Positions 1-45,825 of a stretch of 45,825 nucleotides of DNA are shown here, one piece after another. How positions within the stretch are numbered: the first letter of the stretch is position 1; the number at the start of each line of letters is the position of its first letter. The stretch is from Escherichia coli (GTDB lineage Bacteria > Pseudomonadota > Gammaproteobacteria > Enterobacterales > Enterobacteriaceae): assembly GCF_003334765.1 (NCBI RefSeq), contig NZ_QOWT01000032.1; one strand, written 5' to 3'. Below the pieces are notes generated by a model. It searched no databases, had not been told where the DNA came from, and saw only the letters and a program-made list of their open reading frames with translations. The position numbers were made by a program, and so were the translations under genes.

Positions 1-71
1 GGTGATGACGGGATCGAACCGCCGACCCCCTCCTTGTAAGGGAGGTGCTCTCCCAGCTGAGCTAATCACCC
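1..71 (-). tRNA. valZ: tRNA-Val (anticodon UAC), truncated at its 3' end by the window edge
   Basis: Positions 1-71 are identical to positions 6-76 of the complete tRNA-Val copy at 300-375; position in operon matches valZ. Confidence 0.9.
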
Positions 72-220
72 GATACTGCGCTGGATACTACAAACTACTT
101 CCACCGAACCCACCGTCATTAGTGGTGGGTCGTGCAGGATGACTCGCTTCGCTCGCCCTACGGGCCGTTGCTGACGCAACGTTATCCTACACGCTTAACA
201 TCTGTCTTCGATGTTAAAAC
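72..220 (-). repeat. tRNA operon spacer module (149 nt) containing a 17-nt copy of the tRNA-Lys 3' terminus at 123-139
   Basis: 123-139 tggtgggtcgtgcagga equals the first 17 nt of the tRNA-Lys genes on this strand, then diverges; module is about 85-90% identical to 376-510 over its first ~70 nt. Confidence 0.6.
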
Positions 221-296
221 TGGTGGGTCGTGCAGGATTCGAACCTGCGACCAATTGATTAAAAGTCAACTGCTCTACCAACTGAGCTAACGACCC
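221..296 (-). tRNA. lysW: tRNA-Lys (anticodon UUU)
   Basis: 76-nt reverse complement gives a canonical tRNA-Lys with TTTTAAT anticodon loop and encoded CCA end. Confidence 0.95.
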
Positions 297-299
297 GAG

Positions 300-375
300 T
301 GGTGGGTGATGACGGGATCGAACCGCCGACCCCCTCCTTGTAAGGGAGGTGCTCTCCCAGCTGAGCTAATCACCC
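300..375 (-). tRNA. valT: tRNA-Val (anticodon UAC)
   Basis: 76-nt reverse complement GGGTGATTAGCTCAGCTGGGAGAGCACCTCCCTTACAAGGAGG... with encoded CCA; 3-nt gap to lysW. Confidence 0.95.
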
Positions 376-510
376 GATACTACGCTGGATACTACAACTA
401 ACTATGTTAGTGGTGGGTCGTGCAGGATGACTCGACTTCGTCTCGCCCTTCGGGCCGTTGCTCATGCAACGTTATCCTTCACGTTTTACTACCGCTTCCA
501 CCTTAGCGAT
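376..510 (-). repeat. tRNA operon spacer module (135 nt) containing a 17-nt copy of the tRNA-Lys 3' terminus at 411-427
   Basis: Same architecture as 72-220; two stems are conserved between the copies with different loops (gccc-tac/ttc-gggc and cgttgc-tgac/tcat-gcaacg). Confidence 0.6.
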
Positions 511-586
511 TGGTGGGTCGTGCAGGATTCGAACCTGCGACCAATTGATTAAAAGTCAACTGCTCTACCAACTGAGCTAACGACCC
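511..586 (-). tRNA. lysT: tRNA-Lys (anticodon UUU), first gene of the operon
   Basis: Identical to the 221-296 copy. Confidence 0.95.
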
Positions 587-636
587 ACTTTTTCGTTGCT
601 TTCGGTTTGTTTGATATCCCGTGGCAACGGCGGCAT

Positions 637-664
637 ATATTACTGATTTCAGACCTGAGCGCAA
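637..664 (-). promoter_or_regulatory. Candidate sigma70 promoter of the lysT tRNA operon
   Basis: On minus strand: TTGCGC (659-664), 16-nt spacer, TAATAT (637-642), GC-rich discriminator gccgcc, A/T-rich tract upstream; about 45 nt upstream of lysT. Confidence 0.45.
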
Positions 665-710
665 CAAAAATTTCGATGTAGATCACTCAACTGCTTATGA
701 TTCGCACGAC

Positions 711-740
711 ACGACCAGAAATAATGCGACTTCTGGTCGT
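711..740 (-). terminator. Perfect 10-bp stem / 10-nt loop hairpin just downstream of cpoB stop; no clear U-tract
   Basis: acgaccagaa ataatgcgac ttctggtcgt; placed 11 nt after the cpoB stop. Confidence 0.3.
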
Positions 741-750
741 GTGTTATGCA

Positions 751-1542
751 TTACATCGCGTTCAGACGTTTTTGTGCCTGTTTAGCGCCATCAGTACCAG
801 GGTATTTACTGATAACCTGCTGGTATACGGCTTTCGCTTTTGCGGTGTCACCTTTGTCCTGCATGATGACGCCGACTTTAAACATCGCATCTGCAGCCTT
901 TGGTGACTTCGGATAGTTTTTCACTACCGAAGCAAAATAGTACGCCGCATCATCTTTTTTACCCTTGTTGTAGTTTAACTGACCCAGCCAATAATTGGCG
1001 TTTGGCAGGTAAGTTGAATCAGGGTAATTTTTGATGAAATTCTGAAATGCCACCATTGCGTCATCCTGGCGGGATTTATCCTGCACCAGCGCAATAGCTG
1101 CATTGTAATCCGTGTTTGCATTACCGCTTTTCACCGGCGCGCCAGCATTCGCAGTACCAGCATCAGCTGTCGGCGTCGTTGATGCCGCCGCACCGCTTTG
1201 ATCGCCGCTGGTTGATTGCGCCGCTGCACCACCGCTGCTGAGGCTGTCGATCTGCAACAGGATCTGCTTTTGCCGCTCCACGACCTGATTCAGTTGATAC
1301 TGATTTTCCTGAATCTGACCACGCAGGGAATCAATATCGGATTGATTATCAGAAAGTTGTTGCTGGAGTTGGGTTAAAAGCTGGCTGTGAGCATTAGAAA
1401 TACGCTCAAGTTGAGTGACGCGGTCTTCGACCGAGCCTGAGCCGACACTACTGATTGGTGCCTGAGCAAAAGCGGCCCAGGGGGCCGCTATACCAACCAG
1501 TAACGACAGACTCAATAGTTGATGTCTGAAGTTACTGCTCAT
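751..1542 (-). CDS. cpoB: Cell division coordinator CpoB (YbgF), TPR-repeat periplasmic protein
   Basis: 263-aa ORF with signal peptide, coiled-coil region and C-terminal TPR repeats; last gene of the tol-pal cluster. Confidence 0.93.
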   Translation of the reverse strand: MSSNFRHQLLSLSLLVGIAAPWAAFAQAPISSVGSGSVEDRVTQLERISNAHSQLLTQLQQQLSDNQSDIDSLRGQIQENQYQLNQVVERQKQILLQIDSLSSGGAAAQSTSGDQSGAAASTTPTADAGTANAGAPVKSGNANTDYNAAIALVQDKSRQDDAMVAFQNFIKNYPDSTYLPNANYWLGQLNYNKGKKDDAAYYFASVVKNYPKSPKAADAMFKVGVIMQDKGDTAKAKAVYQQVISKYPGTDGAKQAQKRLNAM

Positions 1543-1551
1543 GCAATTCTC

Positions 1552-2097
<546 letters not shown>

Positions 2098-2107
2098 TTA
2101 ATTATTA

Positions 2108-3400
2108 TCACAGATACGGCGACCAGGCAGGGAATTTGACCTGTCCATCAGTTGCCGGAAGACGCGCTTTGAAACGCCCATCTGTAGAAACCAAATTCAG
2201 CACGGATCCCATCCCCTGAGAAGAGCTGTAGATTACCATAGTGCCGTTAGGTGCCAGACTTGGCGTTTCATCCAGGAACGTGGACGACAGAACTTGTACG
2301 CCTCCCGTTGCCAGATCTTGTTTGGCAATGTGCTGCTGCCCACCATTGGAGCTGACCATTACCATAAATTTACCGTCGCTGCTGACATCCGCATCCTGGT
2401 TCTGCGAACCTTCCCAGGTAATACGTTGTGGCGCACCGCCGTTGATATTCACTTTATAAACCTGCGGACGACCGGCCTGGTCAGAAGTAAATGCCAGGTT
2501 CTGGCTATCCGGGAACCAGGTCGGTTCGGTATTGTTACTGCGACCATCAGTCACCTGGCGGATCTGACCAGAAGCCAAATCCATTACGTACAGGTTCAGA
2601 CTACCGGTTTTCGACAAGGCGAATGCCAGTTTGCTGCCGTCTGGCGAGAATGCAGGTGCACCGTTGTGACGCGGGAATGAAGCCACCTGACGTACAGCGC
2701 CATTTGCCAGCGTCTGAATAACCAGCGCGGAACGACCGCTTTCGAAGGTCACATAAGCCAGTTTAGAACCGTCTGGTGACCACGCCGGAGACATCAGCGG
2801 CTGCGGTGAACGGTGAACGACAAACTGGTTGTAACCGTCATAGTCAGATACGCGCAGTTCATACGGGAACTGACCGCCGTTGGTCTGAACAACGTAGGCA
2901 ATACGAGTACGGAACGCACCTTTAATGCCGGTCAGTTTTTCAAACACTTCATCACTGGCGGTATGACCAGCATAACGCAGCCACTGCTTGTTCACTTTGT
3001 ACGAGTTCTGAGCAAGTACAGTACCCGGTGCGCCGCCAGTGTCAACAAGTTGATAAGCAACATTGTAAGAACCATCCGGATTCGGAGTGACCTGACCGAC
3101 AACTACAGCGTCAATGCCCAGTGCGGACCATGCAGCTGGTTGTACTTCCTGCGCACTACCCGGCTGCTGTGGCAGACGAGCGCGATCTAACGGATTAAAT
3201 TTACCGCTGTTACGCAAGTCAGCAGCAACGATGCCGCCAATATCTTCAGGTGCCGCACCAGGCCCCGCCCACTGGAAAGGAACAACACCAATAGGACGAC
3301 CGGAATCTACACCGCTGTCGATCACAATGCGGACTTCAGCATGCAGAACTGATGCCCACAGTATGAGAAAACCAAATGCTACTCGTAATGCCTGCTTCAT
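2108..3400 (-). CDS. tolB: Tol-Pal system periplasmic beta-propeller protein TolB
   Basis: 430-aa protein [21 protein letters not shown]...; start trimmed by one codon from the ORF. Confidence 0.95.
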
Positions 3401-3500
3401 CATATCTCCCTTATCTGGACCGATGGCCCACGATAATTTAGCAGAATGTTAACAAACTAAAATACACAAAACTACCAGAACCCCGTGGCAACCGGTGCCT

Positions 3501-3528
3501 GATGTTGACCGTCCGAACAGTCAACATC
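3501..3528 (-). other. Stem-loop (9-bp stem, 10-nt loop) in the tolA-tolB intergenic region
   Basis: gatgttgac ... gtcaacatc, 4 nt downstream of tolA stop; not followed by a U-tract. Confidence 0.4.
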
Positions 3529-3532
3529 GCGA

Positions 3533-4798
3533 TTACGGTTTGAAGTCCAATGGCGCGTTTTTGAACACTTCATATACTGCCTGGCTTGGTGGTTTCGGGA
3601 TCTTCGCAAGTTTAGCTGCTGCCAACGCAGCCTGACAAAGTGCGGGATCGCCACCTTCAGGTTTGATATCCAGTAACATACCATCGGGTGCCAGTTTTAT
3701 GCGCAGCGTACAGGTTTTGCCTGCATAGGACGATGCGTCATAGAACTTACTTTCGATAGCAGATTTAATCTGCCCGGCATAGTTATTGATATCGGCCCCT
3801 GATGCGCCATTGTTTTTAGTATTACCACTCCCGGCAGGCGAAGCATTGTTCCCTTTCGCCCCTCCCCCCGTTTTCGGTGCATTCTTACCAGAGCTTAGCT
3901 CACCGAAAATATCATCTGCCTCTGCGGCCGCTTTTGCTGCAGCGGCTTTTTCAGCTGCAGCTTTTGCCGCTGCCGCTTTTTTGTCTGCGGCGGCTTTTTC
4001 TGCCGCTGCTTTCTTATCAGCTGCTGCCTTTTCAGCAGCCGCTTTTTCTGCTGCTTTTTTGTCGGCTGCAGCTTTCTCTGCTGCCGCTTTCTTATCAGCT
4101 GCAGCCTTTTCAGCAGCCGCTTTCTTCTCAGCTTCTGCTTTGGCTTTTTCAGCAGCTTCAGTTGCCGCTTTCTTTCTTGCTTCAGCTGCAGCTGCTTCTG
4201 CCGCTTCCGCTTTCTTCTTCAGTGCCGCAGCGGCTGCCTCGGCTTTTTTCTGCGCTTCGGCTGCGGCTTTGGCGGCTTCTGCTTCTGCTTTTTTCTTTGC
4301 GTCTGCAGCCGCTTTCTTCGCTGCTTCTTCCGCAGCTTTAGCATCTGCTTCGGCCTTCGCTTTAGCATCTGCCGCCGCTTTCGCTGCCGCCTCTTCAGCT
4401 TGCTTCTGCTTTAACTCGGCCTGTTTTGCGGCTTCTTCAGCCTGCTTTTTCTGCTCCTGAGCCGCTAACCGCTCTTTCTCAAGTTGCTTCAGGCGTTCCT
4501 GTTCAGCCGCTTGTTTCTCACGCAGTTCTTCAGCAGCCTGCTGTTCCTTCATCTTGCGCTGTTCATCAGAACGCTTCGCGCTTGATTCCTGGCTTTGCAT
4601 GCGTTTGTACTGCTCAACTACCGCACCTGAATCAACCATGACAGCGTCGATGGACGAACCACCGCCGCCTCCGGCTGAAGCTTCTATATTCTCATCGAAC
4701 GAACTCCAGATCAGCGCCGCAAATAAGATGACATGCAGCACTGCTGAAATAATTATCGCCCGCTTGAGCTTGTCGTTTTGTTCGGTTGCCTTTGACAC
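3533..4798 (-). CDS. tolA: Tol-Pal system protein TolA (N-terminal TM anchor, long Ala/Lys/Glu-rich helical domain II, C-terminal domain III)
   Basis: 421-aa ORF; characteristic low-complexity domain II. Confidence 0.95.
   Translation of the reverse strand: MSKATEQNDKLKRAIIISAVLHVILFAALIWSSFDENIEASAGGGGGSSIDAVMVDSGAVVEQYKRMQSQESSAKRSDEQRKMKEQQAAEELREKQAAEQERLKQLEKERLAAQEQKKQAEEAAKQAELKQKQAEEAAAKAAADAKAKAEADAKAAEEAAKKAAADAKKKAEAEAAKAAAEAQKKAEAAAAALKKKAEAAEAAAAEARKKAATEAAEKAKAEAEKKAAAEKAAADKKAAAEKAAADKKAAEKAAAEKAAADKKAAAEKAAADKKAAAAKAAAEKAAAAKAAAEADDIFGELSSGKNAPKTGGGAKGNNASPAGSGNTKNNGASGADINNYAGQIKSAIESKFYDASSYAGKTCTLRIKLAPDGMLLDIKPEGGDPALCQAALAAAKLAKIPKPPSQAVYEVFKNAPLDFKP
3929..4514 (-). repeat. 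Imperfect tandem coding repeats encoding TolA domain II (KAAAEKAAADKKAA-type units)
   Basis: Visible DNA periodicity (gctgc/gccgc-ttt units); creates a 224-aa mirror ORF on the plus strand. Confidence 0.8.
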
Positions 4799-4862
4799 TC
4801 TCGGTTTCCAAAAACTGTTCGCCTGTTACCCGCTCTCTTTCAAGCAAGGGAAACGCAGATGT

Positions 4863-5291
4863 TTAGATAGGCTGCGTCATTAAACCAACCGATTTCACAC
4901 CCGCACTATGTAACAAGTTCAGTGCTTTAATTATTTCATCGTAAGGCACATCTTTTGCGCCACCGATCAGAAAGACCGTTTTCGGGTTGGCCTTGAAACG
5001 GCTGGACACTTCCGCCACCACCTGCTCTGGTGGTAAACGCTCCAGGCGATCTTTCTCAACCACCACGGTGTACTGACCAATACCAGACACTTCAACAATC
5101 ACTGGCGGATTATCGTTACTGCTCACCGCCTGTGATTCAGTAGCGTCTGGCAGATCGACCTCCACGCTCTGGGTGATGATGGGCGCTGTCGCCATAAAGA
5201 TCAGCAACAGCACCAGCAGTACGTCCAGCAACGGTACAATGTTGATTTCGGACTTGAGATCGCGACGACCTCGTCCACGCGCTCTGGCCAT
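4863..5291 (-). CDS. tolR: Tol-Pal system protein TolR (ExbD/MotB-like)
   Basis: 142-aa ORF, single TM, ExbD-like. Confidence 0.95.
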   Translation of the reverse strand: MARARGRGRRDLKSEINIVPLLDVLLVLLLIFMATAPIITQSVEVDLPDATESQAVSSNDNPPVIVEVSGIGQYTVVVEKDRLERLPPEQVVAEVSSRFKANPKTVFLIGGAKDVPYDEIIKALNLLHSAGVKSVGLMTQPI

Positions 5292-5294
5292 GGC

Positions 5295-6388
<1,094 letters not shown>

Positions 6389-6484
6389 TTTACATCCCGG
6401 TAATGCAACAAAAGTTAGAGCTTTTAAACGCTGCTACTATACGCGCGCGATTGAGGTTTGGGAATGAGGGCAAGTTAAGGGAGC

Positions 6485-6514
6485 GTAAAAATTTATGGGC
6501 CTGGAGCGGCCCAT
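6485..6514 (-). terminator. Rho-independent terminator downstream of ybgE (bidirectional-looking)
   Basis: Hairpin atgggcc-tggagc-ggcccat (6495-6514) flanked by T-runs on both strands. Confidence 0.6.
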
Positions 6515-6537
6515 AATTTTTTAAAGAGAATTCTGAT

Positions 6538-6831
6538 TTAAAAGAAGAAGAAAATCAGCCCGACAATGAGAACAATATCGGCAAGCAATGGGCAAAAAAT
6601 CCCTTGCCAAAGAACCTTCTGCGGACGAAAGCCCACGCCGTGAATCACACCAGCACAGACGGCCCACATCAGCAATAAACCATGCCAGATTTCCAGTTCA
6701 CTGGTCTTCGCGGCAAAACGAGATGGGTCCCAAAACATACATCCTGCTAACAGAAGCGCCATCACGAAGGAAAGCGCCCGCAGGGGGCGCTTGTCCATTA
6801 CCGCATACAAAGTCGCGATAATCTTACTCAT
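6538..6831 (-). CDS. ybgE: Small inner-membrane protein YbgE, cyd operon member
   Basis: 97-aa hydrophobic ORF immediately downstream of cydX. Confidence 0.9.
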   Translation of the reverse strand: MSKIIATLYAVMDKRPLRALSFVMALLLAGCMFWDPSRFAAKTSELEIWHGLLLMWAVCAGVIHGVGFRPQKVLWQGIFCPLLADIVLIVGLIFFFF

Positions 6832-6944
6832 CAGATGTCTTCTTGACCGGCTTTGCCTGATTCGACGTGTTCAAGCGCCAGCGCGGTGATTACCCCAAAC
6901 GAACAGGCAAGAAGCGTTCCCAGAATCCATGCGAAATACCACAT
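6831..6944 (-). CDS. cydX: Cytochrome bd-I oxidase accessory small subunit CydX (37 aa)
   Basis: Not in the ORF track. Minus-strand ATG at 6942-6944 preceded by AGGAG; translation MWYFAWILGTLLACSFGVITALALEHVESGKAGQEDI; stop overlaps ybgE start as TGATG. Confidence 0.9.
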   Translation of the reverse strand: MWYFAWILGTLLACSFGVITALALEHVESGKAGQEDI

Positions 6945-6958
6945 TTTTAGCTCCTTAC

Positions 6959-8098
6959 TTAGTACAGAGAGTGGGTGTTACGTTCAATATCTTCTTTGGT
7001 GATACGACCGAACATTTTCCAGTAACACCAGGCGGTGTAGAGCAGAATGATCGGTACCAGAACCACCGCAACCCAGGTCATGACGTTAAGCGTCAGCTGG
7101 CTGGAAGTTGCATCCCACATTGTCAGACTTGCGTTCATCATGGTGCTGGACGGCATCACAAACGGGAACATTGCGATACCGGCTGTCAGGATGATGCAGG
7201 CCAGCGTCAGGGAGGAGAACACAAACGCCCACGCGGCTTTATCCATACGTGCAGTCAGGATGGTCAGCAGCGGCAGAACCACACCCAGTGCCGGAATAGC
7301 CCACAGAATTGGCGTGTTGTTGAAGTTAACCAGCCATGCGCCAGCTTCACGAACCACTTCTTTATTCAGTGGGTTAGAGGCTGCGTAATGGTCCATTGTC
7401 GATTTCACGACATAACCATCGATACCGTACATCACCCATACGCCAGCCAGTGCGAAACAGACCAGTGTCACCAGCGCAGCCACCTGAGCCGTTGCACGGG
7501 TACGCAGGTGCAGTTCGCCCACGGTACGCATTTGCAGATAGGTTGCGCCCTGAGTAATGATCATCCCTACGCTCACCACGCCTGCCAGCAGGCCGAACGG
7601 GTTAAGCAACTGGAAGAAGTTACCGGTGTAGTACAGACGCAGATATTCATCAACGTTGAACGGTACGCCCTGCAACAGGTTACCGAACGCTACACCAATT
7701 ACCAGCGGCGGAACGAAGCTACCAATGAAGATGCCCCAGTCCCACATGTTACGCCAGCGGGTTTCTTCAATCTTGGAGCGGTAGTCAAAACCGACCGGAC
7801 GGAAGAACAAAGACGCCAGCACGAGGATCATCGCCACATAGAAGCCGGAGAACGCAGCGGCATAGACCATCGGCCAGGCAGCAAAGAGTGCGCCGCCCGC
7901 GGTGATCAGCCAAACCTGGTTACCGTCCCAGTGTGGTGCAATGGAGTTAATCATAATTCGACGCTCGGTGTCGTTACGACCGAGGAAACGGGTGAGCATG
8001 CCCACCCCCATGTCGAAACCGTCAGTGACTGCAAAACCAATCAGCAGAACGCCAACCAGCAGCCACCAGATAAAACGCAATACTTCATAATCGATCAT
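6959..8098 (-). CDS. cydB: Cytochrome bd-I ubiquinol oxidase subunit II
   Basis: 379-aa polytopic membrane protein. Confidence 0.96.
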   Translation of the reverse strand: MIDYEVLRFIWWLLVGVLLIGFAVTDGFDMGVGMLTRFLGRNDTERRIMINSIAPHWDGNQVWLITAGGALFAAWPMVYAAAFSGFYVAMILVLASLFFRPVGFDYRSKIEETRWRNMWDWGIFIGSFVPPLVIGVAFGNLLQGVPFNVDEYLRLYYTGNFFQLLNPFGLLAGVVSVGMIITQGATYLQMRTVGELHLRTRATAQVAALVTLVCFALAGVWVMYGIDGYVVKSTMDHYAASNPLNKEVVREAGAWLVNFNNTPILWAIPALGVVLPLLTILTARMDKAAWAFVFSSLTLACIILTAGIAMFPFVMPSSTMMNASLTMWDATSSQLTLNVMTWVAVVLVPIILLYTAWCYWKMFGRITKEDIERNTHSLY

Positions 8099-8113
8099 TT
8101 GACGACTCCTGTC

Positions 8114-9682
8114 TTAGCGTGCCGGCTGAGTAGTCGTGGAAGACTGCTCAAAGTGATAGCGACCGGTTTTCAGGCTGCTTGGGCCGAGGCGTGCAAACTT
8201 GAACATTAAGAACAATTCTGCCACCAGGAACAGGGTATACAGGCCGCAAATCAGCACCATTGAGAAGATGAGATCGCCTGCGGTCAGTGACGAGTTCGCC
8301 ACAGCTGTCGGCAGCACTTCACCGATAGCCCACGGTTGGCGGCCATATTCAGCCACGAACCAGCCCGCTTCTACAGCAATCCACGGCAGCGGAATACCGT
8401 ACAGCGCGGCGCGCAGAAGCCATTTTTTCTCGCCAATGCGGTTGCGGATGACACTCCAGAAAGAGAGCGCGATGATTGCCAGAAGCAGGAAGCCACACGC
8501 CACCATGATACGGAACGCAAAGTACAGCGGCGCTACACGCGGGATGGAGTCTTTGGTTGCCTGTTGAATCTGCGCTTCAGTCGCATCAGCCACGTTTGGC
8601 GTATAGCGTTTCAGCAGCAGACCGTAACCGAGGTCTTTCTTCATGCTATTGAACTGGTCACGAACCGCCTGGTCGGTAGAACCAGAACGCAGTTGTTCGA
8701 GCAGAGAGTACGCCTTCATCCCGTTACGAATGCGTTCTTCATGCTGCACCATCAGCTCTTTCAGGCCGATAACCGGGGTATCCACGGAACGCGTTGCAAT
8801 GATGCCCAGTGCGTAAGGGATCTGAATCGCAAATTTGTTCGTCTCCTCTTCCTGATCAGGAATGCCGAACAGAGTAAAGGCAGCAGGCGCAGGTTGCGTT
8901 TCCCACTCGGCTTCAATAGCAGCCAGTTTGGTTTTCTGCACGTCGCCCATTTCGTAGCCGGATTCATCACCCAGAACAATAACAGACAGAACAGCAGCCA
9001 TACCGAAGCTGGCAGCGATAGCAAAGGAGCGTTTAGCGAAGGCGAAGTCACGACCTTTCAGCATATACCATGCGCTGATACCGAGGATGAACATCGCGCC
9101 AGTCACATAACCAGACGCTACAGTGTGAACGAATTTCACCTGAGCAACCGGGTTAAGCACCAGCTCGGAGAAGCTCACCATCTCCATACGCATAGTTTCA
9201 AAGTTGAAATCGGACGCGATTGGGTTTTGCATCCAGCCGTTCGCAACCAGAATCCACAGTGCGGACAGGTTTGAACCGAGCGCCACCAGCCAGGTGACAC
9301 ACATATGCTGAACTTTACCCAGACGATCCCAACCGAAGAAGAACAGACCTACAAAGGTGGATTCGAGGAAGAAGGCCATCAGACCTTCGATTGCCAGCGG
9401 CGCACCGAAGATATCCCCTACATAGTGGGAATAGTAAGACCAGTTAGTCCCGAACTGGAACTCCATGGTCAGACCGGTAGCCACACCCAGAGCGAAGTTG
9501 ATACCAAACAACTTGCCCCAGAACTTGGTCATATCTTTATAAATCTGTTTGCCGGAGAGGACGTAGACCGTTTCCATAATGGCCAGCAGGAACGCCATAC
9601 CGAGCGTCAGTGGCACAAAAAGGAAGTGGTACATCGCGGTCAAGGCAAACTGTAAGCGCGACAGTTCGACTATATCTAACAT
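8114..9682 (-). CDS. cydA: Cytochrome bd-I ubiquinol oxidase subunit I
   Basis: 522-aa protein [20 protein letters not shown]...; start set at the second Met of the ORF. Confidence 0.96.
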
Positions 9683-9964
9683 CATGACTCCTTGCTCATC
9701 GCATGAAGACTCCGAGAGTGAACCCCGTTAGAAAGGGTCACACGCATGCCCCAATAGAAATTTGTTTGAACACTTTCATCATACCATGTGAATGCACACA
9801 AAAACGGCGTAAAGAAAGGTTGCAAACATGTTAATAAAAACTCAAATTGATCCCACGTATATATTACGCCGCAAAATCCTTACAATAAACAGGTTTTTGT
9901 TGAAGCAAATTTGCATTTTTCGACGGTGATCAATTTATAGCTAAATTACCGCCTTTCAGCCAAT

Positions 9965-9978
9965 TTGATCGAGAACAA
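9965..9978. promoter_or_regulatory. Second FNR-like site TTGAT-CGAG-AACAA (9/10 match)
   Basis: ttgatcgagaacaa, about 50 bp from the perfect site. Confidence 0.4.
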
Positions 9979-10016
9979 TTTATCTCTTTTTGATGCCCAT
10001 TTCCAAGACTTATACA

Positions 10017-10030
10017 TTGATAAATATCAA
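10017..10030. promoter_or_regulatory. Perfect FNR/CRP-family palindrome TTGAT-AAAT-ATCAA
   Basis: ttgataaatatcaa read directly; matches FNR consensus TTGAT-N4-ATCAA 10/10. Confidence 0.6.
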
Positions 10031-10308
10031 TTCCTACAAATTATGTTAATCATGTTTCAATAAGGTAACTTTAGTGACATTTATGTTTAAAATGTGTGAG
10101 TTATAAGGCTGAAATTAGTTTCGGTTGGCAATTAAAGATAAAAAGAGACGAAGCAAAAACAGCACGGTTGACCTTAATTCTTTTTTTGGTCACTGGCTAA
10201 TACGACGCAGAGTTTCAGGATTACTAATAAAGGCATAAATCCACCCCGCCAATATTAACATTTAGTTAACTTATAATTATATTATAATTAACTCACCCAG
10301 GGTTATTA

Positions 10309-10341
10309 TTTTGTTAAAAATAAAGCCACATATACGTGGCT
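10309..10341 (-). terminator. Candidate rho-independent terminator of the mngAB transcript
   Basis: Hairpin agccac-atatac-gtggct (10324-10341) followed on the minus strand by TTATTTTTAAC. Confidence 0.45.
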
Positions 10342-10367
10342 TGAGAGTGAAGATAAACGCAAAATTA

Positions 10368-10466
10368 CCTGATGCGCTACGCTTGCCAGTGTCTACATCA
10401 TCTCTGCAATATATTGAATTTGCCTGCTTTTGTAGACCGAATAAAGCGTTCATGCCGTATCCGGCA
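10368..10466. repeat. Degenerate REP/BIME-like element downstream of mngB
   Basis: cctgatgcgctacgcttgcc ... gtagaccgaataaagcgttcatgccgtatccggca resembles REP Y and Z units. Confidence 0.5.
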
Positions 10467-10528
10467 TGAACAAAGCGCCCTTTGTCAACAATCTGGCCGC
10501 GCATATGTGGCTTCGGTTTGATTGCTAT

Positions 10529-13162
10529 TCAGGCAAGCCGGTAACTGAACGTCCGTGACTGGCCGGGTAAAAAAGGCCCCGATAGATTTGAACCTTGATT
10601 TTCCTCGGTGGTAATGTGTTCATCCATCATCGTTTCTGAGCAAGAAATCACCTCGCGACTGAAAGCAACAGTCGCATCACAGGTTGCTGATTCAGCCGGA
10701 TTAAACAGCCGTAAAATCACTTCTTGTCGGTCTTCAGCTTTCTTAAGTGCGCTTATCAGGCATCCCACTGGGGGCATTTTCAACAAACTATAACTTTCCG
10801 GCACGTTGAATCCGGCTTTGTTGAGCTTCATCACATCCCATGGGATTTTGTTGTAACACTGTACTGGAGTCAGCCATGCTCGCGCCTGCTGAGCTACACC
10901 AGCGGCGGTTGGCGTACCGGTATAACTCAATAAACTTAGGCGACAAGAAAGCAGACCACGTAGTTGTGAGTCCGGGACTGGCATTTTAATTCCCGAAGGC
11001 CGCCCAGGCCTTAAAAGCAGATCTTCTTTGCCCAGTAAGCCCACGCCACGCAGCAACGTAATGGCAAAGGTTTTCTTCTCTTCACCGATGACTTCAAATT
11101 CACGTAACCCTTCGCTAAAGACAGCCATGCCGTTACGCCCTTCCTGTAAGGCAACATAGTTGAGCATATTCCATACCGGAACCGGCGCTTCTTTCCAGCC
11201 TTCTTGCTGCCAGTTGTTCATTGCACTGTCGTTCACGGGGCGCGTTAGCGAACCAAACTGCGTATCTGCCAGAACACTGTCGGTGTTAAAAGGTGTAGGG
11301 ACCAGGACACGAAGGCGATGATCGTCAGCCTGGTTATCAAGATTGATATCCACATCAATACGCCTGCTGTTATGACTAAGAGTGACAACCAACACCACCC
11401 CTACTCTGCCAGTGGATTGCCGGGCGCTGCGTTCTGACAAATTGAGCGGCACTGCCATGTCATAGCGGATAACAGCCCTGCTCTGCCAGGCTTCATGAAT
11501 AATATCGCATTGCGGTTTCGCGTTCGCTGCGGTAATTACCCACTCTTCTTTTGCGGGTGAATAGTCATATTCATCACCATCATCAGAGCTTTCTTCAATT
11601 TGCAATACCCGGTCATAGCGCACACCGCTGTCTTTATCTACCAGTTGCAGAGAACCATCCTCATTGAGCGCAATTTGCCAGAAAGCATTTTCCAGTATCC
11701 CTTCAGCGTCACTTTTTGCCGCAATTACGTTGCCAGGCTGATTCGCTTCGATATAAAGCGTGCGATAGCCCATAGAAGGGACAATCTGGTTGATCTGTAT
11801 ATCAAACTCCATAAAGGGATCGTAATTACCGTAATGAACTATTTGCCGATCGATTAGGCCTGGATCGATCTCACGGGCATGGCGAATAAAATACGGTACA
11901 GGCTGACCGCGATCGTCCCGCAAATTAAACTGGCTGGCGCGCAGCCGCACAGTGGTGTTGATAACTTCTTCACGCGGCCAGGGCATCAGGTTAAACAGGA
12001 CGAGTTTGTCGGCGTCGCTCTGCGGCATGTTGTCGGCAATTTTGCGCATGTAGAAACGAATCAGATTATCCGCCATGTCTTCAGCCAGTTCGAAGCGGGC
12101 GACGATTTCGCGATGAACTTTGTCACTACAGCAGCAGCCGATACTGTCGTGGGCATGATTTTTTAAGATCTCTTTCCACATTTTCTCCAGCAAGCCGTGG
12201 TGGTATTCAAAACCCAACGTCCAGGCCAGTGTTGCCAGCGGTTCCAGCAGATTAACAATCTTATTTTCAATACGCGCGTGGGCAATTTTGATATCCATAC
12301 GCGTAGAACCGATGGTGCGATGCACGCGCATATATTTGCCATCAATAAATTCCCCTTTCAGGGTTGCCAGATTATCTCGCTGCGCTTCGATCTTCTCAAA
12401 TACCTCTTCAAAGCGGCTCATCACAAACTTACGTTGAGGGTAGATCTCACGTAGCTTATCCATCACTTCGAAGATATTTTGCTGCAATGGCATCTGGTCA
12501 TGCCCATTCGGCAGCAAAATCTCTTTGGTTACAGACGCTTTTTCCAGCACGTCAAAATAACTGTCGAGGCGTTTACGTAATCCGTTTTCGTCGGCAGGTA
12601 AGTACTTACCGATGGCGTAGCCCAGCGGCAGCACCTGCGCCGTCACTTCGCTACCGTCACTGCTTTGCCACAAAAACTCGGTTTTATCAGTACCGTGGCG
12701 CTCCGAACATCCGCGCCAGAACATGGTGCGGGTAATGCCAAATCCATTGTAGATATGCGGCAGTTGCCCGGACATGCCAAAGGAATCTGGTAAATAACCT
12801 ATTTTCATCGGCTCGCCAAACGCGAGGCAGTCACGCATTCCGTACATCAGATTACGGACGATGGATTCCGCAGAAACAATCGTGGTATCGGTCTGGGTAT
12901 ACCAGGGGCCGATAATCAACTTGCCGGCTTCTACCTGTTTCTTCACACGGTCTTTGTTTTCCGGTTTCACCGCGAAATAATCTTCGAGGATCGCCGTTTG
13001 CCCGTCGAGTACGTAATATTTGTATTCGTTGTCCTGTTCCAGTCGGCACAGGATCTCTTCCATATTATTGACCAGCAGAATACGTGACTCTTCGGTGGTG
13101 AAATACCACTCTCGATCCCAGTGCATATGCGGGGTGATGTGAACGCGAGATACTGCTTTCAT
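10529..13162 (-). CDS. mngB: Alpha-mannosidase MngB (GH38; mannosyl-D-glycerate hydrolase)
   Basis: 877-aa ORF with GH38 N-terminal signature. Confidence 0.93.
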
Positions 13163-13179
13163 CGTCGTTTCCTTTTTGT

Positions 13180-15156
13180 TTATGGCATTACGCCATCAGT
13201 CAGATAGTTGCCATGCTTAACCGCGTGACGCCGCCACATCAGGAGAATTGCAGTCGAGATTGCAGCCCCCACCAATGCCGCGCCAAACCAGCCAATTGCC
13301 GCCATAACACCGCCCGCGCCATTATCATGAAGTAAAAAGAGCGAGAAAATGCCGGCACCGGGTGTCGAAAGGCCGATATTCATCGCACCGACAATAGCGC
13401 CCGTTACCATAGAGCCCAGCACAAACGAACCAATAACCCGCAGCGGATCTTCAATCGCCATCGGGATCGCCCCTTCGGTAATACCTGCCAGCCCTAACAG
13501 CCAGGTGGATTTCCCGGTCTCAATTTCAAACTCTTTAAACAGGCGCGGTGCGAGCATCGTGGAAGCGGTTACGGTAAATGCCGAAACCATTTTGACGGAG
13601 GCGAAAATGGCATACGGGCCGTAAACGCCGTTCGCCATTGCGCCCAGGCAGAATGCATAAGCGGCTTTATTCACTGGCCCTCCAAGGTCAAAGGAACACA
13701 TAAAACCGAGAATGGCACCCAGCAACAGCGCGTTACTTCCTGACAGACCGTTCAGCCAGGCGGTAAGCGAGTTATTGATCCAGGCGACAGGTTCCCCCAC
13801 CACAAACAGCATCAGACTGCCCGCTCCCAACGTACCGAGCACCGGGTAGAGATAAAAAGTCAGGAATCCATTGAATTTACTGCTAAGACGCAAGTGATTT
13901 TTCACCCAGCGCATCAAGTAACCGGCTATCAATCCGCCAACGACCGCGCCGAGAAACCCGGAGCCGATCATGTTGGCGGCAAGTCCAGCCGCAAAGCCTG
14001 GCGCTAACGCCGGTTTATCTGCCAGAGAATAGGCGGTATAGGCCGCGAGCACCGGTACCATCAAAATTCCGAGCAGCCCGCCGCCCAGCTTGCGGTACAT
14101 CCACAGCCAGGAGTTTTCTTCATTAAACAGATCTTGTAGCCCGAAGATTTGCGACAGTAATACCGCGACCGCCAGCACCGTGCCCCCCGCGACAATCAAC
14201 GGTACGGCAAAAGAGATTCCGCTCAACAGTGCCTGTTTCAGCTCCGTTTTGACACTTTTCACCGGTTGCGTATCTTGCTGTACGGTACGCGTCTCATCGC
14301 TACGCTTGAGGGTAAGCGCTTGTTGGATCAACGCTTCTGCATGGCGAATCGGCTCGGCAACAGGCACTGAAAGCGCGGGAATGCCATTAAAACGCTCACT
14401 CTCCTTGATGGCGACTTCAGCCGCAAAAATACAGGCGGTTGCACTATTGAGTTGATCCGCCGTTAAACGCCCTTCAATGCCGTTAGCGCCTTGTTTTTCA
14501 ACGTAAACATTTACGCCGAGTTTGCGTCCGGCTTTTTCCAGATATTCCGCAGCCATATAGGTGTGAGCAATACCCGCCGGACAGGCCGTTACGCAGACGA
14601 TAGTTGGCGCGTTGGAAAAAGAGGCAGAAGGTTGCGTGCCTCCCTTGTCATCCAGCGCCGAGAGCAACTCATCAGGCGTCGTCGCCGACTGTATACGCGC
14701 CCGAATCTCATCATCCGCAAGGCGCGTGGTCAGCGCTGTCAGCAGTTGCATATGCGTAGTACCCGCTTCATTGGGGGGAATCGCCAGCAGCACCACTAAA
14801 TCAACTGCTTCCGGGCCATCAACGCCTTCCCACTGAAGCGGCTCGCTGAGTGTGGCGACCGCAAACGCCGCTTCTTTTACCGCAGCAGTTTTGCCATGCG
14901 GCACAGCCAACCCTTCACCTAAGGCGGTCGGGCCAAGGCTTTCACGGCGATACACTTCTTCCAGAAATTGCTCAGTACTGGAAATTTTCCCCAGAGCAGC
15001 AAGACGTTGAGTCAACGCGTGGATGGCCTCTTCACGGCTGGTAAAGCGCGCATTCAGACACAACGCATCGCGGTGGGTCAGAGTCGTCAGATTCATCATG
15101 ATCCTCACTTGATCGTTTTTATAGTCGCGCCAGTGTGCCCGATAAAACAATACCAT
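13180..15156 (-). CDS. mngA: PTS 2-O-alpha-mannosyl-D-glycerate-specific EIIABC component MngA (true start possibly at 15096)
   Basis: 658-aa longest ORF with EIIA, EIIB ([17 protein letters not shown]) and EIIC domains; the ATG at 15094-15096 has a GAGGA Shine-Dalgarno, the ORF start at 15156 has none. Confidence 0.9.
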
Positions 15157-15264
15157 TATGTGATCAATTTCACTTGATTGAAATTATTTGTATTGTATTT
15201 GTATTATTTACAGGATGAATTTATCGGGCATAATGGTTAAATTCGTATTAATGAGATACTAAAA
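15097..15264. promoter_or_regulatory. mngR-mngA divergent control region with repeated motifs (probable MngR operators)
   Basis: gcccgataaa (15137-15146) / tttatcgggc (15220-15229) inverted 10-mers; ccattatg / cataatgg; aatttca-N6-tgaaatt palindrome; tgtatt x3. Confidence 0.55.
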
Positions 15265-15987
15265 ATGGGACACAAGCCCTTATACCGGCAGATTGCCGAT
15301 CGCATTCGTGAACAAATTGCGCGTGGCGAGCTTAAACCTGGCGATGCGTTACCCACTGAATCAGCGCTACAAACAGAGTTTGGCGTCAGCCGGGTTACGG
15401 TGCGTCAGGCTTTGCGCCAGCTAGTCGAGCAGCAGATCCTCGAAAGCATTCAGGGCAGCGGGACTTACGTCAAAGAAGAGCGGGTCAATTACGATATTTT
15501 TCAGTTAACCAGTTTTGATGAAAAACTGTCGGACCGTCACGTCGATACACACAGTGAAGTTCTGATATTCGAAGTGATTCCGGCTGACGATTTTCTTCAG
15601 CAACAGCTACAAATCACCCCGCAGGATCGTGTGTGGCATGTGAAGCGCGTGCGCTATCGCAAGCAAAAGCCAATGGCGCTGGAAGAAACCTGGATGCCGC
15701 TTGCGTTGTTCCCGGATCTCACCTGGCAGGTCATGGAAAATTCGAAATATCACTTTATCGAAGAAGTGAAGAAAATGGTTATCGATCGTAGCGAACAGGA
15801 AATCATTCCTCTGATGCCAACCGAAGAGATGAGCCGTCTGCTTAATATCAGCCAGACAAAGCCGATTCTTGAAAAAGTATCGCGTGGATATTTAGTTGAT
15901 GGTCGGGTGTTTGAATATAGCCGCAACGCTTTTAATACCGATGACTATAAATTTACCCTGATAGCGCAGCGAAAATCATCGCGATAA
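15265..15987 (+). CDS. mngR: GntR/HutC-family transcriptional repressor MngR (FarR)
   Basis: 240-aa ORF with N-terminal GntR winged HTH and UTRA-like C-terminal domain. Confidence 0.93.
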   Translation: MGHKPLYRQIADRIREQIARGELKPGDALPTESALQTEFGVSRVTVRQALRQLVEQQILESIQGSGTYVKEERVNYDIFQLTSFDEKLSDRHVDTHSEVLIFEVIPADDFLQQQLQITPQDRVWHVKRVRYRKQKPMALEETWMPLALFPDLTWQVMENSKYHFIEEVKKMVIDRSEQEIIPLMPTEEMSRLLNISQTKPILEKVSRGYLVDGRVFEYSRNAFNTDDYKFTLIAQRKSSR

Positions 15988-15991
15988 GCAC

Positions 15992-16015
15992 AAAAAAGGC
16001 CATCATACGATGGCC
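15992..16015 (-). terminator. Rho-independent terminator of the sucABCD transcript and SdhX
   Basis: Hairpin ggccatc-atac-gatggcc (15998-16015) followed on the minus strand by TTTTTT. Confidence 0.8.
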
Positions 16016-16090
16016 AACCATGTCGAAACCGACAGCCCTTCGCCATTCCTGTAGAGGGAAGCGGCGAGGGCTATTTCTTATTACAGATAT
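15992..16090 (-). ncRNA. sdhX: 3'UTR-derived sRNA SdhX (RybD) following sucD
   Basis: About 100-nt 3'UTR between sucD stop and the terminator; identity from established knowledge of this locus, sequence not independently verified. Confidence 0.55.
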
Positions 16091-16960
16091 TTATTTCAGA
16101 ACAGTTTTCAGTGCTTCACCGATATCCGCCAGGCTGCGAACGGTTTTCACGCCTGCGGCTTCCAGAGCAGCGAATTTCTCATCCGCAGTCCCTTTCCCAC
16201 CGGCAATGATGGCACCCGCGTGGCCCATACGTTTGCCTTTCGGCGCAGTCACACCAGCGATGTAACCCACAACTGGCTTGGTAACGTGCTCTTTGATGTA
16301 CGCAGCTGCTTCTTCTTCAGCGCTACCGCCGATCTCACCGATCATCACGATCGCTTCGGTCTGCGGATCTTTTTCGAACATTTCGAGAATGTCGATAAAG
16401 TTAGAGCCCGGGATCGGGTCACCGCCGATACCGACACAGGTCGACTGACCGAAACCGTAATCCGTGGTCTGTTTAACCGCTTCATAGGTCAGTGTACCGG
16501 AACGGGAAACGATACCCACTTTACCCGGTTTGTGAATGTGACCAGGCTGGATACCGATTTTGCATTCACCCGGAGTGATAACGCCTGGGCAGTTCGGGCC
16601 GATCATACGAACGCCTGCTTCATCCAGCTTCACTTTCACGGTCAGCATATCCAGCGTCGGGATGCCTTCAGTGATGGTGATAATCAGTTTGATGCCTGCG
16701 TCGATGGCTTCCAGAATGGAGTCTTTGCAGAACGGTGCTGGTACGTAGATAACAGAAGCGGTAGCGCCAGTGGCAGCAACGGCTTCACGCACGGTGTTGA
16801 ACACCGGCAGGCCGAGGTGGGTGGTGCCGCCTTTACCTGGGGTTACGCCGCCAACCATTTTAGTGCCGTATGCAATGGCCTGTTCTGAGTGGAAAGTCCC
16901 CTGGCTACCGGTAAAGCCCTGGCAGATAACCTTGGTGTTTTTATCGATTAAAATGGACAT
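16091..16960 (-). CDS. sucD: Succinyl-CoA synthetase alpha subunit
   Basis: 289-aa [31 protein letters not shown]... Confidence 0.97.
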
Positions 16961-18126
16961 TATTTCCCCTCCACTGCGGCAACAACCTGCTGAGCTGCAT
17001 CCGTCAGACCTTTTGCTGCAATAATATTCAGGCCGCTGTCAGCCAGTTTCTTCGCGCCGAGTTCGGCGTTGTTACCTTCCAGACGTACCACGACCGGTAC
17101 GTTAACACCCACTTCTGCTACCGCGCCGATGATACCGTCAGCGATCAGGTCGCAACGAACGATACCGCCGAAGATGTTAACCAGAACGGCTTTCACTTTG
17201 TCGTCAGAGAGGATGATTTTGAACGCTTCGGTTACACGTTCTTTGGTTGCGCCGCCGCCAACGTCAAGGAAGTTAGCCGGTTCGCCGCCGTGCAGTTTAA
17301 CGATGTCCATCGTACCCATCGCCAGACCTGCGCCGTTAACCATACAACCGATGTTACCGTCCAGCGCAACGTAGTTCAGTTCCCACTGTGCAGCCTGTGC
17401 TTCACGCGGATCTTCCTGCGACTGGTCACGCATTTCGCGCAGATCAGGCTGGCGGAACAGTGCGTTGCCGTCAGCGCCCAGTTTGCCGTCGAGGCAAATC
17501 AGATCGCCCTGTTTGGTGATGACCAGCGGGTTGATTTCGATCAACGCCAGGTCGCGCTCCAGGAAAATGGTCGCCAGGCCCATGAAGATTTTGGTGAACT
17601 GCTGAACCAGTTTACCTTCCAGACCCAGTTTGAACGCCAGCTCGCGTCCCTGATACGGCATCGGGCCAGTCAGCGGATCAAGCGCAACTTTATGGATCAG
17701 GTGCGGAGTTTCTTCCGCCACTTTTTCGATTTCCACGCCGCCTTCGGTGGAGGCCATAAAGACCACACGACGGGAACTACGGTCAACAACGGCACCGAGA
17801 TACAGCTCTTTAGCGATATCGGTCGCTGCTTCAACCAGAATCTGGTTAACCGGTTGGCCATTGGCATCTGTTTGATACGTTACCAGACGCTTGCCCAGCC
17901 AGTTTTCTGCAAAAGCACGGATGTCTTCTTTGCTGTTTACAACTTTCACACCGCCCGCTTTACCGCGGCCACCAGCGTGAACCTGACATTTCACTACCCA
18001 CGGACCGGCACCGATTTTTGAAGCGGCTTCTTCTGCTTCGCGCGGAGTAGTACAGGCATAACCCACCGGTGCTGGTAAGCCATAGCGGGCAAAAAGTTGT
18101 TTTGCCTGATATTCATGTAAGTTCAT
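16960..18126 (-). CDS. sucC: Succinyl-CoA synthetase beta subunit (ATP-grasp)
   Basis: 388-aa [21 protein letters not shown]...; 1-nt overlap with sucD. Confidence 0.97.
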
Positions 18127-18211
18127 GTGTTCTGTCCATCCTTCAGTAATCGTTATCTTTTAAACCGTAGACCGAATATTTCGTATCGCTTCCGGGCATT
18201 GTCGGTCACCC

Positions 18212-18378
18212 GTAGGCCTGATAAGACACGTTAAACGTCACATCAGGCATCGCTTGTCGGATGCGGCGCTAGCGCCTTATCCGACCTACATTGGTGGTCC
18301 CGTAGGCCTGATAAGACGCGTCAGCGTCGCATCAGGCTTCAATTGCCGGAGAAGGCGATAATGCCTTATCCGGTCTAC
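18212..18378. repeat. BIME: four alternating REP elements in the sucB-sucC intergenic region
   Basis: gtaggcctgataagacacg...catcaggc; cggatgcggcgctagcgccttatccgacctaca; second Y and Z copies follow. Confidence 0.85.
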
Positions 18379-18400
18379 AGTGCAGGTGAAACTTAAACTA

Positions 18401-19618
18401 CTACACGTCCAGCAGCAGACGCGTCGGATCTTCCAGCAACTCTTTGATCGTTACCAGGAAGCCCACGGATTCGCGACCATCGATCAGACGGTGATCGTAG
18501 GACAGCGCCAGGTACATCATCGGCAGGATCTCAACCTGACCATTCACCGCCATCGGACGATCTTTGATAGCGTGCATACCCAGAATTGCGCTCTGCGGCG
18601 GGTTGATGATCGGCGTAGACATCAGGGAACCGAACACACCACCGTTGGTGATGGTGAAGTTACCACCGGTCAGATCTTCAACGGTCAGCTTGCCGTCACG
18701 GCCTTTGACTGCCAGCTCTTTGATTTTCTTCTCGATGTCTGCCATGCCGAGGGTATCGACATCACGCAGAACCGGCGTCACCAGGCCGCGCGGCGTAGAA
18801 ACCGCCATGCTGACGTCGAAATAGTTGTGGTAAACCACGTCATCGCCGTCGATAGAAGCGTTCACTTCCGGGTAACGTTTCAGGGCTTCAACCACCGCTT
18901 TCACGTAGAAGGACATAAAGCCCAGACGGATGCCGTGGCGTTTTTCAAACGCTTCACCGTACTGCTTACGCAGATCCATAATCGGCTTCATGTTGACTTC
19001 GTTGAACGTGGTCAGCATGGCGGTGGAGTTTTTCGCTTCCAGCAGACGCTCTGCCACACGCTTACGCAGGCGAGTCATCGGGACACGTTTTTCACTACGT
19101 GCAGCCAGAGCCGGTTGCGCCGCCGGAGCAGCCGCTGCCGGAGCAGACTCTTTCGCCGGGGCTTTCGCCAGATGTTTTTCCACATCTTCACGAGTCAGAC
19201 GACCACCCACACCGGTGCCTTTAATGGCGCTGGCGTCGAGATTGTGTTCAGCCAGCAGGCGACGGATCGCCGGGCTTAACGCATCGTTGTTTTGCTCTTC
19301 CAGAGACGCCTGCTGGCGTTGCGCCGGAGTGGACGCTTTCTCTTCAGATTTGGCGCTGGTTTCTTTACCGGCGCTGTTGCCTTCACGCAGGCGACCAAGG
19401 ATCTGACGAGACGTTACCGTTGTACCTTCATCTTCCAGAACCGCATCCAGAATGCCGTCTGCTGATGCCGGTACTTCCAGTACCACTTTGTCAGTTTCGA
19501 TTTCTACCAGCACTTCATCACGTACGACTGCGTCGCCGGGTTTTTTATGCCAGGTTGCGACGGTGGCATCGGCTACGGATTCAGGCAGGTCAGGGACCAG
19601 AATATCTACGCTACTCAT
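18401..19618 (-). CDS. sucB: 2-oxoglutarate dehydrogenase E2 (dihydrolipoyllysine succinyltransferase)
   Basis: 405-aa ORF with lipoyl domain (ETDKVVLEV) and catalytic domain. Confidence 0.97.
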
Positions 19619-19632
19619 TGTGTATCCTTTAT

Positions 19633-22434
19633 TTATTCGACGTTCAGCGCGTCATTAACCAGATCTTGTTGCTGTTTCTGGTGAACGGACATATACCCTA
19701 CCGCCGGAGAGGCGGAGGCCGGGCGGCCTGCATAACGCAGAGAAGCCCCAAACGGAATCACTTCACGGAAATGATGCTGGCTGCAGTACCATGCGCCCTG
19801 GTTGAGCGGCTCTTCCTGGCACCAGACAAAATCCTTGACGTGAGCAAACTGCTGCAACACTTCCTGCATCGCTTTATGCGGGAACGGGTAGAGTTGCTCG
19901 ATACGCACAATGGCGACATCGTGTTGATTGTTCTTACGACGCTGTTCCAGCAGGTCGTAATAAACCTTACCAGAACACATCACTACGCGCTTCACGCCCT
20001 TCGGATCAAGCTCGTCGATTTCACCGATGGCTGGCAGGAAGGTGCCGTTCGCCAGTTCTTCGAGGCTGGAAACCGCCAGCGGATGACGCAGCAGGGATTT
20101 CGGCGACATCACGACCAGCGGACGACGCATCCCGCGCAGCGCCTGACGACGCAGCATGTGGTAAACCTGTGCCGGGGTAGACGGTACGCAAACCTGCATG
20201 TTTTGCTCAGCACAAAGTTGCAGATAACGTTCCAGACGCGCGGAGGAGTGCTCCGGCCCCTGCCCTTCGTAACCGTGCGGCAGCAACATCACCAGACCAC
20301 ACATCCGGCCCCATTTCTGTTCGCCAGAGGAGATGAACTGGTCGATAACCACCTGCGCACCGTTGGCGAAGTCACCGAACTGCGCTTCCCAGATGGTCAG
20401 AGTGCGTGGTTCTGCGGTGGCATAACCATATTCAAACGCCAGCACTGCTTCTTCAGACAGTACGGAGTCCCAGACACGGAACGCGCCCTGCCCGTTATGG
20501 ATATGTTGCAGCGGCGTGTAAGTGGAACCGTTAGACTGGTTGTGGATCACCGCGTGGCGGTGGAAGAAGGTACCGCGACCGGAGTCTTCACCCGACAGGC
20601 GAACCGGAATGCCTTCATCAACCAGCGTGGCGTAAGCGAGGTTTTCCGCACCGCCCCAGTCGAACAGTTTCTCACCGGCAGCCATCGCCTGGCGATCGCC
20701 ATAAATCTTGGCAACGCGAGACTGCATTTCAACTGCTTCCGGCACCGTGCTGATGCGTTTCGCCAGCTCCTGCAGGCGCTTCATCTCAACTTTGTTCGGG
20801 TACTCTTCGTCCCATTCGTGGTTGAGGTACGGCGACCAGGTGAAAGAGTGCATGTTCATCGGACGCCACTCTGCCACTACGCAATCGCCAGCATCCAGCG
20901 CATCGCGGTACAGGTTAACCATCTCGGTGGCATCTTCCAGCGTCGCCACTTTTTCCTGCTCCAGCTTGTCAGCGTAGATTTTGCGCGGTGTCGGATGTTT
21001 TTTGATTTTCTGATACATCAGCGGCTGGGTTGCGCTCGGCTCGTCGGCTTCGTTGTGGCCGTGACGGCGGTAGCACACCAGGTCGATGAAGACATCACGT
21101 TTAAAGGTGTTACGGAAATCGAGCGCCAGACGGGTCACAAAGGCAACGGCTTCCGGATCGTCCGCGTTAACGTGGAAAATCGGGGCCTGAACCATCTTAC
21201 CGATATCAGTACAGTACGGCGTAGAACGGGCATCCAGCGGATTAGAGGTGGTGAAACCAACCTGGTTGTTGATAACGATACGTACCGTACCGCCAACTTC
21301 ATAACCACGCGCTTTCGACATGTTCAGGGTTTCCTGAACCACGCCCTGCCCGGTCACTGCGGCGTCACCGTGGATGGTGATTGGCAGCACTTTGTTGCTG
21401 CTCGGCTCATCAAGTCTGTCCAGACGGGCACGAACAGAACCGATAACTACCGGGCTTACAATCTCAAGGTGAGACGGGTTAAACGCCAGCGCCAGGTGCA
21501 CCAGGCCGCCATCGGTCTGGAAGTCAGACGAGAAGCCCATGTGGTATTTCACGTCACCCGTGCCGAGGTGTTCTTTATGTTTACCGGCGAACTCGTCGAA
21601 CAAGTCTTGCGGTTTTTTACCCAGCACGTTCACCAGCACGTTCAGACGACCACGGTGCGCCATCCCGAGAACCACTTCGCGGGTGCCGCTGTTGCCAGCG
21701 TGGCGGATCATCTCTTTAAGCATCGGGATTAACGCGTCACCGCCTTCCAGCGAGAAGCGTTTTGCGCCAGGGAATTTTGCGCCGAGGTAACGTTCAAGAC
21801 CTTCAGCGGCGGTCAGTTCGCTTAAGAAGCGTTTTTTCTCTTCGCTATTGAAAGTCGCGCGACCAGACTCGATACGCTGTTGGATCCAGCGTTTTTCTTC
21901 GGTGCTGGTAATGTGCATATACTCGGCACCAATCGGGCCGCAGTAGGTTTGCTTGAGGGCTTCCAGCAGCTCGCCGAGTTTCATGGTTTCTTTGCCGCTG
22001 GCAAATGAACCGACGTTGAAGGTCTCCTGGAAGTCTGCTTCGGTCAGATCGTGGAAAGACGGATCCAGATCGGCCACTTTATCTTGCTGCCACAGTCCCA
22101 GCGGATCGAGATTCGCATGCTGGTGACCACGGAAGCGGTATGCGTTAATGAGCTGCAGGACTTTAACCTGCTTCACATTGGTGTCAGGGTCGGAGATCGT
22201 TGAAGAGTAACGTGAAGCGTCTTTCGCCAGGCGGCGGAAATATTCACGCGTTTGAGAGTGGAATTGATCCGGTTTGACTCCCGTACCAGGTAACTGCTGG
22301 AACGTCGAACGCCAGTTAGCGTCAACCGAGTCAGGATCGGTTAAGAAGTCTTCATAGAGCTGTTCTATCCAGCTCTGGTTTGCGCCAGAGAGGTAAGAAG
22401 AGTCCAACCAGGCTTTCAAAGCGCTGTTCTGCAT
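19633..22434 (-). CDS. sucA: 2-oxoglutarate dehydrogenase E1 component
   Basis: 933-aa [33 protein letters not shown]... Confidence 0.97.
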
Positions 22435-22613
22435 CGTGATCCCTTAAGCATCTTTTTTATGCTTACTTCGCCGTGGATACTACCACGCACAGTGATGTGC
22501 GTGCCGGGGTTCACTTGCGAGCTCTTGTCTACGTAGTGGCTCGCGAAGGAACCTTTAAAAACTGTCTTAGTGTCAGGGGCAGTTTTTAAAGATTTCCTGC
22601 ATTTCTTTGTTAC

Positions 22614-22731
22614 GCCTGATGCGCTGCGCTTATCAGGCCTACGGGTAATGACTTGTAGGCCGGATAAGGCGTTCACGCCGCATCCGGCACTGGTTGCCTG
22701 ATGCGACGCTTGCGCGTCTTATCAGGCCTAC
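22614..22731. repeat. BIME: three REP elements in the sdhB-sucA intergenic region
   Basis: gcctgatgcgctgcgcttatcaggcctac; gtaggccggataaggcgttcacgccgcatccggca; gcctgatgcgacgcttgcgcgtcttatcaggcctac. Confidence 0.85.
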
Positions 22732-22734
22732 GGT

Positions 22735-23451
22735 TTACGCATTACGTTGCAACAACATCGACTTGATATGGCCGATGGCGCGCGTCGGGTTCAGCCCCTT
22801 CGGACATACACTGACGCAGTTCATGATGCTGTGACAGCGGAATACGCTGAATGCATCACTCAAACCGTCGAGGCGGCTGTCAGTCTCGGTATCACGGCTA
22901 TCAATCAGGAAACGATATGCCGCTAACAAGCCTGCCGGGCCGATAAACTTATCGGGATTCCACCAGAAAGACGGACAAGAGGTTGAACAACATGCGCAGA
23001 GAATACATTCATACAGCCCGTCGAGTTTTTCGCGCTGCTCTGGCATCTGTAAATGCTCGCGAGCTGGCGGATTTTGTCCATTATTCAACAGGTAAGGCTT
23101 AATTTTCTCATATTGCGCATAGAATTGTCCCATGTCTACCACCAAATCGCGGATCACCGGTAAACCTGGCAGCGGGCGAATCACAATCTTCTTGCCCGGC
23201 TGGTTGAGTGCCGAAATCGGGGTAATACAGGCCAGACCATTCTTGCCGTTCATGTTCAGACCGTCGGAACCGCACACACCTTCACGGCAGGAGCGGCGGA
23301 ACGACAGGCTGGGATCTTTCTCTTTTAGCTGGATAAGCGCATCCAGCAGCATCATGTCGCGACCTTCATCCGCTTCCAGGGTGTAATCCTGCATACGCGG
23401 AGCATCATCAACATCCGGGTTATAGCGATAAATTGAAAACTCGAGTCTCAT
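22735..23451 (-). CDS. sdhB: Succinate dehydrogenase iron-sulfur subunit
   Basis: 238-aa ORF with 2Fe-2S, 4Fe-4S and 3Fe-4S cysteine motifs. Confidence 0.97.
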   Translation of the reverse strand: MRLEFSIYRYNPDVDDAPRMQDYTLEADEGRDMMLLDALIQLKEKDPSLSFRRSCREGVCGSDGLNMNGKNGLACITPISALNQPGKKIVIRPLPGLPVIRDLVVDMGQFYAQYEKIKPYLLNNGQNPPAREHLQMPEQREKLDGLYECILCACCSTSCPSFWWNPDKFIGPAGLLAAYRFLIDSRDTETDSRLDGLSDAFSVFRCHSIMNCVSVCPKGLNPTRAIGHIKSMLLQRNA

Positions 23452-23466
23452 TTTCCTGTCTCCGCA

Positions 23467-25233
23467 TTAGTAAGTACGAATCTTCGGCGGGAATGCCGGG
23501 CGCAGTTTCGGTTCCATGTTGACGCTTCGGCGCGTCATGGATTCCGACTCTGGCAGATACAGGGAGTGGCACAGCCAGTTTTCATCATCACGATCCGGGA
23601 AGTCGAAGCGGCTATGCGCGCCACGGCTTTCGGTACGGAAGTTGGCAGAAACAGCCGTTGCATACGCCGTTTCCATCAGGTTATCCAGTTCCAGGCACTC
23701 AACGCGCTGGGTGTTGAACTCGCTGGAAGTGTCATCCAGACGGGCATTTTTCAGACGCTCGCGGATCACTTTCAACTGCTCAAGCCCTTTCGCCATCGCA
23801 TCACCTTCACGGAAGACCGAGAAGTTATGCTGCATACATTCTTGCAGCGCTTTACGGATCGCCACCGGATCTTCACCGTTACGATTATTGTTCCAGCGGT
23901 TCAGGCGATCCAGAGACGCTTCAACATCAGACTCGCTGGCATCGCGCAGTGCGCCCTGCTCGGCGATAGACTCTTGCAGATGCAGACCTGCCGCGCGACC
24001 AAAGACCACCAGGTCCAGCAGCGAGTTGCCGCCCAGACGGTTAGCGCCGTGTACCGATACACAAGCGATTTCACCAACGGCAAACAGTCCCGGAACAACC
24101 ACATCTTCGCCTTTCTCATTCACAGTCAGCGCCTGACCGGTAACTTTGGTCGGAATACCGCCCATCATGTAGTGACAGGTTGGGATAACCGGAATCGGCT
24201 CTTTCACCGGATCGACGTGAGCGAAGGTACGGGAAAGCTCCAAGATACCCGGCAGACGGGATTCGAGAACTTCTTTACCCAGGTGATCGAGTTTCAGTTT
24301 CGCGTGTGGCCCCCACGGACCATCACAGCCGCGACCTTCACGGATTTCGATCATGATGGAACGCGCAACCACGTCACGGCCCGCCAGGTCTTTGGCGTTC
24401 GGCGCATAACGCTCCATAAAACGTTCGCCATGTTTGTTCAGCAGATAACCGCCTTCACCACGGCAACCTTCGGTGACCAGTACGCCCGCACCGGCAATGC
24501 CGGTCGGGTGGAACTGCCACATTTCCATATCCTGCACCGGTACGCCGGCACGGATAGCCATGCCGACACCGTCGCCGGTGTTAATGTGGGCGTTGGTGGT
24601 GGACTGATAAATACGCCCTGCTCCGCCAGTCGCCAGCACGGTAGCGCGGGCTTTGAAATAAACCACTTCACCGGTTTCGATGCACAGTGCGGTACAACCC
24701 ACCACCGCGCCATCCTGGTTTTTCACCAGATCCAGCGCATACCACTCGGAGAAAATGGTGGTGTGGTTTTTCAGGTTCTGCTGATAAAGCGTGTGCAACA
24801 GTGCGTGACCGGTACGGTCAGCTGCTGCCGCAGTGCGTGCCGCCTGCTCGCCGCCGAAGTTTTTCGACTGACCGCCAAACGGACGTTGATAGATACGACC
24901 ATCATCGAGACGCGAGAACGGCAGGCCCATGTGTTCGAGTTCCAGAATCGCTTCCGGCCCGGTTTTACACATATATTCAATCGCGTCCTGGTCACCGATA
25001 TAGTCCGACCCTTTCACGGTGTCGTACATATGCCATTCCCAGTTATCTTCATGGGTATTACCCAGCGCAACGGTAATGCCGCCTTGCGCAGAAACGGTAT
25101 GGGAACGGGTCGGGAAGACTTTAGAGAGCAGCGCACAGGTCTGGCCGCTCTGGGAAATTTGCAGCGCCGCGCGCATACCTGCGCCACCGGCACCAATCAC
25201 AACTGCATCAAATTCTCTGACTGGCAATTTCAT
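23467..25233 (-). CDS. sdhA: Succinate dehydrogenase flavoprotein subunit
   Basis: 588 aa from [19 protein letters not shown] (FAD-binding GxGxxG); start trimmed from the ORF. Confidence 0.97.
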
Positions 25234-25580
25234 CACACACCCCACACCACAACGAATCCATAAATCACGTAAACCACCAGTGCAACGACAATCACCAGTT
25301 GCAGCATCAGGCGCAAAGCCAGCGGTTTAACGTAGTCGGTCAACACCTGCCACATGCCGATCCAGGCATGGATCAAGATAGAAAACAGCGCCAGCAGGGT
25401 GAACACTTTGGTGAACGCAGAGGCGAAGAAACCGATCCAGACTTCATATGTCAGCTCGCCACTGGTAGCGAAAAAACCGACCATATAAATGATGTAGAGC
25501 GTCAGGACGATAGCGGTAGCGCGAACGAGGATGAAATCATGTACGCCATTGCGTCCTAATGCGGAGGCGTTGCTTACCAT
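25233..25580 (-). CDS. sdhD: Succinate dehydrogenase hydrophobic membrane anchor subunit
   Basis: 115-aa three-TM ORF. Confidence 0.95.
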
Positions 25581-25963
25581 ACGAGGACTCCTGCGAGAAG
25601 TGAAAGCACGACAGTAATAACAAAGGAGATTTTGGCGGAGCGTTTACCCGCTTCGAATGTTTCTTCCAGATAGCCAAAATCCATCATCATGTGGCGAATA
25701 CCTACGACGACGTGATACGCCAGAGCGGTAAGGATGCCCCACATGATAAATTTGACGAAGAAGCTGCCCATAATCGCGGAAGCTTGCTCGAAACCTTCAG
25801 GGGAAGAGAGGCTGGTACCCAGAAGCCACAGCAGGATGCCCACTGCAACAAAGGTGATCACACCGGAAACGCGATGGAGAATGGACGCTATCGCCGTGAT
25901 GGGGAACCGGATGGTCTGTAGGTCCAGATTAACAGGTCTTTGTTTTTTCACATTTCTTATCAT
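25574..25963 (-). CDS. sdhC: Succinate dehydrogenase cytochrome b556 subunit
   Basis: 129 aa from [21 protein letters not shown]; start trimmed from the ORF. Confidence 0.95.
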
Positions 25964-26671
25964 GAATAACGCCCACATGCTGTTCTTATTATTCCCTGGG
26001 GACTACGGGCACAGAGGTTAACTTTCTGTTACCTGGAGACGTCGGGATTTCCTTCCTCCGGTCTGCTTGCGGGTCAGACAGCGTCCTTTCTATAACTGCG
26101 CGTCATGCAAAACACTGCTTCCAGATGCGAAAACGACACGTTACAACGCTGGGTGGCTCGGGATTGCAGGGTGTTCCGGAGACCTGGCGGCAGTATAGGC
26201 TGTTCACAAAATCATTACAATTAACCTACATATAGTTTGTCGGGTTTTATCCTGAACAGTGATCCAGGTCACGATAACAACATTTATTTAATTTTTAATC
26301 ATCTAATTTGACAATCATTCAACAAAGTTGTTACAAACATTACTAGGAAAAGCATATAATGCGTAAAAGTTATGAAGTCGGTATTTCACCTAAGATTAAC
26401 TTATGTAACAGTGTGGAAGTATTGACCAATTCATTCGGGACAGTTATTAGTGGTAGACAAGTTTAATAATTCGGATTGCTAAGTACTTGATTCGCCATTT
26501 ATTCGTCATCAATGGATCCTTTACCTGCAAGCGCCCAGAGCTCTGTACCCAGGTTTTCCCCTCTTTCACAGAGCGGCGAGCCAAATAAAAAACGGGTAAA
26601 GCCAGGTTGATGTGCGAAGGCAAATTTAAGTTCCGGCAGTCTTACGCAATAAGGCGCTAAGGAGACCTTAA
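25964..26671. promoter_or_regulatory. gltA-sdhC divergent promoter/regulatory region
   Basis: 708-bp AT-rich non-coding region between divergent gltA and sdhC; individual operator sites not resolved by eye. Confidence 0.75.
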
Positions 26672-27955
26672 ATGGCTGATACAAAAGCAAAACTCACCCT
26701 CAACGGGGATACAGCTGTTGAACTGGATGTGCTGAAAGGCACGCTGGGTCAAGATGTTATTGATATCCGTACTCTCGGTTCAAAAGGTGTGTTCACCTTT
26801 GACCCAGGCTTCACTTCAACCGCATCCTGCGAATCTAAAATTACTTTTATTGATGGTGATGAAGGTATTTTGCTGCACCGCGGTTTCCCGATCGATCAGC
26901 TGGCGACCGATTCTAACTACCTGGAAGTTTGTTACATCCTGCTGAATGGTGAAAAACCGACTCAGGAACAGTATGACGAATTTAAAACTACGGTGACCCG
27001 TCATACCATGATCCACGAGCAGATTACCCGTCTGTTCCATGCTTTCCGTCGCGACTCGCATCCAATGGCAGTCATGTGTGGTATTACCGGCGCGCTGGCG
27101 GCGTTCTATCACGACTCGCTGGATGTTAACAATCCTCGTCACCGTGAAATTGCCGCGTTCCGCCTGCTGTCGAAAATGCCGACCATGGCCGCGATGTGTT
27201 ACAAGTATTCCATTGGTCAGCCATTTGTTTACCCGCGCAACGATCTCTCCTACGCCGGTAACTTCCTGAATATGATGTTCTCCACGCCGTGCGAACCGTA
27301 TGAAGTTAATCCGATTCTGGAACGTGCTATGGACCGTATTCTGATCCTGCACGCTGACCATGAACAGAACGCCTCTACCTCCACCGTGCGTACCGCTGGC
27401 TCTTCGGGTGCGAACCCGTTTGCCTGTATCGCAGCAGGTATTGCTTCACTGTGGGGACCTGCGCACGGCGGTGCTAACGAAGCGGCGCTGAAAATGCTGG
27501 AAGAAATCAGCTCCGTTAAACACATTCCGGAATTTGTTCGTCGTGCGAAAGACAAAAATGATTCTTTCCGCCTGATGGGCTTCGGTCACCGCGTGTACAA
27601 AAATTACGACCCGCGCGCCACCGTAATGCGTGAAACCTGCCATGAAGTGCTGAAAGAGCTGGGCACGAAGGATGACCTGCTGGAAGTGGCTATGGAGCTG
27701 GAAAACATCGCGCTGAACGACCCGTACTTTATCGAGAAGAAACTGTACCCGAACGTCGATTTCTACTCTGGTATCATCCTGAAAGCGATGGGTATTCCGT
27801 CTTCCATGTTCACCGTCATTTTCGCAATGGCACGTACCGTTGGCTGGATCGCCCACTGGAGCGAAATGCACAGTGACGGTATGAAGATTGCCCGTCCGCG
27901 TCAGCTGTATACAGGATATGAAAAACGCGACTTTAAAAGCGATATCAAGCGTTAA
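26672..27955 (+). CDS. gltA: Citrate synthase (type II)
   Basis: 427-aa [39 protein letters not shown]... Confidence 0.97.
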
Positions 27956-27983
27956 TGGTTGATTGCTAAGTTGTAAATATTTT

Positions 27984-28016
27984 AACCCGCCGTTCATATG
28001 GCGGGTTGATTTTTAT
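27984..28016 (+). terminator. Rho-independent terminator of gltA
   Basis: Hairpin acccgcc-gttcatat-ggcgggt followed by tgattttta. Confidence 0.75.
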
Positions 28017-28344
28017 ATGCCTAAACACAAAAAATTGTAAAAATAAAATCCATTAACAGACCTATATAGATATTTAAAAAGAATAGAACAGCTCAAATTA
28101 TCAGCAACCCAATACTTTCAATTAAAAACTTCATGGTAGTCGCATTTATAACCCTATGAAAATGACGTCTATCTATACCCCCCTATATTTTATTCATCAT
28201 ACAACAAATTCATGATACCAATACTTTAGTTTTGCATTTAATAAAACTAACAATATTTTTAAGCAAAACTAAAAACTAGCAATAATCAAATACGATATTC
28301 TGGCGTAGCTATACCCCTATTCTATATCCTTAAAGGACTCTGTT

Positions 28345-28911
28345 ATGTTTAAAGGACAAAAAACATTGGCCGCACTGGCCGTATCTCTGCTGTTCACTGC
28401 ACCTGTTTATGCTGCTGATGAAGGTTCTGGCGAAATTCACTTTAAGGGGGAGGTTATTGAAGCACCTTGTGAAATTCATCCAGAAGATATTGATAAAAAC
28501 ATAGATCTTGGACAAGTCACGACAACCCATATAAACCGGGAGCATCATAGCAATAAAGTGGCCGTCGACATTCGCTTGATCAACTGTGATCTGCCTGCTT
28601 CTGACAACGGTAGCGGAATGCCGGTATCCAAAGTTGGCGTAACCTTCGATAGCACGGCTAAGACAACTGGTGCTACGCCTTTGTTGAGCAACACCAGTGC
28701 AGGCGAAGCAACTGGGGTCGGTGTACGACTGATGGACAAAAATGACGGTAACATCGTATTAGGTTCAGCCGCGCCAGATCTTGACCTGGATGCAAGCTCA
28801 TCAGAACAGACGCTGAACTTTTTCGCCTGGATGGAACAAATTGATAATGCAGTCGATGTCACGGCAGGTGAAGTAACCGCTAACGCAACCTACGTGCTGG
28901 ATTATAAATAA
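28345..28911 (+). CDS. ybgD: Fimbrial major subunit-like protein (chaperone-usher pilin)
   Basis: 188-aa ORF with signal peptide MFKGQKTLAALAVSLLFTAPVYA and pilin-like C-terminus; preceded by about 330 bp of very AT-rich DNA. Confidence 0.88.
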   Translation: MFKGQKTLAALAVSLLFTAPVYAADEGSGEIHFKGEVIEAPCEIHPEDIDKNIDLGQVTTTHINREHHSNKVAVDIRLINCDLPASDNGSGMPVSKVGVTFDSTAKTTGATPLLSNTSAGEATGVGVRLMDKNDGNIVLGSAAPDLDLDASSSEQTLNFFAWMEQIDNAVDVTAGEVTANATYVLDYK

Positions 28912-28961
28912 GTATTATTTTGGCGGCATCATCGCCGCCTTTCATAAAATATTTATCAGGT

Positions 28962-31418
28962 ATGGACACCGTGAATATTTATCGACTCTCTTTTGTATCC
29001 TGCCTGGTCATGGCGATGCCTTGCGCAATGGCGGTCGAATTCAATCTGAATGTTCTCGATAAATCAATGCGCGACCGCATTGATATTTCATTATTAAAGG
29101 AAAAAGGAGTCATTGCTCCCGGTGAATATTTTGTTAGCGTTGCGGTGAATAACAACAAAATCAGTAATGGGCAAAAAATTAACTGGCAAAAAAAGGGTGA
29201 CAAAACCATTCCATGCATCAATGATTCACTGGTCGATAAATTTGGTTTAAAACCAGATATCCGTCAGTCCTTGCCACAGATAGATCGGTGTATTGATTTC
29301 AGTTCCCGACCTGAAATGCTCTTCAATTTCGATCAAGCCAATCAGCAACTGAATATTAGTATTCCGCAAGCCTGGCTGGCGTGGCACTCAGAAAACTGGG
29401 CTCCCCCCTCTACATGGAAAGAAGGTGTTGCCGGTGTCCTGATGGATTACAACTTGTTTGCCAGCAGCTACCGCCCACAGGACGGCAGCAGCAGCACTAA
29501 CCTGAATGCCTACGGTACCGCCGGAATTAACGCCGGGGCATGGCGCTTACGCAGTGATTACCAGCTTAATAAGACCGATAGCGAAGATAACCATGACCAG
29601 TCAGGCGGAATATCGCGCACCTATCTTTTTCGTCCATTACCGCAATTAGGCTCTAAGTTAACCCTCGGCGAAACCGATTTCAGTTCCAATATTTTCGATG
29701 GTTTTTCTTATACCGGCGCGGCACTGGCGAGTGACGATCGAATGTTACCGTGGGAGCTGCGTGGCTACGCCCCACAAATTAGCGGTATTGCACAGACCAA
29801 TGCCACGGTGACGATCAGTCAATCAGGCCGCGTCATTTACCAGAAAAAAGTCCCGCCAGGCCCGTTTATTATTGATGACCTCAATCAGTCTGTTCAGGGC
29901 ACGCTGGATGTCAAAGTGACGGAAGAAGATGGTCGGGTGAACAATTTCCAGGTTTCGGCAGCATCGACGCCCTTCCTGACTCGCCAGGGACAGGTTCGCT
30001 ATAAATTGGCCGCGGGTCAGCCACGGCCTTCCATGTCACATCAAACTGAAAATGAAACCTTTTTTAGCAATGAAGTTTCCTGGGGGATGCTCTCAAACAC
30101 CTCGCTGTACGGCGGCCTGCTGATTTCTGATGATGACTACCATTCTGCCGCAATGGGTATCGGGCAAAATATGCTGTGGCTTGGCGCACTGTCCTTTGAT
30201 GTCACCTGGGCCAGTAGCCATTTTGATACTCAGCAGGACGAGCGGGGCTTAAGCTACCGTTTTAATTACAGCAAACAAGTGGATGCCACCAACAGCACGA
30301 TTTCGCTCGCCGCTTATCGCTTCTCAGATCGTCATTTTCACAGCTACGCCAACTATCTGGATCACAAATACAACGACAGCGATGCGCAGGACGAAAAACA
30401 GACGATCAGCTTATCCGTGGGCCAACCGATTACCCCACTAAACCTCAATCTTTACGCCAACCTGCTACATCAAACCTGGTGGAATGCAGACGCCTCCACG
30501 ACCGCCAACATCACAGCAGGTTTTAATGTTGATATTGGTGACTGGAGAGATATCTCGATTTCGACGTCATTCAATACGACCCACTACGAAGATAAAGATC
30601 GCGACAACCAGATTTATCTGTCGATTTCGCTCCCCTTCGGTAACGGTGGTCGGGTTGGCTATGACATGCAAAACAGTAGCCACAGCACCATACACCGCAT
30701 GTCGTGGAACGATACGCTGGATGAACGTAATAGCTGGGGCATGTCTGCCGGACTGCAATCCGATCGTCCGGACAATGGAGCCCAGGTGAGCGGTAACTAT
30801 CAGCACCTGAGTTCAGCGGGTGAGTGGGATATTTCTGGTACCTATGCCGCCAGTGATTACAGTTCCGTCAGCAGCAGCTGGAGCGGTTCTTTCACCGCAA
30901 CCCAATATGGTGCAGCATTTCATCGCCGCAGCTCCACCAATGAACCACGCCTGATGGTCAGCACCGATGGCGTGGCAGATATTCCGGTTCAGGGCAATCT
31001 CGACTACACCAACCATTTTGGCATTGCGGTGGTGCCGTTGATTTCCAGTTACCAGCCTTCCACCGTGGCGGTGAACATGAATGACTTACCCGACGGCGTA
31101 ACAGTTGCAGAAAACGTCATCAAGGAAACATGGATTGAAGGCGCGATAGGTTACAAATCACTGGCTTCCCGTTCCGGTAAAGACGTTAACGTCATCATAC
31201 GCAACGCCAGCGGTCAGTTCCCTCCCCTCGGTGCGGATATCCGCCAGGATGACAGCGGCATTAGCGTGGGTATGGTTGGCGAGGAAGGACATGCCTGGTT
31301 AAGCGGTGTCGCTGAAAATCAACTGTTTACCGTGGTCTGGGGTGAGCAAAGCTGCATTATTCATCTGCCAGAACGTCTGGAAGACACGACCAAACGCCTG
31401 ATTTTACCTTGTCATTAA
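28962..31418 (+). CDS. ybgQ: Fimbrial outer-membrane usher (start uncertain: ATG 28962 or GTG 28971)
   Basis: About 815-aa ORF, PapC/FimD-like, signal peptide ...NIYRLSFVSCLVMAMPCAMA. Confidence 0.9.
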   Translation: MDTVNIYRLSFVSCLVMAMPCAMAVEFNLNVLDKSMRDRIDISLLKEKGVIAPGEYFVSVAVNNNKISNGQKINWQKKGDKTIPCINDSLVDKFGLKPDIRQSLPQIDRCIDFSSRPEMLFNFDQANQQLNISIPQAWLAWHSENWAPPSTWKEGVAGVLMDYNLFASSYRPQDGSSSTNLNAYGTAGINAGAWRLRSDYQLNKTDSEDNHDQSGGISRTYLFRPLPQLGSKLTLGETDFSSNIFDGFSYTGAALASDDRMLPWELRGYAPQISGIAQTNATVTISQSGRVIYQKKVPPGPFIIDDLNQSVQGTLDVKVTEEDGRVNNFQVSAASTPFLTRQGQVRYKLAAGQPRPSMSHQTENETFFSNEVSWGMLSNTSLYGGLLISDDDYHSAAMGIGQNMLWLGALSFDVTWASSHFDTQQDERGLSYRFNYSKQVDATNSTISLAAYRFSDRHFHSYANYLDHKYNDSDAQDEKQTISLSVGQPITPLNLNLYANLLHQTWWNADASTTANITAGFNVDIGDWRDISISTSFNTTHYEDKDRDNQIYLSISLPFGNGGRVGYDMQNSSHSTIHRMSWNDTLDERNSWGMSAGLQSDRPDNGAQVSGNYQHLSSAGEWDISGTYAASDYSSVSSSWSGSFTATQYGAAFHRRSSTNEPRLMVSTDGVADIPVQGNLDYTNHFGIAVVPLISSYQPSTVAVNMNDLPDGVTVAENVIKETWIEGAIGYKSLASRSGKDVNVIIRNASGQFPPLGADIRQDDSGISVGMVGEEGHAWLSGVAENQLFTVVWGEQSCIIHLPERLEDTTKRLILPCH

Positions 31419-31432
31419 TTAAGGAAAAGAGA

Positions 31433-32161
31433 ATGACATTTATTAAAGGATTACCCTTAATGTTGTTAACCATCAGCTTGGGTTGCAATGCTGCGGTGCA
31501 ACCCGATCGCACACGCATTGTGTTTAACGCCAATGACAAAGCCACCAGCCTGCGTATCGAAAACCAAAGTGACAAACTGCCTTATCTTGCTTATTCCTGG
31601 ATAGAAAATGAAAAAGGGGAGAAAAGCGATGCTCTTCTGGTCGCTTTGCCCCCTATTCAACGTCTGGAACCGAAAGCGACATCGCAGGTGCGGGTTGTGA
31701 AACAAGCCTCAACCACACAATTACCTGGCGATCGCGAAACGCTATTTTTCTACAATATGCGCGAAATTCCTCCCGCTCCGGATAAAAGCAGCGACCATGC
31801 GATACTTCAGGTCGCTATTCAAAGTCGTATTAAATTGTTCTGGCGACCGGCTGCATTACGCAAGAAAGCAGGAGAAAAGGTCGAACTGCAGTTACAGGTC
31901 AGCCAGCAGGGCAACCAACTGACACTGAAAAATCCTACCGCGTATTATCTGACCATTGCCTATCTGGGGAGAAATGAAAAAGGCGTTCTCCCAGGCTTCA
32001 AAACCGTGATGGTTGCACCTTTTAGTACGGTCAACACAAACACCGGAAGTTATAGCGGCAGCCAGTTTTATCTCGGTTACATGGATGATTACGGCGCATT
32101 ACGCATGACGACGCTCAACTGCAGCGGACAATGCCGTTTACAAGCAGTGGAGGCGAAATGA
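31433..32161 (+). CDS. ybgP: Fimbrial periplasmic chaperone (PapD-like)
   Basis: 242 aa from [20 protein letters not shown]; start trimmed from the ORF. Confidence 0.9.
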
Positions 32162-33219
32162 GTGCTGGCAAGGGATTGTTGCTCGTCATCTGCCTGTTAT
32201 TTCTGCCGTTGAAGTCTGCAATGGCGCTGAACTGCTATTTTGGTACATCTGGTGGCGCAGTAGAAAAATCAGAAGCGATTCAACCGTTTGCTGTACCAGG
32301 CAATGCCAAACCCGGTGATAAGATCTGGGAATCTGACGATATTAAAATTCCCGTCTATTGTGACAACAATACCAACGGCAACTTTGAAAGCGAGCATGTC
32401 TACGCCTGGGTAAACCCCTATCCGGGGGTGCAGGATCGTTATTATCAACTCGGCGTGACATACAACGGTGTCGATTACGATGCCAGTCTGGGAAAAAGTC
32501 GCATCGACACTAACCAGTGTATCGACAGTAAGAACATTGATATTTATACCCCTGAGCAGATCATCGCGATGGGATGGCAGAACAAAATTTGCTCGGGCGA
32601 TCCCGCTAATATTCATATGTCGCGTACCTTTCTCGCTCGCATGCGGTTATACGTCAAAATACGAGAAATGCCGCCGCATGATTATCAAAGTACGCTTAGC
32701 GACTATATCGTCGTGCAATTTGACGGTGCCGGTAGCGTTAACGAAGACCCTACTGCCCAAAACCTGAAATATCATATTACTGGTCTGGAAAACATTCGCG
32801 TGCTGGATTGCAGCGTCAATTTTTCCATTTCACCGGAAACACAGGTGATTGATTTTGGTAAATTTAATTTGCTGGATATACGTCGCCACACAATGTCGAA
32901 AACGTTCAGTATTAAAACGACCAAGAGCCAAAACGATCAATGCACCGACGGATTTAAAGTCAGTTCCTCCTTTTATACCGAAGAAACGTTGGTTGAAGAA
33001 GATAAAGCATTGTTGATTGGTAATGGTCTGAAGCTACGTTTACTGGATGAAAACGCCTCGCCTTATACCTTCAATAAATATGCTGAATACGCCGATTTCA
33101 CCAGTGACATGTTGGTCTACGAAAAAACCTATACGGCTGAACTTTCGTCCATTCCAGGCACCCCCATCGAGGCTGGCCCCTTCGATACAGTGGTGCTTTT
33201 TAAGATTAACTATAACTGA
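32158..33219 (+). CDS. ybgO: Fimbrial-like protein, probable tip adhesin or minor subunit
   Basis: 353 aa from [23 protein letters not shown]; last gene of the operon. Confidence 0.85.
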
Positions 33220-33227
33220 TTTACCAT

Positions 33228-33263
33228 GATGCCCTTTGCCGCCGGAAAGGGCATCTCTTTCAG
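33228..33263 (+). terminator. Rho-independent terminator of the ybgDQPO operon
   Basis: Hairpin gatgcccttt-gccgccgg-aaagggcatc followed by tctttc. Confidence 0.65.
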
Positions 33264-33370
33264 AAAATTGCTGATTTTCCCCTTTTCCTTGATTGCTGTT
33301 ATTTTTTCCTGGCCCAGCTTTCTTTATGCTGTATCGATACACCAAAGAGAAAATAATGAGGGAGCGAAGG

Positions 33371-34417
33371 ATGCCAGTTTTGCAGTGGGGAATGTTATGT
33401 GTGCTATCACTTCTCCTTTCTATTGGTTTCCTCGCGGTACATCTCCCGGCGGCGCTATTACTTGGGCCGATGATCGCCGGGATCATCTTTAGTATGCGCG
33501 GAATTACTCTGCAACTTCCCCGCTCTGCTTTTCTCGCCGCCCAGGCCATTCTTGGCTGCATGATTGCGCAAAACCTCACTGGTTCGATTCTCACCACCCT
33601 GGCCGTCAACTGGCCGATCGTGCTTGCAATTTTACTGGTAACGCTGCTTTCCAGCGCCATTGTGGGTTGGTTATTGGTGCGCTATAGCTCATTGCCTGGA
33701 AATACCGGTGCCTGGGGCTCCTCTCCTGGCGGCGCGGCGGCAATGGTCGCTATGGCGCAAGATTACGGCGCAGATATTCGCCTGGTGGCGTTTATGCAAT
33801 ATCTGCGAGTGCTGTTCGTCGCGGGGGCCGCTGTTCTGGTCACCCGCATGATGCTGGGCGATAACGCTGAAGCGGTTAACCAGCATATCGTCTGGTTCCC
33901 GCCAGTGAGCATTAATCTCCTGCTTACTATTTTGCTCGCGGTCGTTGCCGGTACAGTGGGATGCCTGCTGCGTCTTCCTTCCGGCACGATGCTCATCCCG
34001 ATGCTGGCGGGCGCAGTGCTCCAGTCTGGTCAGCTCATCACCATCGAACTACCGGAATGGCTGCTGGCGATGGCGTATATGGCAATTGGCTGGCGGATTG
34101 GTCTTGGTTTCGATAAACAAATCTTACTGCGGGCACTACGCCCGCTACCGCAAATCCTGCTGTCGATTTTTGCTCTGCTGGCTATTTGTGCGGGTATGGC
34201 GTGGGGGCTGACCCGGTTTATGCACATTGATTTTATGACTGCCTACCTCGCCACCAGCCCCGGCGGGCTTGATACCGTGGCGGTCATCGCCGCAGGGAGC
34301 AATGCCGATATGGCGCTCATTATGGCGATGCAAACCCTACGCCTGTTCAGTATTTTGCTGACAGGGCCTGCCATTGCGCGGTTTATTTCAACCTATGCGC
34401 CGAAGCGGTCGGCCTAG
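33371..34417 (+). CDS. abrB: AbrB-family polytopic membrane protein (putative regulator/transporter)
   Basis: About 348-aa hydrophobic ORF; start chosen at [11 protein letters not shown]; 3' end overlaps nei by 4 bp. Confidence 0.85.
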
Positions 34418-35205
34418 TGCTGGCAGCCAGGGCACCAGTAAAACGGGCGAGATGACAGCGTGGTTTTCTCAATGATGCTGCCACAACGTTCGCACGGTTC
34501 GCCATCTCGATGAAAAACCTTAAAGCGAAACAGCGCCCCATGATGCTTATTCTCATCCACCTGCCCCCGCGTAGCGTAGGAAAATCGAGGAATCTCCAGT
34601 AACGCGTGTGCGAGTGCATCCAGTTGCGCCGCATTGAGATCTTTCGCTTTATGATTTCCAGTCAACCCAACCTGCCAGAGGATCTCCACCCGCAAATAAT
34701 TGCCAAGCCCAGCCAGAAACGCCTGATCGAGCAGTAATCCAGCAAACTGACAGTTACGAAAGCGCGGCGACAATAATCGTTCTTTCACCACCTCCGGCGT
34801 CAGATTCGGATCCAGCACATCGGGACCAACGCGTTGTAAAAACGGATGCGTGGTCAGTTGTTCCGGGGTCAACATCTCAATATCCGAGGCGCTATAAAGC
34901 AGAATGGTTTTGTCAGCCGTTTGCAGTTTTACCCGCAATACTCGCGTGGTCTGCGGCTCTTCGCCGGTATCAACCACGCGCCAGACGCCGTAAAGCTGAT
35001 TATGGCTGTAGAGCGTTAAGTCGTTGGAAAAATGAGTTAACAACGCCTTACCACGCGTTTCCACATGGGTAACGTGTTGACCGATAAGTTGTGATTGATA
35101 AGGTTTTAACTGCGGGAAGGCAAACCAGACATCAGTTAGTGGTTTGCCTTTGATCGCCGCCTCCAGGTTATCCGCTGCACGGCGGATCTCCGGGCCTTCA
35201 GGCAT
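34414..35205 (-). CDS. nei: Endonuclease VIII (DNA glycosylase/AP lyase)
   Basis: 263-aa ORF beginning MPEGPEIRR (catalytic Pro2/Glu3) with C-terminal zinc finger CERCG...CPGCQ. Confidence 0.96.
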
Positions 35206-35240
35206 GGTGATATCCTTTTTTCATTCTTTATTAATCGGGG

Positions 35241-35975
35241 TTATGCTGCGACAACAATCCCCTTTTCGGCAAATGCAGAGCGTAGTCGGCGGGCGAACGC
35301 CAGTGCGTGCTCGCCGTCGCCATGCAGGCAGACCGTTTGCGCCGCGACCGTTGCCCATTCGCCGGTGATACTTTTGACTCTGCCGTGTTGCACCATCTCC
35401 AGCGTTTGCGCCAGCGCCTGTTCTTCGTTTTCAATCAACGCGCCTGACTGGCTTCGCGGCACCAGCGAGCCGTCAGCCTGATAACCGCGATCGGCAAACA
35501 CTTCCTCGCGCGTTGTCAGACCATATTGCTTGCCTGCACGAATCAGCTCGCTTCCCGCCAGCCCGACGAGAATCAATGCTGGATCGCAAGCGTATACCGC
35601 TCTGGCGATGGCGTCTGCCAGTTGTGCTTCTTTCGCCGCCTGGTTGTACAACATGCCGTGCGGTTTGACATGACGCATTACGCCGCCTTGCGCACGGGCA
35701 ATCGTTGCCAGCGCGCCAATTTGATACAGCGTCTGGGCGTAAACGGTTTCTGGCGGCAGCTGCATGGCGCTGCGACCAAAATTTTCCCTGTCGGGAAAAC
35801 TCGGGTGAGCGCCAATCGCGACACCATTTTTTATTGCTTCACGCACGCAAGCCTGCATGATTTGCGCATCGCCTGCATGAAATCCACAGGCAATATTGGC
35901 AGAGGAAACCAGCGTTAATAGCTCTGCGTCGCTGGCGCAGCCTTCGCCCAGATCGGCGTTCAGGTCAATTTTCAT
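35241..35975 (-). CDS. pxpA: 5-oxoprolinase subunit A (LamB/YcsF family)
   Basis: 244-aa [23 protein letters not shown]... Confidence 0.92.
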
Positions 35976-36897
35976 TGTGCAGCCGCCACGCTAATTGTTC
36001 AAAATAACGTTGCTGATCTTGCCGTGCTTTTAGTGCCTCTTCCAGTGAACACTGGACAAAATGAATCGGCTGACCGAGCGGAATTTGCGCCAGATGGTAC
36101 ATATCAGCCTCAATGATACAGGCAATACGCGGGTAACCACCGGTGGTCTGTGCGTCGTTCATCAACACAATCGGCTGCCCGTTATGTGGCACCTGCACCA
36201 CGCCCGGTAACAAACCGTGAGATAACAGTTCGCGATCGGTGGTGCGTTTTAAAATTTGCCCCTGTAAGCGATAGCCCATGCGGTTACTTTGCGAGCTAAG
36301 CTGCCAGGGCGAACGCCAGAATGCATCCTGCGAGGCGCGATCGAACTCATGATATTCCGGCCCCGGCAAGGCGCGAATGCGGTTGCCCCACAGCAGCTGT
36401 TTAACGCCCTGCGCTTCCATAGAATCACGCTTCGATTTGCCAATCGGGAGTCGGTCACCATCCTTCAGTAAACGGCCTTCCAGCCCGCCAATCCCCACTT
36501 TGAGATCGGTGCTGCATGAGCCCATTACCGGCGGAACATCAATACCACCCGCGACCGCCAGATAACTGCGCATCCCGTGCTGCGGGCGTTTAAGCGTTAA
36601 ACGCTGGCCTGCTTTCATCGGCAATCGCCAGCCGGTCCAGACGGCATTATCATCCAGCCGCGCTTCGCAACCGGCACCCGTCAGAGCAAACCACCCATCA
36701 GTTTCGAACTCAACAGTTAACTGACCGAGCGTGATCTCCAGCGCGGGGGCATTGGCGTCATTACCCACCAGTAGGTTAGCAATGCGTAACGCGGGCATAT
36801 CCAGTGCGCCGCAGTGGCTGATACCCGACTGGCGAAAACCGTGACGACCGCCATCCTGCACAGTGGTATACATGCCCGCACGAATAATCTTCAGCAT
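35965..36897 (-). CDS. pxpC: 5-oxoprolinase subunit C (allophanate hydrolase subunit 2-like)
   Basis: 310-aa ORF; overlaps pxpA and pxpB. Confidence 0.9.
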
Positions 36898-37547
36898 ACT
36901 CCCTCCTTCTGCGGTACAAAGCGCACGCTGTCTCCCGGACGTAATAAGATGGGTTCGTCACGCGCCGGATCAAACAGGCTGAGTGAGGTATGACCAATCA
37001 ACTGCCAGCCACCCGGCGTTGCCAGCGGATAAACACCAGTCTGCGGCCCGCCGATCCCGACAGAACCTGCCGGAACGAGTAAGCGCGGTTCAGCGCGCCG
37101 TGGCGTGTGTAGTTGTTCCGGCAAACTCCCGAGATACGGGAAGCCCGGTTGAAAACCTAAAAACCAGACCACGTATTCCACGGAGGAGTGCAATTCAACA
37201 ACCTGTTTTTCGCTCAACCCGCAATGCGCCGCGACCACCGCCAAATCCGGTCCGCCTGCACCACCGTAAACCACCGGAATTTCAATAAAGCGAGACTCCG
37301 GCTCCAGCGCCTCGCTCTCCTCCCACCAGCGTTGCAAACGCTCTATGGCATCCAGCGCCAGCGACTCAGGATTACGCAAAATCACCGTGATATTGTTCAT
37401 GCCGGGAATGGCTTCAACCACATTCGGCATATCCACCAGACGCTGCGCCAGTCGCCAGATCCGTTTCTGGCTAGCCAGCGTCACCGGCGGTTCCAGTTCC
37501 AGCACTACCGCCGTTTCACCTATCAGATAACAACGCGCTCGTTGCAC
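36891..37547 (-). CDS. pxpB: 5-oxoprolinase subunit B (allophanate hydrolase subunit 1-like)
   Basis: 218-aa ORF. Confidence 0.9.
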
Positions 37548-37569
37548 TTTCGATCCCTCTGATTATTCG

Positions 37570-38313
37570 TTATGCAGGATTAGGAATATCAATAAAGGTC
37601 ACATCAAGATCGGTATTTTCATTCAGCCACTCGCTCAATGCGCGAATACCACCACGTTCAGTGGCATGGTGACCTGCAGCATAAAAATGCAATCCCTGCT
37701 CGCGGGCTGAATGAATGGTCTGTTCAGAAACTTCGCCAGTAATAAAAGCATCCACGCCAAAACGCGCGGCGCTATCGATAAAACTTTGCCCGCCGCCCGT
37801 GCACCAGGCGACGCGCTGGACCACCTCAGGTCCGGTATCGCCACACCATAACGGCTTACGTCCCAGACGCGCTTCAATCCAGGAAGCCAGCTCCAGTCCC
37901 GGCACAGGCATGGTCAGTTCGCCCCACGGCACCAACGGCTCAATTTCGCCCATGACCGTGATCCCCAGTAACGCCGCCAGCTGTGCGTTATTGCCCAGCT
38001 CAGGATGTGCGTCAAGCGGCAAATGCCAGCCATACAGGTTGATATCATTCGCCAGCAACGTTTTTAAACGGTTACGCTTCATTCCGCGAATGACCGGAGA
38101 CTCTCCTTTCCAGAAGTAGCCATGATGCACAATGACCGCATCCGCGCCCAGACGCACTGCCTCATCGAGCAAAGCCTGGCTGGCGGTGACACCGGTAACA
38201 ATTTTTTGCACCGTCTCTTTGCCTTCCACCTGCAAACCATTCGGCGCGTAATCACTAATCGCCGCGCTGTTCAGTTTTTCGTTAATCAGTTGTTCCAGTT
38301 CGGTGTTTTTCAT
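37570..38313 (-). CDS. ybgI: NIF3-family metal-binding protein (GTP cyclohydrolase 1 type 2 homolog)
   Basis: 247-aa ORF; first gene of the ybgI-pxpBCA-nei operon. Confidence 0.9.
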   Translation of the reverse strand: MKNTELEQLINEKLNSAAISDYAPNGLQVEGKETVQKIVTGVTASQALLDEAVRLGADAVIVHHGYFWKGESPVIRGMKRNRLKTLLANDINLYGWHLPLDAHPELGNNAQLAALLGITVMGEIEPLVPWGELTMPVPGLELASWIEARLGRKPLWCGDTGPEVVQRVAWCTGGGQSFIDSAARFGVDAFITGEVSEQTIHSAREQGLHFYAAGHHATERGGIRALSEWLNENTDLDVTFIDIPNPA

Positions 38314-38400
38314 CTTCGCGCCTTCCGTATTCTGATAGCTACACCGTTAACATAGCGTTACCTCGCCAGTTCGTCGATAGCCAATCTTTTGACATATTAA

Positions 38401-40065
<1,665 letters not shown>

Positions 40066-40080
40066 TAGGCCAGCACCGAT

Positions 40081-40210
40081 GCCTGATGCGACGCTTGACG
40101 CGTCTTATCAGGCCTACGTATTTCCTGCAATTTATTGAATTTGCACAAATTTGTAGGCTGGATAAGGCGTTCACGCCGCATCCGGCATCTGGGCTCGATT
40201 GCCTGACGCG
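40081..40210. repeat. BIME (REP Y + REP Z + partial REP) between convergent dtpD and phr
   Basis: gcctgatgcgacgcttgacgcgtcttatcaggcctacg; gtaggctggataaggcgttcacgccgcatccggca. Confidence 0.85.
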
Positions 40211-40214
40211 TCTG

Positions 40215-41633
40215 TTATTTCCCCTTCCGCGCCGCCTCATACGCTGCCAACGTTTGTACTCTCGCTTCTTTGTGCTCGACTATCGGTTGCGGATAATCCA
40301 GCGTCACACCTGCTTTCTGCGCCCACTTCCACGGCTCATGCACCACTTTCCCTGGCACATCGCGCAGTTCCGGTAGCCACTGGCGGATAAACTCGCCCTC
40401 ATGATCAAATTTCTCGCCCTGGGTTGTCGGGTTGAAAATACGAAAATACGGCGCTGCATCGGTTCCGGTTGAAGCGGCCCACTGCCAGCCACCGTTATTG
40501 GCTGCCAAATCACCATCAATCAGCTGCGACATGAAATATCGCTCGCCTTCGCGCCAGTCGATCAATAAATCTTTCACCAGAAAACTGGCTGTAATCATCC
40601 GTAGCCTGTTATGCATCCAGCCAGTGCTGTTAAGCTGACGCATAGCGGCATCAACAATCGGGTATCCCGTTTTGCCTTCCTGCCAGGCCTGTAAATGTGC
40701 GGGATTGCTCTGCCACTGTACACGATCCGTCCAGGCAATAAATGGACGATGTTTACACAACGAGGGGTGATACGTTATCAGGTGACGGTAAAACTCGCGC
40801 CAGATCAGCTCATTAAGCCAGACACTACCGGCCCCACCGTCCAGCGCCTGCGGCTGTTCAGCCAACAAGCGATGCAAGCACTGGCGAGGCGATAACCCGC
40901 CCGTTGCCAGGCTGGCCGACAAACGGCTGGTGCCTTCCACTGCCGGAAAATCTCGTTGTTGCTCATATTCTCCGGCACCGTTCTGGCAAAACTGGCGTAA
41001 TTGCGCAATCGCCGCTTTTTCTTCCACCGGAAAATGCGCAGTATCGAAAGACTGACGAGGATAATTCAGCGTAATGGATGGCGAGGGCTCTATCGATCCG
41101 CTACTACGAACTTTTGGCGCAGCGACGCACTCCGGCATCCCTTCCCGCAGCCGTTTCAGCCAGGCATTCTTAAAAGGCGTAAAGACTTTGTACATCTCGT
41201 GATTACCGGTCATCACCGCGCCAGGCGGCAGGATCACGCTGTCATCAAATCCTTCACACACCACGTTACGCAGCGCTCTTTCAACTTCCACATCCCGCGC
41301 CCGCTCATTCACTTCATACTGATAGTTATAAAACAGGTGGGTAACGCTGTTTTCCGCGCACACCTGTTTAACTATTTCGACACTGGCGACAAAGTCATCC
41401 ACTTCACGGAACAATAAAGGAATACCTTTTTCCGCAAGCGCTATTTGTAGCCCATTCAGTTGAGCATTGATAAGTTCAGCCTGACGCGGCGACATGTTAT
41501 GCGTCGCCCACTGGCGTGGTGTAGCGATATACAACGCCAGCACGCGTGCAGACGAATTGCGGCAGGCGGCAGCCAGTGCGAGATTATCGTGCAGACGTAA
41601 ATCCTGGCGAAACCAGACCAGATGGGTAGTCAT
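40215..41633 (-). CDS. phr: Deoxyribodipyrimidine photolyase (CPD photolyase)
   Basis: 472-aa ORF MTTHLVWFRQDLRLHDNLAL... with FAD-binding C-terminal domain. Confidence 0.96.
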   Translation of the reverse strand: MTTHLVWFRQDLRLHDNLALAAACRNSSARVLALYIATPRQWATHNMSPRQAELINAQLNGLQIALAEKGIPLLFREVDDFVASVEIVKQVCAENSVTHLFYNYQYEVNERARDVEVERALRNVVCEGFDDSVILPPGAVMTGNHEMYKVFTPFKNAWLKRLREGMPECVAAPKVRSSGSIEPSPSITLNYPRQSFDTAHFPVEEKAAIAQLRQFCQNGAGEYEQQRDFPAVEGTSRLSASLATGGLSPRQCLHRLLAEQPQALDGGAGSVWLNELIWREFYRHLITYHPSLCKHRPFIAWTDRVQWQSNPAHLQAWQEGKTGYPIVDAAMRQLNSTGWMHNRLRMITASFLVKDLLIDWREGERYFMSQLIDGDLAANNGGWQWAASTGTDAAPYFRIFNPTTQGEKFDHEGEFIRQWLPELRDVPGKVVHEPWKWAQKAGVTLDYPQPIVEHKEARVQTLAAYEAARKGK

Positions 41634-42139
41634 AAAACTCCTGAATGGCGCAAGTTAATCACACGCGGCCAAAGTTCGAAATAACGCTGCCCTGAAAGCC
41701 AGGCGTCAGGATAAAGCGCCATATAGTGTTTGATACGCATCAGCGGCGCAAGAAGTGGTTGCTCGCCACGGCGATAACTGTCGATAAGCGCAGCCAGCTG
41801 CTGGCGTTCTGTGGAATCAATATGCGGGCGAAAATAACCCTGAACGTGCATCAAAACATTGGTGTGATCGCGCGGGTTGGCGGGGTGAGAAAGCAAAACA
41901 ACTACGCGTTGGCGGTACTGGTTGTAATAGTCATCCAGATTTTGCCACTGGTGAATATCAGCCACGAACGGGCCAAGTTTGCGGTACTCCGGCTGAGAAT
42001 GCGCCAGAAAGACGAGTTTATAGCGGCTGTGATAATCGAGAAGCGCCCCGCGCGTTAAGCCATGTTCTTTCAGTCGATGTAACTCATGAAGGGCAAAGAT
42101 ACGGATTAGGGTGCTGTCATCAAATCGTTGTAGATTCAT
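41630..42139 (-). CDS. ybgA: DUF1722-family protein, co-transcribed with phr
   Basis: 169-aa ORF; 4-nt overlap with phr start. Confidence 0.88.
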   Translation of the reverse strand: MNLQRFDDSTLIRIFALHELHRLKEHGLTRGALLDYHSRYKLVFLAHSQPEYRKLGPFVADIHQWQNLDDYYNQYRQRVVVLLSHPANPRDHTNVLMHVQGYFRPHIDSTERQQLAALIDSYRRGEQPLLAPLMRIKHYMALYPDAWLSGQRYFELWPRVINLRHSGVL

Positions 42140-42286
42140 TACTGCTCCTGAGCGGTTTACAGGAGTAAGTGTAGACGTTGAGAAATGATATTTGTGAAGT
42201 TAATCCTGTTGTAGCAGGACAAATTTACGAAAGCCTGCTCCCCGCAAGGACTGACGTCAGGTAGTTTCTAACCATAGCTGCCCTTT

Positions 42287-43048
42287 CTATTCAAACGTGA
42301 AATCAATAAGCTCATCAGGGACATCGCAAACAATATGAAGACGGGTTTCTTCTCTGCCGTGACTCTTTTCACTAATTGCGTAACTGTCATGCTTGGGATT
42401 ATTTAATTCTTTCAGCGGAAATTTTTCCTCGAAGGCTTTATTTAGCCGCCCCTGGTTTCCTTTTACAGCGAATAAATAATCACCTCCCTGTTTTTGTATC
42501 TTCTCTGCAATATCTTTCTGGCAACCCATCGCATCAGTTGTGATGATTTTTCCTTTAATATCCAGCATGTTAAGAAGTTCAGGGATAGCTGTGATCTCAT
42601 TGGATTTCTTATCCGTCTTGATCTGTCCGATGACCAGACTGTGCATTGTTGAGAACGCACTAATGACATGAATCGCTCCCTTACGGCGACTCTTGTCATA
42701 AGAATGCCGGTGTATTTTTCCATCAATTGCGATGACGTCTTTATCATCTGAAGAATGGTAGTCAAGCATCCAGTTAATAAAGCTCTCATGAAATTTCGCA
42801 GGACAGATACAGGATACAACTCTGGCAATGGTATCGTGAACAGGAATACCATTTTCAAAATCACCATATTGCTTCAAAAAATCGGGATGTGTTTCCCCAA
42901 AATCCTCTATATCTTCCCAGCCTTCTGCACCAGAAATAACGGCACAAATAGTCAACAGTAGAATATCCGATAACTTATGTTCCATTTTCCAGGCTTGTCT
43001 GTAATCGGGGATAATAGAAATATGTCCCATCAATTTTTTAAGTTCCAT
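42287..43048 (-). mobile_element. ybfD: ISAs1-family (H-repeat) transposase, C-terminally truncated (253 of about 378 aa)
   Basis: [18 protein letters not shown]... ends ...LIDFTFE-stop, where the paralog in this window reads [10 protein letters not shown] (TAG in place of Trp codon), then diverges. Confidence 0.85.
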
Positions 43049-43155
43049 TTTGTTCTCCTTAATTATGTAAGGAGTATTTGATCATGTGTAAGCAATAAAA
43101 AACAGCTTTAGGTAATAAGGAATATCTCAATTTTTAAACATAAAATGCGAATTGT

Positions 43156-44278
43156 TTAGTACAAAAAGTGAACTTCTGATGATCTTTCCCTGTGTTTAAC
43201 GCAGCCTTCTTTCTTTTCCTCTTCACCCTTAATGTCTTTGCAATCTCTTAATAAATTCAGTGCCATCTTCTTTATTCCAGATATTATTTAGGCTGCGTTT
43301 CCTCTTCTTATCCGGCTGGCATCTTCATTCATTTTTACATCTAACACCCAATGAAGACTGTGCTCGATCAGCCAGTGCGCTCTGATAGCATGTGCAAATT
43401 CTTTAGCATCCATATCCTTTGATGAAATATAATATCGGATGCTTACACCTTCTGCTGATTTATCTTCTTTCTTCTGCCTGAATGACAATGCTACACAAAG
43501 CTTTTTTAATCCCTTCCATTCGAATTCAAAATCACAAAAGTTCAGGCGTTACGTTACTGACAATATGCAAACGTGTTTCTTTTCTTCCATGACTTATCTC
43601 CTGCGTACTAAACGAATCGCCTTTATAATTAGAAAACACATTTACAGGAAATTTTTCCTCGAATGCATGATGTAATTTCCCCTGATTGCCTTTTACTGCC
43701 AGAAGATAATCTGCTTTTTTATCTTTGATCTTCGAAGCGATATCTTTCTGACAGCCCATAGCATCAATGGTTATCAAATTTTTCTTTAAATACAGTAGGT
43801 TAAGCAACTCTGGAATGGCTGTAATCTCATTACTTTTGGCTTCCGTTTTCACCTGCCCCAGTACAACACCATTTTCGTTCGAGAATGCACTCACCATATG
43901 GATTGCTCCTTTTCTTTTTCCCTTATCAAAGGAGCCTCTTATGGTCTTTCCATCTATTGCTATAATTTCACCATCAGTGATTTCATGGCACTCCTGCATC
44001 CATTCAATAAACATCTTTTCAAAGGCCAAACTGTCAATGTTACTCACAACGCGTGCAATGGTGTCATCGACCGGAATGCCATTATCAAAATCACCATATT
44101 TCTTTAGCCATTCAAGTCTTTCATGTCCAAAATCTTCAATTTCCTGCCACTCATCGGCACCTGCAATTACTGCACATACGGTGAGAAACAAAATAGCAGA
44201 TAATTTATGTTTAACCTTTCCTTGTTGTCGTATATCAGGGGTCACTGAAATATAATCAAGCAAACTTTGAATACTCAC
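43156..44278 (-). pseudogene. ybfL: ISAs1-family (H-repeat) transposase pseudogene: frameshift near 43530 and in-frame TAA at 43288
   Basis: Three consecutive pieces (43532-44278; 43291-43488; 43156-43287) together cover a full-length transposase; about 65% identical to ybfD so not a recent duplicate; K-12 annotates pseudogene fragments ybfQ/ybfL here, assignment uncertain. Confidence 0.75.
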
Positions 44279-44351
44279 CTGGCGTCCTTTTTTATCTTTT
44301 TAGTTATTCCAAAGGTTAAATTTTGATCACCTGTAGGCGTTAAAGCAAAGA

Positions 44352-44381
44352 TGAAAATCGTGATTTACATCACAATTTTCA
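44352..44381. other. 13-bp inverted repeat with 4-bp spacer between ybfC and the H-repeat copy
   Basis: tgaaaatcgtgat-ttac-atcacaattttca (12/13 match). Confidence 0.4.
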
Positions 44382-44459
44382 TGATCTTGCCCTGCCCCGT
44401 CCCTTGCTCTCATGTCTTTCTGTATGTATTTTATATTTTTCTCTTTCTGGTGTTGTTCA

Positions 44460-44942
44460 TTATGACCATTTACCAATCCAGTCAAAAACTTCATTTTTCA
44501 AATTGTTATCATAATAATCAACATCATAATAGTCTCCATAATTAATTATTTTATAACTAGCCTTCTTGTTTTTATCACTAAAATACACCCGTTGTTTTGT
44601 AGCGCAGAACTCCATATTCTCCAGTTTACTAATGTTTTTTAATCGCACGCTATAAAGAATATCATTGAAAAAATTAAGATTTATATCAACCACTCCACAG
44701 TGCGTCCTGTAATTATTAACCATTATACTTATAAAATGACCATTCCCTCTACTAATTTTTTGGTCATTAATTATTTTATAAATAATATTTTTTTCAGAAA
44801 GATATATCTCAACGCTCTTTGGTGTTTTATGTCCATAAAATACGATGTCAGAATTTGAATTGTTATCAAACCCAAGGTAAACAACAAATAAACAAAGGGT
44901 AATTAAAAAAATGACAAGTTTGCCTCTAATAATTTGAAGCAT
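44460..44942 (-). CDS. ybfC: Small AT-rich membrane-anchored protein immediately downstream of the Rhs toxin tip; probable cognate immunity protein
   Basis: 160-aa ORF with N-terminal hydrophobic anchor [25 protein letters not shown]; 17-bp overlap with the Rhs ORF; immunity role is positional inference. Confidence 0.7.
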
Positions 44943-45825
44943 CTGAACTCCCTTGCTTTGCTTTTATTGGATTATCTGCTTTTATACCATCTAACCCGAA
45001 GAGTTGCCCAGTGTTATATTTTTCAATACATGCATCGCTACATTTGGCAGAAAAATCGCCACAAGCAATACCGACAGTGTTATTTTTAAGATCCATGATT
45101 CTTTCTTTAGCTGGCTGACCTTGTCTATCCCCTGCCGCCTCATGATTTTTACCTATCACGTCAGCTATTGTTGATCCAAATGTCTTAGTCATTCGACACA
45201 TCAAGTAACAATGTCTCATTGCATCGGCGGCCCCATTATGAGCTCCGCCAACAATAGCATCCATATCATAACCGAACTGGTAAGCACTGTTAGTAATGCT
45301 GTTTGCAGCAATCAATCCAGGTACACCAGATACGGCATAAATTAGTCCACCTGATGTCATATTCTCAATCGCATCTAACCCCATTGGGTCTATCACTTGT
45401 ATGGGATTCAACGGATACTGATACATATTCCATCCACCTCTCAACCCAATCGGGTCCGGGGTGATATACCGCCCCTGCAACGGATCGTAGTGCCGGTGAC
45501 GGTTATAGTACAGCCCCGACTCCTCATCATGCTGCTGCCCTGGCAGACGGTACGGCTGGTGCAGGTGATGCGGGTTCTCCTCATTAAGCTGGTTGCCCCA
45601 TTCATCATACTCCCCGCGCCACGCCGTATTGCCGTCTTCGCTGATGAGCGCCAGCGGCAGGCCCCGGTGGTCGCAGTGGTAAAAATGAACTTTTCGCGCC
45701 GGTGTGTATTCCGGCTCCACCTGTCTGGCCAGTTGCTCCACCGTCAGTCCGCACTGCGCAAGCCACGCCCGGCTTTCACTGCTCACGCGGTCTGCCCGGA
45801 TTTCTTCCTCCAGCCTGTCCAGCAG
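44926..45825 (-). CDS. ybfO: Orphan Rhs C-terminal fragment: end of Rhs core (PxxxxDPxGL) plus about 149-aa polymorphic toxin tip of unknown activity; 5' end beyond window
   Basis: ...[23 protein letters not shown]...[13 protein letters not shown] boundary motif at aa 124-137 of the ORF; GC-rich core gives way to AT-rich tip around 45375. Confidence 0.85.

Follow-up and report, generated by a model that had tools for sequence, protein, structure and literature searches.

The window (the whole stretch of Escherichia coli DNA analysed, 45,825 nt or 45.8 kb) starts inside the E. coli lysT-valT-lysW-valZ operon (Table 1). The operon lies on the minus strand, in which direction it is transcribed, and its gene order was taken from the RefSeq annotation of a strain that is 99.9% identical. 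A preliminary description of this DNA had noted a tandem duplication of the Val-Lys unit and, indeed, positions 1-93 and 305-397 are 99% identical. It had also noted a copy of the tRNA-Lys 3' end in both long spacers. These copies, called remnants here, are exact but are 18 nt long instead of the 17 nt proposed, the corresponding 19-mer being found only inside the genes. Each remnant begins in the 3' half of the T-loop, includes the 3' strands of the T-stem and the acceptor stem, and ends with the CCA. The 17-mer occurs four times in the 45.8-kb window, always on the minus strand, in the two genes and the two remnants, against a chance expectation of about 1e-6. A promoter scan of positions 1-800 gave no match to the sigma-70 consensus, and the sole terminator-like match in the scan of these positions is a spacer hairpin (HP1, see below) read on the non-transcribed strand.

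Table 1. Features of the tRNA operon at the start of the window, in the order of transcription.
Feature	Position	Strand	Evidence and remarks
tRNA-Lys(UUU), lysT, first gene of the operon	511-586	-	ARAGORN; Rfam
lysT 3' trailer	484-510	-	GGUGG (498-502) complementary to CCACC of lysT 3' end
Short-form RtT module 1, lysT-valT spacer	411-483	-	Rfam RtT 411-579, 58.8 bits; own model R1 97.7 bits at 411-489
Module 1, closing helix	474-483 with 419-428	-	one A.G mismatch
Module 1, HP1	456-471	-	CGUUGC-AUGA-GCAACG
Module 1, HP2	445-455	-	GCCC-GAA-GGGC
Module 1, HP3	431-445	-	
Module 1, tail	411-418	-	
Remnant 1, 18-nt exact copy of tRNA-Lys T-loop-to-CCA end	411-428	-	ATCCTGCACGACCCACCA
valT leader, distal 35 nt of lysT-valT spacer	376-410	-	entire spacer in ST131
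tRNA-Val(UAC), valT	300-375	-	ARAGORN; Rfam 65.9 bits
tRNA-Lys(UUU), lysW	221-296	-	ARAGORN; Rfam 79.2 bits
lysW 3' trailer	194-220	-	hairpin UUAACAUC-GAAGACA-GAUGUUAA at 195-217
Short-form RtT module 2, lysW-valZ spacer	123-193	-	Rfam RtT 123-289, 54.9 bits; own model R1 87.7 bits at 123-199
Module 2, closing helix	184-193 with 131-140	-	
Module 2, HP1	166-181	-	CGUUGC-GUCA-GCAACG
Module 2, HP2	155-165	-	GCCC-GUA-GGGC
Module 2, HP3	143-155	-	
Module 2, single-stranded tail	123-130	-	ACCCACCA
Remnant 2, 18-nt exact copy of tRNA-Lys T-loop-to-CCA end	123-140	-	ATCCTGCACGACCCACCA; closing helix 3' strand and tail
valZ leader, distal 51 nt of lysW-valZ spacer	72-122	-	sole spacer segment left in ST131 and HYM1
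tRNA-Val(UAC), valZ, cut at window edge	1-71	-	Rfam tRNA 56.9 bits, 3'-truncated; identical to 305-375

The two long spacers share a module which, in the transcript, consists of about 56 conserved nt located 5' to the remnant. The preliminary description placed this shared stretch after the remnant, as it appears on the plus strand; having read the non-transcribed strand, it overlooked the remnant as a structural strand of the module. Its estimate of 85-90% identity between the two modules agrees with ours of about 86% (9 mismatches and a 2-nt gap over 79 columns), and the two hairpins that it reported with the same stems and different loops, HP1 and HP2, are both present as stated. It did not include a third hairpin, HP3, or the pairing of the remnant with CGUG(A/U)AGGAU which closes the domain.

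When folded in isolation, both modules give minimum-energy structures in which a 10-bp closing helix encloses the three hairpins (module 1: -27.7 kcal/mol, z = -3.6, with 0 of 200 shuffles as good; module 2: -30.7 kcal/mol, z = -3.0). In this domain of about 74 nt, CGUG(A/U)AGGAU is paired with the first 10 nt of the 18-nt remnant, HP1 has the form CGUUGC-NNNA-GCAACG, HP2 is an invariant (G)CCC-GNA-GGG(C) and HP3 is a short variable stem flanked by CGAG...CGAG, while ACCCACCA forms a tRNA-like single-stranded 3' tail outside the closing helix. Since the 5' strand of the closing helix resembles the end of the acceptor 5' strand followed by the T-stem 5' strand, the module, as modelled, is an acceptor/T-stem minihelix of the cognate tRNA with the T-loop swapped for a conserved core. 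This concrete fold of the short form, with the tRNA remnant as a working helix strand, is added by the present analysis. An acceptor plus T-stem helix with a free NCCA-type 3' tail and a foreign insertion is also found in the tRNA-like domain of tmRNA and in the tRNA-like module of the Y-RNA-like YrlA. In contrast to these mimics, the spacer modules have only a partial acceptor helix, of 3 bp, and the core in place of the T-loop. They have no sequence or model similarity to either mimic; the YrlA model reaches only 19 bits against a 69-bit threshold, and does so on the real tRNAs.

The module in each long spacer belongs to the RtT repeat family (Rfam RF00391), of which it is a short form truncated at the 5' end. 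The RtT covariance model matches both spacers above its curated gathering score (58.8 and 54.9 vs 45 bits), in alignments that fill model positions 1-59 with the T-arm of the genuine upstream tRNA-Lys and contain a 44-nt insertion. On the module 1 spacer alone (405-508), the score is 41.1 bits, under the 45-bit threshold, and the match is limited to positions 49-130 and flagged as 5'-truncated; the copies in the window are thus a truncated variant. Matches over RtT positions 1-130 are obtained for the lysQ-distal (46.7 bits) and lysV-distal (47.3 bits) copies. There are five RtT matches in the full operon, one behind each tRNA-Lys, and one more behind lysV: a module follows each of the six tRNA-Lys genes of E. 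coli. The PGAP label "RtT sRNA" is attached to the lysQ-distal copy and to neither of the two window copies. Like RtT, the window modules immediately follow a tRNA gene, share its strand and form part of the tRNA operon transcript, and their 3' ends reproduce 18 of 18 nt of tRNA-Lys including the CCA, as those of the tyrT units do with tRNA-Tyr. At related loci, 102 of the 111 extra tRNA 3'-end copies lie behind the core.

RtT was reportedly first described by Bösl and Kersten in 1991, as 178-bp repeats together with the rttR RNA of the tyrT operon. The modules in the window share with the rttR/tyrT repeats the core (an AACG-hairpin, CCCGAAGGGCGAG, a short hairpin and CGAGUMAUCC), the position just downstream of a tRNA gene in the transcript, a cognate T-loop-to-CCA ending and a tendency to repeat. 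Unlike full RtT, they do not include model positions 1-48 (the GGAUGAGAA junction, the GAACC...GGUUCGA hairpin and the tandem-GA hairpin) and their closing strand directly adjoins HP1. Moreover, their remnant is derived from tRNA-Lys and not, as in tyrT rttR, from tRNA-Tyr, and they are located between tRNA genes and not behind the last. The earlier view of these sequences as structured spacers holds for the structural constraint but missed a family already known and curated in Rfam. This re-identification by itself changes little; among what is added here is evidence that one core is found behind at least seven kinds of tRNA across Gammaproteobacteria.

The sample used to analyse this constraint comprises 119 distinct relatives from Gammaproteobacteria, linked to Lys, Arg, Tyr, Pro, Ser, Gln and Asp tRNAs. 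They were gathered with a pattern which fixes HP2 and GAGUMAUCC and their alignment (A2) was fitted to the model. Compensatory changes on both sides occur at all six HP1 pairs and at the three counted HP3 pairs, with 97% of cells paired (n = 119). The whole structure is 86% paired, compared to 26-44% with slid partners, and none of 500 shuffles reaches the observed values. The HP2 motif, CCCGNAGGG, is invariant across the family and shows conservation without covariation. Covariation across relatives, which the preliminary description proposed as a check, is therefore found in HP1 and HP3 and not in HP2. An independent parse of 162 modules identified an HP1 stem of at least 6 bp in 78%, compared to 1% of shuffles; the 5' arm of HP1 takes 46 different forms and the HP3 segment 91. 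The compensatory changes in HP1 and HP3 and the invariance of HP2 support selection on structure. Hairpin covariation alone cannot distinguish RNA from single-stranded DNA; the wobble counts in the stems (13 G.U vs 6 A.C) favour the transcribed strand only weakly.

The closing strand follows the type of tRNA: it is CGUGAAGGAU for Lys, GGGGAAGGAU for Tyr, GGGAGGAU for Arg and GGGGACUGGGAU for Gln (12/12 paired). Of 12 closing-helix pairs, 9.1-9.4 form with the module's own remnant and 7.5-7.7 with foreign remnants. These values are from an anchored 12-position count, strict contiguous pairing being too harsh because of bulges and mismatches. A set of 24 different short-form modules, taken from about 10 species of enterobacteria, shows almost no variation in the stems of HP1 and HP2, but free variation in the loops, at three of four positions in HP1 and at the middle one in HP2. 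Similarly, of 74 module positions compared between E. coli and Citrobacter werkmanii, 3 are different and each of these falls in a loop; in the flanks, the count is 9 of 63. These loop-only differences, with the compensatory changes in HP1 and HP3 (n = 119), uphold the part of the original suggestion by which the stems are under structural constraint and are not a neutral duplication scar. Gene conversion could contribute to the identity of the E. coli paralogues.

The modules are dispensable and their boundaries are precise. ST131 has kept all seven tRNAs of the operon and lacks all five modules, which are deleted exactly at the 18-nt repeats, leaving spacers of 35, 2, 51, 3, 48 and 33 nt; strain HYM1 lacks two modules. 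In complete E. coli genomes, the type-B spacer segment is covered to at least 80% in 3745 of 5426 and the type-A segment in 3550, and about one third have no detectable copy of each spacer type. These counts were obtained with module-internal queries; 100-nt queries spanning the junction do not discriminate between alleles since their flanks are joined across the module. Some spacer positions in P. gergoviae and Ps. vulneris are also module-free. Citrobacter has an orthologous copy in the lysT-valT spacer, in the same flanking context, which implies that the E. coli polymorphism at this site is a deletion and not an insertion. Recombination between the tRNA 3' end and its remnant, which form 18-nt direct repeats, removes modules and gives rise to the module-full, partial and module-less alleles found within E. 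coli; modules may also have been gained, and tandem arrays formed elsewhere, by the same route. Frequent complete loss in successful lineages such as ST131 indicates that any function is dispensable or redundant. Such loss together with strong structural conservation deserves explaining, and ST131, a natural knock-out of all five lysT-operon copies, provides ready material for testing RtT RNAs.

Overall, we consider it probable that these short-form RtT modules are released as a stable, tRNA-tailed by-product RNA, and we infer that such a by-product RNA is the most likely role of the module. Cleavage by RNase P at the 5' end of the following tRNA, combined with cutting or trimming of the A/U-rich flanks by RNase E or 3' exonucleases, would free the trailer and module together. 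This RNA of about 100 nt would be shortened at its 3' end to the remnant CCA as in a tRNA, with the closing helix providing protection, and the resulting stable by-product would be made 1:1 with tRNA-Lys. Such trimming agrees with the annotated 3' end of K-12 rttR (171 nt), which extends from 8 nt past tyrV to the CCA of the first tyrT remnant. Release of rttR from the tyrT transcript and other tRNA operons has been reported (PMC4986893; PMC3318445). In PMC4176162, the lysT cluster is described as one polycistronic transcript processed by RNase P, the long spacers being also cut by RNase E. The same study attributes tRNA separation to RNase P acting at the mature 5' ends, which it finds both necessary and sufficient, gives the RNase E cuts a back-up role only, and reports precursors, in RNase P mutants, from Northern blots with spacer probes.

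The preliminary description had suggested that the hairpins are processing determinants, which would guide cleavage by RNase E, P or III and be needed for maturation of the flanking tRNAs. Their position between tRNAs and the resemblance of the helix and CCA tail to an RNase P substrate would suit such a role, as would cleavage of four long spacers by RNase E when RNase P is inactive, said in PMC4176162 to stimulate processing. As a requirement, however, this is not supported. The module-free spacers of ST131, which has the same seven tRNAs, rule out an essential processing role; spacers without modules also occur in HYM1, P. gergoviae and Ps. vulneris; separation is attributed to RNase P in the source just cited; and modules are present past the terminator of the last gene (lysQ, lysV), with nothing downstream to process. 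We therefore regard a processing determinant as very unlikely. A regulatory spacer RNA of the 3'ETS-leuZ kind would extend the by-product reading without excluding it: the excised module would pair with sRNAs or mRNAs, or bind a tRNA 3'-end or stringent-response protein, tuning a pathway with tRNA-Lys transcription. Conserved unpaired junction nucleotides (the GNA loop and CGAG...CGAGUMAUCC) beside variable stems are typical of a tertiary fold or protein partner, a tandem GA motif in RtT has been reported from covariation analysis (PMC7657543), and secondary sources report that rttR affects the response to amino-acid starvation or limitation (PMC4986893; bioRxiv 10.1101/2024.07.17.603846). 3'ETS-leuZ is likewise a spacer RNA excised from a polycistronic tRNA precursor by tRNA-processing nucleases, possibly with a life of its own (background in PMC10455298). 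In contrast to the RtT module, a closed multi-helix domain with a tRNA-like tail in a large repeat family, it acts via a short single-stranded pairing region and Hfq. The module loops vary just where a pairing seed would be expected to be conserved, and ST131 has lost the modules of the whole operon. We consider a regulatory role rather improbable.

Elements with tyrosine integrases leave attL/attR duplications of tRNA 3' ends, and one class of their sites has a T-loop sublocation. The spacers similarly include an 18-nt T-loop-to-CCA direct repeat with presence/absence alleles bounded by it, ST131 and HYM1 providing precise empty sites. A neutral scar without sequence constraint, either a tRNA-Lys pseudogene that has decayed or an att duplication left by an island that integrated and was later deleted, would explain the remnant as what a tRNA-targeting integrase leaves, together with the tRNA-derived appearance of the closing helix 5' strand (CGU + GAAGG) and the dispensability of the modules. 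It would not explain compensatory changes at every HP1 and HP3 pair across the family, differences between E. coli and Citrobacter modules confined to loops while flanks diverge, or a single structured core beside many different tRNAs across Gammaproteobacteria. Only about 80 nt separate the repeats, and these include no integrase gene, island cargo or other island remains and have no genuine match among 50,697 phage records; neither ARAGORN nor the Rfam tRNA model finds a cloverleaf in 72-220 or 376-510, where only T-stem and acceptor strands are left. A scar is therefore highly implausible. Another possibility is a selfish repeat, a miniature non-autonomous element which enters the tRNA T-loop, brings its own 3' end to restore the gene and displaces the old end downstream, the hairpins serving mobilisation (as RNA or single-stranded DNA) and not a host function. 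In keeping with this, the alleles are bounded exactly at the 18-nt repeat, and this repeat starts at the same T-loop site (...GGTTCGA|ATCC) whatever the tRNA type; one core is attached to at least seven tRNA identities; one MAG (17 loci) and Tahibacter contain dispersed copies without linkage to tRNAs; and module loss is frequent in E. coli. Two Photorhabdus species carry 22 and 15 tandem units with a 64-nt core between GGTTCGA and ATCC and a near-intact tRNA-Lys body (0-6 mismatches in 58 nt), but these could also come from crossover of the tRNA T-loop with the long-form GGUUCGA. The modules are not associated with any recombinase or other mobility gene, or with terminal inverted repeats. A blastn search of 50,697 phage records with the Tyr unit and the lysT spacer recovered only mis-filed Salmonella chromosome contigs and one unannotated 7.4-kb "Salmonella phage" record. 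Furthermore, the polymorphism at the lysT-valT site, whose copy is orthologous in Citrobacter, is a deletion, and deletion or duplication at an 18-bp direct repeat needs no dedicated machinery. We consider a mobile repeat unlikely. It is rather doubtful, too, that the RtT core is not a host gene but a tRNA-targeting element of an unrecognised kind, a structured unit of about 65-100 nt, which colonises the T-loop between GGTTCGA and ATCC, supplies or duplicates the T-loop-to-CCA segment and forms arrays that then decay to modules such as those of the E. coli spacers; if so, the Photorhabdus arrays would represent a young stage and the copies of Tahibacter and the MAG, which have no tRNA remnants, a free-living relative.

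RtT modules also resemble REP sequences and BIMEs as short GC-rich hairpin-forming repeats in transcribed intergenic regions, with a copy number that varies between strains. They differ in that the enterobacterial modules are tied to tRNA 3' ends in one orientation, and in having a multi-helix junction with an invariant CCCGNAGGGCGAG core instead of a single REP palindrome. A scan of viral contigs with the 15-base core CGGCCCGNAGGGCGAG proved non-specific and was set aside: nearly all of the 120 loci are collagen-like GPQGE repeats within GC-rich phage genes, and only one (L071) is a true RtT array.

Coding potential was also considered and rejected, the ORFs in 60-620 being at most 54 aa long, overlapping the tRNAs and having no conserved frame. 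One of 31 aa (370-465) takes its AUG start from the variable HP1 loop, in one copy only, and reads the core in a frame other than that of tpr in the tyrT repeat. Two further pairings involve the spacer segments outside the modules. The stem of the lysW trailer hairpin is also kept in the lysY spacer, with a different loop, and GGUGGGU of the valZ leader can pair with ACCCACC of the remnant tail (108-130), a hairpin which is present in the minimum-energy fold.

The repeated modules in the two long spacers of the lysT operon are a real, structured, short variant of the already known RtT family. Positions 1-760 of the window are 99.9% identical to E. coli chromosomes and lie downstream of cpoB, with every gene on the minus strand; in a near-identical strain, the RefSeq annotation lists the genes as cpoB, Lys, Val, Lys, Val, Lys, Lys, Lys, nadA. 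The interval singled out in the preliminary description, 72-510, comprises the lysW-valZ spacer, lysW, valT and the lysT-valT spacer. Its tandem Val-Lys unit and its two hairpins with differing loops are present as described, and the module identity, put there at 85-90%, was found to be about 86%. The tRNA-Lys 3′-end copy in both spacers is indeed exact but measures 18 nt (ATCCTGCACGACCCACCA), not 17, and spans the 3′ half of the T-loop through CCA. The shared stretch was said to follow this remnant, which is a plus-strand reading: in the RNA that stretch precedes the remnant on its 5′ side.

Positions of the tRNA genes, spacers and module parts in the window, and of related arrays and dispersed core copies in comparison loci outside it (L-numbers)
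Feature	Position	Strand	Extent	Source
tRNA-Val, cut	1-71	-		ARAGORN/Rfam
lysW-valZ spacer	72-220		149 nt	
tRNA-Lys remnant, lysW-valZ spacer	123-140		18 nt	
Closing helix 5′ strand, lysW-valZ spacer	184-193			predicted fold
tRNA-Lys(UUU), lysW	221-296	-		ARAGORN + Rfam
tRNA-Val(UAC), valT	300-375	-		ARAGORN + Rfam
lysT-valT spacer	376-510		135 nt	
tRNA-Lys remnant, lysT-valT spacer	411-428		18 nt	
Closing helix 5′ strand, lysT-valT spacer	474-483			predicted fold
tRNA-Lys(UUU), lysT	511-586	-		ARAGORN + Rfam
Photorhabdus caribbeanensis arrays (NZ_RCWB01000021)	L127 8824-9668, L128 1-700, L129 5238-7900			
P. asymbiotica arrays	L231 1580-2400, L232 8760-10440			
Dispersed core copies	L130-L146 (MAG SZAS LIN-96), L173, L187, L236-L239 (Tahibacter soli)		17 loci in the MAG	

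The Rfam RtT model (RF00391, gathering score 45) matches both spacers, with 58.8 and 54.9 bits. The complete operon contains five such matches, one behind each tRNA-Lys, and lysV, the sixth tRNA-Lys gene, also has one; the K-12 tyrT locus, in which the family was defined, carries four units at 133-138 bits. PGAP applies the label "RtT sRNA" to the lysQ-distal copy only. Since the spacer by itself reaches 41.1 bits, with a match confined to model positions 49-130, the window copies are a 5′-truncated short form of RtT; in the full-window alignment the T-arm of the genuine upstream tRNA fills the absent 5′ part of the model.

Folded in isolation, each module adopts a single dominant predicted structure (-27.7 kcal/mol, z = -3.6, and -30.7 kcal/mol, z = -3.0). 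Ten positions, CGUG(A/U)AGGAU, are predicted to pair with the first ten bases of the remnant in a closing helix around three hairpins, HP1 (CGUUGC-NNNA-GCAACG), HP2 (GCCC-GNA-GGGC) and HP3 (a short stem with a GAA loop), leaving the tail ACCCACCA unpaired. The CGAG...CGAG flanks of HP3 could form tandem G.A pairs, and PMC7657543 mentions a tandem GA motif for RtT. In sequence, the 5′ strand of the closing helix combines CGU, as at the end of the acceptor 5′ strand, with GAAGG, which resembles the T-stem 5′ strand (GCAGG in the tRNA); the module therefore looks like the acceptor/T-stem minihelix of its cognate tRNA with the T-loop swapped for a conserved core. The tyrT units show an equivalent resemblance (GGGGAAGGAU against AUCCUUCCCC).

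Within 24 distinct short forms, HP3 and the closing helix covary; the HP1 and HP2 stems are invariant (98.6% and 99% of cells paired), with variable loops. A covariance model built from the short-form alignment was used to search 100 sources (the window and 99 loci), yielding 137 aligned matches, 119 of them distinct. In this family alignment, which was fitted to the model and whose sample had HP2 and GAGUMAUCC fixed by the search pattern itself, both-side changes occur at 6/6 pairs of HP1 (97% of cells paired), 1/4 of HP2 (93%), 3/3 of HP3 (97%) and 18/23 of the whole structure (86%, against 26-44% when partners were slid). The covariation score is 0.27, compared with at most 0.06 in controls, and 0/500 shuffles attain the observed values. 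HP2 is essentially an invariant CCCG.AGGG, with 32 A.C at the outer pair. An independent parse recovered an HP1 stem of at least 6 bp abutting HP2 in 78% of 162 unique modules and in 1% of shuffles; it distinguished 46 HP1 5′ arms and 91 HP3 segments. The Edwardsiella hoshinae short form has CAUCGC/GCGAUG in HP1, two compensatory changes relative to E. coli. Stem covariation beyond E. coli is seen for HP1 and HP3 across the family, but for neither HP1 nor HP2 among the 24 short forms. The selection on structure proposed in the preliminary description holds up for HP1 when the family is taken as a whole, and also for two helices it had not noticed; HP2 is a conserved motif.

The closing strand tracks the tRNA type (for Gln, GGGGACUGGGAU with AUCCUAGUCCCC, 12/12 paired), and closing strands pair at 9.1-9.4 of 12 positions with their own remnants versus 7.5-7.7 with foreign ones. 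Both strands may descend from the cognate tRNA, so that the match need not mean later selection. Citrobacter werkmanii carries a lysT-valT module at the equivalent site between recognisably similar flanks: the module differs from that of E. coli at 3/74 positions, all in hairpin loops, and the flanks at 5/27 and 4/36.

Scanning one genome per species for CCCGNAGGGCGA-N(6-20)-GAGTMATCC gave at least 120 loci. The named loci among the matches listed are nearly all gammaproteobacterial (Enterobacterales, Thioalkalivibrio, Salinisphaera, Marinobacterium, Rheinheimera, Tahibacter and others); Mariprofundaceae MAGs account for two. The loci listed contain at least 167 modules ending in T-loop-to-CCA copies of many tRNAs; in them, the terminal 15 nt of a local tRNA recur as 111 extra copies, 102 of which the core precedes, and core-preceded copies derive from Lys, Arg (three anticodons), Tyr, Pro, Ser, Gln and Asp tRNAs. 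In about ten of the enterobacterial species listed, short forms with identical GGAUAACGUUGC...GCAACGGCCCG stand behind both tRNA-Lys and tRNA-Arg(ACG). Spacers of tRNA-Arg(ACG) clusters in Citrobacter, Enterobacter, Superficieibacter, Serratia, Kosakonia and E. coli (L124, L150, L151, L167, L180, L206, L229, L234, L243) hold short-form modules with this Lys-type core, whose closing strand and remnant match tRNA-Arg, not tRNA-Lys.

In Serratia oryzae (L205 5352-6460), long-form Lys modules alternate with partial copies containing the 5′ strand and first hairpin only (GGAUGAGAACCGUAAAGGUUCG...); the core therefore undergoes internal deletions. A predicted prophage contig (L071 9900-10730; IMG/VR UViG 2521172693) carries, next to a 5′-truncated tRNA-Ser at its edge, a tandem array of RtT-like units whose remnants are of tRNA-Ser(CGA) type (AATCCCTCCCTCTCCGCCA); every unit has its own terminator-like hairpin.

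Modules are absent from several alleles. ST131 (L246, NZ_CP103710.1 3261828-3264042) keeps all seven tRNAs, has a module at 0/5 sites, spacers of 35, 2, 51, 3, 48 and 33 nt and one terminator, behind lysQ. HYM1 (L244) lacks modules in the lysW-valZ and lysZ-lysQ spacers, where tRNA-Lys is followed directly by the window's post-remnant sequence. In both, the empty-allele boundaries fall exactly at the 18-nt direct repeat, and since the Citrobacter copy is orthologous, the empty ST131 lysT-valT site is best read as a deletion between these repeats. Some spacer positions of P. gergoviae and Ps. vulneris are also module-less. At megablast sensitivity, the lysW-valZ-type segment (141-220) is covered to at least 80% in 3745/5426 complete E. 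coli genomes and the lysT-valT type (429-510) in 3550/5426, each in one to four places per genome; about one third have no megablast-detectable copy, for each type.

The ST131 allele, together with module copies behind operon terminators, contradicts the view that the modules are a required processing signal, and the processing role suggested in the preliminary description is unsupported as a requirement. Covariation, and divergence confined to loops, likewise contradict a neutral scar or tRNA pseudogene. A scar left by an integrase would account for the T-loop-to-CCA repeat and the precise empty sites, but integrase and cargo are absent, as is the element from a phage collection (blastn, 50,697 records), bar mis-filed Salmonella chromosome contigs and one unannotated 7.4-kb record.

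It is possible that the modules are a selfish or mobile element, as tandem arrays in two Photorhabdus species and many dispersed core copies in one MAG and Tahibacter soli would suggest. The arrays comprise 22 and 15 counted units at about 175-bp spacing. In each unit the tRNA-Lys body is almost intact, with 0-6 mismatches over its first 58 nt, but is split in the T-loop, exactly between GGTTCGA and ATCC, by a 64-nt RtT core, after which the usual 3′ end and trailer follow. Several units are reported by ARAGORN as tRNA-Lys genes of 73 nt, and such units may therefore be mis-annotated as tRNAs. The dispersed copies (GGACUGCG.AGGCAGGAUGCCGRAGCGAAC-HP1-CCCGNAGGGCGAG-HP3-CGAGUCAUCC) end without a tRNA remnant, and their closing helix (in Tahibacter, AAAGCUGGA with UCCAGCUUU) has no relation to any tRNA. 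The representatives scanned match no Rfam family at threshold, and the copies may form a repeat or RNA family akin to RtT that has so far gone undescribed.

According to PMC4176162, which does not mention the repeats, the lysT cluster is transcribed as a single RNA of more than 1100 nt, from which RNase P, proceeding from the 3′ end, separates the tRNAs; RNase E cuts in the four long spacers, mainly with RNase P inactive, and the Lys pre-tRNAs have long 3′ trailers that exonucleases trim. The annotated K-12 rttR RNA starts 8 nt after tyrV and stops at the first remnant's CCA. RNAs of about 98-100 nt, ending in ACCCACCA and protected by the closing helix, would by analogy be expected from the lysT spacers.

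One hairpin, UUAACAUC...GAUGUUAA, recurs in the 3′ trailers of lysW (195-217, minus strand) and lysY (L001 2345-2372); its stem is the same in both while the 7-nt loop differs (GAAGACA and AAACUCA), a third instance of this pattern within the operon. A GGUGG(G) motif 7-9 nt downstream of CCCACCA (498-516 and 108-130, minus strand), also found in the lysZ trailer, could pair with the lysT 3′ end and with the tail of the lysW-valZ remnant; such pairing would sequester the CCA end within the precursor. Between the cpoB end and the lysT leader (709-742), a perfect 12-nt inverted repeat (ACACGACCAGAA / TTCTGGTCGTGT, 10-nt loop) is possibly a cpoB terminator or stabilising hairpin. Further above-threshold Rfam matches in the window, at 1513-1651 (-), 18215-18286 (-), 22658-22728 (+) and 40110-40152 (-), are the CpoB/ybgF thermometer (142 bits), two naRNA4 (REP-derived) elements and the ES036 sRNA.

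Follow-up and report, generated by a model that had tools for sequence, protein, structure and literature searches.

Intercistronic stabiliser hairpins, which give rise to differential mRNA stability within an operon, are among the closest described relatives of the stem-loop considered here; one lies in the Rhodobacter puf operon, and another is reportedly provided by the REP sequence between malE and malF, in work said to be that of Newbury and Higgins in 1987. The stem-loop after tolA in Escherichia coli likewise sits at the 3′ end of an upstream cistron in a polycistronic unit, where it would be expected to shield the upstream segment from 3′ exonucleases. It differs from the malE-malF REP in being present in one copy per genome and not as a dispersed repeat, and from both systems in that the upstream tol genes are the less abundant ones. 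A further related class, described by Dar & Sorek 2018 (PMC6061677), is formed by the protective 3′ stem-loops of Rho-dependent transcripts, for which a role in blocking PNPase and RNase II is proposed. Like those loops, the tolA hairpin is stable, lies near the gene end and lacks a U-rich tail or an upstream A-tract. In contrast to them, it is internal to an operon with a promoter ~70 nt downstream, the RNA that follows it is richer in G than in C whereas theirs is mildly richer in C, and neither a Rho region nor a steady-state 3′ end is listed for tolA or tolB by Adams et al. 2021. The tolA hairpin thus lacks two defining features of the Rho-associated class, namely a Rho region and RNA of rut-like composition downstream. 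With an intrinsic terminator it shares a stable hairpin near the stop codon, but it has no U-tract, transcripts read through it and no 3′ end is mapped to it (Adams et al. 2021).

The seven-gene tol-pal cluster has so far been described rather coarsely in terms of its control, as two overlapping transcription units, ybgC-...-cpoB and tolB-pal-cpoB (PMC6013679). The copy numbers of its products are very unequal, with 500-2000 copies of TolA, TolQ and TolR, ~6000 of TolB and ~60000 of Pal (PMC7066135), or ~1:10:100 for TolA:TolB:Pal. The present analysis, made on a 45,825-nt stretch of an E. coli contig (hereafter the window), puts the elements of the tolA-tolB junction in order, namely a conserved hairpin, a tolB promoter block with a 5′ hairpin and the mapped start sites, and places the first hairpin on the tolA side of the boundary. 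The 221 nt around the stem-loop recur with an identity of 95% or more in every one of the 5426 complete E. coli genomes, and RefSeq annotates the match as tolA/tolB. Two of the 5429 matches to the junction fall on plasmid-labelled records, so that some E. coli genomes hold two copies. The features framing the stem-loop are as follows.

3533..4798, minus strand: tolA coding sequence, 421 aa (RefSeq annotation)
3533..3535, minus strand: tolA stop codon UAA, with the hairpin beginning 4 nt downstream
3501..3528, minus strand: tolA stem-loop, 12 bp as tolA-sense RNA, with a UCGG loop
2108..3403, minus strand: tolB coding sequence, 430/431 aa (RefSeq annotation)

The initial annotation had described a stable stem-loop between tolA and tolB, consisting of a perfect 9-bp repeat with a 10-nt spacer that starts 4 nt past the tolA stop codon, and this description holds in full. 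On the plus strand the repeat occupies 3501-3509 (GATGTTGAC) and 3520-3528 (GTCAACATC), and the stop codon TAA lies at 3535-3533. In the tolA-sense RNA, three extra pairs (U3519.G3510, G3518-C3511 and U3517-A3512) close most of the 10-nt loop, extending the stem to 12 bp, among which 3519.3510 is the one U.G wobble. The 5′ arm (3528-3517) then reads GAUGUUGACUGU, the loop is a UCGG tetraloop at 3516-3513, and the 3′ arm (3512-3501) reads ACGGUCAACAUC. The 28-nt hairpin folded alone has a ΔG of -15.7 kcal/mol; in its 41-nt context the value is -17.8 kcal/mol (z = -4.46, with none of 200 dinucleotide shuffles as stable), and the structure is kept in folds of 151-, 165- and 223-nt contexts.

Perfect hairpins of at least 9 bp are more frequent in the 45.8-kb window than in shuffled sequence (8 versus 1.3). 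Judged from the sequences compared, the decisive point against a chance origin of the tolA hairpin is that the structure is kept across genera. At up to three mismatches the hairpin matches one place in the window, and the median number of matching places in an E. coli genome is also one; as a single-copy element it is not a REP/BIME or other dispersed repeat. An Rfam scan of window positions 2000-7000 at E ≤ 1 gave no relevant match, the sole hit being a spurious miRNA on the opposite strand. Six further perfect hairpins of at least 9 bp lie at 6493-6516, 10448-10471, 29063-29084, 33228-33255, 35117-35150 and 38461-38494; that at 6493-6516, upstream of ybgC, has T-runs on both sides and resembles a bidirectional terminator.

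The comparison across species was based on 80 tolB loci from Enterobacteriaceae species representatives, from each of which the spacer between the tolA stop and the tolB start was extracted. The spacer measures 117-132 nt in most of the 80, and in most of them the hairpin starts 0-9 nt past the tolA stop. A stem-loop follows tolA in almost every genus of the set, yet the sequences that form it are wholly different; a common form is UUUUCCCCG-N4-6-CGGGGAAAA, while the arms in Kluyvera are UUUUUCGCG and CGCGAAAAA. Beyond the Enterobacteriaceae, a stem-loop of unrelated sequence is present soon after the tolA stop in Pantoea, Yersinia, Pectobacterium and Edwardsiella as well. The first 48 nt past the stop have a median fold z of -2.4 among 77 unique sequences, and column identity is 0-50% in the hairpin versus at least 90% in the block at 3474-3428 and in the ribosome-binding region.

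The pairing itself also covaries. When 60 sequences were aligned by unguided MAFFT (A1) and scored over a 10-pair helix, 84.9% of the cells were paired versus 75.3% in shuffles (0 of 500 shuffles reaching the observed figure), statistics which overstate independence because the orthologues are phylogenetically related. Changes on both sides are seen at all ten pairs, and the covariation score is 0.382, compared with 0.207 in shuffles and 0.09-0.19 after a shift of the partners by 1-3 columns. More weight attaches to this slid-partner control and to the count of unrelated stem sequences than to the shuffle statistics. A covariance model built from the MAFFT alignment gave 64 matches with E < 0.001, all of them in sense orientation at the tolA stop; all its other matches were weaker and fell on the opposite strand of the same palindromes, and an alignment based on the model reproduces the pairing and covariation figures. 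From the raw alignment, RNAalifold recovered no more than the four central pairs.

Two properties of the orthologous stems point to a role at the level of RNA in the tolA mRNA. First, U.G wobbles, which equal A.C mismatches on the other strand, are frequent. Second, in 60 of the 77 unique sequences the sense RNA folds more stably than its antisense counterpart, with an excess over the expectation from base composition of -0.88 kcal/mol (p = 0.0013). Another conceivable role is that of a binding site recognised by its sequence, be it an operator in the RNA to which a regulatory protein or a small RNA binds, or a palindrome in the DNA bound by a dimeric regulator of the tolB promoter. In its favour, the palindrome adjoins a promoter, and the small RNA RprA co-purifies tolB-pal-cpoB mRNA (Lalaouna et al. 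2018, PMC5861431); RprA also lowers translational fusions by 35-50% in that study. However, stem and loop sequences are both unconserved, which argues against sequence-specific recognition, the G.U wobbles disrupt the DNA palindrome, and the message pulled down with RprA is tolB-pal-cpoB, whose main start lies downstream of the hairpin. We therefore consider a binding site extremely improbable.

Across 5426 E. coli genomes the stem hardly varies, and the polymorphism commonly seen affects the loop, with UCGG in K-12 and the window and UCCG in ST131 and O157. Variants of the stem are a C-G pair changed to U.G in one strain and a C.A mismatch in one E. coli strain and a cryptic Escherichia. Beyond the species, the hairpin of E. 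albertii is replaced by another, strongly sense-biased stem, whereas in Enterobacter cloacae and hormaechei (L053/L055) the hairpin is nearly lost (-3.4 kcal/mol) and in Kosakonia oryziphila (L070/L074) it is deleted along with most of the spacer, of which 54 nt are left. The losses in the Enterobacter and Kosakonia lineages have no obvious compensation. The hairpin is evidently dispensable, since a few lineages have a weak one or none and some sequences of the E. coli clade carry a C.A mismatch in it.

A further alternative is that the palindrome has no dedicated function and is tolerated, for example as a by-product of repeated recombination at the tolA 3′ end, or that it simply prevents this 3′ end from pairing with the neighbouring RNA. 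The lineages with a lost or weakened hairpin, the C.A variants and the lack of a 3′ end at the hairpin in the lists of Adams et al. all agree with that, as does the apparently mosaic nature of the tolA 3′ end, where two families of the TolA C-terminus seem to have been exchanged between genera. It is nevertheless a rather unlikely account of the element, because independent, unrelated sequences give rise to a stem at this position in several Enterobacterales families, the compensatory changes affect 10 of 10 pairs and exceed both shuffled and slid controls, and the polymorphism within E. coli is concentrated in the loop.

The two allele families of the TolA C-terminal domain end in ...VYEVFKNAPLDFKP and ...VYEKIKDAKLDFKL (L001-L080; window 3533-3860) and differ across at least the last 110 residues. 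Both occur within Citrobacter, Enterobacter and Lelliottia, while Salmonella has the second. The sequences suggest recombination or an ancient polymorphism as the source of this mixing across genera, and perhaps it is driven by the colicins and phage proteins that bind the C-terminal domain.

The stable, G+C-containing stem-loop of an intrinsic terminator is present at the tolA stop (12 bp, -15.7 to -17.8 kcal/mol), but no U-tract follows it. The 3′ flank is AGGCACCGGU, with no U among the next 8 nt, the longer flank AGGCACCGG is also free of a U-tract, and a terminator scan called nothing at the hairpin. In the 79 orthologous spacers the tolA hairpin is likewise never followed by a U-tract; a hairpin plus U-tract pattern of any kind occurs in seven of them and never involves the tolA hairpin. 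A canonical intrinsic terminator is therefore rejected, in line with the initial annotation, which had considered a simple terminator unlikely from the E. coli sequence.

For comparison with mapped RNA ends, window positions were converted to those of K-12 MG1655 (NC_000913.3) as 781130 minus the window position, anchored on 3′ ends for which Adams et al. 2021 print sequences (780434 = window 696 and 779674 = window 1456); the tolA hairpin then lies at K-12 777602-777629. Term-seq across the junction had been proposed as a check, and the curated lists of Adams et al. 2021, which cover three growth conditions, contain no 3′ end at the hairpin or elsewhere in 777590-777649, the tolQRA message being of low abundance. 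Neither tolA nor tolB is named in the Term-seq and Rho tables of that study, and no Rho region is given there, whereas a primary 3′ end, an internal 3′ end and a Rho region are all listed for cpoB; the TERMITe supplement also has no entry for tolA or tolB. Rho-dependent termination in the spacer was rejected for this reason and because the RNA downstream of the hairpin, rich in U and G with a C/G ratio of 0.5-0.7 in 78-nt windows, has more G than C and is not rut-like. As a Rho route to a 3′ end is thus unlikely, a route by cleavage must be assumed.

Transcripts also pass the hairpin. For capped full-length transcripts that begin inside tolA, the recorded extent includes tolB, pal, cpoB and the tRNA genes (PMC6131387), and since they contain tolB and the genes downstream, RNA polymerase passes the tolA hairpin. 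Protein abundance, moreover, climbs across the tolA/tolB junction, a rise that an attenuator cannot produce. The proposal that the stem is a partial attenuator setting the tolB-pal-cpoB expression ratio is thus unsupported, given the absence of a listed 3′ end or Rho region, the read-through transcripts and the direction of the expression change, and is rejected as a main role. Promoters and translation mainly account for the step in expression, and attenuation at the stem does not, as a mapped start site at 3430 and a nearly invariant promoter-like block both lie downstream of the hairpin.

A weaker form of this idea would have the hairpin act as a non-canonical terminator or pause site, that is, a partial attenuator or insulator which cuts read-through from the ybgC/tolQ promoters upstream into the tolB promoter region, thereby sparing the tolB promoter from occlusion or trimming the share of long transcripts in tolB-pal-cpoB expression. 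A stable hairpin at a conserved position directly upstream of a promoter would suit such a device, two transcription units have been described at the locus (PMC6013679), and with only 4 nt between stop codon and stem, formation of the hairpin could depend on ribosome occupancy. The missing U-tract in E. coli and in the 79 orthologous spacers, the lists of Adams et al. with neither a 3′ end nor a Rho region, the capped long-read transcripts that continue from inside tolA into tolB and beyond, and the rise of expression across the junction all speak against it, and we regard it as unlikely.

A hairpin that stimulates recoding, either SECIS-like or promoting stop codon read-through, was also rejected, since the tolA stop codons of the orthologues vary (UAA, UAG and UGA) and the E. 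coli frame closes four codons on (UAA UCG CGA UGU UGA). The proximity to the stop codon has, however, one further conceivable meaning. A ribosome terminating at the tolA stop codon would, from its footprint, cover the 5′ arm of the hairpin, and the element might therefore sense translation, with the terminating tolA ribosome having to melt the stem and the hairpin forming only when no such ribosome is present. The one hint of this is the conserved closeness to the stop codon (0-9 nt in nearly all orthologues), and we consider it very improbable. Were it true, translation of tolA would be coupled to pausing or release of RNA polymerase before the tolB promoter or, alternatively, to protection of untranslated transcripts only from exonucleases or to access to the U-rich spacer, and the output of TolQRA and TolB-Pal would be coordinated.

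Downstream of the hairpin, the junction contains three further elements.

3476..3500, minus strand: variable spacer after the hairpin, of low sequence conservation, with more G than C and not rut-like
3431..3457, minus strand: near-invariant block GTTTGTTAACATTCTGCTAAATTATCG, 27 nt, with at least 90% column identity in 79 sequences
3416..3430, minus strand: small hairpin UGGGCC-AUC-GGUCCA, beginning exactly at a mapped tolB start

Within the variable spacer (3476-3500) lies a weak 4-bp mini-hairpin, GGCA-CCGGU-UGCC. The near-invariant block contains TGcTAAATT (3443-3435), similar to an extended -10 element, is recognisable in Yersinia, Pectobacterium and Edwardsiella as well, and is probably the core tolB promoter, located downstream of the tolA hairpin. 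It is kept far more tightly than promoters usually require. Operon variants beginning with b0740 (tolB) are included in the SMRT-Cappable-seq data of Yan et al. 2018 (PMC6131387, Supplementary file 4). Two of the tolB triphosphate 5′ ends, K-12 777700 and 777712, fall downstream of the hairpin at window 3430 and 3418, the former 5-7 nt past TGcTAAATT. Another five 5′ ends of tolB transcripts, K-12 777537, 777472, 777441, 777393 and 777328, lie inside tolA at window 3593, 3658, 3689, 3737 and 3802, upstream of the hairpin (PMC6131387), and the leaders of these transcripts would carry it. A promoter-like match inside tolA (3638-3609) was discarded as a tolB promoter, as its -10 hexamer is not conserved and it agrees poorly with the mapped start sites.

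The small hairpin at 3430-3416 is separate from the tolA hairpin and marks the start of the promoter-proximal transcript; the Shine-Dalgarno sequence AAGGGAG follows just downstream at 3412-3406. Its stem covaries across genera (GGGC/GCCU, GGGUAA/UUACCC and GGAU/AUCC), and it looks like a 5′-terminal stabilising stem-loop of the tolB-pal-cpoB mRNA. In E. coli, a long-range pairing of 3499-3477 with 3433-3412 on the minus strand (-20.3 kcal/mol) appears in the 151-nt fold, but was set aside as a lineage-specific coincidence: it is not conserved (mean of -12.0 within the same species versus -11.4 across species, p = 0.23), drops to -6.3 and -8.4 in L001 and L003, which are close relatives, and in larger folds gives way to a local hairpin before the ribosome-binding site.

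The tolA hairpin is a single-copy, structure-conserved RNA element in the tolA 3′ UTR, before the main tolB promoter. With the start at 3430 downstream of the stem, the promoter-proximal tolB message does not contain it, and it is present in the read-through transcripts from upstream and in those starting inside tolA. Hairpins at the 5′ end can themselves protect a message, as in the paradigm of the papBA and ompA leaders, and the tolA hairpin might do so for a processed tolB-pal-cpoB mRNA if RNase E cut the long transcript, or transcripts starting inside tolA, just upstream and the stem then slowed decay that depends on the 5′ end. Its presence in the leaders of transcripts starting at 3593-3802 and in the read-through transcripts would allow this, and the conserved structure is that of the sense strand. 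On the other hand, transcripts from the main tolB start (3430) are already provided with a conserved 5′ hairpin of their own (3430-3416), the 4 nt between stop and stem show no sign of a cleavage site, and the tightly conserved distance is that to the tolA stop and not to tolB, all of which makes 5′ protection quite improbable.

A role at the other end of the message appears to fit better, and our preferred, although tentative, reading is that the tolA hairpin bars the way to 3′ exonucleases and so shields the ybgC-tolQRA portion of the mRNA. An RNase-protective structure was one of the two roles offered in the initial annotation; the anatomy and the pattern of conservation fit that proposal, while a 3′ end that might accompany it is not listed by Adams et al. 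2021. The reading draws on the stable stem without a U-tail right after the stop codon, the conservation of structure and not of sequence, and the sense-strand bias. What characterises a stabiliser hairpin, namely a stem-loop at the 3′ end of the upstream cistron that is under selection on its structure, is found here. Since no 3′ end appears in Adams et al. 2021 and some lineages lack the hairpin, we would put the chances of the barrier at somewhat below even.

The barrier function and the way in which the 3′ end arises are both steps that we infer. The long ybgC-tolQRA-tolB... transcript would be cut in the U-rich, single-stranded spacer, in whose sequence the RNase E preference RN|WUU appears to be matched several times, or transcription would end somewhere downstream. 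Decay from the new 3′ end would then halt at the foot of the stem, leaving the tolQRA segment intact with the whole tolA reading frame. In such a scheme the hairpin would uncouple the decay of the low-abundance tolQRA mRNA from that of the high-abundance tolB-pal-cpoB mRNA, and would neither stop RNA polymerase to a large extent nor set the levels of TolB and Pal.

The mechanism so proposed is an ordinary one and the conservation is clear; the hairpin opens no new mechanism. A full-text search, whose scope did not extend to the sequencing and transcript papers of 1989-1997, found no paper discussing the tolA stem-loop. If the barrier reading is true, the element would be one more protective stem-loop lacking a U-tract, situated within an operon instead of at its end. 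This would be useful for annotation, and deletions of tolA or tolB that remove the spacer could alter the stability of the tolQRA mRNA.

A parallel in favour of the barrier reading is found where this operon ends.

709..742, minus strand: cpoB hairpin ACACGACCAGAA-N10-UUCUGGUCGUGU, a 12-bp perfect stem 8 nt past the cpoB stop codon (753-751)

Like the tolA hairpin, the cpoB hairpin has 12 bp, lies near a stop codon and is free of a U-tract; unlike it, it has a primary 3′ end 13 nt downstream, at K-12 780434 (window 696; Adams et al. 2021). SMRT-Cappable-seq operons nonetheless run past the cpoB hairpin into the lysT-valT tRNA cluster, whose tRNAs lie at 221-586. Further inside cpoB, the signal-peptide region (1456-1490, minus strand) contains a terminator-like GCGGCCC-CCU-GGGCCGC followed by UUUUGCU, and the internal cpoB 3′ end is at K-12 779674 (window 1456), with the Rho region at 779749 (Adams et al. 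2021).

Follow-up and report, generated by a model that had tools for sequence, protein, structure and literature searches.

An in-frame tandem-repeat array in domain II of Escherichia coli TolA: extent, unit structure and natural length variation

Background

The tandem repeats of the E. coli tolA gene, and the differences in their number between strains, were published in 2012, and the finding that we report here is, as a whole, already known. Zhou, Michiels & Aertsen (2012, PLoS One 7:e47766, PMC3477136) described a tract of 13 imperfect repeats, each 15 or 18 bp long; among 234 isolates the number of units ranged from 8 to 16, and 66% had 13. In their clonal cultures, contractions occurred at a frequency of 6.9e-5; they fell to 15% in a recA mutant, rose 3.3-fold in a uvrD mutant and were without response to mutS, while spontaneous expansions were found in 0 of 150 colonies (PMC3477136). 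Deletions reaching upstream of the first unit (TR1) were likewise found; no contraction involved units TR12 and TR13, a plausible reason being a part of these units in YbgF/CpoB binding (PMC3477136). As for phenotypes, strains with more units tolerate deoxycholate better, the range covering four orders of magnitude; high salt at pH 5 favours 6 to 13 units, and phage fd plates on all non-13 variants at 28 to 43% of the wild-type level (PMC3477136).

The tract lies in a protein of three domains. The N-terminal anchor carries a Ser-His-Leu-Ser motif, as defined in PMC10666116, that touches the TolQR motor, and domain III binds TolB, colicins and the phage protein g3p (PMC3477136, PMC10666116). 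Concerning the middle domain, Williams-Jones et al. (2023) showed that domain II must be structured if force is to be transmitted effectively from TolQR to the outer membrane: partial or full stabilisation of the outer membrane was obtained only with a structured domain, a disordered replacement gave none, and colicin E9 import persisted with the disordered replacement, about ten times slower (PMC10666116).

In this report, we analyzed a 45,825-nucleotide stretch of E. coli DNA (assembly GCF_003334765.1, contig NZ_QOWT01000032.1), hereafter the window, in which an initial annotation had flagged positions 3929-4514 as imperfect tandem coding repeats. A further 2012 article, by Zhou, Vanoirbeek, Aertsen & Michiels (Res Microbiol 163:316), reportedly concerns the same intragenic tandem-repeat region of E. 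coli tolA. Our aim was to delimit the array, to describe its natural variants among complete genomes, and to weigh how they arise.

Results

The tolA locus and the domains of its product

The coding sequence at 3533..4798 (-) has a GTG start and encodes 421 aa. A search of complete E. coli genomes showed 100% DNA identity to the K-12 allele, and the K-12-type genomes matched carry the annotation 'cell envelope integrity protein TolA'. The full-length product scores 554 bits with the curated NCBIfam TolA equivalog NF007065 (cut-off 213) and 308 bits with TIGR02794 (cut-off 59), while the TolA C-terminal domain PF06519 of Pfam is found at residues 325-419 (E = 2e-38). The gene order ybgC-tolQ-tolR-tolA-tolB-pal-cpoB, read from the ORFs of the window and the RefSeq annotation of the identical K-12-type locus, is present, with cydAB-cydX-ybgE-ybgC-tolQ-tolR upstream of tolA, and tolB-pal-cpoB followed by a Lys/Val tRNA cluster downstream. 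The equivalog score, the C-terminal domain and the tol-pal context together bear out the gene assignment made in the initial annotation.

Matches to RNA families were also recorded in the window. The tRNA-Lys(UUU)/tRNA-Val(UAC) cluster occupies 1-586 (-), with two RtT RNA matches between tRNAs, and one tRNA of the cluster is truncated by the window start. The CpoB/ybgF intercistronic RNA thermometer RF02782 of Rfam matches 1513-1651 (-), over the end of pal and the spacer that separates it from cpoB, with 142 bits (gathering score 51). Two matches to naRNA4 (RF02564, a nucleoid-associated, REP-derived RNA) lie at 22658-22728 (+) and 18215-18286 (-), with 88 and 62 bits, and one to the sRNA family ES036 (CssrF) at 40110-40152 (-), with 75 bits (gathering score 37.6).

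Within the Tol-Pal system, TolA is the force transducer, anchored in the inner membrane. Domain I, the N-terminal membrane anchor, covers residues 1-47 (4658..4798, -), its boundary being taken from established knowledge and PMC10666116. The translation has a single N-terminal transmembrane anchor, in which S18, H22, L29 and S33, the Ser-His-Leu-Ser (SHLS) residues, lie within the hydrophobic stretch AIIISAVLHVILFAALIWSS. Domain II (residues about 48-310; 3869..4657, -) is assigned here on composition, its description as a long Ala/Lys/Glu-rich alpha-helical stalk that spans the periplasm, and its function, coming from the literature; the globular domain III (residues 325-419; 3542..3826, -) corresponds to the Pfam match. 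The flagged span encodes residues 95-290, whose composition is A95 K45 E30 Q10 D7 per 196 residues; it lies inside domain II, the central helical stalk of TolA.

The tandem array occupies a third of the flagged span

The canonical tract was delimited by unit parse, Tandem Repeats Finder (TRF), repeat-family search and codon shuffles. Thirteen imperfect units, each of 15 or 18 nt, make it up at 3920..4126 (-), in the C-terminal third of the flagged region; they correspond to residues 225-293, for which the protein parse gives the consensus K1-2 A2-4 E/D/A. From TR1 (4109-4126) to TR13 (3920-3934), the units read KKAAAE, KAAAD, KKAAAE, KAAAD, KKAAE, KAAAE, KAAAD, KKAAAE, KAAAD, KKAAAA, KAAAE, KAAAA and KAAAE, and every one of the 13 has its own distinct DNA sequence. 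Strong TRF arrays are confined to 3921-4141, with periods of 15, 30, 33, 45 and 78 nt, the top one being 78 nt in 2.0 copies with 88% matches and a score of 255. The repeat-family search returned one family (D1) whose members start 15 or 18 nt apart across 3906-4174, and autocorrelation peaks stand at lags of 33, 48, 78 and 111 nt (z 3.8 to 5.1).

Three further segments of domain II adjoin or lie near the tract. Immediately upstream of it in the reading direction, residues 209-224 (4127..4174, -) form degenerate pre-units, KKAATEAAE-KA-KAEAE, which are deleted or replaced in some natural alleles. A small array of about two copies of a 24-nt, ADAKAKAE-type (8-aa) unit lies at 4321..4385 (-), with a TRF period of 24 and a score of 69 to 74. 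At the N-terminal end of the flagged span, residues 95-138 (4386..4514, -) form a Gln/Glu/Lys/Leu-rich helix of biased composition, where we found no tandem DNA repeat, TRF giving only a 19-nt trace.

To separate repeats from biased composition, the best 60-nt off-diagonal match of each region was compared with those of 500 codon shuffles. Over the whole flagged span this match is 53/60 at lag 78, a value reached by 0/500 shuffles (mean 41.3, maximum 49), and the very same match, again reached by 0/500, is found in 3920-4141. Elsewhere self-similarity does not rise above composition: 43/60 at lag 24 in 4142-4387 is reached by 80/500 shuffles, and 35/60 at lag 42 in 4388-4516 by 45/500. The signal thus lies wholly within 3920-4141, and we rejected the notion that all of 3929-4514 is a tandem repeat. 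A head-to-tail array above composition, as in a VNTR, is found at 3920-4141 and not at 4142-4514, which is Ala/Lys/Glu/Gln-biased helix-coding sequence plus the small 24-nt array. The initial annotation, which placed tandem repeats across 3929-4514 and proposed a self-alignment to reveal them, was therefore right for 3920-4141 but not for the other two thirds or so of its span. By direct observation, the array fills about a third of it.

How much of the DNA similarity between units is owed to the peptide was gauged by redistributing synonymous codons while keeping the peptide, and 24 to 30 of 500 such controls reach the observed similarity, a marginal result. The DNA repeat is therefore largely imposed by the repeated peptide, and a similarity barely above the imposed level points to an array that is old and diverged. 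The units have diverged from one another at synonymous sites; we considered that they might be recent DNA duplications, and rejected this, the excess of identity at synonymous sites being only marginal. We also set aside as a structure an imperfect 27-nt inverted repeat (I1) inside the repeat region, 3936-3962 / 4184-4210, 74% complementary, which probably arises from palindromic GCAGCT/GCTGCA pairs of Ala codons.

Length variants among complete genomes

The tolA gene was found in all 5,426 complete E. coli genomes. Four genomes have no single match that spans 80% or more of the gene; in at least one of those four (H60), tolA is simply split by the start of the record. Two of the 5,430 tolA matches are on records labelled plasmid, and some genomes have two places.

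Allele frequencies refer to an evenly spaced sample of 60 records from complete E. coli genomes, 59 of them with a full-length gene, rather than to a full census. Forty-one of these 59 (69%) have a tolA of 1266 nt, and the other 18 measure 1185, 1215, 1221, 1233, 1251, 1263, 1275, 1290, 1296, 1299 or 1311 nt. There are thus 12 lengths, each a multiple of 3. That copy number may vary between strains, as had been anticipated from the repeats, is borne out by these 18 alleles and agrees with the literature (PMC3477136), and the proposed comparison of tolA lengths across E. coli yields in-frame differences. Sampled alleles have 10 to 16 canonical units.

Unit maps were drawn for 15 variant alleles, all from E. 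coli, each variant unit being named after the nearest K-12 unit. All 15 are in frame, and nearly all their length change is a gain or loss of whole units; both the polymorphism and its whole-unit, in-frame nature are thus direct observations. The first 12 variant alleles translate without internal stops into proteins of 394 to 436 aa, and have indels only in domain II, domains I and III being constant in length. Across the 15 aligned variants, 4386-4514 has zero indels and constant length, and TR10-TR13 are structurally unchanged, with point differences only.

The simplest variants have one or a few neighbouring units lost or duplicated. TR4 is lost in L002 (-15 nt), TR1-2 in L003 (-33) and TR5-7 in L006 (-45); TR4-5 are duplicated in isolate F247 (NZ_OY754407.1, L001; +30) and TR1-2 in L008, L011 and L015 (+33). 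In O157:H7 Sakai (L007, -81), the degenerate pre-units are lost together with TR1-2, and two O157-type alleles combine this structure with internal duplications, of 30 nt in L012 (-51 in all) and of 30 + 60 nt in L009 (+9). L010/L016 (+45) and L004 (-3) are complex, TR3-TR6 copies being inserted or substituted upstream; in L004 the pre-units are replaced.

Two alleles changed outside the canonical tract. The 24-nt array at 4321-4385 is polymorphic in nature, GPEC606 (L005, +24) having one more copy of the ADAKAKAE unit at residues 143-150. ECE313 (L014, also +24) combines a gain of 10 aa at TR8-9 with a loss of two Ala at residues 202-203, the latter a 6-nt contraction of a GCN run located at about 4190-4195 of the window. 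GPEC606 and ECE313 are both 1290 nt long with different structures, a case of size homoplasy; sizing alone therefore under-counts alleles.

The 804 non-repeat positions that were compared never changed in length. Each with 0/804 flanking differences, the K-12-type background carries four tolA lengths and the O157-type background three. Identical flanks with several lengths imply, on this small sample, that unit number changes faster than point substitutions accumulate. Turnover faster than nearby point substitutions is here a direct observation on this small sample, and with whole-unit differences between strains it gives the locus the behaviour of a VNTR. The +33 duplication was found on backgrounds that differ at four positions, which suggests recurrence or recombination, the sample being too small to decide.

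Antisense open reading frames

Two long ORFs run on the opposite strand: a 224-aa 'mirror' ORF of poly Ala/Phe/Ser composition at 3786..4460 (+) and, in a different frame, a 154-aa Leu/Pro/Gln-rich ORF at 3877..4341 (+). Antisense stops require TTA, CTA or TCA in the sense strand, of which the region has only five; GCN, AAR, GAR, GAY and CAR codons almost never create them, so that antisense frames stay open. In codon-shuffled versions the antisense open runs average 71 to 140 of some 199 codons; for the three frames, 9%, 25% and 2% of the shuffles reach the run that was observed. The slight excess in one frame is accounted for by the order of residues in the units, where Ala precedes Glu, Asp or Ala and seldom Lys, which leaves few junctions of GCT with a following A. 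The mirror ORF noticed in the initial annotation does exist, but the repeats proposed as its source are not needed, codon shuffles giving comparable open runs. Both antisense ORFs are artefacts of the Ala/Lys/Glu codon composition and not genes, and are not due to the repeat structure as such.

Discussion

Alternative explanations

Could the periodicity be nothing more than low-complexity Ala/Lys/Glu coding sequence, whose self-similarity comes from biased composition with no true repeat? This is indeed the case of 4142-4514, where codon shuffles reach the observed values in 80/500 and 45/500 trials, and even within the array about 5% of the synonymous reshuffles do so. For 3920-4141, however, the shuffle test (53 against a maximum of 49) and the unit-wise polymorphism refute it: 13 units can be parsed, autocorrelation peaks stand at 33, 48, 78 and 111 nt, and natural indels add or remove whole units. 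We thus regard composition as a very improbable explanation. The differences between genomes might in turn be sequencing or assembly artefacts, since assemblies are prone to error in repeats and some records were assembled from long reads alone. Yet the 15 variants are all in frame and nearly all change whole units, with ECE313 losing two Ala outside the array as well; the allele of the 436-aa protein WP_000030659.1 is shared by isolates from the USA and Tibet that are unrelated to each other; the array measures only about 250 nt, below the length of one read; and PCR sizing with Sanger sequencing of 234 isolates gave the same range (PMC3477136). The chance that these lengths are artefacts is negligible. 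The same can be said of the idea that the ORF at 3786-4460 (+) is a genuine overlapping antisense gene. It has 224 uninterrupted codons, a second ORF of 154 codons accompanies it, and one frame somewhat exceeds the length seen in most shuffles (reached by a fraction of 0.02), a single-frame excess that the unit order explains. Nevertheless, all three + strand frames over the region are open (678, 522 and 516 nt), none of the comparisons with codon shuffles reveals an ORF longer than the sense composition predicts, and their translation would give poly-Ala/Phe/Ser or Leu/Pro strings; in 60 of the 60 listed genomes, RefSeq annotates tolA alone here and no antisense gene. Stop-codon logic and codon shuffles led us to reject this gene, to which we attach next to no credence.

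A further alternative concerns the way units are gained and lost. Tandem repeats of 15 to 78 nt are classic substrates of replication slippage, and about 15% of contractions remain in a recA mutant (PMC3477136), so that copy number could be changed mainly by slippage rather than by recombination. The published genetics argue otherwise: besides the fall of contractions to 15% in recA, their frequency is 3.3-fold higher when the anti-recombinase UvrD is lacking and mutS is without effect (PMC3477136). These three effects designate recombination between units as the main route, and not simple slippage. The complex natural alleles L004, L009 and L010 also resemble unequal exchange or conversion between non-adjacent units. 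Slippage as the main process therefore seems improbable to us, and the initial description of the repeats as prone to slippage applies at most to the RecA-independent remainder, contraction being mainly RecA-dependent (PMC3477136).

Unit turnover and stalk length

We are highly confident in the explanation as a whole, that is, an in-frame array of 13 units with mostly recombinational unit turnover, yielding graded stalk lengths that modulate phenotypes. For the recombination mechanism, its rate and the phenotypes, the basis is the literature. Each unit of 15 or 18 nt, K(1-2)A(2-4)(E/D/A), corresponds to about 1.5 helical turns. Similarity between neighbouring units allows misaligned pairing, by which whole units are added or removed; published work shows that this is mainly unequal recombination that depends on RecA, next to a small RecA-independent part resembling slippage. 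Expanded alleles do occur naturally in our variant sample. The reading frame is always kept, and the outcome is a set of natural length alleles, of 394 to 436 aa in our sample, which lengthen or shorten the periplasm-spanning helix rather than inactivate the protein. Gain or loss of a unit, about 1.5 turns each time, would tune the reach of domain III, its presentation, or both.

The length of TolA sets how the TolQR motor, driven by the proton-motive force, reaches the outer membrane, and the published trade-off in unit number opposes bile-salt tolerance to tolerance of acid with high salt and to susceptibility to filamentous phages. Two polymorphic sites, the 24-nt mini-array at 4321-4385 and the Ala run at residues 202-203, lie outside the canonical tract. 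The variability of domain II may accordingly extend beyond the 13 units; on a broader reading, which is speculative and which we hold to be somewhat doubtful, a 'tunable' N-proximal module made of the pre-units and TR1-TR9 would stand beside a constrained CpoB-binding module, and lineage alleles such as those of the O157 group would possibly have been selected by bile, phage or colicins. The 24-nt duplication at residues 143-150, the two-Ala contraction at 202-203 and the size homoplasy are the sole details that are possibly new; if previously unreported, they refine the known picture and do not change it, and the repeat finding itself raises no new question. In practice, tolA length is a known strain marker, and length-only sizing misses alleles, as distinct structures can have equal length. 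For genome scanning, it is useful to recall that Ala/Lys/Glu-rich helices yield long spurious antisense ORFs.

Comparison with known systems

Contingency (phase-variable) loci based on simple sequence repeats resemble tolA in being repeat-mediated, hypermutable and heritable, with changes at about 1e-5 to 1e-4 per cell and a surface-related phenotype. However, such loci switch expression on or off, whereas in tolA protein length is tuned. A switch of frame or of promoter spacing was not found among the sampled alleles, whose lengths are multiples of 3 with units of 15 or 18 nt; on/off behaviour is missing because units are multiples of three and the fetched alleles have no internal stops.

Domain II of TonB, made of Glu-Pro / Lys-Pro dipeptide repeats, belongs to a homologous force transducer and is likewise a short-repeat middle domain that spans the periplasm, partly interchangeable with domain II of TolA (PMC10666116). 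Unlike the latter, it forms a polyproline II helix and not an alpha-helix, and the two have no sequence similarity.

Closer relatives are the tolA VNTRs used for strain typing in other genera, namely SENTR1/SE-10 of Salmonella Enteritidis, with a 45-bp unit in 7.8 copies (PMC2430564), and MLVA locus 53 of Klebsiella pneumoniae (PMC3948817). As in E. coli, these are polymorphic in-frame repeats in the same domain of the same gene, but unit length and sequence vary by genus.

Finally, the E. coli tolA repeat region of the 2012 papers is the same locus as the one described here, and nothing differs in kind. The 10 to 16 units of our sample fall inside the published range of 8 to 16, and the 13-unit allele represents 69% here against 66% there (PMC3477136). 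In both studies deletions extend into the degenerate upstream units, and in both the last units are invariant.

Follow-up and report, generated by a model that had tools for sequence, protein, structure and literature searches.

The 37-codon open reading frame (ORF) on the minus strand at positions 6831..6944 of the window (the whole 45,825-nt stretch of Escherichia coli DNA that was analysed) is with certainty cydX (earlier name ybgT), which stands third in the E. coli operon cydA-cydB-cydX-ybgE. Its 37 codons, closed by a TGA stop, encode subunit X of cytochrome bd-I, a single helix. This is a known gene: it is annotated, and its product has been purified, mutated and resolved by cryo-EM. 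Comparison of sequences across related loci further suggests that ybgE would be translated mainly through termination-reinitiation from cydX, a reading that we favour as somewhat probable. The junction pattern behind it (a conserved stop/start overlap, a ybgE that lacks a Shine-Dalgarno (SD) sequence as long as the overlap is present, and an SD-like site when a repeat insertion splits the pair) was not found in the literature searched, and it provides a cheap, testable handle on YbgE expression and on whether YbgE is tied to the oxidase in its stoichiometry. A known cydX together with coupling of ybgE to it is, taken as a whole, very probably the best explanation of this region.

Background

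CydX is needed for oxidase activity, and its deletion results in bd-deficient phenotypes (PMC6005532, PMC4325964). In the enzyme it is a single helix packed on CydA transmembrane (TM) helices 1, 4, 5, 6 and 7, and stable assembly of bd-I needs it (PMC8951039). YbgE is absent from the bd-I structures, and no solved YbgE structure was found.

Comparative loci

Loci for comparison were collected using a 12-sequence YbgE alignment. The best 80 were kept, with 97 further confirmed genome hits outside the set, all 80 from different species and nearly all from Enterobacteriaceae, plus Erwinia; with the E. coli reference they make up the 81 loci referred to below. Distant lineages were sampled via eight exact-protein YbgE look-ups, seven of which were informative and one (L085) too short.

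Identity of the open reading frame

The ORF runs on the minus strand from an ATG at 6944-6942 to a TGA at 6833-6831, and its 37-aa product is MWYFAWILGTLLACSFGVITALALEHVESGKAGQEDI. This peptide is identical at 37/37 positions to chain X of PDB entry 6RKO (E = 8.9e-22), and through that identity it is a single TM helix bound to CydA. It is also identical to chains in eight further PDB entries, 6RX4 among them. The NCBIfam equivalog model for CydX, TIGR02106, scores it at 70.7 bits (cut-off 31.6), and Pfam PF08173 (YbgT_YccB) matches with E = 1.9e-14. The earlier note, made from the sequence alone, had recognized a single-TM peptide matching CydX and had suggested alignment to CydX orthologs as a check, and both the model score and the structure chain bear it out. 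RefSeq gives E. coli cydX (WP_000270282.1) the same boundaries, with ybgE beginning on the final cydX base, and the surrounding 701-nt region was found in 5426/5426 complete E. coli genomes at at least 95% identity. As is characteristic of CydX, which is encoded by an ORF of about 30-40 aa, the small ORF follows cydB on the same strand, 14 nt past its stop codon. A cydX ORF likewise follows cydB and precedes ybgE in 81/81 loci, and the gap to cydB, measurable in 80 of these loci, spans 13-17 nt.

Residues 1-28 of CydX are near-invariant across the 80 species, the exceptions being S15A, V or I at position 18 and a few others. The C-terminal tail differs between loci in both sequence and length, giving peptides of 32-38 aa among the 81 loci, in keeping with published work in which removal of the final six residues had no apparent effect.

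That cydX is missing from the ORF track, as the earlier note also had it, could be reproduced with a list made at the 60-aa default, in which cydB and ybgE are listed and the 37-aa cydX is omitted; it does not extend to public annotation, where RefSeq carries the gene. The omission is due to the length cut-off and implies no gap in knowledge, although it does illustrate that length-thresholded ORF tracks can lose real, functionally required small proteins.

Organization of the cyd operon

All four genes of the operon lie on the minus strand. The first, cydA (8114..9682), encodes bd-I subunit I, 522 aa as annotated in a RefSeq coding sequence of 1569 nt. The second, cydB (6959..8098; RefSeq), encodes the 379-aa subunit II and scores 867.9 bits with NF011579. 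The last, ybgE (6538..6831; RefSeq), encodes a 97-aa cyd operon protein of family PF09600 that scores 185.2 bits with NF007881 against a cut-off of 116. The spacings from each stop codon to the next start are 15 nt for cydA-cydB, 14 nt for cydB-cydX and -1 nt for cydX-ybgE, in agreement with the back-to-back arrangement that had been read from the sequence. In RefSeq the gene order is mngB, cydA, cydB, cydX, ybgE, ybgC, tolQ, tolR, tolA, tolB. A second stop/start overlap in the window, of 4 nt, lies between ybgC and tolQ (5984..5987, minus strand).

The start of cydA contains two adjacent ATGs (9682..9687, minus strand). The mechanical ORF begins at 9685 and is 523 aa long, and NF011677 matches it with 1179.1 bits over residues 2-523 of 523. 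RefSeq and NF011677 both fit the second ATG (9682, 522 aa). The AAGGAG upstream has a 4-nt spacer to this ATG, compared with a spacer of just 1 nt to the first.

Scanning of the minus strand from the cydB start to the ybgE stop revealed no terminator-like site. An intrinsic-terminator-like hairpin is present at 6493..6516 (minus strand), beginning 21 nt past the ybgE stop, with a 9-pair stem that includes five G-C pairs and is followed by ATTTTT; this is likely to be the end of a cydABX-ybgE transcript. In published transcriptome tables cydA, cydB, ybgT and ybgE (or cydAB and cydX-ybgE) change together.

Upstream of cydX, the SD sequence TAAGGAG occupies 6951..6957 (minus strand), 6 nt 5' of the ATG; it contains, at 6955-6951, the AGGAG from which the earlier note had proposed that the minus-strand ATG opens a 37-codon ORF, and start, SD and ORF are all present as proposed. 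Its duplex with the 3' end of 16S rRNA (-8.4 kcal/mol) is the strongest among the four operon genes. Over the 81 loci, the best 80 plus E. coli, the corresponding value averages -8.4 kcal/mol with a range of -9.3 to -6.6 kcal/mol, and TAAGGAG occurs in all twelve of the commonest cydX upstream sequences listed for these loci.

The junction between cydX and ybgE

The cydX TGA (6833-6831) and the ybgE ATG (6831-6829) share one base, so that the junction reads TGATG (6829..6833, minus strand), as the earlier note had described. The best anti-SD duplex for ybgE in the window has an energy of -3.3 kcal/mol, and its pairing stops 13 nt 5' of the ATG. The pair thus has two features of coupled genes, namely a stop codon that overlaps the downstream start and a downstream gene that itself has no effective ribosome-binding site. 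Since ybgE has no SD and one base is common to its ATG and the stop codon of cydX, we read the junction as one of reinitiation. Translation of cydX proceeds from its own strong, conserved TAAGGAG 14 nt past the cydB stop. In the proposed mechanism, ribosomes finishing at the cydX TGA would reinitiate on the overlapping ybgE ATG and account for most ybgE translation, and YbgE synthesis would thereby be tied to CydX synthesis.

The main alternative holds that free 30S subunits initiate ybgE independently at an unstructured, A-rich start, and that the 1-nt overlap reflects compaction with no mechanism attached. The mRNA around the junction does contain no significant structure (z = -0.32), so the ybgE start would be accessible. 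The same value led us to reject masking of the ybgE start by mRNA secondary structure, which is therefore needless as an explanation. Overlaps of 1 or 4 nt are also common in bacterial operons, ybgC-tolQ with its -4 being an example at hand, so that the cydX/ybgE overlap could be mere compaction.

Set against independent initiation is the conservation of the junction. A 1- or 4-nt stop/start overlap is kept in 76/81 loci, as T(G/A)ATG in 73 and as ATGA in three. It survives changes of stop codon (TGA in 51, TAA in 23 and TAG in one of the 75 overlapping junctions from other species) and, in the same 76 loci, CydX lengths of 32-38 aa and changes in the tail sequence. In those 75 overlapping junctions the anti-SD duplex of ybgE averages -3.4 kcal/mol, compared with -8.4 kcal/mol for cydX, and just two reach -6 kcal/mol or stronger. 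In the remaining five loci an insertion separates cydX from ybgE, and in 5/5 an SD-like site of -5.8 to -11.4 kcal/mol stands at the displaced ybgE start. The difference in anti-SD strength between overlapping (75) and split (5) junctions has a Mann-Whitney p of 1e-4, a value that is uncorrected for phylogeny and in which the five split junctions are probably only two or three independent insertion events. Conservation of the overlap, lack of a ybgE SD and the presence of SD-like sites where the overlap is broken together favour coupling, and independent initiation is rather unlikely.

Among the distant lineages, the called junctions in seven YbgE contigs (30-64% identity) measure -1, -1, -11, +68, -17, +1 and -4 nt, that is, an overlap or at most 1 nt between the genes in 6/7. 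Close apposition of cydX and ybgE therefore reaches well beyond Enterobacteriaceae. The seventh contig (L086:1432-1501) has ybgE as called 68 nt past cydX with no SD (-3.0 kcal/mol); it speaks for independent initiation and is a counter-example to the pattern of an SD when the genes are separated, although its start may be miscalled. In another distant cyd locus (L088:1401-1499), a 32-aa hydrophobic ORF, MLYVVWVVGVLLAIFASAKLTIGKEKAGKFDE, occupies the position of cydX. This ORF follows a strong SD, stops 1 nt short of ybgE and has no Pfam hit on record, and its product is probably a divergent CydX-like subunit.

The literature searched contains no experiment showing that ybgE translation depends on cydX translation. 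A kanamycin cassette placed between cydX and ybgE caused no growth or beta-mercaptoethanol phenotype (PMC6005532). The lack of a bd-I phenotype in this disrupted junction is in line with independent initiation; for the coupling that we prefer, it means that such coupling, if real, is dispensable for bd-I activity under those conditions.

A stricter form of the coupling can be put forward only tentatively from these alignments. In it, ybgE would depend strictly on completion of cydX, the dependence would be selected across Enterobacterales and beyond, and after a break in the overlap by an ERIC or other repeat insertion ybgE would survive only with a substitute SD. If strict dependence were true, there would be a selected ratio of CydX to YbgE synthesis, and such a ratio would point to YbgE as an assembly or accessory factor of bd-I.

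Insertions that split the junction

Four of the split loci carry a repeat of approximately 130 nt just inside the 5' end of ybgE. They come from Raoultella terrigena, Enterobacter sp. 10-1, a Proteobacteria MAG and Citrobacter sp. MGH106, and the repeats lie at L017:2377-2506, L080:2377-2506, L030:1088-1217 and L055:2368-2503. We assign the insert to the ERIC repeats on the basis of multi-copy matches in unannotated stretches of E. coli genomes and of its agreement with primer sites. In 3956/5426 E. coli genomes, between one and six unannotated sites match the repeat. The ERIC1R and ERIC2 primer sites match the inserts of L017 and L055 at 17/18 to 20/20 bases, and the insert of L030 matches well at the ERIC1R site only. 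No Rfam family matching the inserted repeat was found.

The ERIC insertion disrupts the cydX/ybgE overlap, and its 3' end brings both an SD-like site and a new ATG, so that YbgE now begins with the new sequence MIKYIYA... The SD-like site is AAGGAGG (-11.4 kcal/mol) in L017 and L080 and AAAGAGG (-5.8 kcal/mol) in L030 and L055. The fifth split locus, from Intestinirhabdus alba (L057:2396-2500), contains a different insert of approximately 100 nt between cydX and ybgE that is GC-rich, hairpin-forming and REP-like. Here TGATG has become TGACG, and ybgE begins from a new ATG after GGAGG (-10.0 kcal/mol).

Predicted proteins of 131-135 aa that contain both CydX and YbgE Pfam domains (P0002-P0005, P0012 and P0018) occur in metagenome- or SRA-derived assemblies. 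In the E. coli-like ones the frameshift falls after CydX residue 25, 30 or 34, and most form single-contig clusters. A conserved CydX-YbgE fusion or a programmed frameshift was rejected on these grounds; the varied frameshift points and single-contig clusters indicate sporadic indels or assembly or sequencing errors.

A sigma-54 motif within cydX

ChIP-seq of sigma-54 has reported an intragenic site within cydX, IS08, 82 nt 5' of ybgE (PMC4591121). We located its motif, TGGGAACGCTTCTTGCC, at 6906..6922 of the window on the minus strand, where it covers cydX codons 8-13 and is oriented toward ybgE, in the sense direction. A promoter of its own at this site could drive ybgE, and since the transcript would start past the cydX start, translation of ybgE would then be independent of cydX. 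Beyond the reported binding and orientation, the evidence runs against this possibility, which we regard as very improbable. Among the PMC4591121 sites compared, IS08 ranks lowest, with a motif score of 6.849, and most sigma-54 sites look transcriptionally inactive according to the same paper. The transcriptome tables show cydX-ybgE regulated along with cydAB. The GG and GC of the motif core fall on the first two positions of the conserved codons for Gly9 and Ala13. The one core base that is free to vary, at the third position of Leu12, is retained in 30/45 distinct sequences, within the range of other third positions. Conservation of IS08 is thus attributable to coding constraint, and selection on the site was rejected because conservation of this free base does not exceed that of other third positions. 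We saw no sign in these comparisons that IS08 is selected or drives ybgE expression.

Coding evidence for cydX

Among 79 related loci, the variable columns in the first 28 cydX codons number 10, 1 and 25 at codon positions 1, 2 and 3, respectively. Codon differences from the window comprise 532 synonymous and 117 non-synonymous changes, at a median nucleotide identity of 87%. This codon-position pattern and the synonymous excess argue that the ORF is not due to chance. Manual curation of E. coli and Salmonella Ribo-seq data marks cydX as translated (PMC8921622); cydX is absent from the main text of a bioRxiv start-site profiling paper. The earlier note had made its case depend on ribosome occupancy or a protein product, and the record holds both, the former in the Ribo-seq curation and the latter in the cryo-EM structures. 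That the 37 codons are a chance ORF without translation, a notion with short length and nothing else in its favour, is vanishingly improbable and already refuted by the same peptide resolved in nine PDB entries, by the strong coding substitution pattern and by the curated Ribo-seq data. A mechanical ORF of 426 aa on the plus strand (6929..8209), antisense to all of cydB and overlapping the cydX start, has no support, and the codon-position pattern favours the minus-strand frame over it.

Comparison with known systems

The ORF does not differ from E. coli CydX (YbgT; chain X of 6RKO and 6RX4) in sequence, length, place directly after cydB or RefSeq annotation. To be distinguished from it is AppX/CbdX, the small subunit of bd-II (NF011333; 7OSE chain C and 7OY2 chain X), a paralogous single-helix peptide. 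AppX/CbdX resembles CydX in its N-terminal motif MWY..W..G.LL.CS, in a gene placed after that of subunit II, and in the binding place on subunit I (PMC8951039). However, the window peptide matches 7OSE chain C weakly (E = 0.015), and it was ruled out as CbdX/AppX with 21.7 bits in NF011333 against a cut-off of 57. The flanking genes are likewise of the bd-I type, as their scores with NF011677 and NF011579 lie above the cut-offs and those with the bd-II models NF011609 and NF011602 fall below them.

Termination-reinitiation at UGAUG or AUGA junctions is classically represented in E. coli by trpE-trpD and trpB-trpA. The cydX-ybgE pair resembles these in its UGAUG overlap, in a downstream gene without an SD and in conservation of the overlap. 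It differs from them in that its upstream ORF, with 37 codons, is uncommonly short and in that the dependence of ybgE is one that we infer.

Follow-up and report, generated by a model that had tools for sequence, protein, structure and literature searches.

FNR binds DNA in its anaerobic form, a [4Fe-4S] dimer, and binding and repression therefore take place without oxygen. In Escherichia coli, the two FNR sites upstream of cydAB, Fnr-1 and Fnr-2, form half of the classic FNR/ArcA circuit in which the high-affinity cytochrome bd oxidase peaks microaerobically, a peak that matters to enterobacteria growing in the gut. The closest described systems are ndh and yfiD (grcA). The ndh gene is reportedly repressed by tandem FNR dimers, a result attributed to Meng, Green and Guest in 1997, and thus resembles cydAB as a respiratory gene under anaerobic repression through two FNR sites and not one. 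The two ndh sites are both located upstream of the core promoter, at about -50.5 and -94.5 (44 bp apart), and repression is thought to act on RNA polymerase's alpha subunit and not by covering the start site. At yfiD, activation comes from the site nearer the promoter (-40.5) and is damped by the distal one (-93.5). Like cydAB, yfiD carries two FNR motifs about five helical turns apart, the weaker one with TTGTT in one half; unlike yfiD, cydAB is repressed on balance, with a proximal site that probably overlaps the start point. The yfiD motifs, TTGATTTAAATCAA at 2714579 and TTGTTTTACATCAA at 2714632, are 53 bp apart in the published list of FNR motifs (PMC3688515, Table S6), where only one ndh motif scores above threshold.

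The window analyzed here (the whole stretch of DNA, 45,825 nucleotides) contains cydAB and its control region. As cydA is on the minus strand, this control region reads in reverse in the window. The genes and the two FNR sites are as follows, with P1 denoting the cydAB promoter described further below:

8114..9685, minus strand: cydA, which heads the regulated operon (open reading frame list)
6959..8098, minus strand: cydB, after cydA (open reading frame list)
10529..13162, minus strand: an 877-aa open reading frame upstream of cydA (open reading frame list)
10017..10030: Fnr-1, the upstream FNR site, TTGATATTTATCAA on the cydA strand, 10/10 match, centre at -53.5 relative to P1
9965..9978: Fnr-2, the downstream FNR site, TTGTTCTCGATCAA on the cydA strand, 9/10 match, centre at -1.5 relative to P1

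The original prediction, made from the sequence, was of a perfect TTGAT-N4-ATCAA palindrome at 10017-10030 and a near-perfect one at 9965-9978, about 50 bp apart and some 300-350 bp upstream of cydA in an AT-rich control region. A sequence check found both where they had been placed. The first, TTGATAAATATCAA, matches the consensus at 10/10 positions and the second, TTGATCGAGAACAA, at 9/10, with AACAA where the consensus has ATCAA. On the cydA strand these become TTGATATTTATCAA for the upstream site and TTGTTCTCGATCAA for the downstream one. Their centres are 52 bp apart and lie at -341.5 (10017-10030) and -289.5 (9965-9978) from the annotated ATG, which in K-12 corresponds to window position 9682. 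The 843-bp intergenic region is indeed AT-rich, with 36.7% G+C against 50.5% for the whole window.

This 843-bp mngB-cydA intergenic region is an exact match to that of E. coli K-12 MG1655. It was matched in all 5426 complete E. coli genomes, 3172 of which aligned at >=99% identity over >=80% of the query and have cydA and mngB as the annotated flanking genes. In NC_000913.3, the two FNR sites fall at 771110-771123 and 771162-771175. Coordinates in U00096.2, the older version found in the literature, differ from these by 777, and a window position equals 780363 minus the U00096.2 coordinate, a conversion confirmed against the K-12 sequence and by the cydA start at 770681 (Kim et al. 2012).

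The identity of the locus allowed a direct comparison with published FNR mapping, the check that had been proposed for the palindromes, and the mapped sites coincide with them base for base. Among the predicted FNR sites in Table S6 of Myers et al. 2013 (PMC3688515) are TTGATATTTATCAA at 770333 and TTGTTCTCGATCAA at 770385 (U00096.2), which convert exactly to window 10030-10017 and 9978-9965. Both motifs are assigned to cydA and flagged at an FNR ChIP-seq peak, and their PatSer scores of 14.9 and 14.05 are both above the published threshold (PMC3688515). The summit of this peak is given as 770,404 (Table 1 of the same study), that is, window 9959, or 12.5 bp from the centre of Fnr-2. The resolution of ChIP is too coarse to tell apart two sites at 52 bp, and the occupancy is thus a region-level result. 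Independently of Myers et al., Fnr ChIP-chip regions at 770097-770680 and 770355-770567, labeled "Repression, Known" for cydAB, also cover the palindromes (Federowicz et al. 2014, Tables S3 and S4). Myers et al. put cydAB in the group of operons under direct FNR repression, with Cotter et al. 1997 cited as earlier experimental evidence of binding (PMC3688515). In the published table cydAB is entered as "Repressed", and the expression ratio given there for cydA is 0.32, presumably wild type over delta-fnr.

These properties of an FNR operator were found at this locus: the inverted repeat TTGAT-N4-ATCAA at both sites, anaerobic FNR occupancy in vivo (from published ChIP, at region level), FNR-dependent expression of the downstream operon (from published tables), and purifying selection on the half-sites relative to spacers and flanks, as seen in a second E. 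coli promoter allele and in an alignment of 14 Enterobacteriaceae sequences. We put at about 95% the probability that the palindromes are the published Fnr-1 and Fnr-2, through which FNR lowers cydAB transcription when oxygen is absent. The finding is correct but already known, the window being the known locus itself: compared with the E. coli K-12 cydAB sites (Cotter 1997; Govantes 2000; Myers 2013), it is the same DNA with no differences. Nothing new about the FNR/ArcA circuit follows from the finding itself, and its value is that of a method check, in which a reading of raw sequence recovered a real, well-characterised element and assigned it correctly.

To see how the sites are maintained, we looked first within E. 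coli. The second promoter allele, present in about 2245 genomes, is ~84% identical and matches only from about 10055 to cydA, and mngB is not adjacent. It keeps the half-sites of both FNR sites while the spacers are changed, giving TTGATATAAATCAA, and TTGTCGTAGATCAA or TTGTTGTAGATCAA. Among the 14 Enterobacteriaceae sequences, all 10/10 half-site positions of Fnr-1 are invariant and its 4-bp spacer is variable; in Fnr-2, TTG and GATCAA are invariant, and positions 4-5 and the spacer vary. A broader cross-species set of 120 loci, one genome per species, was collected with a degenerate pattern for the N-terminal coding sequence of cydA, chosen independently of the FNR motifs. For the 103 cydA loci with >=450 bp of upstream sequence, site pairs were spaced 50-52 bp in 28/78 against 0.025 in shuffles, the loci behind these counts being related to one another and the counts not independent events. 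The spacings by genus were:

52 bp: Citrobacter, Enterobacter, Kluyvera, Superficieibacter, Pantoea
51 bp: Yersinia, Morganella, Arsenophonus
50-51 bp: Vibrio
50 bp: Photobacterium

The tandem 50-52 bp spacing persists between orders while the flanking sequence has fully diverged. These alignments show what appears to be selection on the FNR half-sites and on their spacing. Published comparisons point the same way. Conserved Fnr sites were predicted at cydAB in ten genomes of Enterobacteriaceae, Pasteurellaceae and Vibrionaceae (Ravcheev et al. 2007), and two putative FNR sites are described at the Pcyd promoter of V. vulnificus (PMC6764401). Control of cydAB by Fnr is predicted to be shared between families, from Yersinia to the Pasteurellaceae and Vibrionaceae, and our own scan agrees. 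What both papers report in the passages concerned is the presence of sites, and the constant 50-52 bp tandem spacing was measured here.

The mechanism depends on how the sites lie relative to the promoters. Myers et al. place the top-scoring cydA site at -53.5 from the transcription start (Table 1, PMC3688515), which puts the start of P1 at 770393 in U00096.2, or window 9970. The promoters and the ArcA regions around the FNR pair are:

9970..10005, minus strand: cydAB promoter P1, inferred core, with -35 TTGGAA at 10005-10000, -10 TAAATT at 9982-9977 and a 17-bp spacer
9854..9889, minus strand: downstream cydA promoter, with its transcription start at 9854, -10 TAATAT at 9866-9861 and -35 TTTATT at 9889-9884
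10252..10282, minus strand: ArcA region 1, distal (Park et al. 2013: 770081-770111, ATATAATTATAAGTTAACTAAATGTTAATAT; the sequence is present in the window)
10052..10103, minus strand: ArcA region 2, directly upstream of Fnr-1 (Park et al. 2013, Table S2: predicted at 770260-770311)
9807..9837, minus strand: ArcA region 3, proximal, downstream of the 9854 start (Park et al. 2013: 770526-770556, GCGTAAAGAAAGGTTGCAAACATGTTAATAA; the sequence is present in the window)

With a G at 9970 as its start base, P1 would begin ~288 bp upstream of the cydA ATG. It is to this promoter that the FNR pair belongs, which refines the original prediction. Correctly spaced hexamers lie exactly where the -53.5 position predicts them, and the -10 hexamer is conserved in the 14 Enterobacteriaceae sequences. 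P1 so placed would be a weak but correctly spaced sigma70 promoter. A sigma70 consensus scan called neither P1 nor the 9854 promoter and found promoter-like sites to be no commoner than in shuffles; P1 was missed because it is weak (4/6 + 4/6). Given the 52-bp spacing and Fnr-1 at -53.5, Fnr-2 would sit at -1.5, over the P1 start. Relative to the P1 start so placed, Fnr-2 would cover about -8 to +6 and Fnr-1 -60 to -47.

The main profiled start is elsewhere. Transcription start site profiling placed the cydA start at 770509 with a 5' UTR of 172 nt and a matching upstream sequence (Kim et al. 2012), which is window 9854, 116 bp downstream of the P1 start. An anaerobic sigma70 ChIP summit at 770509 coincides with this profiled start, and sigma70 binding events at the cyd promoter have been reported 110 and 120 bp apart, separations that the 116-bp gap between the two starts fits. 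The block AAAAACCTGTTTATTGTAAGG...GCGGCGTAATATA (window 9845-9895), the promoter of the 9854 start, is nearly invariant in the 14 Enterobacteriaceae sequences. Neither FNR site overlaps the 9854 promoter. Its start is 117 bp downstream of Fnr-2, and simple occlusion therefore cannot explain repression of this promoter.

The predicted co-control by ArcA was borne out as well, with three ArcA ChIP-seq regions flanking the FNR sites (Park et al. 2013). The predicted site in region 2 overlaps the ChIP-seq peak centre at 770262 (Park et al. 2013, Table S2), and its TTAACA repeats are conserved in the 14 Enterobacteriaceae sequences.

A mechanism can be proposed from this layout. Without oxygen, FNR would keep its [4Fe-4S] cluster, dimerise and occupy both Fnr-1 and Fnr-2. 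Fnr-2, lying across the -10 hexamer and the start of P1 (centre -1.5), may occlude RNA polymerase, and Fnr-1 (centre -53.5), which lies upstream by five helical turns and faces the same side of the DNA, may assist or bind cooperatively. FNR occupancy would then block or disable RNA polymerase at P1, with cydAB transcription going down about three-fold under full anaerobiosis. As oxygen falls, ArcA-P on the flanking sites would raise cydAB expression, and it is proposed to relieve H-NS repression (after Govantes et al. 2000b, as related in papers citing it). Acting together, FNR and ArcA would make cytochrome bd maximal under microaerobic conditions. The motif matches, the in vivo FNR occupancy of the region, the FNR-dependent repression and the conservation of half-sites and spacing are all established. 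By contrast, the occlusion of P1 by Fnr-2, a cooperative part for Fnr-1 and the way in which FNR affects the promoter 116 bp downstream of P1 are inferred. The 52 bp between the sites corresponds to about five turns, a 50-52 bp spacing is conserved, and both sites may be needed for full repression. Taken with a main promoter that no FNR site overlaps, the constant spacing is a small reminder that the repression is not fully explained by occlusion.

The alternative that survives best is that Fnr-2, over the P1 start, regulates alone and that the perfect Fnr-1 is dispensable or purely auxiliary. Fnr-2 is the site positioned to occlude RNA polymerase, and the ChIP summit is nearer to it. Work by Govantes and colleagues from 2000 reportedly found Fnr-2 essential and Fnr-1 to have a lesser role, and is counted on this side. 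However, Fnr-1 is the better conserved of the two sites, with 10/10 positions invariant in 14 sequences, and two orders have kept the pair at a 50-52 bp spacing. The invariance of Fnr-1 and the constant spacing argue that both sites, as well as their geometry, are under selection, and we consider regulation by Fnr-2 alone unlikely, at perhaps one chance in a handful.

A third FNR-like element, on the minus strand at window 9920-9933 (TTGATCACCGTCGA), is found a further 45 bp downstream, counted from Fnr-2, and falls near +44 of P1. In the 14 Enterobacteriaceae sequences, its left half TTGATC is invariant and its right half, (G/A)TCGA, is conserved and differs from ATCAA; E. coli agrees with the consensus at 8/10 positions and Citrobacter at 9/10. 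The spacing histogram owes its peaks at 45 and 97 bp to this element, which is missing from the published FNR motif list (PMC3688515, Table S6). It comes directly after a conserved TATAAA, a possible -10 hexamer, and may therefore instead mark the start of another cyd promoter. A bolder reading is that the 50-52 bp pair, which extends to the Vibrionaceae, and the third element of the Enterobacteriaceae belong to an older and larger FNR array of fixed geometry that silences the main promoter remotely. The complex involved might be a higher-order FNR assembly or one of FNR, ArcA and H-NS. We regard such an array as improbable; if true, it would mean silencing at a distance, 116 bp downstream, unlike simple occlusion of P1.

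That the palindromes arose by chance in AT-rich DNA, FNR acting on cydAB elsewhere or only indirectly, was weighed against shuffled sequences. A G+C content of 36.7% favours A/T-rich motifs. Over the whole window, perfect TTGAT-N4-ATCAA matches number 2 against 0.06 expected, and sites with <=1 mismatch number 6 against 2.1 expected, with 3/100 shuffles reaching 6. The sites with <=1 mismatch are by themselves less remarkable, a mild enrichment across the window that leaves some room for chance. For the pair, the null consisted of 5000 dinucleotide-preserving shuffles confined to the AT-rich intergenic region. A perfect site appeared in 12/5000 of these intergenic shuffles, and a perfect site together with a second site of <=1 mismatch appeared in 0/5000 of them. 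The pair of cydA palindromes is not explained by chance.

The window also holds an internal control. The only other perfect TTGAT-N4-ATCAA palindrome in it, TTGATTTCGATCAA at 17531-17544, is located within sucC. It appears in Table S6 (762819, TTGATCGAAATCAA) as high-scoring, with no ChIP peak and with overlapping H-NS and Fis enrichment (PMC3688515). An equally perfect palindrome that is unbound in vivo speaks for the chance reading, and it follows that a perfect match alone is not sufficient; this "silent" site is useful as a negative control. Occupancy, position and conservation set the cydA sites apart from it. With a ChIP-seq summit 12.5 bp from the Fnr-2 centre and both motifs flagged at the peak, and with half-sites that are invariant across genera while the spacers vary and a spacing kept out to the Vibrionaceae, the chance explanation is effectively refuted.

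That another protein of the CRP/FNR family, for example CRP, is the main binder instead of FNR was rejected as highly improbable from the half-site and spacer pattern and the FNR ChIP data: CRP and FNR are of one family and recognise related inverted repeats, but TTGAT/ATCAA half-sites with a 4-bp spacer are the FNR pattern, unlike the TGTGA-N6-TCACA of CRP, and the ChIP signal here is that of FNR. Peaks also enriched in the delta-fnr control had been excluded from that data set (PMC3688515).

Several other features of the locus were noted. Within the cydA coding sequence, a 9/10 FNR-like match, TTGATACCAAACAA at 9498-9511, is missing from the published motif list and is probably due to chance. 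In the 5' leader of cydA (9683-9760, minus strand), Enterobacteriaceae show almost no variation over the ~75 nt that precede the ATG. The final ~30 nt, GGAGTCTTC.TGCGA.GAGCAAGGAGTCA, contain GGAGTC twice and are conserved as far as Yersinia, Serratia, Photorhabdus and Providencia. A short hairpin, GUGACCC...GGGGUUCAC, lies immediately upstream, with compensatory changes in Kluyvera, Enterobacter and others. An Rfam search of 9600-10600 returned no family, the sole hit being a sub-threshold one to ES036 (E = 0.15), and the fold of the 179-nt leader was no better than that of shuffles (z = -0.24). A 21-codon upstream open reading frame (ATGCGTGTG...TCATGA, overlapping the cydA ATG) was rejected on account of frame-breaking indels of 1-2 nt in several genera and of the absence of a third-position variation pattern in the 14-sequence alignment.

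Further upstream, terminator-like hairpins were found downstream of mngB on the minus strand at 10323-10342 and 10447-10472, the latter in REP-like sequence. A 75-aa open reading frame (10277..10504) spans this stretch; some strains have it annotated as a hypothetical protein, an annotation that is probably spurious.

In E. coli, the cyd promoter (window ~9700-10055) exists as two alleles, the K-12 type having mngB adjacent in 3172 genomes. The upstream neighbours of the second allele are hypothetical proteins or a TPR pseudogene, and its cydA protein is identical. This allele is closer to E. albertii than to the K-12 allele. The two alleles become 100% identical again about 100 bp upstream of the ATG, suggesting an old boundary of recombination or replacement linked to the mng locus. 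In E. coli LR-31, the mngB-cydA intergenic region carries an IS1A element at window ~10300, ~620 bp upstream of cydA and near the distal ArcA site, with FNR sites and proximal promoters left intact.

Outside the enteric bacteria and vibrios, a different layout was seen. In Xanthomonadales, a single, mostly perfect FNR-type palindrome is found ~75-97 bp upstream of the cydA ATG (8 Stenotrophomonas loci), and in several alpha-proteobacteria an FNR-type palindrome lies ~60 bp upstream of it (3 loci). Unlike the distal pair of enterics and vibrios, this single-site arrangement could reflect activation by a protein of the FNR/Anr/FixK type and not repression.

Follow-up and report, generated by a model that had tools for sequence, protein, structure and literature searches.

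The locus formed by mngR (farR) and mngA in Escherichia coli raises two connected questions: from which codon mngA is translated, and what function is carried by the DNA that separates it from its divergent neighbour. The repressor gene mngR, a member of the GntR/HutC family, occupies positions 15265–15987 of the plus strand of the window (that is, the whole analysed stretch of 45,825 nt), while the longest open reading frame of mngA extends on the minus strand over positions 13180–15156 and encodes 658 aa. The divergent arrangement of the two genes was found in 78 of 80 loci. With mngA read as a shorter frame (13180–15096, minus strand; 638 aa, MNLTTLTH...), the spacer between the genes is 168 nt long.

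Translation Start of mngA

The preliminary description of this DNA proposed that mngA starts 60 nt inside the longest reading frame, and the comparison with related loci bore this out. Homology detected by tblastn starts exactly at the methionine of MNLTT in all 80 MngA relatives, an ATG occupies the position homologous to 15096 in 79 of these relatives, which range from Enterobacteriaceae as far as Vibrio and Aeromonas, and this ATG is preceded by a Shine-Dalgarno-like (SD-like) motif in 77; in 35 of the 80 relatives no other in-frame start codon occurs before the upstream stop. The Shine-Dalgarno sequence GAGGA (15106–15102, minus strand) lies, as had been described, 5 nt ahead of the ATG at 15096–15094, within the block GTGAGGATC, conserved at 80–99% among 36 Enterobacteriaceae sequences. 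The calculated energy of the anti-SD duplex is -7.6 kcal/mol ahead of 15096 versus 0.0 kcal/mol ahead of the first codon of the 658-codon frame (ATG 15156–15154, minus strand), in agreement with the earlier remark that the latter is devoid of a Shine-Dalgarno sequence. The EIIA domain, too, follows the downstream ATG as claimed: the Pfam model PTS_EIIA_2 aligns, from its position 5, with residue 29 of the long form, i.e., residue 9 of the short form, a boundary that suits the 638-aa protein and leaves the 20-residue extension outside the domain. Finally, the distance between the CRP-like box described below and the ATG amounts to 68–73 or 85–92 nt in different relatives, with every residue modulo 3 being represented, which supports the short start. 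Altogether, the ATG at 15096–15094 is strongly supported by the sequence comparison as the translation start of mngA.

That K-12-type E. coli nevertheless uses the 658-aa start, alone or besides another one, seems hardly credible. The ATG of this start is kept in 3018 of the 3868 mngA-carrying E. coli genomes (approximately 78%), a fact counting against the short start, it is used by the curated MG1655 record and many database entries, and the mngA promoter predicted further upstream by Shimada 2014 (PMC3946193; TTAATA-19-GATAAA) would give a transcript including it. However, besides having no Shine-Dalgarno sequence, this codon opens an extension that is present in no homolog and lies outside the EIIA domain, and it is gone from at least 648 E. 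coli genomes (replaced by AAT in 536 and by ATA in 112, the Eco889 and WCHEC4533 types being examples) as well as from the outgroup Escherichia sp. L005; in both representative records taken for the AAT and ATA haplotypes mngA is annotated as intact. Moreover, the codon is situated in a conserved regulatory block, where it overlaps a conserved KGTATY half-site, and precedes all the conserved -10 candidates.

A second competitor is much closer to the supported start. The frame contains an in-frame ATGATG (15099–15094, minus strand), the first ATG of which (15099–15097) directly precedes the conserved one and had been omitted from the preliminary description. Translation from it, yielding 639 aa (MMNLTT...), could profit from the same Shine-Dalgarno sequence, and a start codon (ATG, GTG or TTG) is found at this -1 position in 26 of 80 relatives. 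Yet the spacing from GAGGA is just 2 nt, PGAP picks 15096, and in the other 54 relatives the -1 codon is a non-start one versus the next ATG being kept in 79 of 80, so we consider the extra ATG unlikely to be the start. Our literature search retrieved no N-terminal, start-codon, proteomic or ribosome-profiling evidence for mngA.

The short start is already known rather than new, since the RefSeq/PGAP record gives mngA as 638 aa, mapping to position 15096 of the window. The curated MG1655 record retains the 658-aa MngA, and this form is widespread in databases. The case resembles the over-extension of genes to the longest frame in early annotations, the upstream ATG being devoid of a Shine-Dalgarno sequence, unconserved and located before the first domain, and PGAP being already on the shorter form; it differs in that the curated K-12 reference record is still uncorrected.

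MngR Operator and Putative MngR Sites in the Intergenic Region

The repeated motifs around the upstream ATG had been proposed to be operators of MngR. This interpretation held for the TGTATT repeats, of which a pair is conserved and matches the published site, and failed for the inverted pairs and the palindrome (see the next section), which are unconserved and bear no resemblance to it. FarR/MngR binds direct repeats TGTATTAWTT (Quail, Dempsey and Guest 1994, as cited in PMC4494728). The operator found here (15185–15205, plus strand) consists of two copies of TATTTGTATT 11 bp apart and corresponds to this published repeat: TGTATTATTT at 15200–15209 matches TGTATTAWTT at 10 of 10 positions, and the second copy lies 11 bp upstream. 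The motif TGTATT occurs at 15189, 15194 and 15200, the first and the third forming the 11-bp pair. In approximately 57 of 61 regions such a pair is placed at -37 to -39 and -26 to -28 from the centre of the CRP-like box; among the TGTATT copies, only these two are conserved, while the middle one (15194) is lineage-specific, being missing in E. coli Eco889 and most species. As the spacer analysed is the very locus, with the same sequence, for which the repeat was published, the TGTATT repeats as such add nothing new. What the comparison adds to the repeat as cited in PMC4494728 is, first, that only the 11-bp-phased pair is conserved, and, second, two further sites, one on the mngA side and one near the start of mngR.

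The former is an inverted MngR-like half-site TGGTATTGTT (consensus ATGTATTGTT; 15146–15155, minus strand), which in the predicted mngA promoter would occupy approximately positions -30 to -21 and has a column conservation of about 90% or more. A KGTATY half-site begins at +12 from the centre of the CRP-like box in 35 regions, and Vibrionaceae possess a pair of such half-sites at +15 and +26. The latter, CGTATTAATG (15244–15253, plus strand), is a fourth TGTATT-like site, overlooked previously; it matches TGTATTAWTT at 8 of 10 positions just downstream of the predicted mngR transcription start, and its GTATTA core is conserved at 70–90%. Judging from their sequences, both 15146–15155 and 15244–15253 may be bound by MngR. 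Like the direct-repeat sites of other GntR-family regulators (TGGTATT of NagQ and TGGTATAW of NanR; PMC4494728), the MngR-like half-sites have the form T(G)GTATT and recur at about one helical turn; in contrast to NagQ and NanR, MngR belongs to the HutC subfamily, and here the arrays face both ways, flanking a putative activator site.

Inverted Repeats and the Palindrome

All the other motifs listed previously, two inverted pairs and a palindrome, are indeed present along with the three TGTATT copies, and jointly they exceed chance expectation. The 10-mers GCCCGATAAA (15137–15146) and TTTATCGGGC (15220–15229) are parts of a perfect 11-nt inverted repeat, with the left arm TGCCCGATAAA (15136–15146) adjoining the predicted mngA -10 hexamer on its upstream side and the right arm TTTATCGGGCA (15220–15230) in the promoter spacer, close before the mngR -10 hexamer CATAAT; complementarity extends over 17 nt at 88%. 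The 8-mer pair proved to be a perfect 9-mer pair (ACCATTATG at 15152–15160 and CATAATGGT at 15229–15237), and the palindrome AATTTCA-N6-TGAAATT spans 15166–15185 (AATTTCA 15166–15172, TGAAATT 15179–15185). In 2000 dinucleotide shuffles of positions 15090–15270, a perfect inverted repeat of at least 11 nt was rare (P = 0.016), and the observed numbers of 8-mer inverted pairs (6 versus 0.8 expected, P = 0.0065) and of same-strand TGTATT copies (3 versus 0.24 expected, P = 0.001) were likewise unusual.

This statistical excess in K-12, together with the position between divergent genes, is what speaks for regarding every one of these inverted repeats as an MngR operator, as the preliminary description did. 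Such a reading is nonetheless very improbable, as the repeats resemble neither TGTATTAWTT nor the HutC palindrome GTMTAKAC, are incomplete or missing in other lineages of E. coli, the changes being non-compensatory, and are unconserved in other genera whose orthologous MngR is 70–84% identical. Neither inverted pair nor the palindrome is kept as a repeat even inside E. coli. The 11-nt repeat is perfect in the K-12-type lineage only; in Eco889 and WCHEC4533 single arms are altered at non-matching positions, and in the right arm TTTATCGGGCA conservation is low except for GGCATAAT. The palindrome is disrupted in Eco889 and missing from other genera, its left half overlapping the CRP-like box and its right half being unconserved. 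The HutC-type GT-N4-AC core (GTMTAKAC) was not found in these repeats; FarR is named as an exception to this consensus (PMC4494728). Those repeat portions that are conserved coincide with the mngR -10 hexamer CATAAT, the CRP-like box, the inverted MngR-like half-site and the sequence beside the mngA -10-like hexamer. Apparently, the inverted repeats of K-12 arise mostly because similar elements, namely -10 regions and opposed half-sites, face each other across the spacer.

As another candidate function of the repeats, a hairpin in a long leader RNA of mngA, controlling translation or stability, was considered and rejected as scarcely tenable. For the RNA of the minus strand from 15240 to 15090 a folding energy of -29.6 kcal/mol (z-score -2.05) was calculated, and 36 relatives gave z-scores averaging -1.2. 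The K-12 value of about -2 was not upheld, though, in other E. coli lineages (-0.5 in Eco889 and -1.2 in WCHEC4533), values below -2 were obtained for only 7 of the 36 sequences, the changes in the arms are not compensatory, and a transcription start near 15125, as predicted below, would leave the arms untranscribed. An Rfam scan of positions 14500–16500 at E-values up to 1 gave no match. We attribute the mild folding bias to the dyad symmetry of the DNA sites.

CRP-Like Box and Predicted Promoters

Between the MngR operator pair and the inverted half-site lies the sequence TGTGATCAATTTCACT (15159–15174, plus strand; AGTGAAATTGATCACA on the mngA strand), which deviates from the CRP consensus TGTGA-N6-TCACA by one mismatch. 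This box is not mentioned in the preliminary description. By itself a one-mismatch match is not significant in the window, since 1.48 are expected per 45.8 kb; among 73 distinct orthologous intergenic regions, 30 contain a CRP-like box with at most one mismatch, versus 0.8% of shuffled sequences. The literature found by us, including the main text and supplements of a CRP SELEX paper (PMC3105977), contains no report of CRP control of mngA.

The unreported status of such control is one of the points compatible with another view of the block 15149–15174, namely that it is a single extended operator of MngR or another regulator instead of a CRP site. Within Enterobacteriaceae the spacer of the box, containing the palindrome TGATCA, is highly conserved too, and the block continues straight into the TGTATT-like half-site. 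Outside this family the picture is different: Vibrio, Aliivibrio, Psychromonas and Aeromonas keep the CRP half-sites with a varying spacer (e.g., TGTGATAGTCATCACA and GGTGATCTAAATCACA), and in Vibrionaceae, Psychromonas and Aeromonas the TGTATT-like sites stand apart from the box. Since, in addition, the distance from the box to the -10-like hexamer is that of a canonical class II promoter, we regard an extended operator as possible but rather unlikely, and predict from the sequence that CRP binds at 15159–15174.

In class II CRP-dependent promoters, such as galP1 or melA, the CRP site is centred at -41.5. In 56 of 59 regions a hexamer nAnnnT follows the CRP-like box by 20–21 nt, and therefore the box would be centred at -41.5 of the predicted mngA start, this start being taken as the position 7 nt past the -10-like hexamer. 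In the window this hexamer is CACACT (15132–15137, minus strand), with the relatives' consensus TGnCACAAT and a predicted transcription start near 15125 (approximately 766015 on the plus strand of MG1655, NC_000913.3). The TGTGA-N6-TCACA-like box and its location ahead of a sugar-PTS operon are features in common with class II promoters. Dissimilar are the repressor half-site between the box and the -10 and the weakness of the K-12 hexamer, which is devoid of the extended -10 TG found in relatives; unlike at the known class II promoters, CRP binding, CRP dependence and the start itself are here predicted from sequence. A class II CRP-dependent mngA promoter thus fits the spacing. CATAAT (15160–15155) or TATAAA (15123–15118) may alternatively act as the mngA -10; the conclusion on the start codon is independent of this choice, because the starts that these hexamers would direct are also located downstream of the A at 15156.

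For mngR, the promoter scan yielded the candidate TTTACA-16-CATAAT (15207–15234, plus strand; score 10/12), the hexamers of which are each conserved at about 80–99% in Enterobacteriaceae; the transcription start predicted for mngR is near 15241 (approximately 765899 on the minus strand of NC_000913.3). The alternative promoter-like sequence TTGAAA-18-TATTAT (15178–15207, plus strand), also detected by the scan, contains the TGTATT repeats in its spacer and was given for mngR by Shimada 2014 (PMC3946193); it is E. coli-specific, its TTGAAA hexamer being unconserved outside this species. No starts for mngA or mngR were found in the supplements of the Cappable-seq (PMC4782308), SMRT-Cappable-seq (PMC6131387) and Kim 2012 (PMC3415461) studies.

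Proposed Organization of the Control Region

Taken together with the conservation profile built from 36 distinct sequences, these data are, with high probability, best explained jointly by a start of mngA at ATG 15096 with its GAGGA and by a spacer composed of the MngR operator, CRP-like box, opposed half-site and -10, whereby the 60-nt (20-codon) extension of the longest frame would be non-coding promoter DNA. In such a layout, translation of the 638-aa protein (MNLTT...) from ATG 15096–15094 would depend on GAGGA at 15106–15102. The MngR operator pair (15185–15205) would abut the -35 of the conserved mngR promoter TTTACA-16-CATAAT; towards mngA it would be followed by the CRP-like box (15159–15174), the opposed half-site (15146–15155) and the -10-like hexamer (15137–15132), at distances that suit a class II CRP-dependent promoter from which transcription would begin near 15125, past the long-frame ATG. 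With MngR attached to either flank of the CRP box, RNA polymerase could then be blocked at the mngA as well as the mngR promoter, and the long-frame ATG, an alteration of the half-site peculiar to one lineage (consensus AAATGTATT, K-12 AATGGTATT), would remain untranscribed.

The further-reaching statement that we deal with a hitherto undescribed class II CRP-dependent mngA promoter, the box of which is bracketed by opposed arrays of MngR half-sites, and with an overlong 658-aa model, is in our estimation evenly poised between true and false; the same reading holds the bracketed layout to be conserved over the range that extends from Enterobacteriaceae as far as Vibrionaceae and Aeromonas.

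As a whole, the finding is ordinary and largely known, and its value is chiefly for annotation. In the curated K-12 record MngA is still longer by 20 N-terminal residues, which the comparative evidence rejects, and harmonised MngA records would keep this error out of constructs and of databases used in proteomics. For the mngR–mngA region, the comparison yields a map with testable coordinates of a small, well-defined regulatory switch, rather than a new kind of biology. If the bracketed layout is true, the 658-aa MngA model of the K-12/UniProt type starts inside a control region and needs shortening, and a single repressor, acting from the two sides, would gate both an activator-dependent promoter and the divergent promoter of its own gene.

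Genomic context and distribution of the locus

The locus comprises the sucCD, mngR, mngA and mngB genes of E. coli, with mngR (farR; GntR/HutC family) at 15265-15987 (+) and the longest mngA ORF (658 aa) at 13180-15156 (-); the mngR-mngA region of K-12 strains is identical to that of the window. When one genome was scanned per species, 80 loci of MngA relatives (59-96% identity) emerged from Enterobacterales, Vibrionaceae, Aeromonas and Psychromonas, and a divergent mngR lies upstream of mngA in 78 of them, which makes the spacers comparable. One of these loci, L012 (CACSKA010000002.1), is titled Chryseobacterium sp. 18061 and carries enterobacterial-type mngR-mngA (76% and 71% amino acid identity to E. 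coli), the assembly being probably mislabelled or mixed.

Within E. coli the region (window 14950-15400) is accessory, as matches were present in only 3868 of 5426 complete genomes; one match was plasmid-borne. The match in strain I3 (NZ_CP195969.1, 758597-758889) consists of two pieces with 69% query coverage, pointing to a deletion or some other rearrangement within the spacer or close to it. Directly after sucD, the MG1655 annotation places the sRNA sdhX (765050-765150; window about 15990-16090, minus strand); this known sRNA was undetected by Rfam 15, which returned zero families for 14500-16500 at E-value ≤1.

Translation start of mngA

The 658-aa ORF begins at the ATG at 15156-15154, and the preliminary description proposed a start 60 nt downstream. 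RefSeq/PGAP records, of both K-12 and divergent E. coli, give a 638-aa MngA whose start corresponds to the same 15096, thus the short start is not new. The curated MG1655 record (NC_000913.3) retains the 658-aa ORF, and proteins of either length occur commonly in public collections. An in-frame ATGATG occupies 15099-15094, preceded by GAGGA (15106-15102) at spacings of 5 nt (ATG at 15096) and 2 nt (ATG at 15099); the predicted anti-Shine-Dalgarno (SD) duplex amounts to 0.0 kcal/mol at the long-form ATG versus -7.6 kcal/mol at 15096, in line with the contrast originally noticed. The Pfam domain PTS_EIIA_2 aligns, from model position 5, starting at long-form residue 29, so that the N-terminal extension falls outside the domain.

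Homology starts with the M of MNLTT in all 80 relatives, with an ATG at this position in 79 and an SD-like motif in 77. The sole relative lacking this ATG, Enterobacter chuandaensis (L007 2501), has ATT immediately preceded by ATGATG, and its start appears to be shifted by one or two codons. No in-frame start codon occurs between the upstream stop and the conserved ATG in 35/80 relatives, and codon -1 (homologous to 15099-15097) is a non-start codon in 54/80. The spacing between the conserved upstream block and the mngA ATG (68-73 and 85-92 nt) takes all residues modulo 3, which is not as expected for coding sequence. An exact copy of the 40 nt surrounding the upstream ATG occurs in 3018 E. 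coli genomes; the codon is replaced by AAT in 536 and by ATA in 112, with mngA annotated intact in the two records representing these haplotypes, and is likewise ATA in an Escherichia sp. outgroup. Our literature search found no N-terminal or start-codon evidence for mngA. Taken together, the annotation and comparative data strongly support 15096 as the translation start, which we regard as highly likely.

Conserved blocks of the spacer and the MngR operator

Conserved blocks were read in the mngA direction from 36 distinct Enterobacteriaceae spacer sequences. Block 1 (15207-15234), ATTATG-16-TGTAAA, is TTTACA-16-CATAAT on the mngR strand and was also found by the promoter scan. It is followed by block 2, AATACA-N5-AATACA, i.e., two TGTATT 11 bp apart (15189 and 15200), and by block 3, the CRP-like box aGTGAAAnTGATCACA (15174-15159). 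Block 4, taaATGTATTg (K-12 taATGGTATTg; 15155-15146), includes the long-form ATG, while block 5, TGnCACAAT (K-12 GGgCACACT; 15137-15132), lies 21 nt past the box, and block 6, GTGAGGATC, surrounds the mngA SD.

The SD block GTGAGGATC (15100-15108, minus strand), found also in loci L006-L038, is 80-99% conserved, beyond the needs of an SD alone. A transcriptomics study (PMC5694010) reports mngA as repressed by CsrA, and the A-R-GGA-U context could represent a candidate CsrA site overlapping the SD.

The repeats first noticed in the spacer were all present: three TGTATT (15189, 15194 and 15200), the palindrome AATTTCA-N6-TGAAATT (15166-15185), an inverted 10-mer, actually a perfect 11-mer (15136-15146/15220-15230), and an inverted 8-mer, actually a perfect 9-mer (15152-15160/15229-15237). 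In 2000 dinucleotide shuffles of 15090-15270, P was 0.016 for an inverted repeat of at least 11 nt, 0.0065 for the number of 8-mer inverted pairs and 0.001 for three TGTATT on the same strand, thus the repeats are real and above chance. Their reading as MngR operators holds for the TGTATT repeats only, which are the published FarR/MngR operator, given as direct repeats TGTATTAWTT (Quail et al., 1994, as cited in PMC4494728); 15200-15209 matches it at 10/10 positions. Conservation is confined to the two phased copies; the third TGTATT, in the middle, exists because K-12-type E. coli have AATAC between them, where AATTA or AATTT stands in other sequences, strain Eco889 among them.

TGTATT-like half-sites flank the CRP-like box on both sides. 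Counted from the box centre, the two half-sites in the mngR direction begin 26-28 and 37-39 nt upstream; in the mngA direction Vibrionaceae have two, at +15 and +26, and Enterobacterales a single half-site at +12, its first base being the G of the K-12 long-form ATG. We lean towards MngR binding at this inverted half-site between the box and the mngA -10. A different layout was observed in Rahnella and Enterobacterales AwEntero (L055, L062, L080), with 4-5 tandem or overlapping AATACA just upstream of the SD, a lone copy far upstream and GGATCACA between them; the array of operators seems to have been relocated beside the ribosome-binding site.

Inverted repeats considered as additional operators or a leader hairpin

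The inverted 11-mer, the 9-mer and the palindrome were rejected as extra operators, being lineage-limited and overlapping other elements. The 11-mer arms, situated immediately upstream of -10-like hexamers (TTTATCGGG-CATAAT for mngR, TTTATCGGG-CACACT for mngA), are perfect in the K-12-type lineage only; their variants in Eco889 (GCTCGATAAA/TTTATCAGGC) and in strain WCHEC4533 (GCACGATAAA) show that the changes are non-compensatory. One 9-mer arm is the mngR -10, and the other is the junction of the CRP box and half-site, lost in Eco889. Of the palindrome, the left half lies within the CRP-like box, and the right half is unconserved even in Eco889. On thermodynamic grounds the repeats could form an RNA hairpin in K-12 (z = -2.05); this hairpin is not kept in other sequences (z -0.5 in Eco889; mean -1.2 over 36 sequences, below -2 in 7 of them) and would moreover be situated upstream of the predicted mngA transcription start. 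The best explanation of the inverted repeats is that similar elements face each other across the control region of two divergent genes, with the matches lengthened by chance in a single lineage.

CRP-like box and predicted mngA promoter

Block 3 differs from the CRP consensus TGTGA-N6-TCACA by one mismatch; a single such match is non-significant in 45.8 kb (1.48 expected). A box with at most one mismatch occurs in 30 of 73 distinct orthologous spacers versus 0.8% of shuffles, and distant taxa retain the half-sites around a 6-nt spacer that differs (e.g., Aliivibrio TGTGATAGTCATCACA, Psychromonas GGTGATCTAAATCACA, Aeromonas TATGATACCACTCACA). An nAnnnT hexamer follows 20-21 nt past the box in 56/59 regions. 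The box centre, 15166.5, would be at -41.5, in class II geometry, if transcription starts 7 nt past the hexamer, near 15125. The promoter predicted for mngA by Shimada (2014; PMC3946193) lies further upstream (TTAATA-19-GATAAA), and both of its hexamers show little conservation. The literature searched, a CRP SELEX study included, contained no account of mngA being under CRP control; the site may already be listed in EcoCyc or RegulonDB. A CRP class II promoter for mngA is, in our estimation, the probable arrangement.

Measured from the predicted mngR start (about 15241), the box centre also lies ~74.5 nt upstream, near the class I position -72.5, and, judging by spacing only, a single CRP dimer might act at both promoters of the divergent pair. 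In five Enterobacteriaceae loci (L008, L012, L015, L028, L081) the leader bears an insertion of ~18-20 nt downstream of the -10-like hexamer and ahead of the SD. It contains a short inverted repeat rich in GC with a T run after it (e.g., L028 aacaacctgaagcggttgtttt, L012 ggccgactggccgttttt), resembling a 5' UTR hairpin of the terminator or attenuator type.

Proposed regulation of the divergent promoters

We propose that MngR binds the phased repeats adjoining the mngR -35, a step based on the literature, and would also occupy the inverted half-site that separates the CRP box from the mngA -10, with CGTATTAATG at 15244-15253 as a possible further site. Together these sites would repress both divergent promoters; upon MngR release, CRP-cAMP at -41.5 would activate mngAB, with translation, on strong support, from 15096. 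The added value is modest, namely that the start has yet to be corrected in the curated K-12 reference, and the conserved layout, a CRP box between MngR sites, is directly testable.

Follow-up and report, generated by a model that had tools for sequence, protein, structure and literature searches.

Sequence downstream of sucD in an Escherichia coli contig as the known Hfq-dependent small RNA SdhX

The stretch that follows sucD on the minus strand of the window analysed here (the window being a 45,825-nt piece of Escherichia coli DNA) is almost certainly sdhX, the known Hfq-dependent small RNA cut from the 3′ end of the operon mRNA, and we put the probability of this reading at about 97%. Nothing in the sequence contradicts the explanation as SdhX. 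The finding is an ordinary one, as SdhX is already known, annotated, and experimentally characterised; work on it in both E. coli and Salmonella dates back to 2018-2019, and the K-12 reference names it, so no novelty attaches to its identification. What we show ourselves is the anatomy of the locus, its identity with the annotated gene, three target complementarities, and a strong selective constraint on the seed and terminator as one module; for RNase E processing, binding to Hfq, and in vivo repression we rely on the published papers.

SdhX, also called RybD, was described as an Hfq-dependent sRNA that RNase E produces from the ~10-kb sdhCDAB-sucABCD mRNA (Miyakoshi et al., PMC6393394). It occurs in two forms of ~101 nt and ~38 nt (review, PMC9438474), the long form being converted to the short one through a 5′-end-dependent pathway (PMC6393394, PMC9438474). 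A candidate seed, UUCGACAUGGU, was placed directly ahead of the terminator stem-loop, with ackA as the conserved target, and conservation of the RNA was found to be limited to the seed and the U-stretch (PMC6393394). During growth on acetate, SdhX represses AckA and leaves pta unaffected (PMC6393394, PMC9438474). Two further targets are specific to E. coli, namely fdoG, regulated via G62, and katG, regulated via the variable region around C34, the latter with a published compensatory test of C34G (PMC6393394); chimeras of SdhX with ackA and with katG were recovered by Hfq CLASH in E. coli (PMC7213987). The architecture of RNase E-released 3′UTR sRNAs, with the intrinsic terminator as Hfq handle and the seed just upstream, is shared by SdhX with CpxQ (cpxP), SroC (gltIJKL), NarS (narK), and MalH (malG) (PMC9438474). 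CpxQ is conserved throughout (PMC6393394), whereas in SdhX conservation covers the seed and the terminator only and the remainder is hypervariable.

The minus strand of the window at 15980-16100 is identical to NC_000913.3 (E. coli K-12 MG1655) 765040-765160 at 121 of 121 positions, 10-nt flanks included. Within this segment, K-12 765050..765150 is annotated as "ncRNA sdhX, b4764, small regulatory RNA SdhX", which adjoins sucD and is separated by 2 nt from the end of mngR. On a larger scale, the minus strand of the window at 15140-27140 and K-12 754000-766000 are collinear and differ at 4 of 12,001 nt; the block takes in sdhCDAB-sucABCD-sdhX-mngR and the end of gltA, with sdhC through sdhX in the canonical order, and the window is accordingly E. 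coli chromosomal DNA very close to K-12. The RNA thus comes right after the sucD stop codon, is encoded on the sucD strand, and closes sdhCDAB-sucABCD. The preliminary description of this DNA had named the locus SdhX (RybD), and comparison with the published sequence bears this out, with 100% identity to K-12 sdhX b4764 and the published seed in place. Locus, strand, sequence, seed, terminator, and target complementarities are all those of E. coli K-12 SdhX, from which we found no difference. In Salmonella SdhX, the tail is ~75 nt versus 99 nt here, and the katG-pairing loop and G62 of E. coli are specific to E. coli.

The parent transcript of SdhX is the sdhCDAB-sucABCD mRNA, of which sucD is the last gene. 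The sucD stop codon is the TAA at 16093-16091, the minus strand ending there in ...CUG AAA UAA, and the minus-strand letters after it are AUAUCUGUAAUAAGAAAUAGCCCUCGCCGCUUCCCUCUACAGGAAUGGCGAAGGGCUGUCGGUUUCGACAUGGUUGGCCAUCGUAUGAUGGCCUUUUUUGU. This post-stop tail runs from 16090 to 15992, that is, 99 nt with the final U of U6 as the last base, and contains a hairpin of −12.7 kcal/mol (7 bp, five of them G-C; z = −5.1 versus shuffles), in agreement with the earlier claim of a 99-nt 3′UTR with a strong hairpin plus U6. The 3′ end of SdhX is probably located within or just past the U-tract at 15992. The features of the locus are collected in Table 1.

Table 1. Features at the sucD-sdhX-mngR locus, in window coordinates (nt numbers in the first column are those of the 101-nt SdhX).
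Feature	Position	Strand	Basis
sucD CDS (289 aa)	16091..16960	minus	ORF list; collinear with K-12 sucD b0729
SdhX (RybD) long form, 101 nt as in the K-12 annotation	15990..16090	minus	identity to NC_000913.3 765050..765150
5′ stem-loop of SdhX (nt 19-57)	16034..16072	minus	fold −22 kcal/mol, z = −4.1
katG-pairing stretch GCUUCCCUCUACAG (nt 29-42)	16049..16062	minus	14 bp with katG −20..−7
Inferred short form, ~37-38 nt, homologue of Salmonella SdhX2	15992..16029	minus	38-nt SdhX2 (PMC6393394)
Conserved seed UUCGACAUGGU (nt 64-74)	16017..16027	minus	directly 5′ of the terminator; core CGACAU
Rho-independent terminator hairpin GGCCAUC-GUAU-GAUGGCC	15998..16015	minus	fold, cross-species covariation
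U6 tract, terminator tail and presumed Hfq 3′ binding site	15992..15997	minus	at least 6 T in every aligned module
mngR, convergent gene	15265..15987	plus	ORF list; K-12 annotation
Plus-strand hairpin, complement of the SdhX 5′ stem-loop, followed by AUUUCUUAUU	16034..16082	plus	plus-strand fold

As a whole, the 101-nt SdhX folds with an MFE of −41.3 kcal/mol (z = −4.7). Its 5′ stem-loop belongs to the variable, species-specific portion of the RNA, and the parts upstream of the seed vary in both length and sequence between genera. When the 38-nt form (16029..15992) is folded by itself, the first 14 nt, which include the seed, are predicted to be unpaired; by analogy with Salmonella, the short form of E. 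coli would start at about nt 62-63. A simple terminator scan of 15200-17000 (1.8 kb) returned the hairpin with U6 after sucD as the sole terminator-like site, a count that is by itself not above chance (1 found versus 2.0 expected from shuffles). The terminator is considered real because of its position at the end of the operon and its conservation with compensatory changes across species, not because of the scan count. Two small open reading frames overlapping this region were rejected as genes, one of 33 aa (15945..16046, minus) that crosses the terminator and one of 81 aa (16020..16265, plus) that lies antisense through sucD; for both, the non-seed sequence is unconserved between genera.

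A search with Rfam 15 gave no match to SdhX or RybD, either for the entire window at the gathering threshold or for 15850-16250 with E up to 10. Chance matches in the low-threshold scan were isrD and snoR9, the best at the locus being isrD, which covers the terminator only and scores 17.3 bits versus a gathering score of 37. No SdhX family appears to exist in the Rfam 15 library, and an independent covariance-model match for SdhX is lacking for that reason. Genome annotation gives a similar picture: at the sdhX match, no annotated feature was found in any of 40 sampled PGAP-annotated E. coli genomes, and only the curated K-12 record names sdhX, in keeping with the lack of an SdhX family in Rfam.

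The conservation of the tail was examined in one genome per species (GTDB representatives), using a degenerate pattern for the SucD C-terminal ADIGEALK and therefore a coding-sequence criterion only. The scan returned 120 stretches, 64 of which are genuine SucD gene ends, making 65 together with the window. The motif CGACAUGG(A)UU is located at most 130 nt from the sucD stop codon in 41 of the 65 SucD ends, all of them from Enterobacteriaceae-type genera (Escherichia, Salmonella, Citrobacter, Enterobacter, Klebsiella, Kluyvera, Kosakonia, Phytobacter, Pluralibacter, Cedecea, Shimwellia, Mangrovibacter, Superficieibacter, and related genera); for any one 10-mer, a 130-nt stretch has a chance expectation of about 1e-4 per locus. 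The remaining 24 ends have no seed and come from Endozoicomonas, Cellvibrionales and Alteromonadales types, Onishia, and some Enterobacterales, including a Pantoea MAG, Sodalis, Biostraticola, and Tenebrionibacter. Isolates labelled Klebsiella sp. BIGb0407 and uncultured Cedecea are also seedless, and their genus labels look doubtful because the SucD C-terminus is different (...TILPR) and the seed is missing. Because the seed itself was used to pick the 41 loci, the constancy of its core is in part a circular result; no such circularity affects the invariant flanks of the seed, the covarying stem, or the clean taxonomic split.

Seed-bearing species differ in how far the seed core (CGACAT) lies from the stop codon, at 10 to 83 nt, and what stands between the two is unalignable between genera. 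An alignment was made of 34 distinct modules from other species that carry the exact 10-mer TTCGACATGG, and TTCGACATGGTTGGCC (16 contiguous non-coding nt), GGCC, and T6 are invariant in 34/34. Three of the seven pairs of the terminator stem covary, with 100% of the cells paired and 33 double changes, the three inner pairs alternating between A-U/C-G/C-G and G-C/U-A/U-A. This covariation score was reached by 0/500 shuffles, and slid registers are only 20-62% paired. For comparison, 36 synonymous third-codon positions in the last part of sucD were examined in the 40 of the 41 seed-bearing species with enough upstream sequence; none is invariant, and the mean pairwise identity is 0.59. Selection on the 16-nt non-coding block is shown in this way independently and quantitatively, with adjacent synonymous sites and the remaining tail drifting. 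The comparison reproduces the published finding that conservation of SdhX is confined to seed and U-stretch (PMC6393394). The invariant module downstream of sucD (TTCGACATGGTTGGCC-loop-GGCC-T6) would give a simple and specific SdhX model.

Several individual loci deserve mention. The sucD tails of Pseudescherichia vulneris and Escherichia sp. ESNIH1 are only 44-45 nt long with the core 10-11 nt past the stop, so that they are essentially a minimal short-form SdhX right after the stop codon. An Enterobacteriaceae-type sucD tail in the MAG Proteobacteria CTSoil_132, counted among the seedless ends, lacks one nt of the seed (UUGACAUGGUU versus UUCGACAUGGUU), which would break the pairing with the UCG codon of ackA. 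In a MAG labelled Collinsella sp., one contig of 1014 bp bears the end of an Enterobacteriaceae sucD together with a perfect SdhX module, and for this reason it is probably a contaminant in an actinobacterial MAG.

It is very unlikely that SdhX is an independent transcript started by a promoter inside sucD and not a processing product. MicL is made in this manner from its own promoter inside cutC, and one weak promoter-like site is present in sucD (16536..16509, minus, 9/12 matches). However, this site is ~420 nt upstream, and promoter-like sites in the final 900 nt of sucD are not above chance (2 found versus 2.2 expected). The 5′ ends of SdhX are not preceded by any promoter-like element, nothing conserved upstream of the seed could serve as one, and the minimal tails of P. 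vulneris and Escherichia sp. ESNIH1 leave only 10-11 nt between stop and core. The accumulation of SucD and SdhX is not parallel (PMC6393394), which would be in favor of separate transcription, but both SdhX forms are lost in a Salmonella strain with temperature-sensitive RNase E (rne-ts; PMC6393394).

Even less probable is the explanation that the stretch is a mere intrinsic terminator with the passive 3′ tail of the sdh-suc operon, without regulation in trans. A hairpin with a U-tract is found soon after the stop at every SucD end examined, non-Enterobacteriaceae included, and a terminator after sucD is therefore expected regardless of any sRNA. A passive terminator, however, needs none of the upstream 12 nt, yet UUCGACAUGGUU is invariant in the 34 modules while the synonymous sites of sucD and the remaining tail vary, and the non-enterobacterial tails are without it. 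That the RNA regulates in trans has been shown by compensatory mutations and by Hfq data (PMC6393394, PMC7213987), and loss of ackA, fdoG or katG regulation with termination and SucD levels intact has been reported for a Salmonella seed point mutant (PMC6393394).

For the complementarity of SdhX to its targets, target regions were taken from K-12, and pairing was evaluated by an ungapped-helix search and seed-restricted duplexes. The pairing with ackA involves SdhX nt 64-73 (UUCGACAUGG) and target positions −2..+8 (CCAUGUCGAG), spanning AUG, with a duplex energy of −15.7 kcal/mol that was matched by 19/1000 shuffled targets. The seed pairing that the preliminary description had suggested for prediction is accordingly located at the start and second codon of ackA (AUG UCG), in a region that is at least 99% identical in 5127/5425 E. 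coli genomes. For fdoG, SdhX nt 62-71 (16029..16020) pair with −22..−13 at −16.5 kcal/mol, and G62 is opposite C-13, as published. For katG, nt 29-42 form 14 contiguous bp with −20..−7, including C34 and covering the Shine-Dalgarno sequence, a helix length reached by 9/2000 shuffled targets. The positions mutated in the published work, nt 62 (G) and nt 34 (C), are inside the computed fdoG and katG duplexes, respectively.

Pairing alone would not prove targeting, as the seed duplexes are only modestly better than the shuffled controls, and the weight of the target evidence comes from the match with the published compensatory mutants and not from pairing energy. Helix length alone is uninformative for ackA, because a 10-bp helix anywhere in the 101-nt SdhX is reached by ~20% of shuffled targets. 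Two other ways of computing the pairing were discarded. The longest ackA helix with G-U pairs allowed picked the A/U-rich nt 2-11 and not the seed, such helices being equalled by ~20% of shuffles, and RNAduplex with full-length SdhX against 90-nt targets gave over-extended duplexes with large loops, which are meaningless.

Taken with the published biology, the mechanism is most probably the following. SdhX would have no transcription of its own and would be the 3′ end of the ~10-kb sdhCDAB-sucABCD mRNA, with transcription of the operon stopping at the hairpin and U6 after sucD. A cut by RNase E near the sucD stop codon would release the ~101-nt SdhX, and a second cut just 5′ of the seed would give the ~38-nt form. 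Hfq would be held by the terminator hairpin and the U-tail, leaving the single-stranded UUCGACAUGG to pair with the start and second codon of ackA (CCAUGUCGAG) and block its translation. In E. coli, the seed extended by G62 would also pair upstream of fdoG, and the E. coli-specific loop region (nt 29-42) would pair with the Shine-Dalgarno sequence of katG. Expression of the TCA-cycle operon would in this way lead to lower acetate kinase, the ackA start being blocked by SdhX.

On the opposite strand, the stop codon of mngR is located 2 nt from the annotated 3′ end of sdhX and 4 nt before the complement of the U-tract, so any 3′ tail of the mngR mRNA is antisense to SdhX. On the plus strand, the common hairpin has A6 before it and AACCAUGUCG after it, that is, no U-tract. 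A bidirectional intrinsic terminator, which would share with this locus the single hairpin between two convergent genes, was rejected, because U6 is present on the minus strand and AACCAUGUCG without a U-tract on the plus strand; the U-tract is on the sucD side only. The hairpin between sucD and mngR is unidirectional by sequence since the position of the A-tract is taken by the invariant seed (ACAUGGUU). The earlier statement that mngR converges on the common hairpin without a U-tract of its own therefore stands as far as this hairpin is concerned, and needs to be qualified in that mngR may have another terminator further along the plus strand. A strong hairpin, built from the complement of the SdhX 5′ stem-loop and followed by AUUUCUUAUU, also appears in the plus-strand fold and could be a candidate mngR terminator, and mngR is for this reason not necessarily without any terminator.

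mngR is found beside sucD in 3883/5426 complete E. coli genomes (~72%) and is missing there in ~28%. The neighbourhoods without mngR include those of O157:H7 and SF-088, and in them homology to the window stops at, or a few bases past, the U-tract of SdhX. Next to sdhX, O157:H7 instead has a gene for a LysR-type regulator and SF-088 one for a TPR protein. In the ~72% of strains with adjacent mngR, the tail of the mngR mRNA could titrate SdhX; a search of the available literature library for SdhX together with mngR found no paper. That the hairpins mainly serve the convergent mngR, either as its terminator or through an antisense overlap controlling SdhX or mngR, is no more probable than a passive terminator, because in spite of the 2-nt spacing of mngR from sdhX and the AUUUCUUAUU after the plus-strand hairpin, the common hairpin has no plus-strand U-tract, the ~28% of complete E. 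coli genomes without adjacent mngR keep the entire sdhX with homology ending at the U-tract, and E. albertii and other genera likewise keep sdhX with no mngR beside it.

Within E. coli, sdhX is present in all 5426 complete genomes, and about a quarter of them (1334) differ from the K-12 sdhX allele at a few positions. An allele combining U36C, U46G, and G83U has exact matches in 698/5426 complete genomes, including SF-088, ATCC 11775, and strain 2/0; nt 36 and 46 are at 16045-16055 of the window and nt 83 at 16008. With U36C, the 14-bp katG duplex acquires a central C-A mismatch, the katG site itself being identical in 5419/5426 genomes, and U46G lets C30 pair, by which the SdhX 5′ stem-loop is stabilised according to the fold prediction. 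The predicted energy of the katG duplex weakens from −28.2 to −23.4 kcal/mol in this allele, and cofolding leaves the stem-loop closed. With the mismatched duplex and the tighter stem-loop, the predictions suggest that strains carrying the allele may have lost or weakened the control of catalase by SdhX. As a tentative suggestion, which we consider possible but less likely than not, the species-specific arm of SdhX may still be evolving with the ackA seed fixed, catalase control may be lost or weakened in the allele strains, and the mngR tail could titrate SdhX.

In strain FDAARGOS_944, an IS1 element separates the seed (...ACAUGG) of sdhX from the terminator hairpin, having inserted at the equivalent of about 16017/16018 of the window, and is a natural disruption of both the 3′ end of SdhX and the terminator of the sdh-suc operon. 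Natural variants of this kind provide ready tests of the target-specific arms, namely the U36C/U46G/G83U allele, the IS1 disruption, and the minimal Pseudescherichia tails (44-45 nt). The search of E. coli genomes also returned two sucD-sdhX matches and two katG 5′ matches in records classed as plasmids, which may be mis-assigned replicons or large chromosomal fragments on plasmids.

Elsewhere in the window, matches to Rfam were obtained for a tRNA cluster with RtT repeats (1-586, minus), the CpoB/ybgF thermometer (1513-1651, minus), two naRNA4/REP-type elements in the sucB-sucC and sdhB-sucA intergenic regions (18215-18286 and 22658-22728), and ES036 (40110-40152, minus).

Follow-up and report, generated by a model that had tools for sequence, protein, structure and literature searches.

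The cryptic ybgDQPO chaperone-usher fimbrial operon of Escherichia coli: an AT-rich H-NS-bound leader, a two-domain adhesin and deeply diverged alleles

The ybgDQPO operon of E. coli K-12 (Korea et al. 2010; Wurpel et al. 2013, PMC3559732) is listed among the core-associated chaperone-usher fimbriae of this species, at the gltA site, and is described as silent under laboratory conditions (PMC3559732); Ybg has been assigned to the π clade (PMC3559732 Table S2 and PMC3032704 Table 5). According to papers citing Korea 2010 (PMC6033998, PMC8249706), artificial expression of Ybg promotes attachment to bladder cells and to abiotic surfaces. Induction of ybgD by BolA overproduction has been published (PMC4337573), higher ybg transcript levels have been reported in HUS-associated STEC (PMC6033998 / PMC8249706), and associations of ybg alleles with the type of host or disease have been described (PMC12547504, PMC8249706, PMC6033998). 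The locus is thus already catalogued, with its operon structure, clade, H-NS binding and cryptic-but-functional status all in print, and little is at stake in its description as such, since the receptor-binding domain of its adhesin has been solved as well. What the present analysis adds is a hairpin 3' of the pilin gene in every relative, deeply diverged E. coli alleles (dS above 1) on which purifying selection acts strongly, and a predominance of the yqi (ribB) site among the nearest non-Escherichia homologues.

The window analysed here, a stretch of 45,825 nucleotides from E. coli contig NZ_QOWT01000032.1, carries at positions 28345–33219 four intact, co-oriented + strand ORFs with 100% identity to the annotated ybgD-ybgQ-ybgP-ybgO of many E. 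coli genomes, and its neighbouring genes (gltA upstream, abrB and nei downstream) are those of the known locus. This operon is ybgDQPO, one of several cryptic chaperone-usher fimbrial loci in K-12-type E. coli strains and a member of the π (P-pilus-like) clade; it is the same locus with the same four genes as in K-12, with no difference. At least 80% of the ybg region is present in 4154 of 5426 complete genomes. The preliminary description had proposed a four-gene chaperone-usher fimbrial operon, and the Pfam and NCBIfam matches of the intact genes confirm these roles; adaptor, terminator and regulator genes are absent from the operon. The features of the locus are as follows.

27982..28009, + strand: intrinsic terminator of gltA, a 12-bp stem followed by TTTTTATATG; upstream boundary, outside the operon
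28010..28344, + strand: AT-rich leader and regulatory region of ybgD, 28% G+C, published as an H-NS-bound 'promoter island'
28022..28049, + strand: candidate sigma-70 promoter TAAACA-16-TAAAAT from a promoter scan; predicted, not mapped
28345..28911, + strand: ybgD, major pilin, 188 aa (NCBIfam fimbrial major-subunit models)
28922..28939, + strand: GC-rich pilin-usher hairpin, GGCGGC-ATCATC-GCCGCC then TTTCAT (dG -16 kcal/mol, z = -3.4)
28962..31418, + strand: ybgQ, outer-membrane usher, 818 aa from the RefSeq start (PapC_N, Usher, PapC_C)
31433..32161, + strand: ybgP, periplasmic chaperone, 242 aa (PapD_N, PF00345, and PapD_C, PF02753)
32158..33219, + strand: ybgO, two-domain tip adhesin, 353 aa (pilin-domain match, AlphaFold model, crystal entries)
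about residues 1–23 of YbgO: signal peptide
32227..32808, + strand: receptor-binding domain of YbgO, residues 24–217
32809..33216, + strand: pilin domain of YbgO, residues 218–353
33228..33255, + strand: operon-end hairpin (dG -19.8 kcal/mol, z = -3.65; stability equalled by none of 200 shuffles)

The alignment of YbgD with FimA and PapA takes in both the donor strand GEIHFKGEVIEAPC at the N-terminus and the C-terminal Tyr, and its gene is the most variable of the operon (74–75% nucleotide identity between alleles). The longest ybgQ ORF begins at a TTG at 28920, upstream of the RefSeq start at 28962; the usher YbgQ comprises the domains PF13954, PF00577 (E = 6e-189) and PF13953, scores 522 bits against PapC versus 267 against FimD, and finds its best NCBIfam matches in StdB, the PRK15284 usher subfamily and PRK15273. 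Among proteins of solved structure the chaperone YbgP is closest to PapD (177 bits, versus 110 for FimC), with an alignment that spans residues 8–233 and a conserved N-terminal DRTR motif. As judged from these sequence scores, usher and chaperone place Ybg with the PapC/PapD-type systems, which supports the π-clade affinity. The gene order, in which the usher gene precedes that of the chaperone, had initially been regarded as unusual; it turned out to be the normal π-clade order of subunit, usher, chaperone and adhesin, common to ygiL-yqiGHI and to every homologous operon fetched (the usher gene also comes before the chaperone gene in seven related loci). Since all relatives have the same order, it was rejected as a sign of rearrangement.

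The last gene of the operon encodes a two-domain fimbrial tip adhesin. In YbgO the Fimbrial domain match of Pfam and NCBIfam is limited to residues 218–353. The AlphaFold model (pLDDT 87) matches known folds mainly via this pilin domain, and the N-terminal part was therefore modelled separately; it forms a separate receptor-binding β-sandwich domain without a donor strand at its N-terminus. Crystal entries exist for exactly this receptor-binding domain (PDB 9RX0/9RWW, residues 24–217). The structure prediction called for in the preliminary description yielded two domains and not a single pilin domain, and its suggestion of a two-domain tip adhesin has been substantiated. Its closest known counterparts include the receptor-binding domains of other two-domain fimbrial adhesins, namely LpfD, UclD, FimH, GafD/F17G, MrkD and Abp1D. 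A literature search for the publication behind PDB 9RX0/9RWW/9RWU/9RWV/9RWE returned chance string matches only, Ybg is absent from the glycan-array paper PMC8545135, and no ligand of YbgO is named in any of the searchable papers, to which Korea 2010 itself does not belong. Thus, of the earlier statement that receptor and inducing conditions are unknown, the first part holds for the searchable papers, while adhesion on expression and induction by BolA have in fact been published. Identification of the YbgO receptor and of the natural inducing signal would extend by one more case what is charted of adhesin specificities in E. coli, and would bear on the reported associations of alleles with host or disease.

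The region upstream of ybgD had been described as about 330 bp of extremely AT-rich DNA, and the composition analysis bears this out: the leader (28020–28344, 325 bp) contains 28.0% G+C, compared to 50.5% in the window and 48.0% in the operon, and only 0.54% of all 325-bp windows equal it in AT-richness. The whole gltA-ybgD spacer (27956–28344, 389 bp) contains 29.3% G+C and has the gltA terminator at its beginning. An alignment of four E. coli alleles shows this terminator to be conserved; the leader is only 53–76% identical between E. coli alleles. The further claim that such a leader is typical of H-NS-silenced operons finds support in published ChIP-chip H-NS occupancy (PMC3661553): the leader corresponds to promoter island 751980_413 ybgD/gltA, which is H-NS-bound in every one of the ChIP-chip data sets under comparison and which GIST, Nakamura and Lawrence all mark as foreign (PMC3661553). 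A passage of PMC3559732, citing Korea 2010, states more generally that 'many' cryptic fimbriae are H-NS-repressed. The high-affinity H-NS motif TCGATAAATT has no match within 2 mismatches. The promoter of ybgD is predicted from sequence at 28022–28049, and RpoD genomic SELEX data list the same hexamers, TAAACA-16-TAAAAT, for ybgD, together with an HNS flag (PMC3946193); promoter-like sites are no more numerous in the leader region than in shuffled sequence. Rfam gave no match up to E = 1 in 26000–34500, leader included. Two modes of phase-variable control were considered and rejected. A Pap-like Dam/Lrp switch is not indicated, as GATC is absent from the 389-bp spacer (0 versus 1.7 expected) and papI/papB-like genes are lacking; nor is a fimS-like invertible element, as the leader has only short repeats and no long terminal inverted repeats. 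The best of these, an 11-nt perfect inverted repeat (28225–28235 / 28263–28273), is not kept in other alleles and is therefore taken as a chance occurrence in AT-rich DNA.

Two stable hairpins follow genes of the operon. A hairpin of differing sequence occupies the same pilin-usher position as that at 28922–28939 in 10 of 10 related operons examined. To judge from other fimbrial operons, the ybg hairpin probably keeps the ratio of pilin to usher high, either as an attenuator or by stabilising the mRNA. Likewise, the adhesin gene is followed by a hairpin in all relatives examined. Does the operon end at a clean terminator, as had been proposed? The strong hairpin (-19.8 kcal/mol) supports this, but its U-tract is weak: the tail at 33256–33263 (TCTTTCAG) contains only 4 T in 8, fails the criterion of the terminator scan, and the hairpin at 33228–33255 was accordingly not flagged. 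Because a good U-tract is missing, read-through into abrB is possible.

Comparison of E. coli ybg alleles revealed that their synonymous sites are saturated (dS 1.2–2.1), as opposed to dS of 0.05–0.19 in the flanking genes, with the variation lying chiefly in the pilin gene and in the leader. Between these deeply diverged alleles dN/dS is 0.03–0.13 in all four ybg genes and 0.03–0.05 in the receptor-binding domain of YbgO. Given this allele structure, caution is warranted with SNP associations mapped against K-12, which may reflect replacement of a whole allele and not point mutation. Disruption of the locus is frequent in other strains: the ybgQ usher gene of O157:H7 has an internal stop, in strain EcN_Sk the locus is deleted down to a 3' ybgO stub, ybgO of Shigella flexneri is a pseudogene (PMC6854044), and ybg has been described as 'not intact in many strains' (PMC3559732). 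It is therefore dispensable in some lineages. Could Ybg then be a decaying relic, transcriptionally dead and making no useful fibre in nature, which persists because loss is slow? Apart from these broken copies, its laboratory silence (PMC3559732) and the slightly better growth of MG1655 upon deletion of ybg, as given in a passage of PMC8174762, would fit such an explanation. Nonetheless, we regard it as very improbable: all four ORFs are intact in the window, a dN/dS of 0.03–0.13 over saturated synonymous sites requires long-term selection for function, and the adhesion on forced expression and the higher transcript in HUS-associated STEC, as described in PMC6033998 and PMC8249706, speak against a dead locus. 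Even more improbable is that ybg mainly assembles subunits of other operons and not its own fibre, as might be suggested by the proposal that in S. flexneri a broken fimD may be made good by ybgQ together with its chaperone (PMC6854044), because purifying selection maintains the operon's own pilin and adhesin genes alongside those of the usher and chaperone, every relative has the four genes as a set, and the ybgO ATG overlaps the ybgP stop (ATGA), which points to coupled expression.

The reading that we prefer, and hold with high confidence, namely a functional but silenced operon that makes its own adhesive fibre, can be put in terms of the Pap and Fim systems, on which the following scheme is modelled. 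YbgD and YbgO would be exported to the periplasm and capped there by the PapD-like YbgP through donor-strand complementation. The YbgP-YbgO complex would reach the PapC-like usher YbgQ first, which would place YbgO at the tip, and the shaft would then grow as YbgD subunits are joined on through donor-strand exchange; this order of assembly is suggested by analogy with Pap and Fim. Residues 24–217 of YbgO would then bind a receptor on a host or another surface. H-NS on the 28% G+C leader would silence expression in the laboratory, the hairpin 3' of ybgD would probably keep the pilin transcript above those of the usher, chaperone and adhesin, and the terminal hairpin would stop the transcript ahead of abrB. 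For H-NS occupancy (PMC3661553) and for adhesion on expression (PMC6033998, PMC8249706) the scheme draws on the published literature. A more ambitious version, which we put forward tentatively and consider rather doubtful, is that Ybg is in active use in nature: the several very old allele classes in E. coli, and the strong constraint on the receptor-binding domain, would fit antigenic diversification of the shaft by imported alleles around a conserved receptor specificity common to the YqiI family. If true, this would make the Ybg locus more than a laboratory curiosity.

Has the operon been acquired horizontally, as the preliminary description also held? The foreign flags of its promoter island, the alleles with dS above 1 beside flanks with dS of 0.05–0.19, and the location of the nearest named non-Escherichia relatives at another chromosomal site argue for it. 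On the other hand, coding G+C (48.0%, versus 50.5% in the window) is near the genome average, ybg is core-associated, and the operon is gltA-adjacent outside Escherichia as well: the closest non-Escherichia locus among those fetched, in an Enterobacteriaceae metagenome-assembled genome, lies beside a gltA that is only 85% identical to that of E. coli. A recent horizontal acquisition is thus only partly supported. The leaders of homologous operons at the other site contain 27–36% G+C.

Among the described systems, the ygiL-yqiGHI operon of E. coli (Yqi, also 'Ygi'), a member of the same π clade, has the same four-gene layout, in which an adhesin of about 350 aa comes after the pilin, usher and chaperone, and it too possesses an AT-rich leader (26.8% G+C) and hairpins after the pilin and adhesin genes. 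The receptor-binding domains of Yqi and Ybg constitute one family, and PDB 9RWU matches the yqi-site adhesin. The two operons differ in sequence, with 37–44% protein identity, and in location, ygiL-yqiGHI being situated at zupT-ribB; moreover, Ybg is without a reported in vivo role comparable to that of Yqi. The ribB (yqi)-site operons of Citrobacter, Salmonella enterica and Enterobacter hormaechei share the Ybg-like gene order and AT-rich leaders, and they are found at the yqi site, not beside gltA. Their proteins (adhesin 60–62%, usher 56–65%, chaperone 53–64% identical to Ybg) are closer to Ybg than those of E. coli's own yqi-site operon, and because of this Ybg looks, from sequence comparison, like a copy from the ribB-site lineage that was relocated or imported. 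Finally, the P pili (pap) resemble Ybg in the usher gene preceding the chaperone gene, in the two-domain tip adhesin, and in providing, with PapC and PapD, the counterparts most like its usher and chaperone.

The window, whose genes run tRNA genes, tol-pal, cyd, mng, suc, sdh, gltA, ybg, abrB, nei, pxp, dtpD, phr and ybfD/rhs remnants, is a segment of the K-12-type E. coli chromosome. The region 28020–33263 matches many complete E. coli genomes at 100% identity; in these its genes are annotated as ybgD, ybgQ, ybgP and ybgO, and the operon is a previously catalogued and partly characterised one. Its features are as follows:

27982–28009, + strand, terminator of gltA at the start of the gltA-ybgD spacer (terminator scan)
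28022–28049, + strand, predicted promoter-like site TAAACA-16-TAAAAT, directly after the gltA terminator
28345–28911, + strand, ybgD, co-oriented ORF
28922–28939, + strand, GC-rich ybgD-ybgQ hairpin (dG -16 kcal/mol, z = -3.4)
28962–31418, + strand, ybgQ, co-oriented ORF (RefSeq start; longest ORF from TTG 28920)
31433–32161, + strand, ybgP, co-oriented ORF
32158–33219, + strand, ybgO, co-oriented ORF
33228–33255, + strand, terminal hairpin, 9 nt past the ybgO stop (dG -19.8 kcal/mol, z = -3.65)

The ybgO start codon overlaps the stop codon of ybgP (ATGA). Profile searches matched YbgD to fimbrial major-subunit models and identified PapC_N, Usher and PapC_C domains in the YbgQ usher and PapD_N and PapD_C domains in the YbgP chaperone; YbgD can be aligned to FimA and PapA, and the alignment takes in the donor strand GEIHFKGEVIEAPC. 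A preliminary description, made from the sequence alone, had proposed a four-gene chaperone-usher fimbrial operon, which is borne out by the ORFs, the annotation identity and the profile matches: the observation is confirmed and its interpretation is essentially right.

YbgO is a two-domain adhesin, as its size had led the preliminary description to suppose. The profile search confined the Fimbrial domain match to residues 218–353, with no NCBIfam matches to YbgO. The AlphaFold model, built from an alignment of 34 homologues, is confident (pLDDT 87.2) and predicts an N-terminal β-rich domain separate from the C-terminal pilin domain; the fold matches of the full-length model comprise both two-domain adhesins and pilins (PapG-II, FimH, LpfD, CupB6, PapA). 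The structural check called for in the preliminary description is thus positive, and others have already made it by experiment, solving the N-terminal part: a Protein Data Bank sequence search identified 9RX0 and 9RWW as YbgO residues 24–217 (window 32227–32808; ~98% identity). Related receptor-binding domains among the PDB sequences are 9RWU/9RWV and 9RWE. Over 188 aligned residues 9RWU is identical to a protein whose gene lies at the zupT-ribB (yqi) site, which makes it a YqiI-type adhesin; 9RWE is a third, more distant member (≤39% identity to any homologue collected). The fold library ending 8 April 2026 contains none of the five, and no paper describing them was found in the literature searched.

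The leader (28020–28344, 325 bp) has 28.0% G+C, versus 50.5% in the window and 48.0% in the operon, and equally AT-rich 325-bp windows make up 0.54% of all. From this composition the preliminary description had suggested silencing by H-NS, which agrees with published data, because the whole gltA-ybgD spacer corresponds to the 'promoter island' 751980_413 (ybgD/gltA), bound by H-NS in every ChIP-chip study compared (PMC3661553), and because a genomic SELEX study of RpoD assigned the same promoter hexamers to ybgD with an H-NS flag (PMC3946193). The leader contains no GATC sites, no repeats of the invertible-element type and no Rfam matches, and nothing seen in its sequence points to phase variation of the Pap or Fim type. 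A perfect inverted repeat of 11 nt is present (28225–28235 / 28263–28273, TTTAGTTTTGC / GCAAAACTAAA, 27 nt apart); it is not kept in other E. coli alleles and is therefore probably due to chance in AT-rich DNA. Other strongly AT-rich stretches in the window, with 325-bp windows down to 25–31% G+C, are 9738–10380, upstream of cydA, and 42837–43361 and 44190–45112, within the ybfD/ybfQ transposase remnants and the ybfC / rhs C-terminal tip region. Upstream of gltA, in the divergent regulatory region that it shares with sdhC and that is moderately AT-rich, lies a 35-aa ORF (26359–26466), annotated as a hypothetical protein and assigned to Pfam YbgU in comparison locus L015.

Attenuator or stabiliser elements are common after fimbrial major-subunit genes, and the ybgD-ybgQ hairpin, which is added here to the preliminary account, looks like a conserved element of this kind. 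A hairpin occurs at the pilin-usher junction in 10/10 related operons examined (the window, L002, L003, L004, L007, L008, L009, L011, L012 and L014), with a stem sequence that differs in most of them. The 'clean terminator' at the operon end is upheld only as to the strength of the hairpin: the tail that follows, TCTTTCAG, is a poor U-tract, and the site is absent from those reported by the terminator scan. Transcription may to some extent read through into abrB (start 33371).

As to function, forced ybg expression increased adherence to bladder cells and abiotic surfaces, according to Korea et al. 2010 as cited in PMC6033998 and PMC8249706; the same study, as cited in PMC3559732, has H-NS repressing many cryptic K-12 fimbriae. 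The ybgD transcript rises on BolA overproduction (PMC4337573), and Ybg gene expression is higher in HUS-associated STEC (PMC6033998). Ybg has been described as core-associated but in many strains not intact, and as carried mainly by commensal and diarrhoeagenic strains (PMC3559732). No paper within the literature searched names a receptor for YbgO.

Within E. coli the ybg locus is a mosaic. Comparison of window 27956–33219 with O157:H7 (L002) and two other alleles (L003, L004) revealed flanking genes 97–100% identical between strains, ybgD 74–75% and the leader 53–76%; the whole O157:H7 operon is 74–80% identical to that of the window. Pairwise Nei-Gojobori estimates gave dS of 1.2–2.1 inside the operon, saturated and hence unreliable, versus 0.05–0.19 in gltA and abrB, and dN/dS of 0.03–0.13 in all four ybg genes (0.03–0.05 in the receptor-binding domain). 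Judging from these estimates, the alleles appear to be old, to have arrived by recombination and to have stayed functional. SNP-based association studies with a K-12 reference may thus be reading ybg allele replacement. The O157:H7 annotation lists the usher gene (L002 4129–6588) as a pseudogene, interrupted by an internal stop, alongside intact genes for pilin, chaperone and adhesin. In strain EcN_Sk the operon is deleted down to the last ~390 bp of ybgO (L005 4998–5393), 92% identical to the window; its flanks match K-12-type sequence (sdhCD, gltA and pxpA 100%, nei 99.9%), but the remnant itself derives from another ybg allele.

A metagenome-assembled genome of Enterobacteriaceae (L011), with a gltA 85% identical to that of E. 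coli, carries a Ybg-type operon (63–75% protein identity) between gltA and nei, without abrB. Among the loci fetched, the nearest other relatives outside Escherichia are the ribB (yqi)-site operons of Citrobacter, Salmonella and Enterobacter (46–65% protein identity), and the leaders of the ribB/yqi-site and L011 operons are all AT-rich (27–36% G+C). The proposed horizontal acquisition is partly supported, in that GIST, Nakamura and Lawrence all mark the spacer as foreign (PMC3661553) and the alleles look imported, but a single recent event would be too simple an account, given the allele divergence, the sites of the relatives and the gltA-nei position in L011.

The gene order is not unusual, contrary to the preliminary description. 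YbgQ scores 522 bits against PapC versus 267 against FimD, YbgP 177 bits against PapD versus 110 against FimC, and two surveys assign Ybg to the pi clade, with P, Pix, Yfc, Yqi and Yqi-like fimbriae (PMC3559732 Table S2; PMC3032704 Table 5). In every homologous operon fetched, among them Yqi (ygiL-yqiGHI) of E. coli and those of Enterobacter, Salmonella, Citrobacter and the metagenome-assembled genome, the same four genes follow one another as pilin-usher-chaperone-adhesin. The E. coli Yqi and Ybg proteins share 37–44% identity; the ribB-site adhesins of the other three genera (L007, L009, L012) are 60–62% identical to that of Ybg, whereas the E. coli yqi-site adhesin is 37% identical.

Follow-up and report, generated by a model that had tools for sequence, protein, structure and literature searches.

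The abrB and nei genes of Escherichia coli converge and share four base pairs at their 3′ ends, with both stop codons lying inside a single CTAG tetramer. We consider it likely that this is an ordinary stop-to-stop overlap of convergent genes, probably neutral, whose read-through transcripts are ended by Rho. The finding is already known: this class of overlap has long been catalogued, the pair has been listed with overlapping transcripts, and the overlap is present in the MG1655 annotation. The analysis covered a window of 45,825 nt, meaning the whole stretch of E. coli DNA under study (contig NZ_QOWT01000032.1), which corresponds to the reverse complement of MG1655 from ~735.3 to 781.1 kb with 99.96% identity across window positions 1–43168. 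Near the junction, window position x converts to MG1655 position 781140 − x.

The overlapping genes and the geometry of their ends

Direct reading of the sequence places the palindrome at C 34414, T 34415, A 34416, and G 34417, and the plus strand across the junction reads ...CCG AAG CGG TCG GCC TAG TGC TGG CAG CC... On this strand abrB ends with GCC (Ala, 34412–34414) followed by its TAG stop (34415–34417); on the minus strand nei ends with CAC (His, 34419–34417) followed by its own TAG stop (34416–34414). The overlap is thus symmetrical, each gene contributing its stop codon together with the final base of the sense codon before it. The two open reading frames (33293..34417 on the plus strand and 34414..35205 on the minus strand) have exactly bases 34414–34417 in common. 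The initial annotation had described convergent abrB and nei coding sequences overlapping by 4 bp at their 3′ ends, and sequence, open reading frames, and RefSeq annotation all bear this out. The identical overlap is annotated by RefSeq in MG1655, where nei occupies 745935..746726 (+) and abrB 746723..747769 (−), as well as in strain FORC 064 and two divergent E. coli. FORC 064 is 100% identical to the window across a 2.1-kb query (33200–35300), and the nei/abrB locus was found in 5422 of 5426 complete E. coli genomes. With opposite strands, 3′ ends that face each other, an overlap of exactly 4 nt, and both stops inside CTAG, abrB/nei belongs to the YTAR class of overlaps. The positions of all features are given in Table 1.

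Table 1. Features of the abrB–nei junction, in window coordinates (C and G values are base fractions)
Feature	Position	Strand	Description	Basis
abrB (b0715) CDS	33371..34417	+	348 aa; hydrophobic membrane protein, AbrB-duplication family	TIGR03082; RefSeq start; GRAVY
nei (b0714) CDS	34414..35205	−	263 aa; endonuclease VIII	NF007763 equivalog
Shared tetramer CTAG	34414..34417	both	Stops of abrB and nei	Sequence, ORF ends, RefSeq annotation
Back-up stop TAA, abrB frame	34439..34441	+	First in-frame stop, 7 sense codons beyond the abrB TAG	
Back-up stop TAG, nei frame	34393..34395	−	First in-frame stop, 6 sense codons beyond the nei TAG	
C-rich, G-poor patch (C 0.35, G 0.16)	34054..34133	−	+281..+360 past the nei stop, within antisense abrB	Composition
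Candidate rut patch (C 0.35, G 0.17)	34498–34577	+	abrB-strand transcript, +81..160, within antisense nei	Composition only
Candidate rut patch (C 0.33–0.36, G 0.17–0.19)	34618–34737	+	abrB-strand transcript, +201..320, within antisense nei	Composition only

Both coding sequences are real, and the gene identities given in the initial annotation are sound. Nei matches the NCBIfam equivalog model NF007763 over residues 1–263 of 263 (500.9 bits, cut-off 252), with a C-terminal zinc finger that terminates in ...CPGCQH. AbrB matches TIGR03082 (“membrane protein AbrB duplication”) with 286.8 bits (cut-off 94.7) up to residue 339 of 348, and it has a GRAVY of +1.08 with long hydrophobic stretches; the start used here agrees with RefSeq (1672..2718 of locus L001). 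The RefSeq product name of abrB, “transcriptional regulator,” is ill-suited to a hydrophobic membrane protein, and the gene is poorly characterized; it was presumably named as a regulator of aidB. The poor characterization of abrB and its mismatched product name might invite the suspicion of an annotation artefact, in which one gene ends earlier or is no gene at all and there is hence no true coding overlap. We rejected this reading, whose chance we put close to nil: the stop codons are read straight from the sequence and do not depend on the choice of start site, the family matches cover all 263 positions of Nei and reach residue 339 of 348 in AbrB, and the C-termini of both proteins are constant in length across Escherichia, Salmonella, and Citrobacter.

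On its own strand, nei is the last gene of the run ybgI-pxpB-pxpC-pxpA-nei, with a pxpA–nei spacer of 35 nt, and it is called a terminal gene in an operon in the title of Gifford & Wallace (2000; PMC102543).

The initial annotation had presented the arrangement as notable, a view that does not survive comparison with the literature: no form of convergent overlap is more common, and the terminator issue that it raises was discussed in 2007 (Lillo & Krakauer, 2007; PMC2174442). In that survey, 4-bp convergent overlaps through CTAA, TTAA, CTAG, or TTAG are the cause of a jump at length 4, the modal class; 1890 convergent overlaps were found in 58 genomes, 1218 of them at least 5 nt long, and 58 were counted in E. 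coli. The nei–abrB pair has the geometry of this class, two complementary-strand stops in one YTAR tetramer, and without any material difference it is one among those 58. The same authors reported that TAG is enriched in convergently overlapping genes (19% vs. 8%) and that rho-independent terminators are predicted for only 23 of the 116 E. coli genes in convergent overlaps, and they raised the point that for such pairs terminators would need to lie inside coding sequence or be absent (PMC2174442). The overlap is no more than chance would give, and its sole mildly unusual detail is the CTAG tetramer itself: the 45.8-kb window contains only 8 occurrences of CTAG, whereas base composition predicts ~178 and a Markov estimate ~34, and TAG is the stop codon in only 3 of the 39 coding sequences checked (nei, abrB, and sucB).

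Conservation of the junction in the Enterobacteriaceae

A scan with Nei across one genome per species gave 80 loci in the Enterobacteriaceae, from each of which 3 kb downstream of nei were fetched. In all 80, Nei has 263 aa and the position of its stop is identical. The last Nei residue is variable (H, K, R, T, Q, M, S, L, C, or I), so its codon can take whatever form an opposing stop requires. The 4-bp overlap with abrB is found in 13 of these loci: six from Escherichia (including E. albertii and E. whittamii), six from Citrobacter, and one from a metagenome-assembled genome labelled Raoultella. The junction tetramer is CTAG in five Escherichia loci, i.e. all but E. albertii; CTAA in E. albertii and two Citrobacter-clade loci; TTAG in three Citrobacter loci; and TTAA in two. 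Both protein lengths are constant across all four tetramers. The T–A core is invariant, and the flanking bases vary by transitions only, which are synonymous in one gene and exchange TAG for TAA, or the reverse, in the other.

A short spacer separates nei and abrB in four further loci, measuring 6 nt in Salmonella enterica arizonae, 54 nt (REP-like in appearance) in S. enterica diarizonae, 25 nt in C. sedlakii, and 75 nt in C. amalonaticus S646. Three more Citrobacter loci have abrB ~940 nt from the nei stop, and in the other 60 (including Klebsiella, Enterobacter, Kluyvera, Lelliottia, Leclercia, Buttiauxella, and some Citrobacter) no abrB was found within 3 kb downstream of nei. AbrB identities resolve three clades: Escherichia, with the overlap; Salmonella together with C. 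sedlakii and C. amalonaticus S646, with the spacers of 6–75 nt; and a Citrobacter clade, again with the overlap. The two overlap-bearing clades are the most distant pair (74–79% identical), and retention of the arrangement in both could reflect selection for it beyond that on the two stops alone.

A TTAA version of the K-12 junction has a perfect match in 1 of the 5,426 E. coli genomes, NZ_CP025268.1, a Boston K-12 derivative. In this record all TAG stops of the 45.8-kb region (ybfD, nei, abrB, and sucB) are TAA and the 4-bp overlap is kept as TTAA; as every TAG stop there has been changed to TAA, this is an engineered, genomically recoded strain.

For the origin of the ordinary overlap we propose a neutral route. 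The end of nei is fixed: the zinc finger finishes three residues before the stop, and Nei has a length of 263 aa in all the relatives covered. With abrB lying directly against it, one stop codon, read as its reverse complement, provides most of the other (YTAR). The only added constraint falls on the two flanking bases, limited to transitions, while each stop codon would be under purifying selection. As a consequence, neither transcription unit has an intrinsic terminator.

How transcription ends around the junction

The initial annotation had also stated that there is no room for an intergenic terminator. This is true by construction, and our searches add that none was found embedded in the neighboring coding sequences. 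A terminator consensus scan of positions 33000–36000 returned 5 sites, against 4.0 expected from shuffles, none of them positioned to end either transcript after its stop. Folding across the junction was no better than for shuffled sequences on either strand (z = +0.35, −0.30, +0.39, and −1.41), and no hairpin with an energy of −7 kcal/mol or lower and its end no more than 3 nt from a T-rich tract turned up in the 400 nt that follow each of the two stops of the window. An intrinsic terminator embedded in the neighboring coding sequence was accordingly rejected on all three counts. An Rfam scan by E-value of positions 33200–35400 matched no family.

The relatives present a different picture. 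By the same hairpin and T-tract definition, a match lies within 150 nt of the nei stop in 46 of the 62 evaluable loci without adjacent abrB, some of the farther-downstream matches being probable false positives inside the next gene, and in 1 of the 13 loci with the 4-bp overlap. Many of the matches in loci without adjacent abrB are clear canonical terminators, 20–70 nt past the stop and flanked by an A-tract and a T-tract; one example is AAAACGGTAACC-CGAA-GGTTACCGTTTT. From these rates it follows that the overlap lineages are without the terminator that nei has elsewhere. Convergent pairs that need a stop in both directions have been described by Wang et al. (preprint 10.1101/2022.10.23.513370), who considered bidirectional terminators and polymerase collision, and nei–abrB is likewise such a pair. 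Their collision mechanism needs a stem-loop between the gene boundaries, whereas the window has none: at the gene ends there is no G+C-rich hairpin with an A-tract on one side and a T-tract on the other, as a bidirectional intrinsic terminator would require. It is in the relatives without abrB that hairpins with such flanks directly follow nei.

Published data point to Rho on the nei strand. Adams et al. (PMC7815308, Supplementary file 2) list a Rho termination region that is antisense to abrB and peaks at MG1655 747036 (+), 310 nt beyond the nei stop. Coverage upstream/downstream there is 68/30 without bicyclomycin and 75/95 with it; at a Rho score of 2.87 (p 7.6e-5) and with 800-nt windows, this is a modest call. 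The position corresponds to approximately 34104 on the minus strand of the window and falls inside the C-rich, G-poor patch of Table 1, which lies beyond the nei stop and is the most C-rich, G-poor 80-nt patch of the nei-strand transcript. Two signs of Rho action coincide on this strand: read-through that is sensitive to bicyclomycin, as published, and an untranslated C-rich/G-poor stretch of ~80 nt. For MG1655 745900–747099, the curated Term-seq list of the same study contains no discrete 3′ end on either strand, and its Rho table contains only 747036 (+) and nothing on the abrB strand, abrB being barely expressed there (PMC7815308). The SMRT-Cappable-seq supplements (PMC6131387) do not mention nei, abrB, pxpA, ybgL, or ybgI. 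Judging from base composition, Rho termination of abrB read-through inside antisense nei is plausible, with the two candidate rut patches of Table 1 as possible sites.

Under the ordinary overlap, the ybgI-pxpBCA-nei transcript continues into antisense abrB and, once untranslated, is halted by Rho a few hundred nt on; abrB transcripts are most likely ended in the same way within antisense nei. The initial annotation had argued that the two transcripts must read into each other. This stands for the nei strand, through the published Rho region and through the coverage overlap reported with ExcludonFinder (2025; PMC12288877); for the abrB strand, Rho termination is what we infer. Such an outcome would be nothing out of the ordinary, since the transcripts of most convergent operons in E. 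coli normally overlap at their 3′ ends: 276 of 370 do so, by 286 nt on average (Conway, 2014; PMC4161252).

Expression of the pair and the case for interference

Expression values were taken from the wild-type total-RNA Table S1c of Huang et al. (PMC7373196), in RPM, representing one data set and one condition. Sense and antisense signals are 121.5 and 1.2 for ybgI, 76.9 and 1.3 for ybgJ (pxpB), 102.9 and 2.8 for ybgK (pxpC), 40.6 and 5.0 for ybgL (pxpA), and 5.4 and 4.1 for nei; gltA stands at 2759 and 17.7. The strand column of the table is wrong for abrB, ybgO, and ybgL, and the abrB values (listed as 8.2 sense and 2.3 antisense) are therefore used only to show that all values are low. Over nei the antisense reads are nearly as many as the sense reads, and the sense signal is ~8-fold lower in nei than in pxpA. 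Both genes are near background, which makes frequent polymerase collisions or abundant duplex unlikely, and with expression this low a measurable regulatory effect of the ordinary overlap would be unlikely too.

That the overlap and the lost post-nei terminator together alter expression in Escherichia and Citrobacter, either by mutual antisense repression or by a Rho-ended 3′ end without a hairpin that keeps nei low, seems to us improbable. The antisense form of this idea, to which the initial annotation had pointed with its suggestion of antisense interference, is a functional convergent excludon, in which antisense read-through or polymerase collision would make nei and abrB mutually exclusive or reciprocally tuned while RNase III cuts the duplex. 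The transcribed regions must overlap, there being no intrinsic terminator, and the ExcludonFinder report (PMC12288877) does include nei–abrB among 165 convergent excludons of MG1655, called where RNA-seq coverage of the two transcription units overlaps in at least half of the samples. As in the convergent excludons of that report and of PMC4161252, complementary 3′ ends would arise by read-through. However, reciprocal repression is the defining function of an excludon, and the listing as given there records coverage overlap only. In most of the listed pairs a spacer lies between the genes and the intrinsic terminator is inefficient or embedded, with overlapping terminators predicted by TransTerm HP for 146 of the 165, whereas nei–abrB has overlapping coding sequences and no terminator that we could find. 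The antisense/sense ratio of ~0.77 over wild-type nei, compared with ~0.01–0.03 for ybgI, ybgJ, and ybgK, likewise speaks for an excludon (PMC7373196), but at 2–8 RPM for both genes against 2759 for gltA simultaneous convergent transcription should be rare. In the same data, where counts are very small, p19-captured dsRNA over nei and abrB is low (5–21 RPM vs. 136–293 for ybgK and ybgL), and neither the rnc-14 nor the rnc-38 mutant shows more antisense reads. Termination can be aided when converging polymerases collide (10.1101/2022.10.23.513370), but the model requires a positioning stem-loop that is absent here. The arrangement is retained across Escherichia and a Citrobacter clade, but Salmonella and other Citrobacter keep both genes apart by 6–75 nt, and in many Enterobacteriaceae nei is followed by a terminator of its own and abrB does not lie downstream, so the arrangement is dispensable for nei. 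A regulatory effect has been reported for another tail-to-tail E. coli pair, arfA–mscL, for which antisense RNA crosstalk has been proposed (PMC10070815) and which resembles nei–abrB as a convergent gene pair. For nei–abrB itself we found no functional, perturbation, or single-cell experiment in the literature, and a paper on transcriptional interference (PMC10349824) has nei entries only for Klebsiella aerogenes and none for E. coli. Taken together, we regard a functional excludon as unlikely.

The other form of the idea, which we hold to be slightly less probable again, concerns mRNA stability and not antisense pairing: with the protective terminator hairpin lost, a Rho-ended nei mRNA without a 3′ stem-loop would be trimmed by 3′-to-5′ exonucleases, and its level would fall. 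The steep drop in sense RNA within one operon, from 40.6 RPM in pxpA/ybgL (735 nt) to 5.4 RPM in nei (792 nt), agrees with it, as do the hairpin and T-tract after nei in most relatives without adjacent abrB, their absence from the window, and the Rho-dependent termination reported on the nei strand (PMC7815308). The drop comes, however, from just one data set, taken under one condition and with counts that are very low, and it is equally explicable by processing or partial termination in the 35-nt pxpA–nei spacer or by the pattern of internal promoters. Given the near-equal antisense and sense reads over nei and the fall in signal from pxpA, the 3′ arrangement may have a small effect on the nei mRNA level, although we prefer an ordinary and probably neutral overlap.

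As a piece of biology, the overlap matters little; it is a clean textbook example of two stop codons held in one palindromic tetramer, and it illustrates what such an arrangement entails for transcription, namely the lack of an intrinsic terminator, clean-up by Rho, and 3′ ends that overlap. It has some practical bearing on genome recoding and refactoring, since both TAG stops can be turned into TAA synonymously (CTAG to TTAA), as in the recoded K-12 record. Should the overlap tune the expression of nei or abrB after all, the pair would be one more modest example of an excludon; and if abrB does regulate aidB and the overlap affects expression, two functions related to DNA damage would be coupled. 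For the family, the analysis makes a small evolutionary point: relatives in which abrB does not adjoin nei have kept a canonical terminator directly after nei.

The abrB 3' end and the terminator after nei

In genera that have no downstream abrB, among them Klebsiella, Enterobacter and Lelliottia, a canonical hairpin lies within a few nucleotides 3' of nei, and this hairpin looks bidirectional because it is flanked by both an A-tract and a T-tract. It is absent from the Escherichia and Citrobacter loci in which nei and abrB overlap. Since these overlap loci lack the hairpin that the other genera carry after nei, the 3' end of abrB occupies the position of that terminator.

Coordinates of the features discussed, by locus (L-numbers denote loci from other genomes)
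Feature	Coordinates	Locus	Remark
Hairpin after nei stop	3793-3860	L036, L039, L040, L042, L045, L063 and others	
Spacer between nei and abrB stops	3793-3846	L011 (S. enterica diarizonae)	54 nt
DNA upstream of abrB	1-410	L002 (divergent E. coli)	
DNA upstream of abrB	125-520	L003 (divergent E. coli)	
pxpA-nei	34414-35975	window	35-nt spacer
abrB	33371-34417	window	
SdhX/mngR junction	~15986-15990	window	MG1655 765150-765153
CTAG sites	5947, 15421, 18269, 26343, 28276, 34414, 37471, 44557	window	
Non-colinear end	43169-45825	window	MG1655 counterpart: ISAs1 / H-repeat / rhs-associated ybfQ-ybfL-ybfO region

RNA signal over pxpA and nei, and the SdhX/mngR junction

Only a short spacer separates pxpA from nei within the same-strand gene run. 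In one total-RNA table (PMC7373196 Table S1c), sense RNA falls about 8-fold between the two genes, from 40.6 RPM for pxpA (listed as ybgL) to 5.4 RPM for nei, and antisense RNA increases towards the 3' end of the operon; the sense and antisense values of ybgL, abrB, ybgO, ybgP and ybgQ need care, because for these genes the strand column of that table (rows b0713-b0718) conflicts with both the annotated genome and Table S1b of the same study.

The window holds a second very tight convergent junction, where the annotated 3' end of the SdhX sRNA (MG1655 765150) is 2 nt from the stop codon of mngR on the opposite strand (MG1655 765153). A Rho termination region has been listed at MG1655 765604 (+), antisense to mngR (PMC7815308 Supplementary file 2).

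Composition, alignment and annotation of the window

The 45.8-kb window is strongly depleted in the tetranucleotide CTAG: it is present 8 times, where base composition predicts ~178 copies and a Markov estimate ~34. One of the eight is the nei/abrB junction itself. TTAA occurs 194 times in the whole window. Colinear alignment with MG1655 is lost at the far end, where only partial matches of 91-94% are found, and the remainder is 99.96% identical to MG1655.

The RefSeq product name for abrB, “AbrB family transcriptional regulator”, looks like a carried-over misnomer. The protein is very hydrophobic, with a GRAVY of +1.08 and extended hydrophobic segments, and in NCBIfam its model is named a membrane protein duplication.

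The nei-abrB spacer and the DNA upstream of abrB

In S. enterica diarizonae, the stop codons of nei and abrB are separated by a spacer that contains the sequence …TGCCTGGTGGCGCTACGCTTATCGGGCCTAC…, which we take to be REP-like. This suggests that secondary insertion may account for spacers in the Salmonella clade. On the other side of abrB, the upstream DNA differs between E. coli strains: in one divergent strain, ybgO is replaced by a gene for a FadR/GntR-family regulator, and a second strain has a fimbrial pseudogene alone. In Klebsiella aerogenes, the distance from nei to sdhB is only ~5 kb by coordinates (PMC10349824). Given this short distance and the variable DNA upstream of abrB, the block that lies between nei and gltA, abrB-ybgOPQD, looks like accessory DNA.
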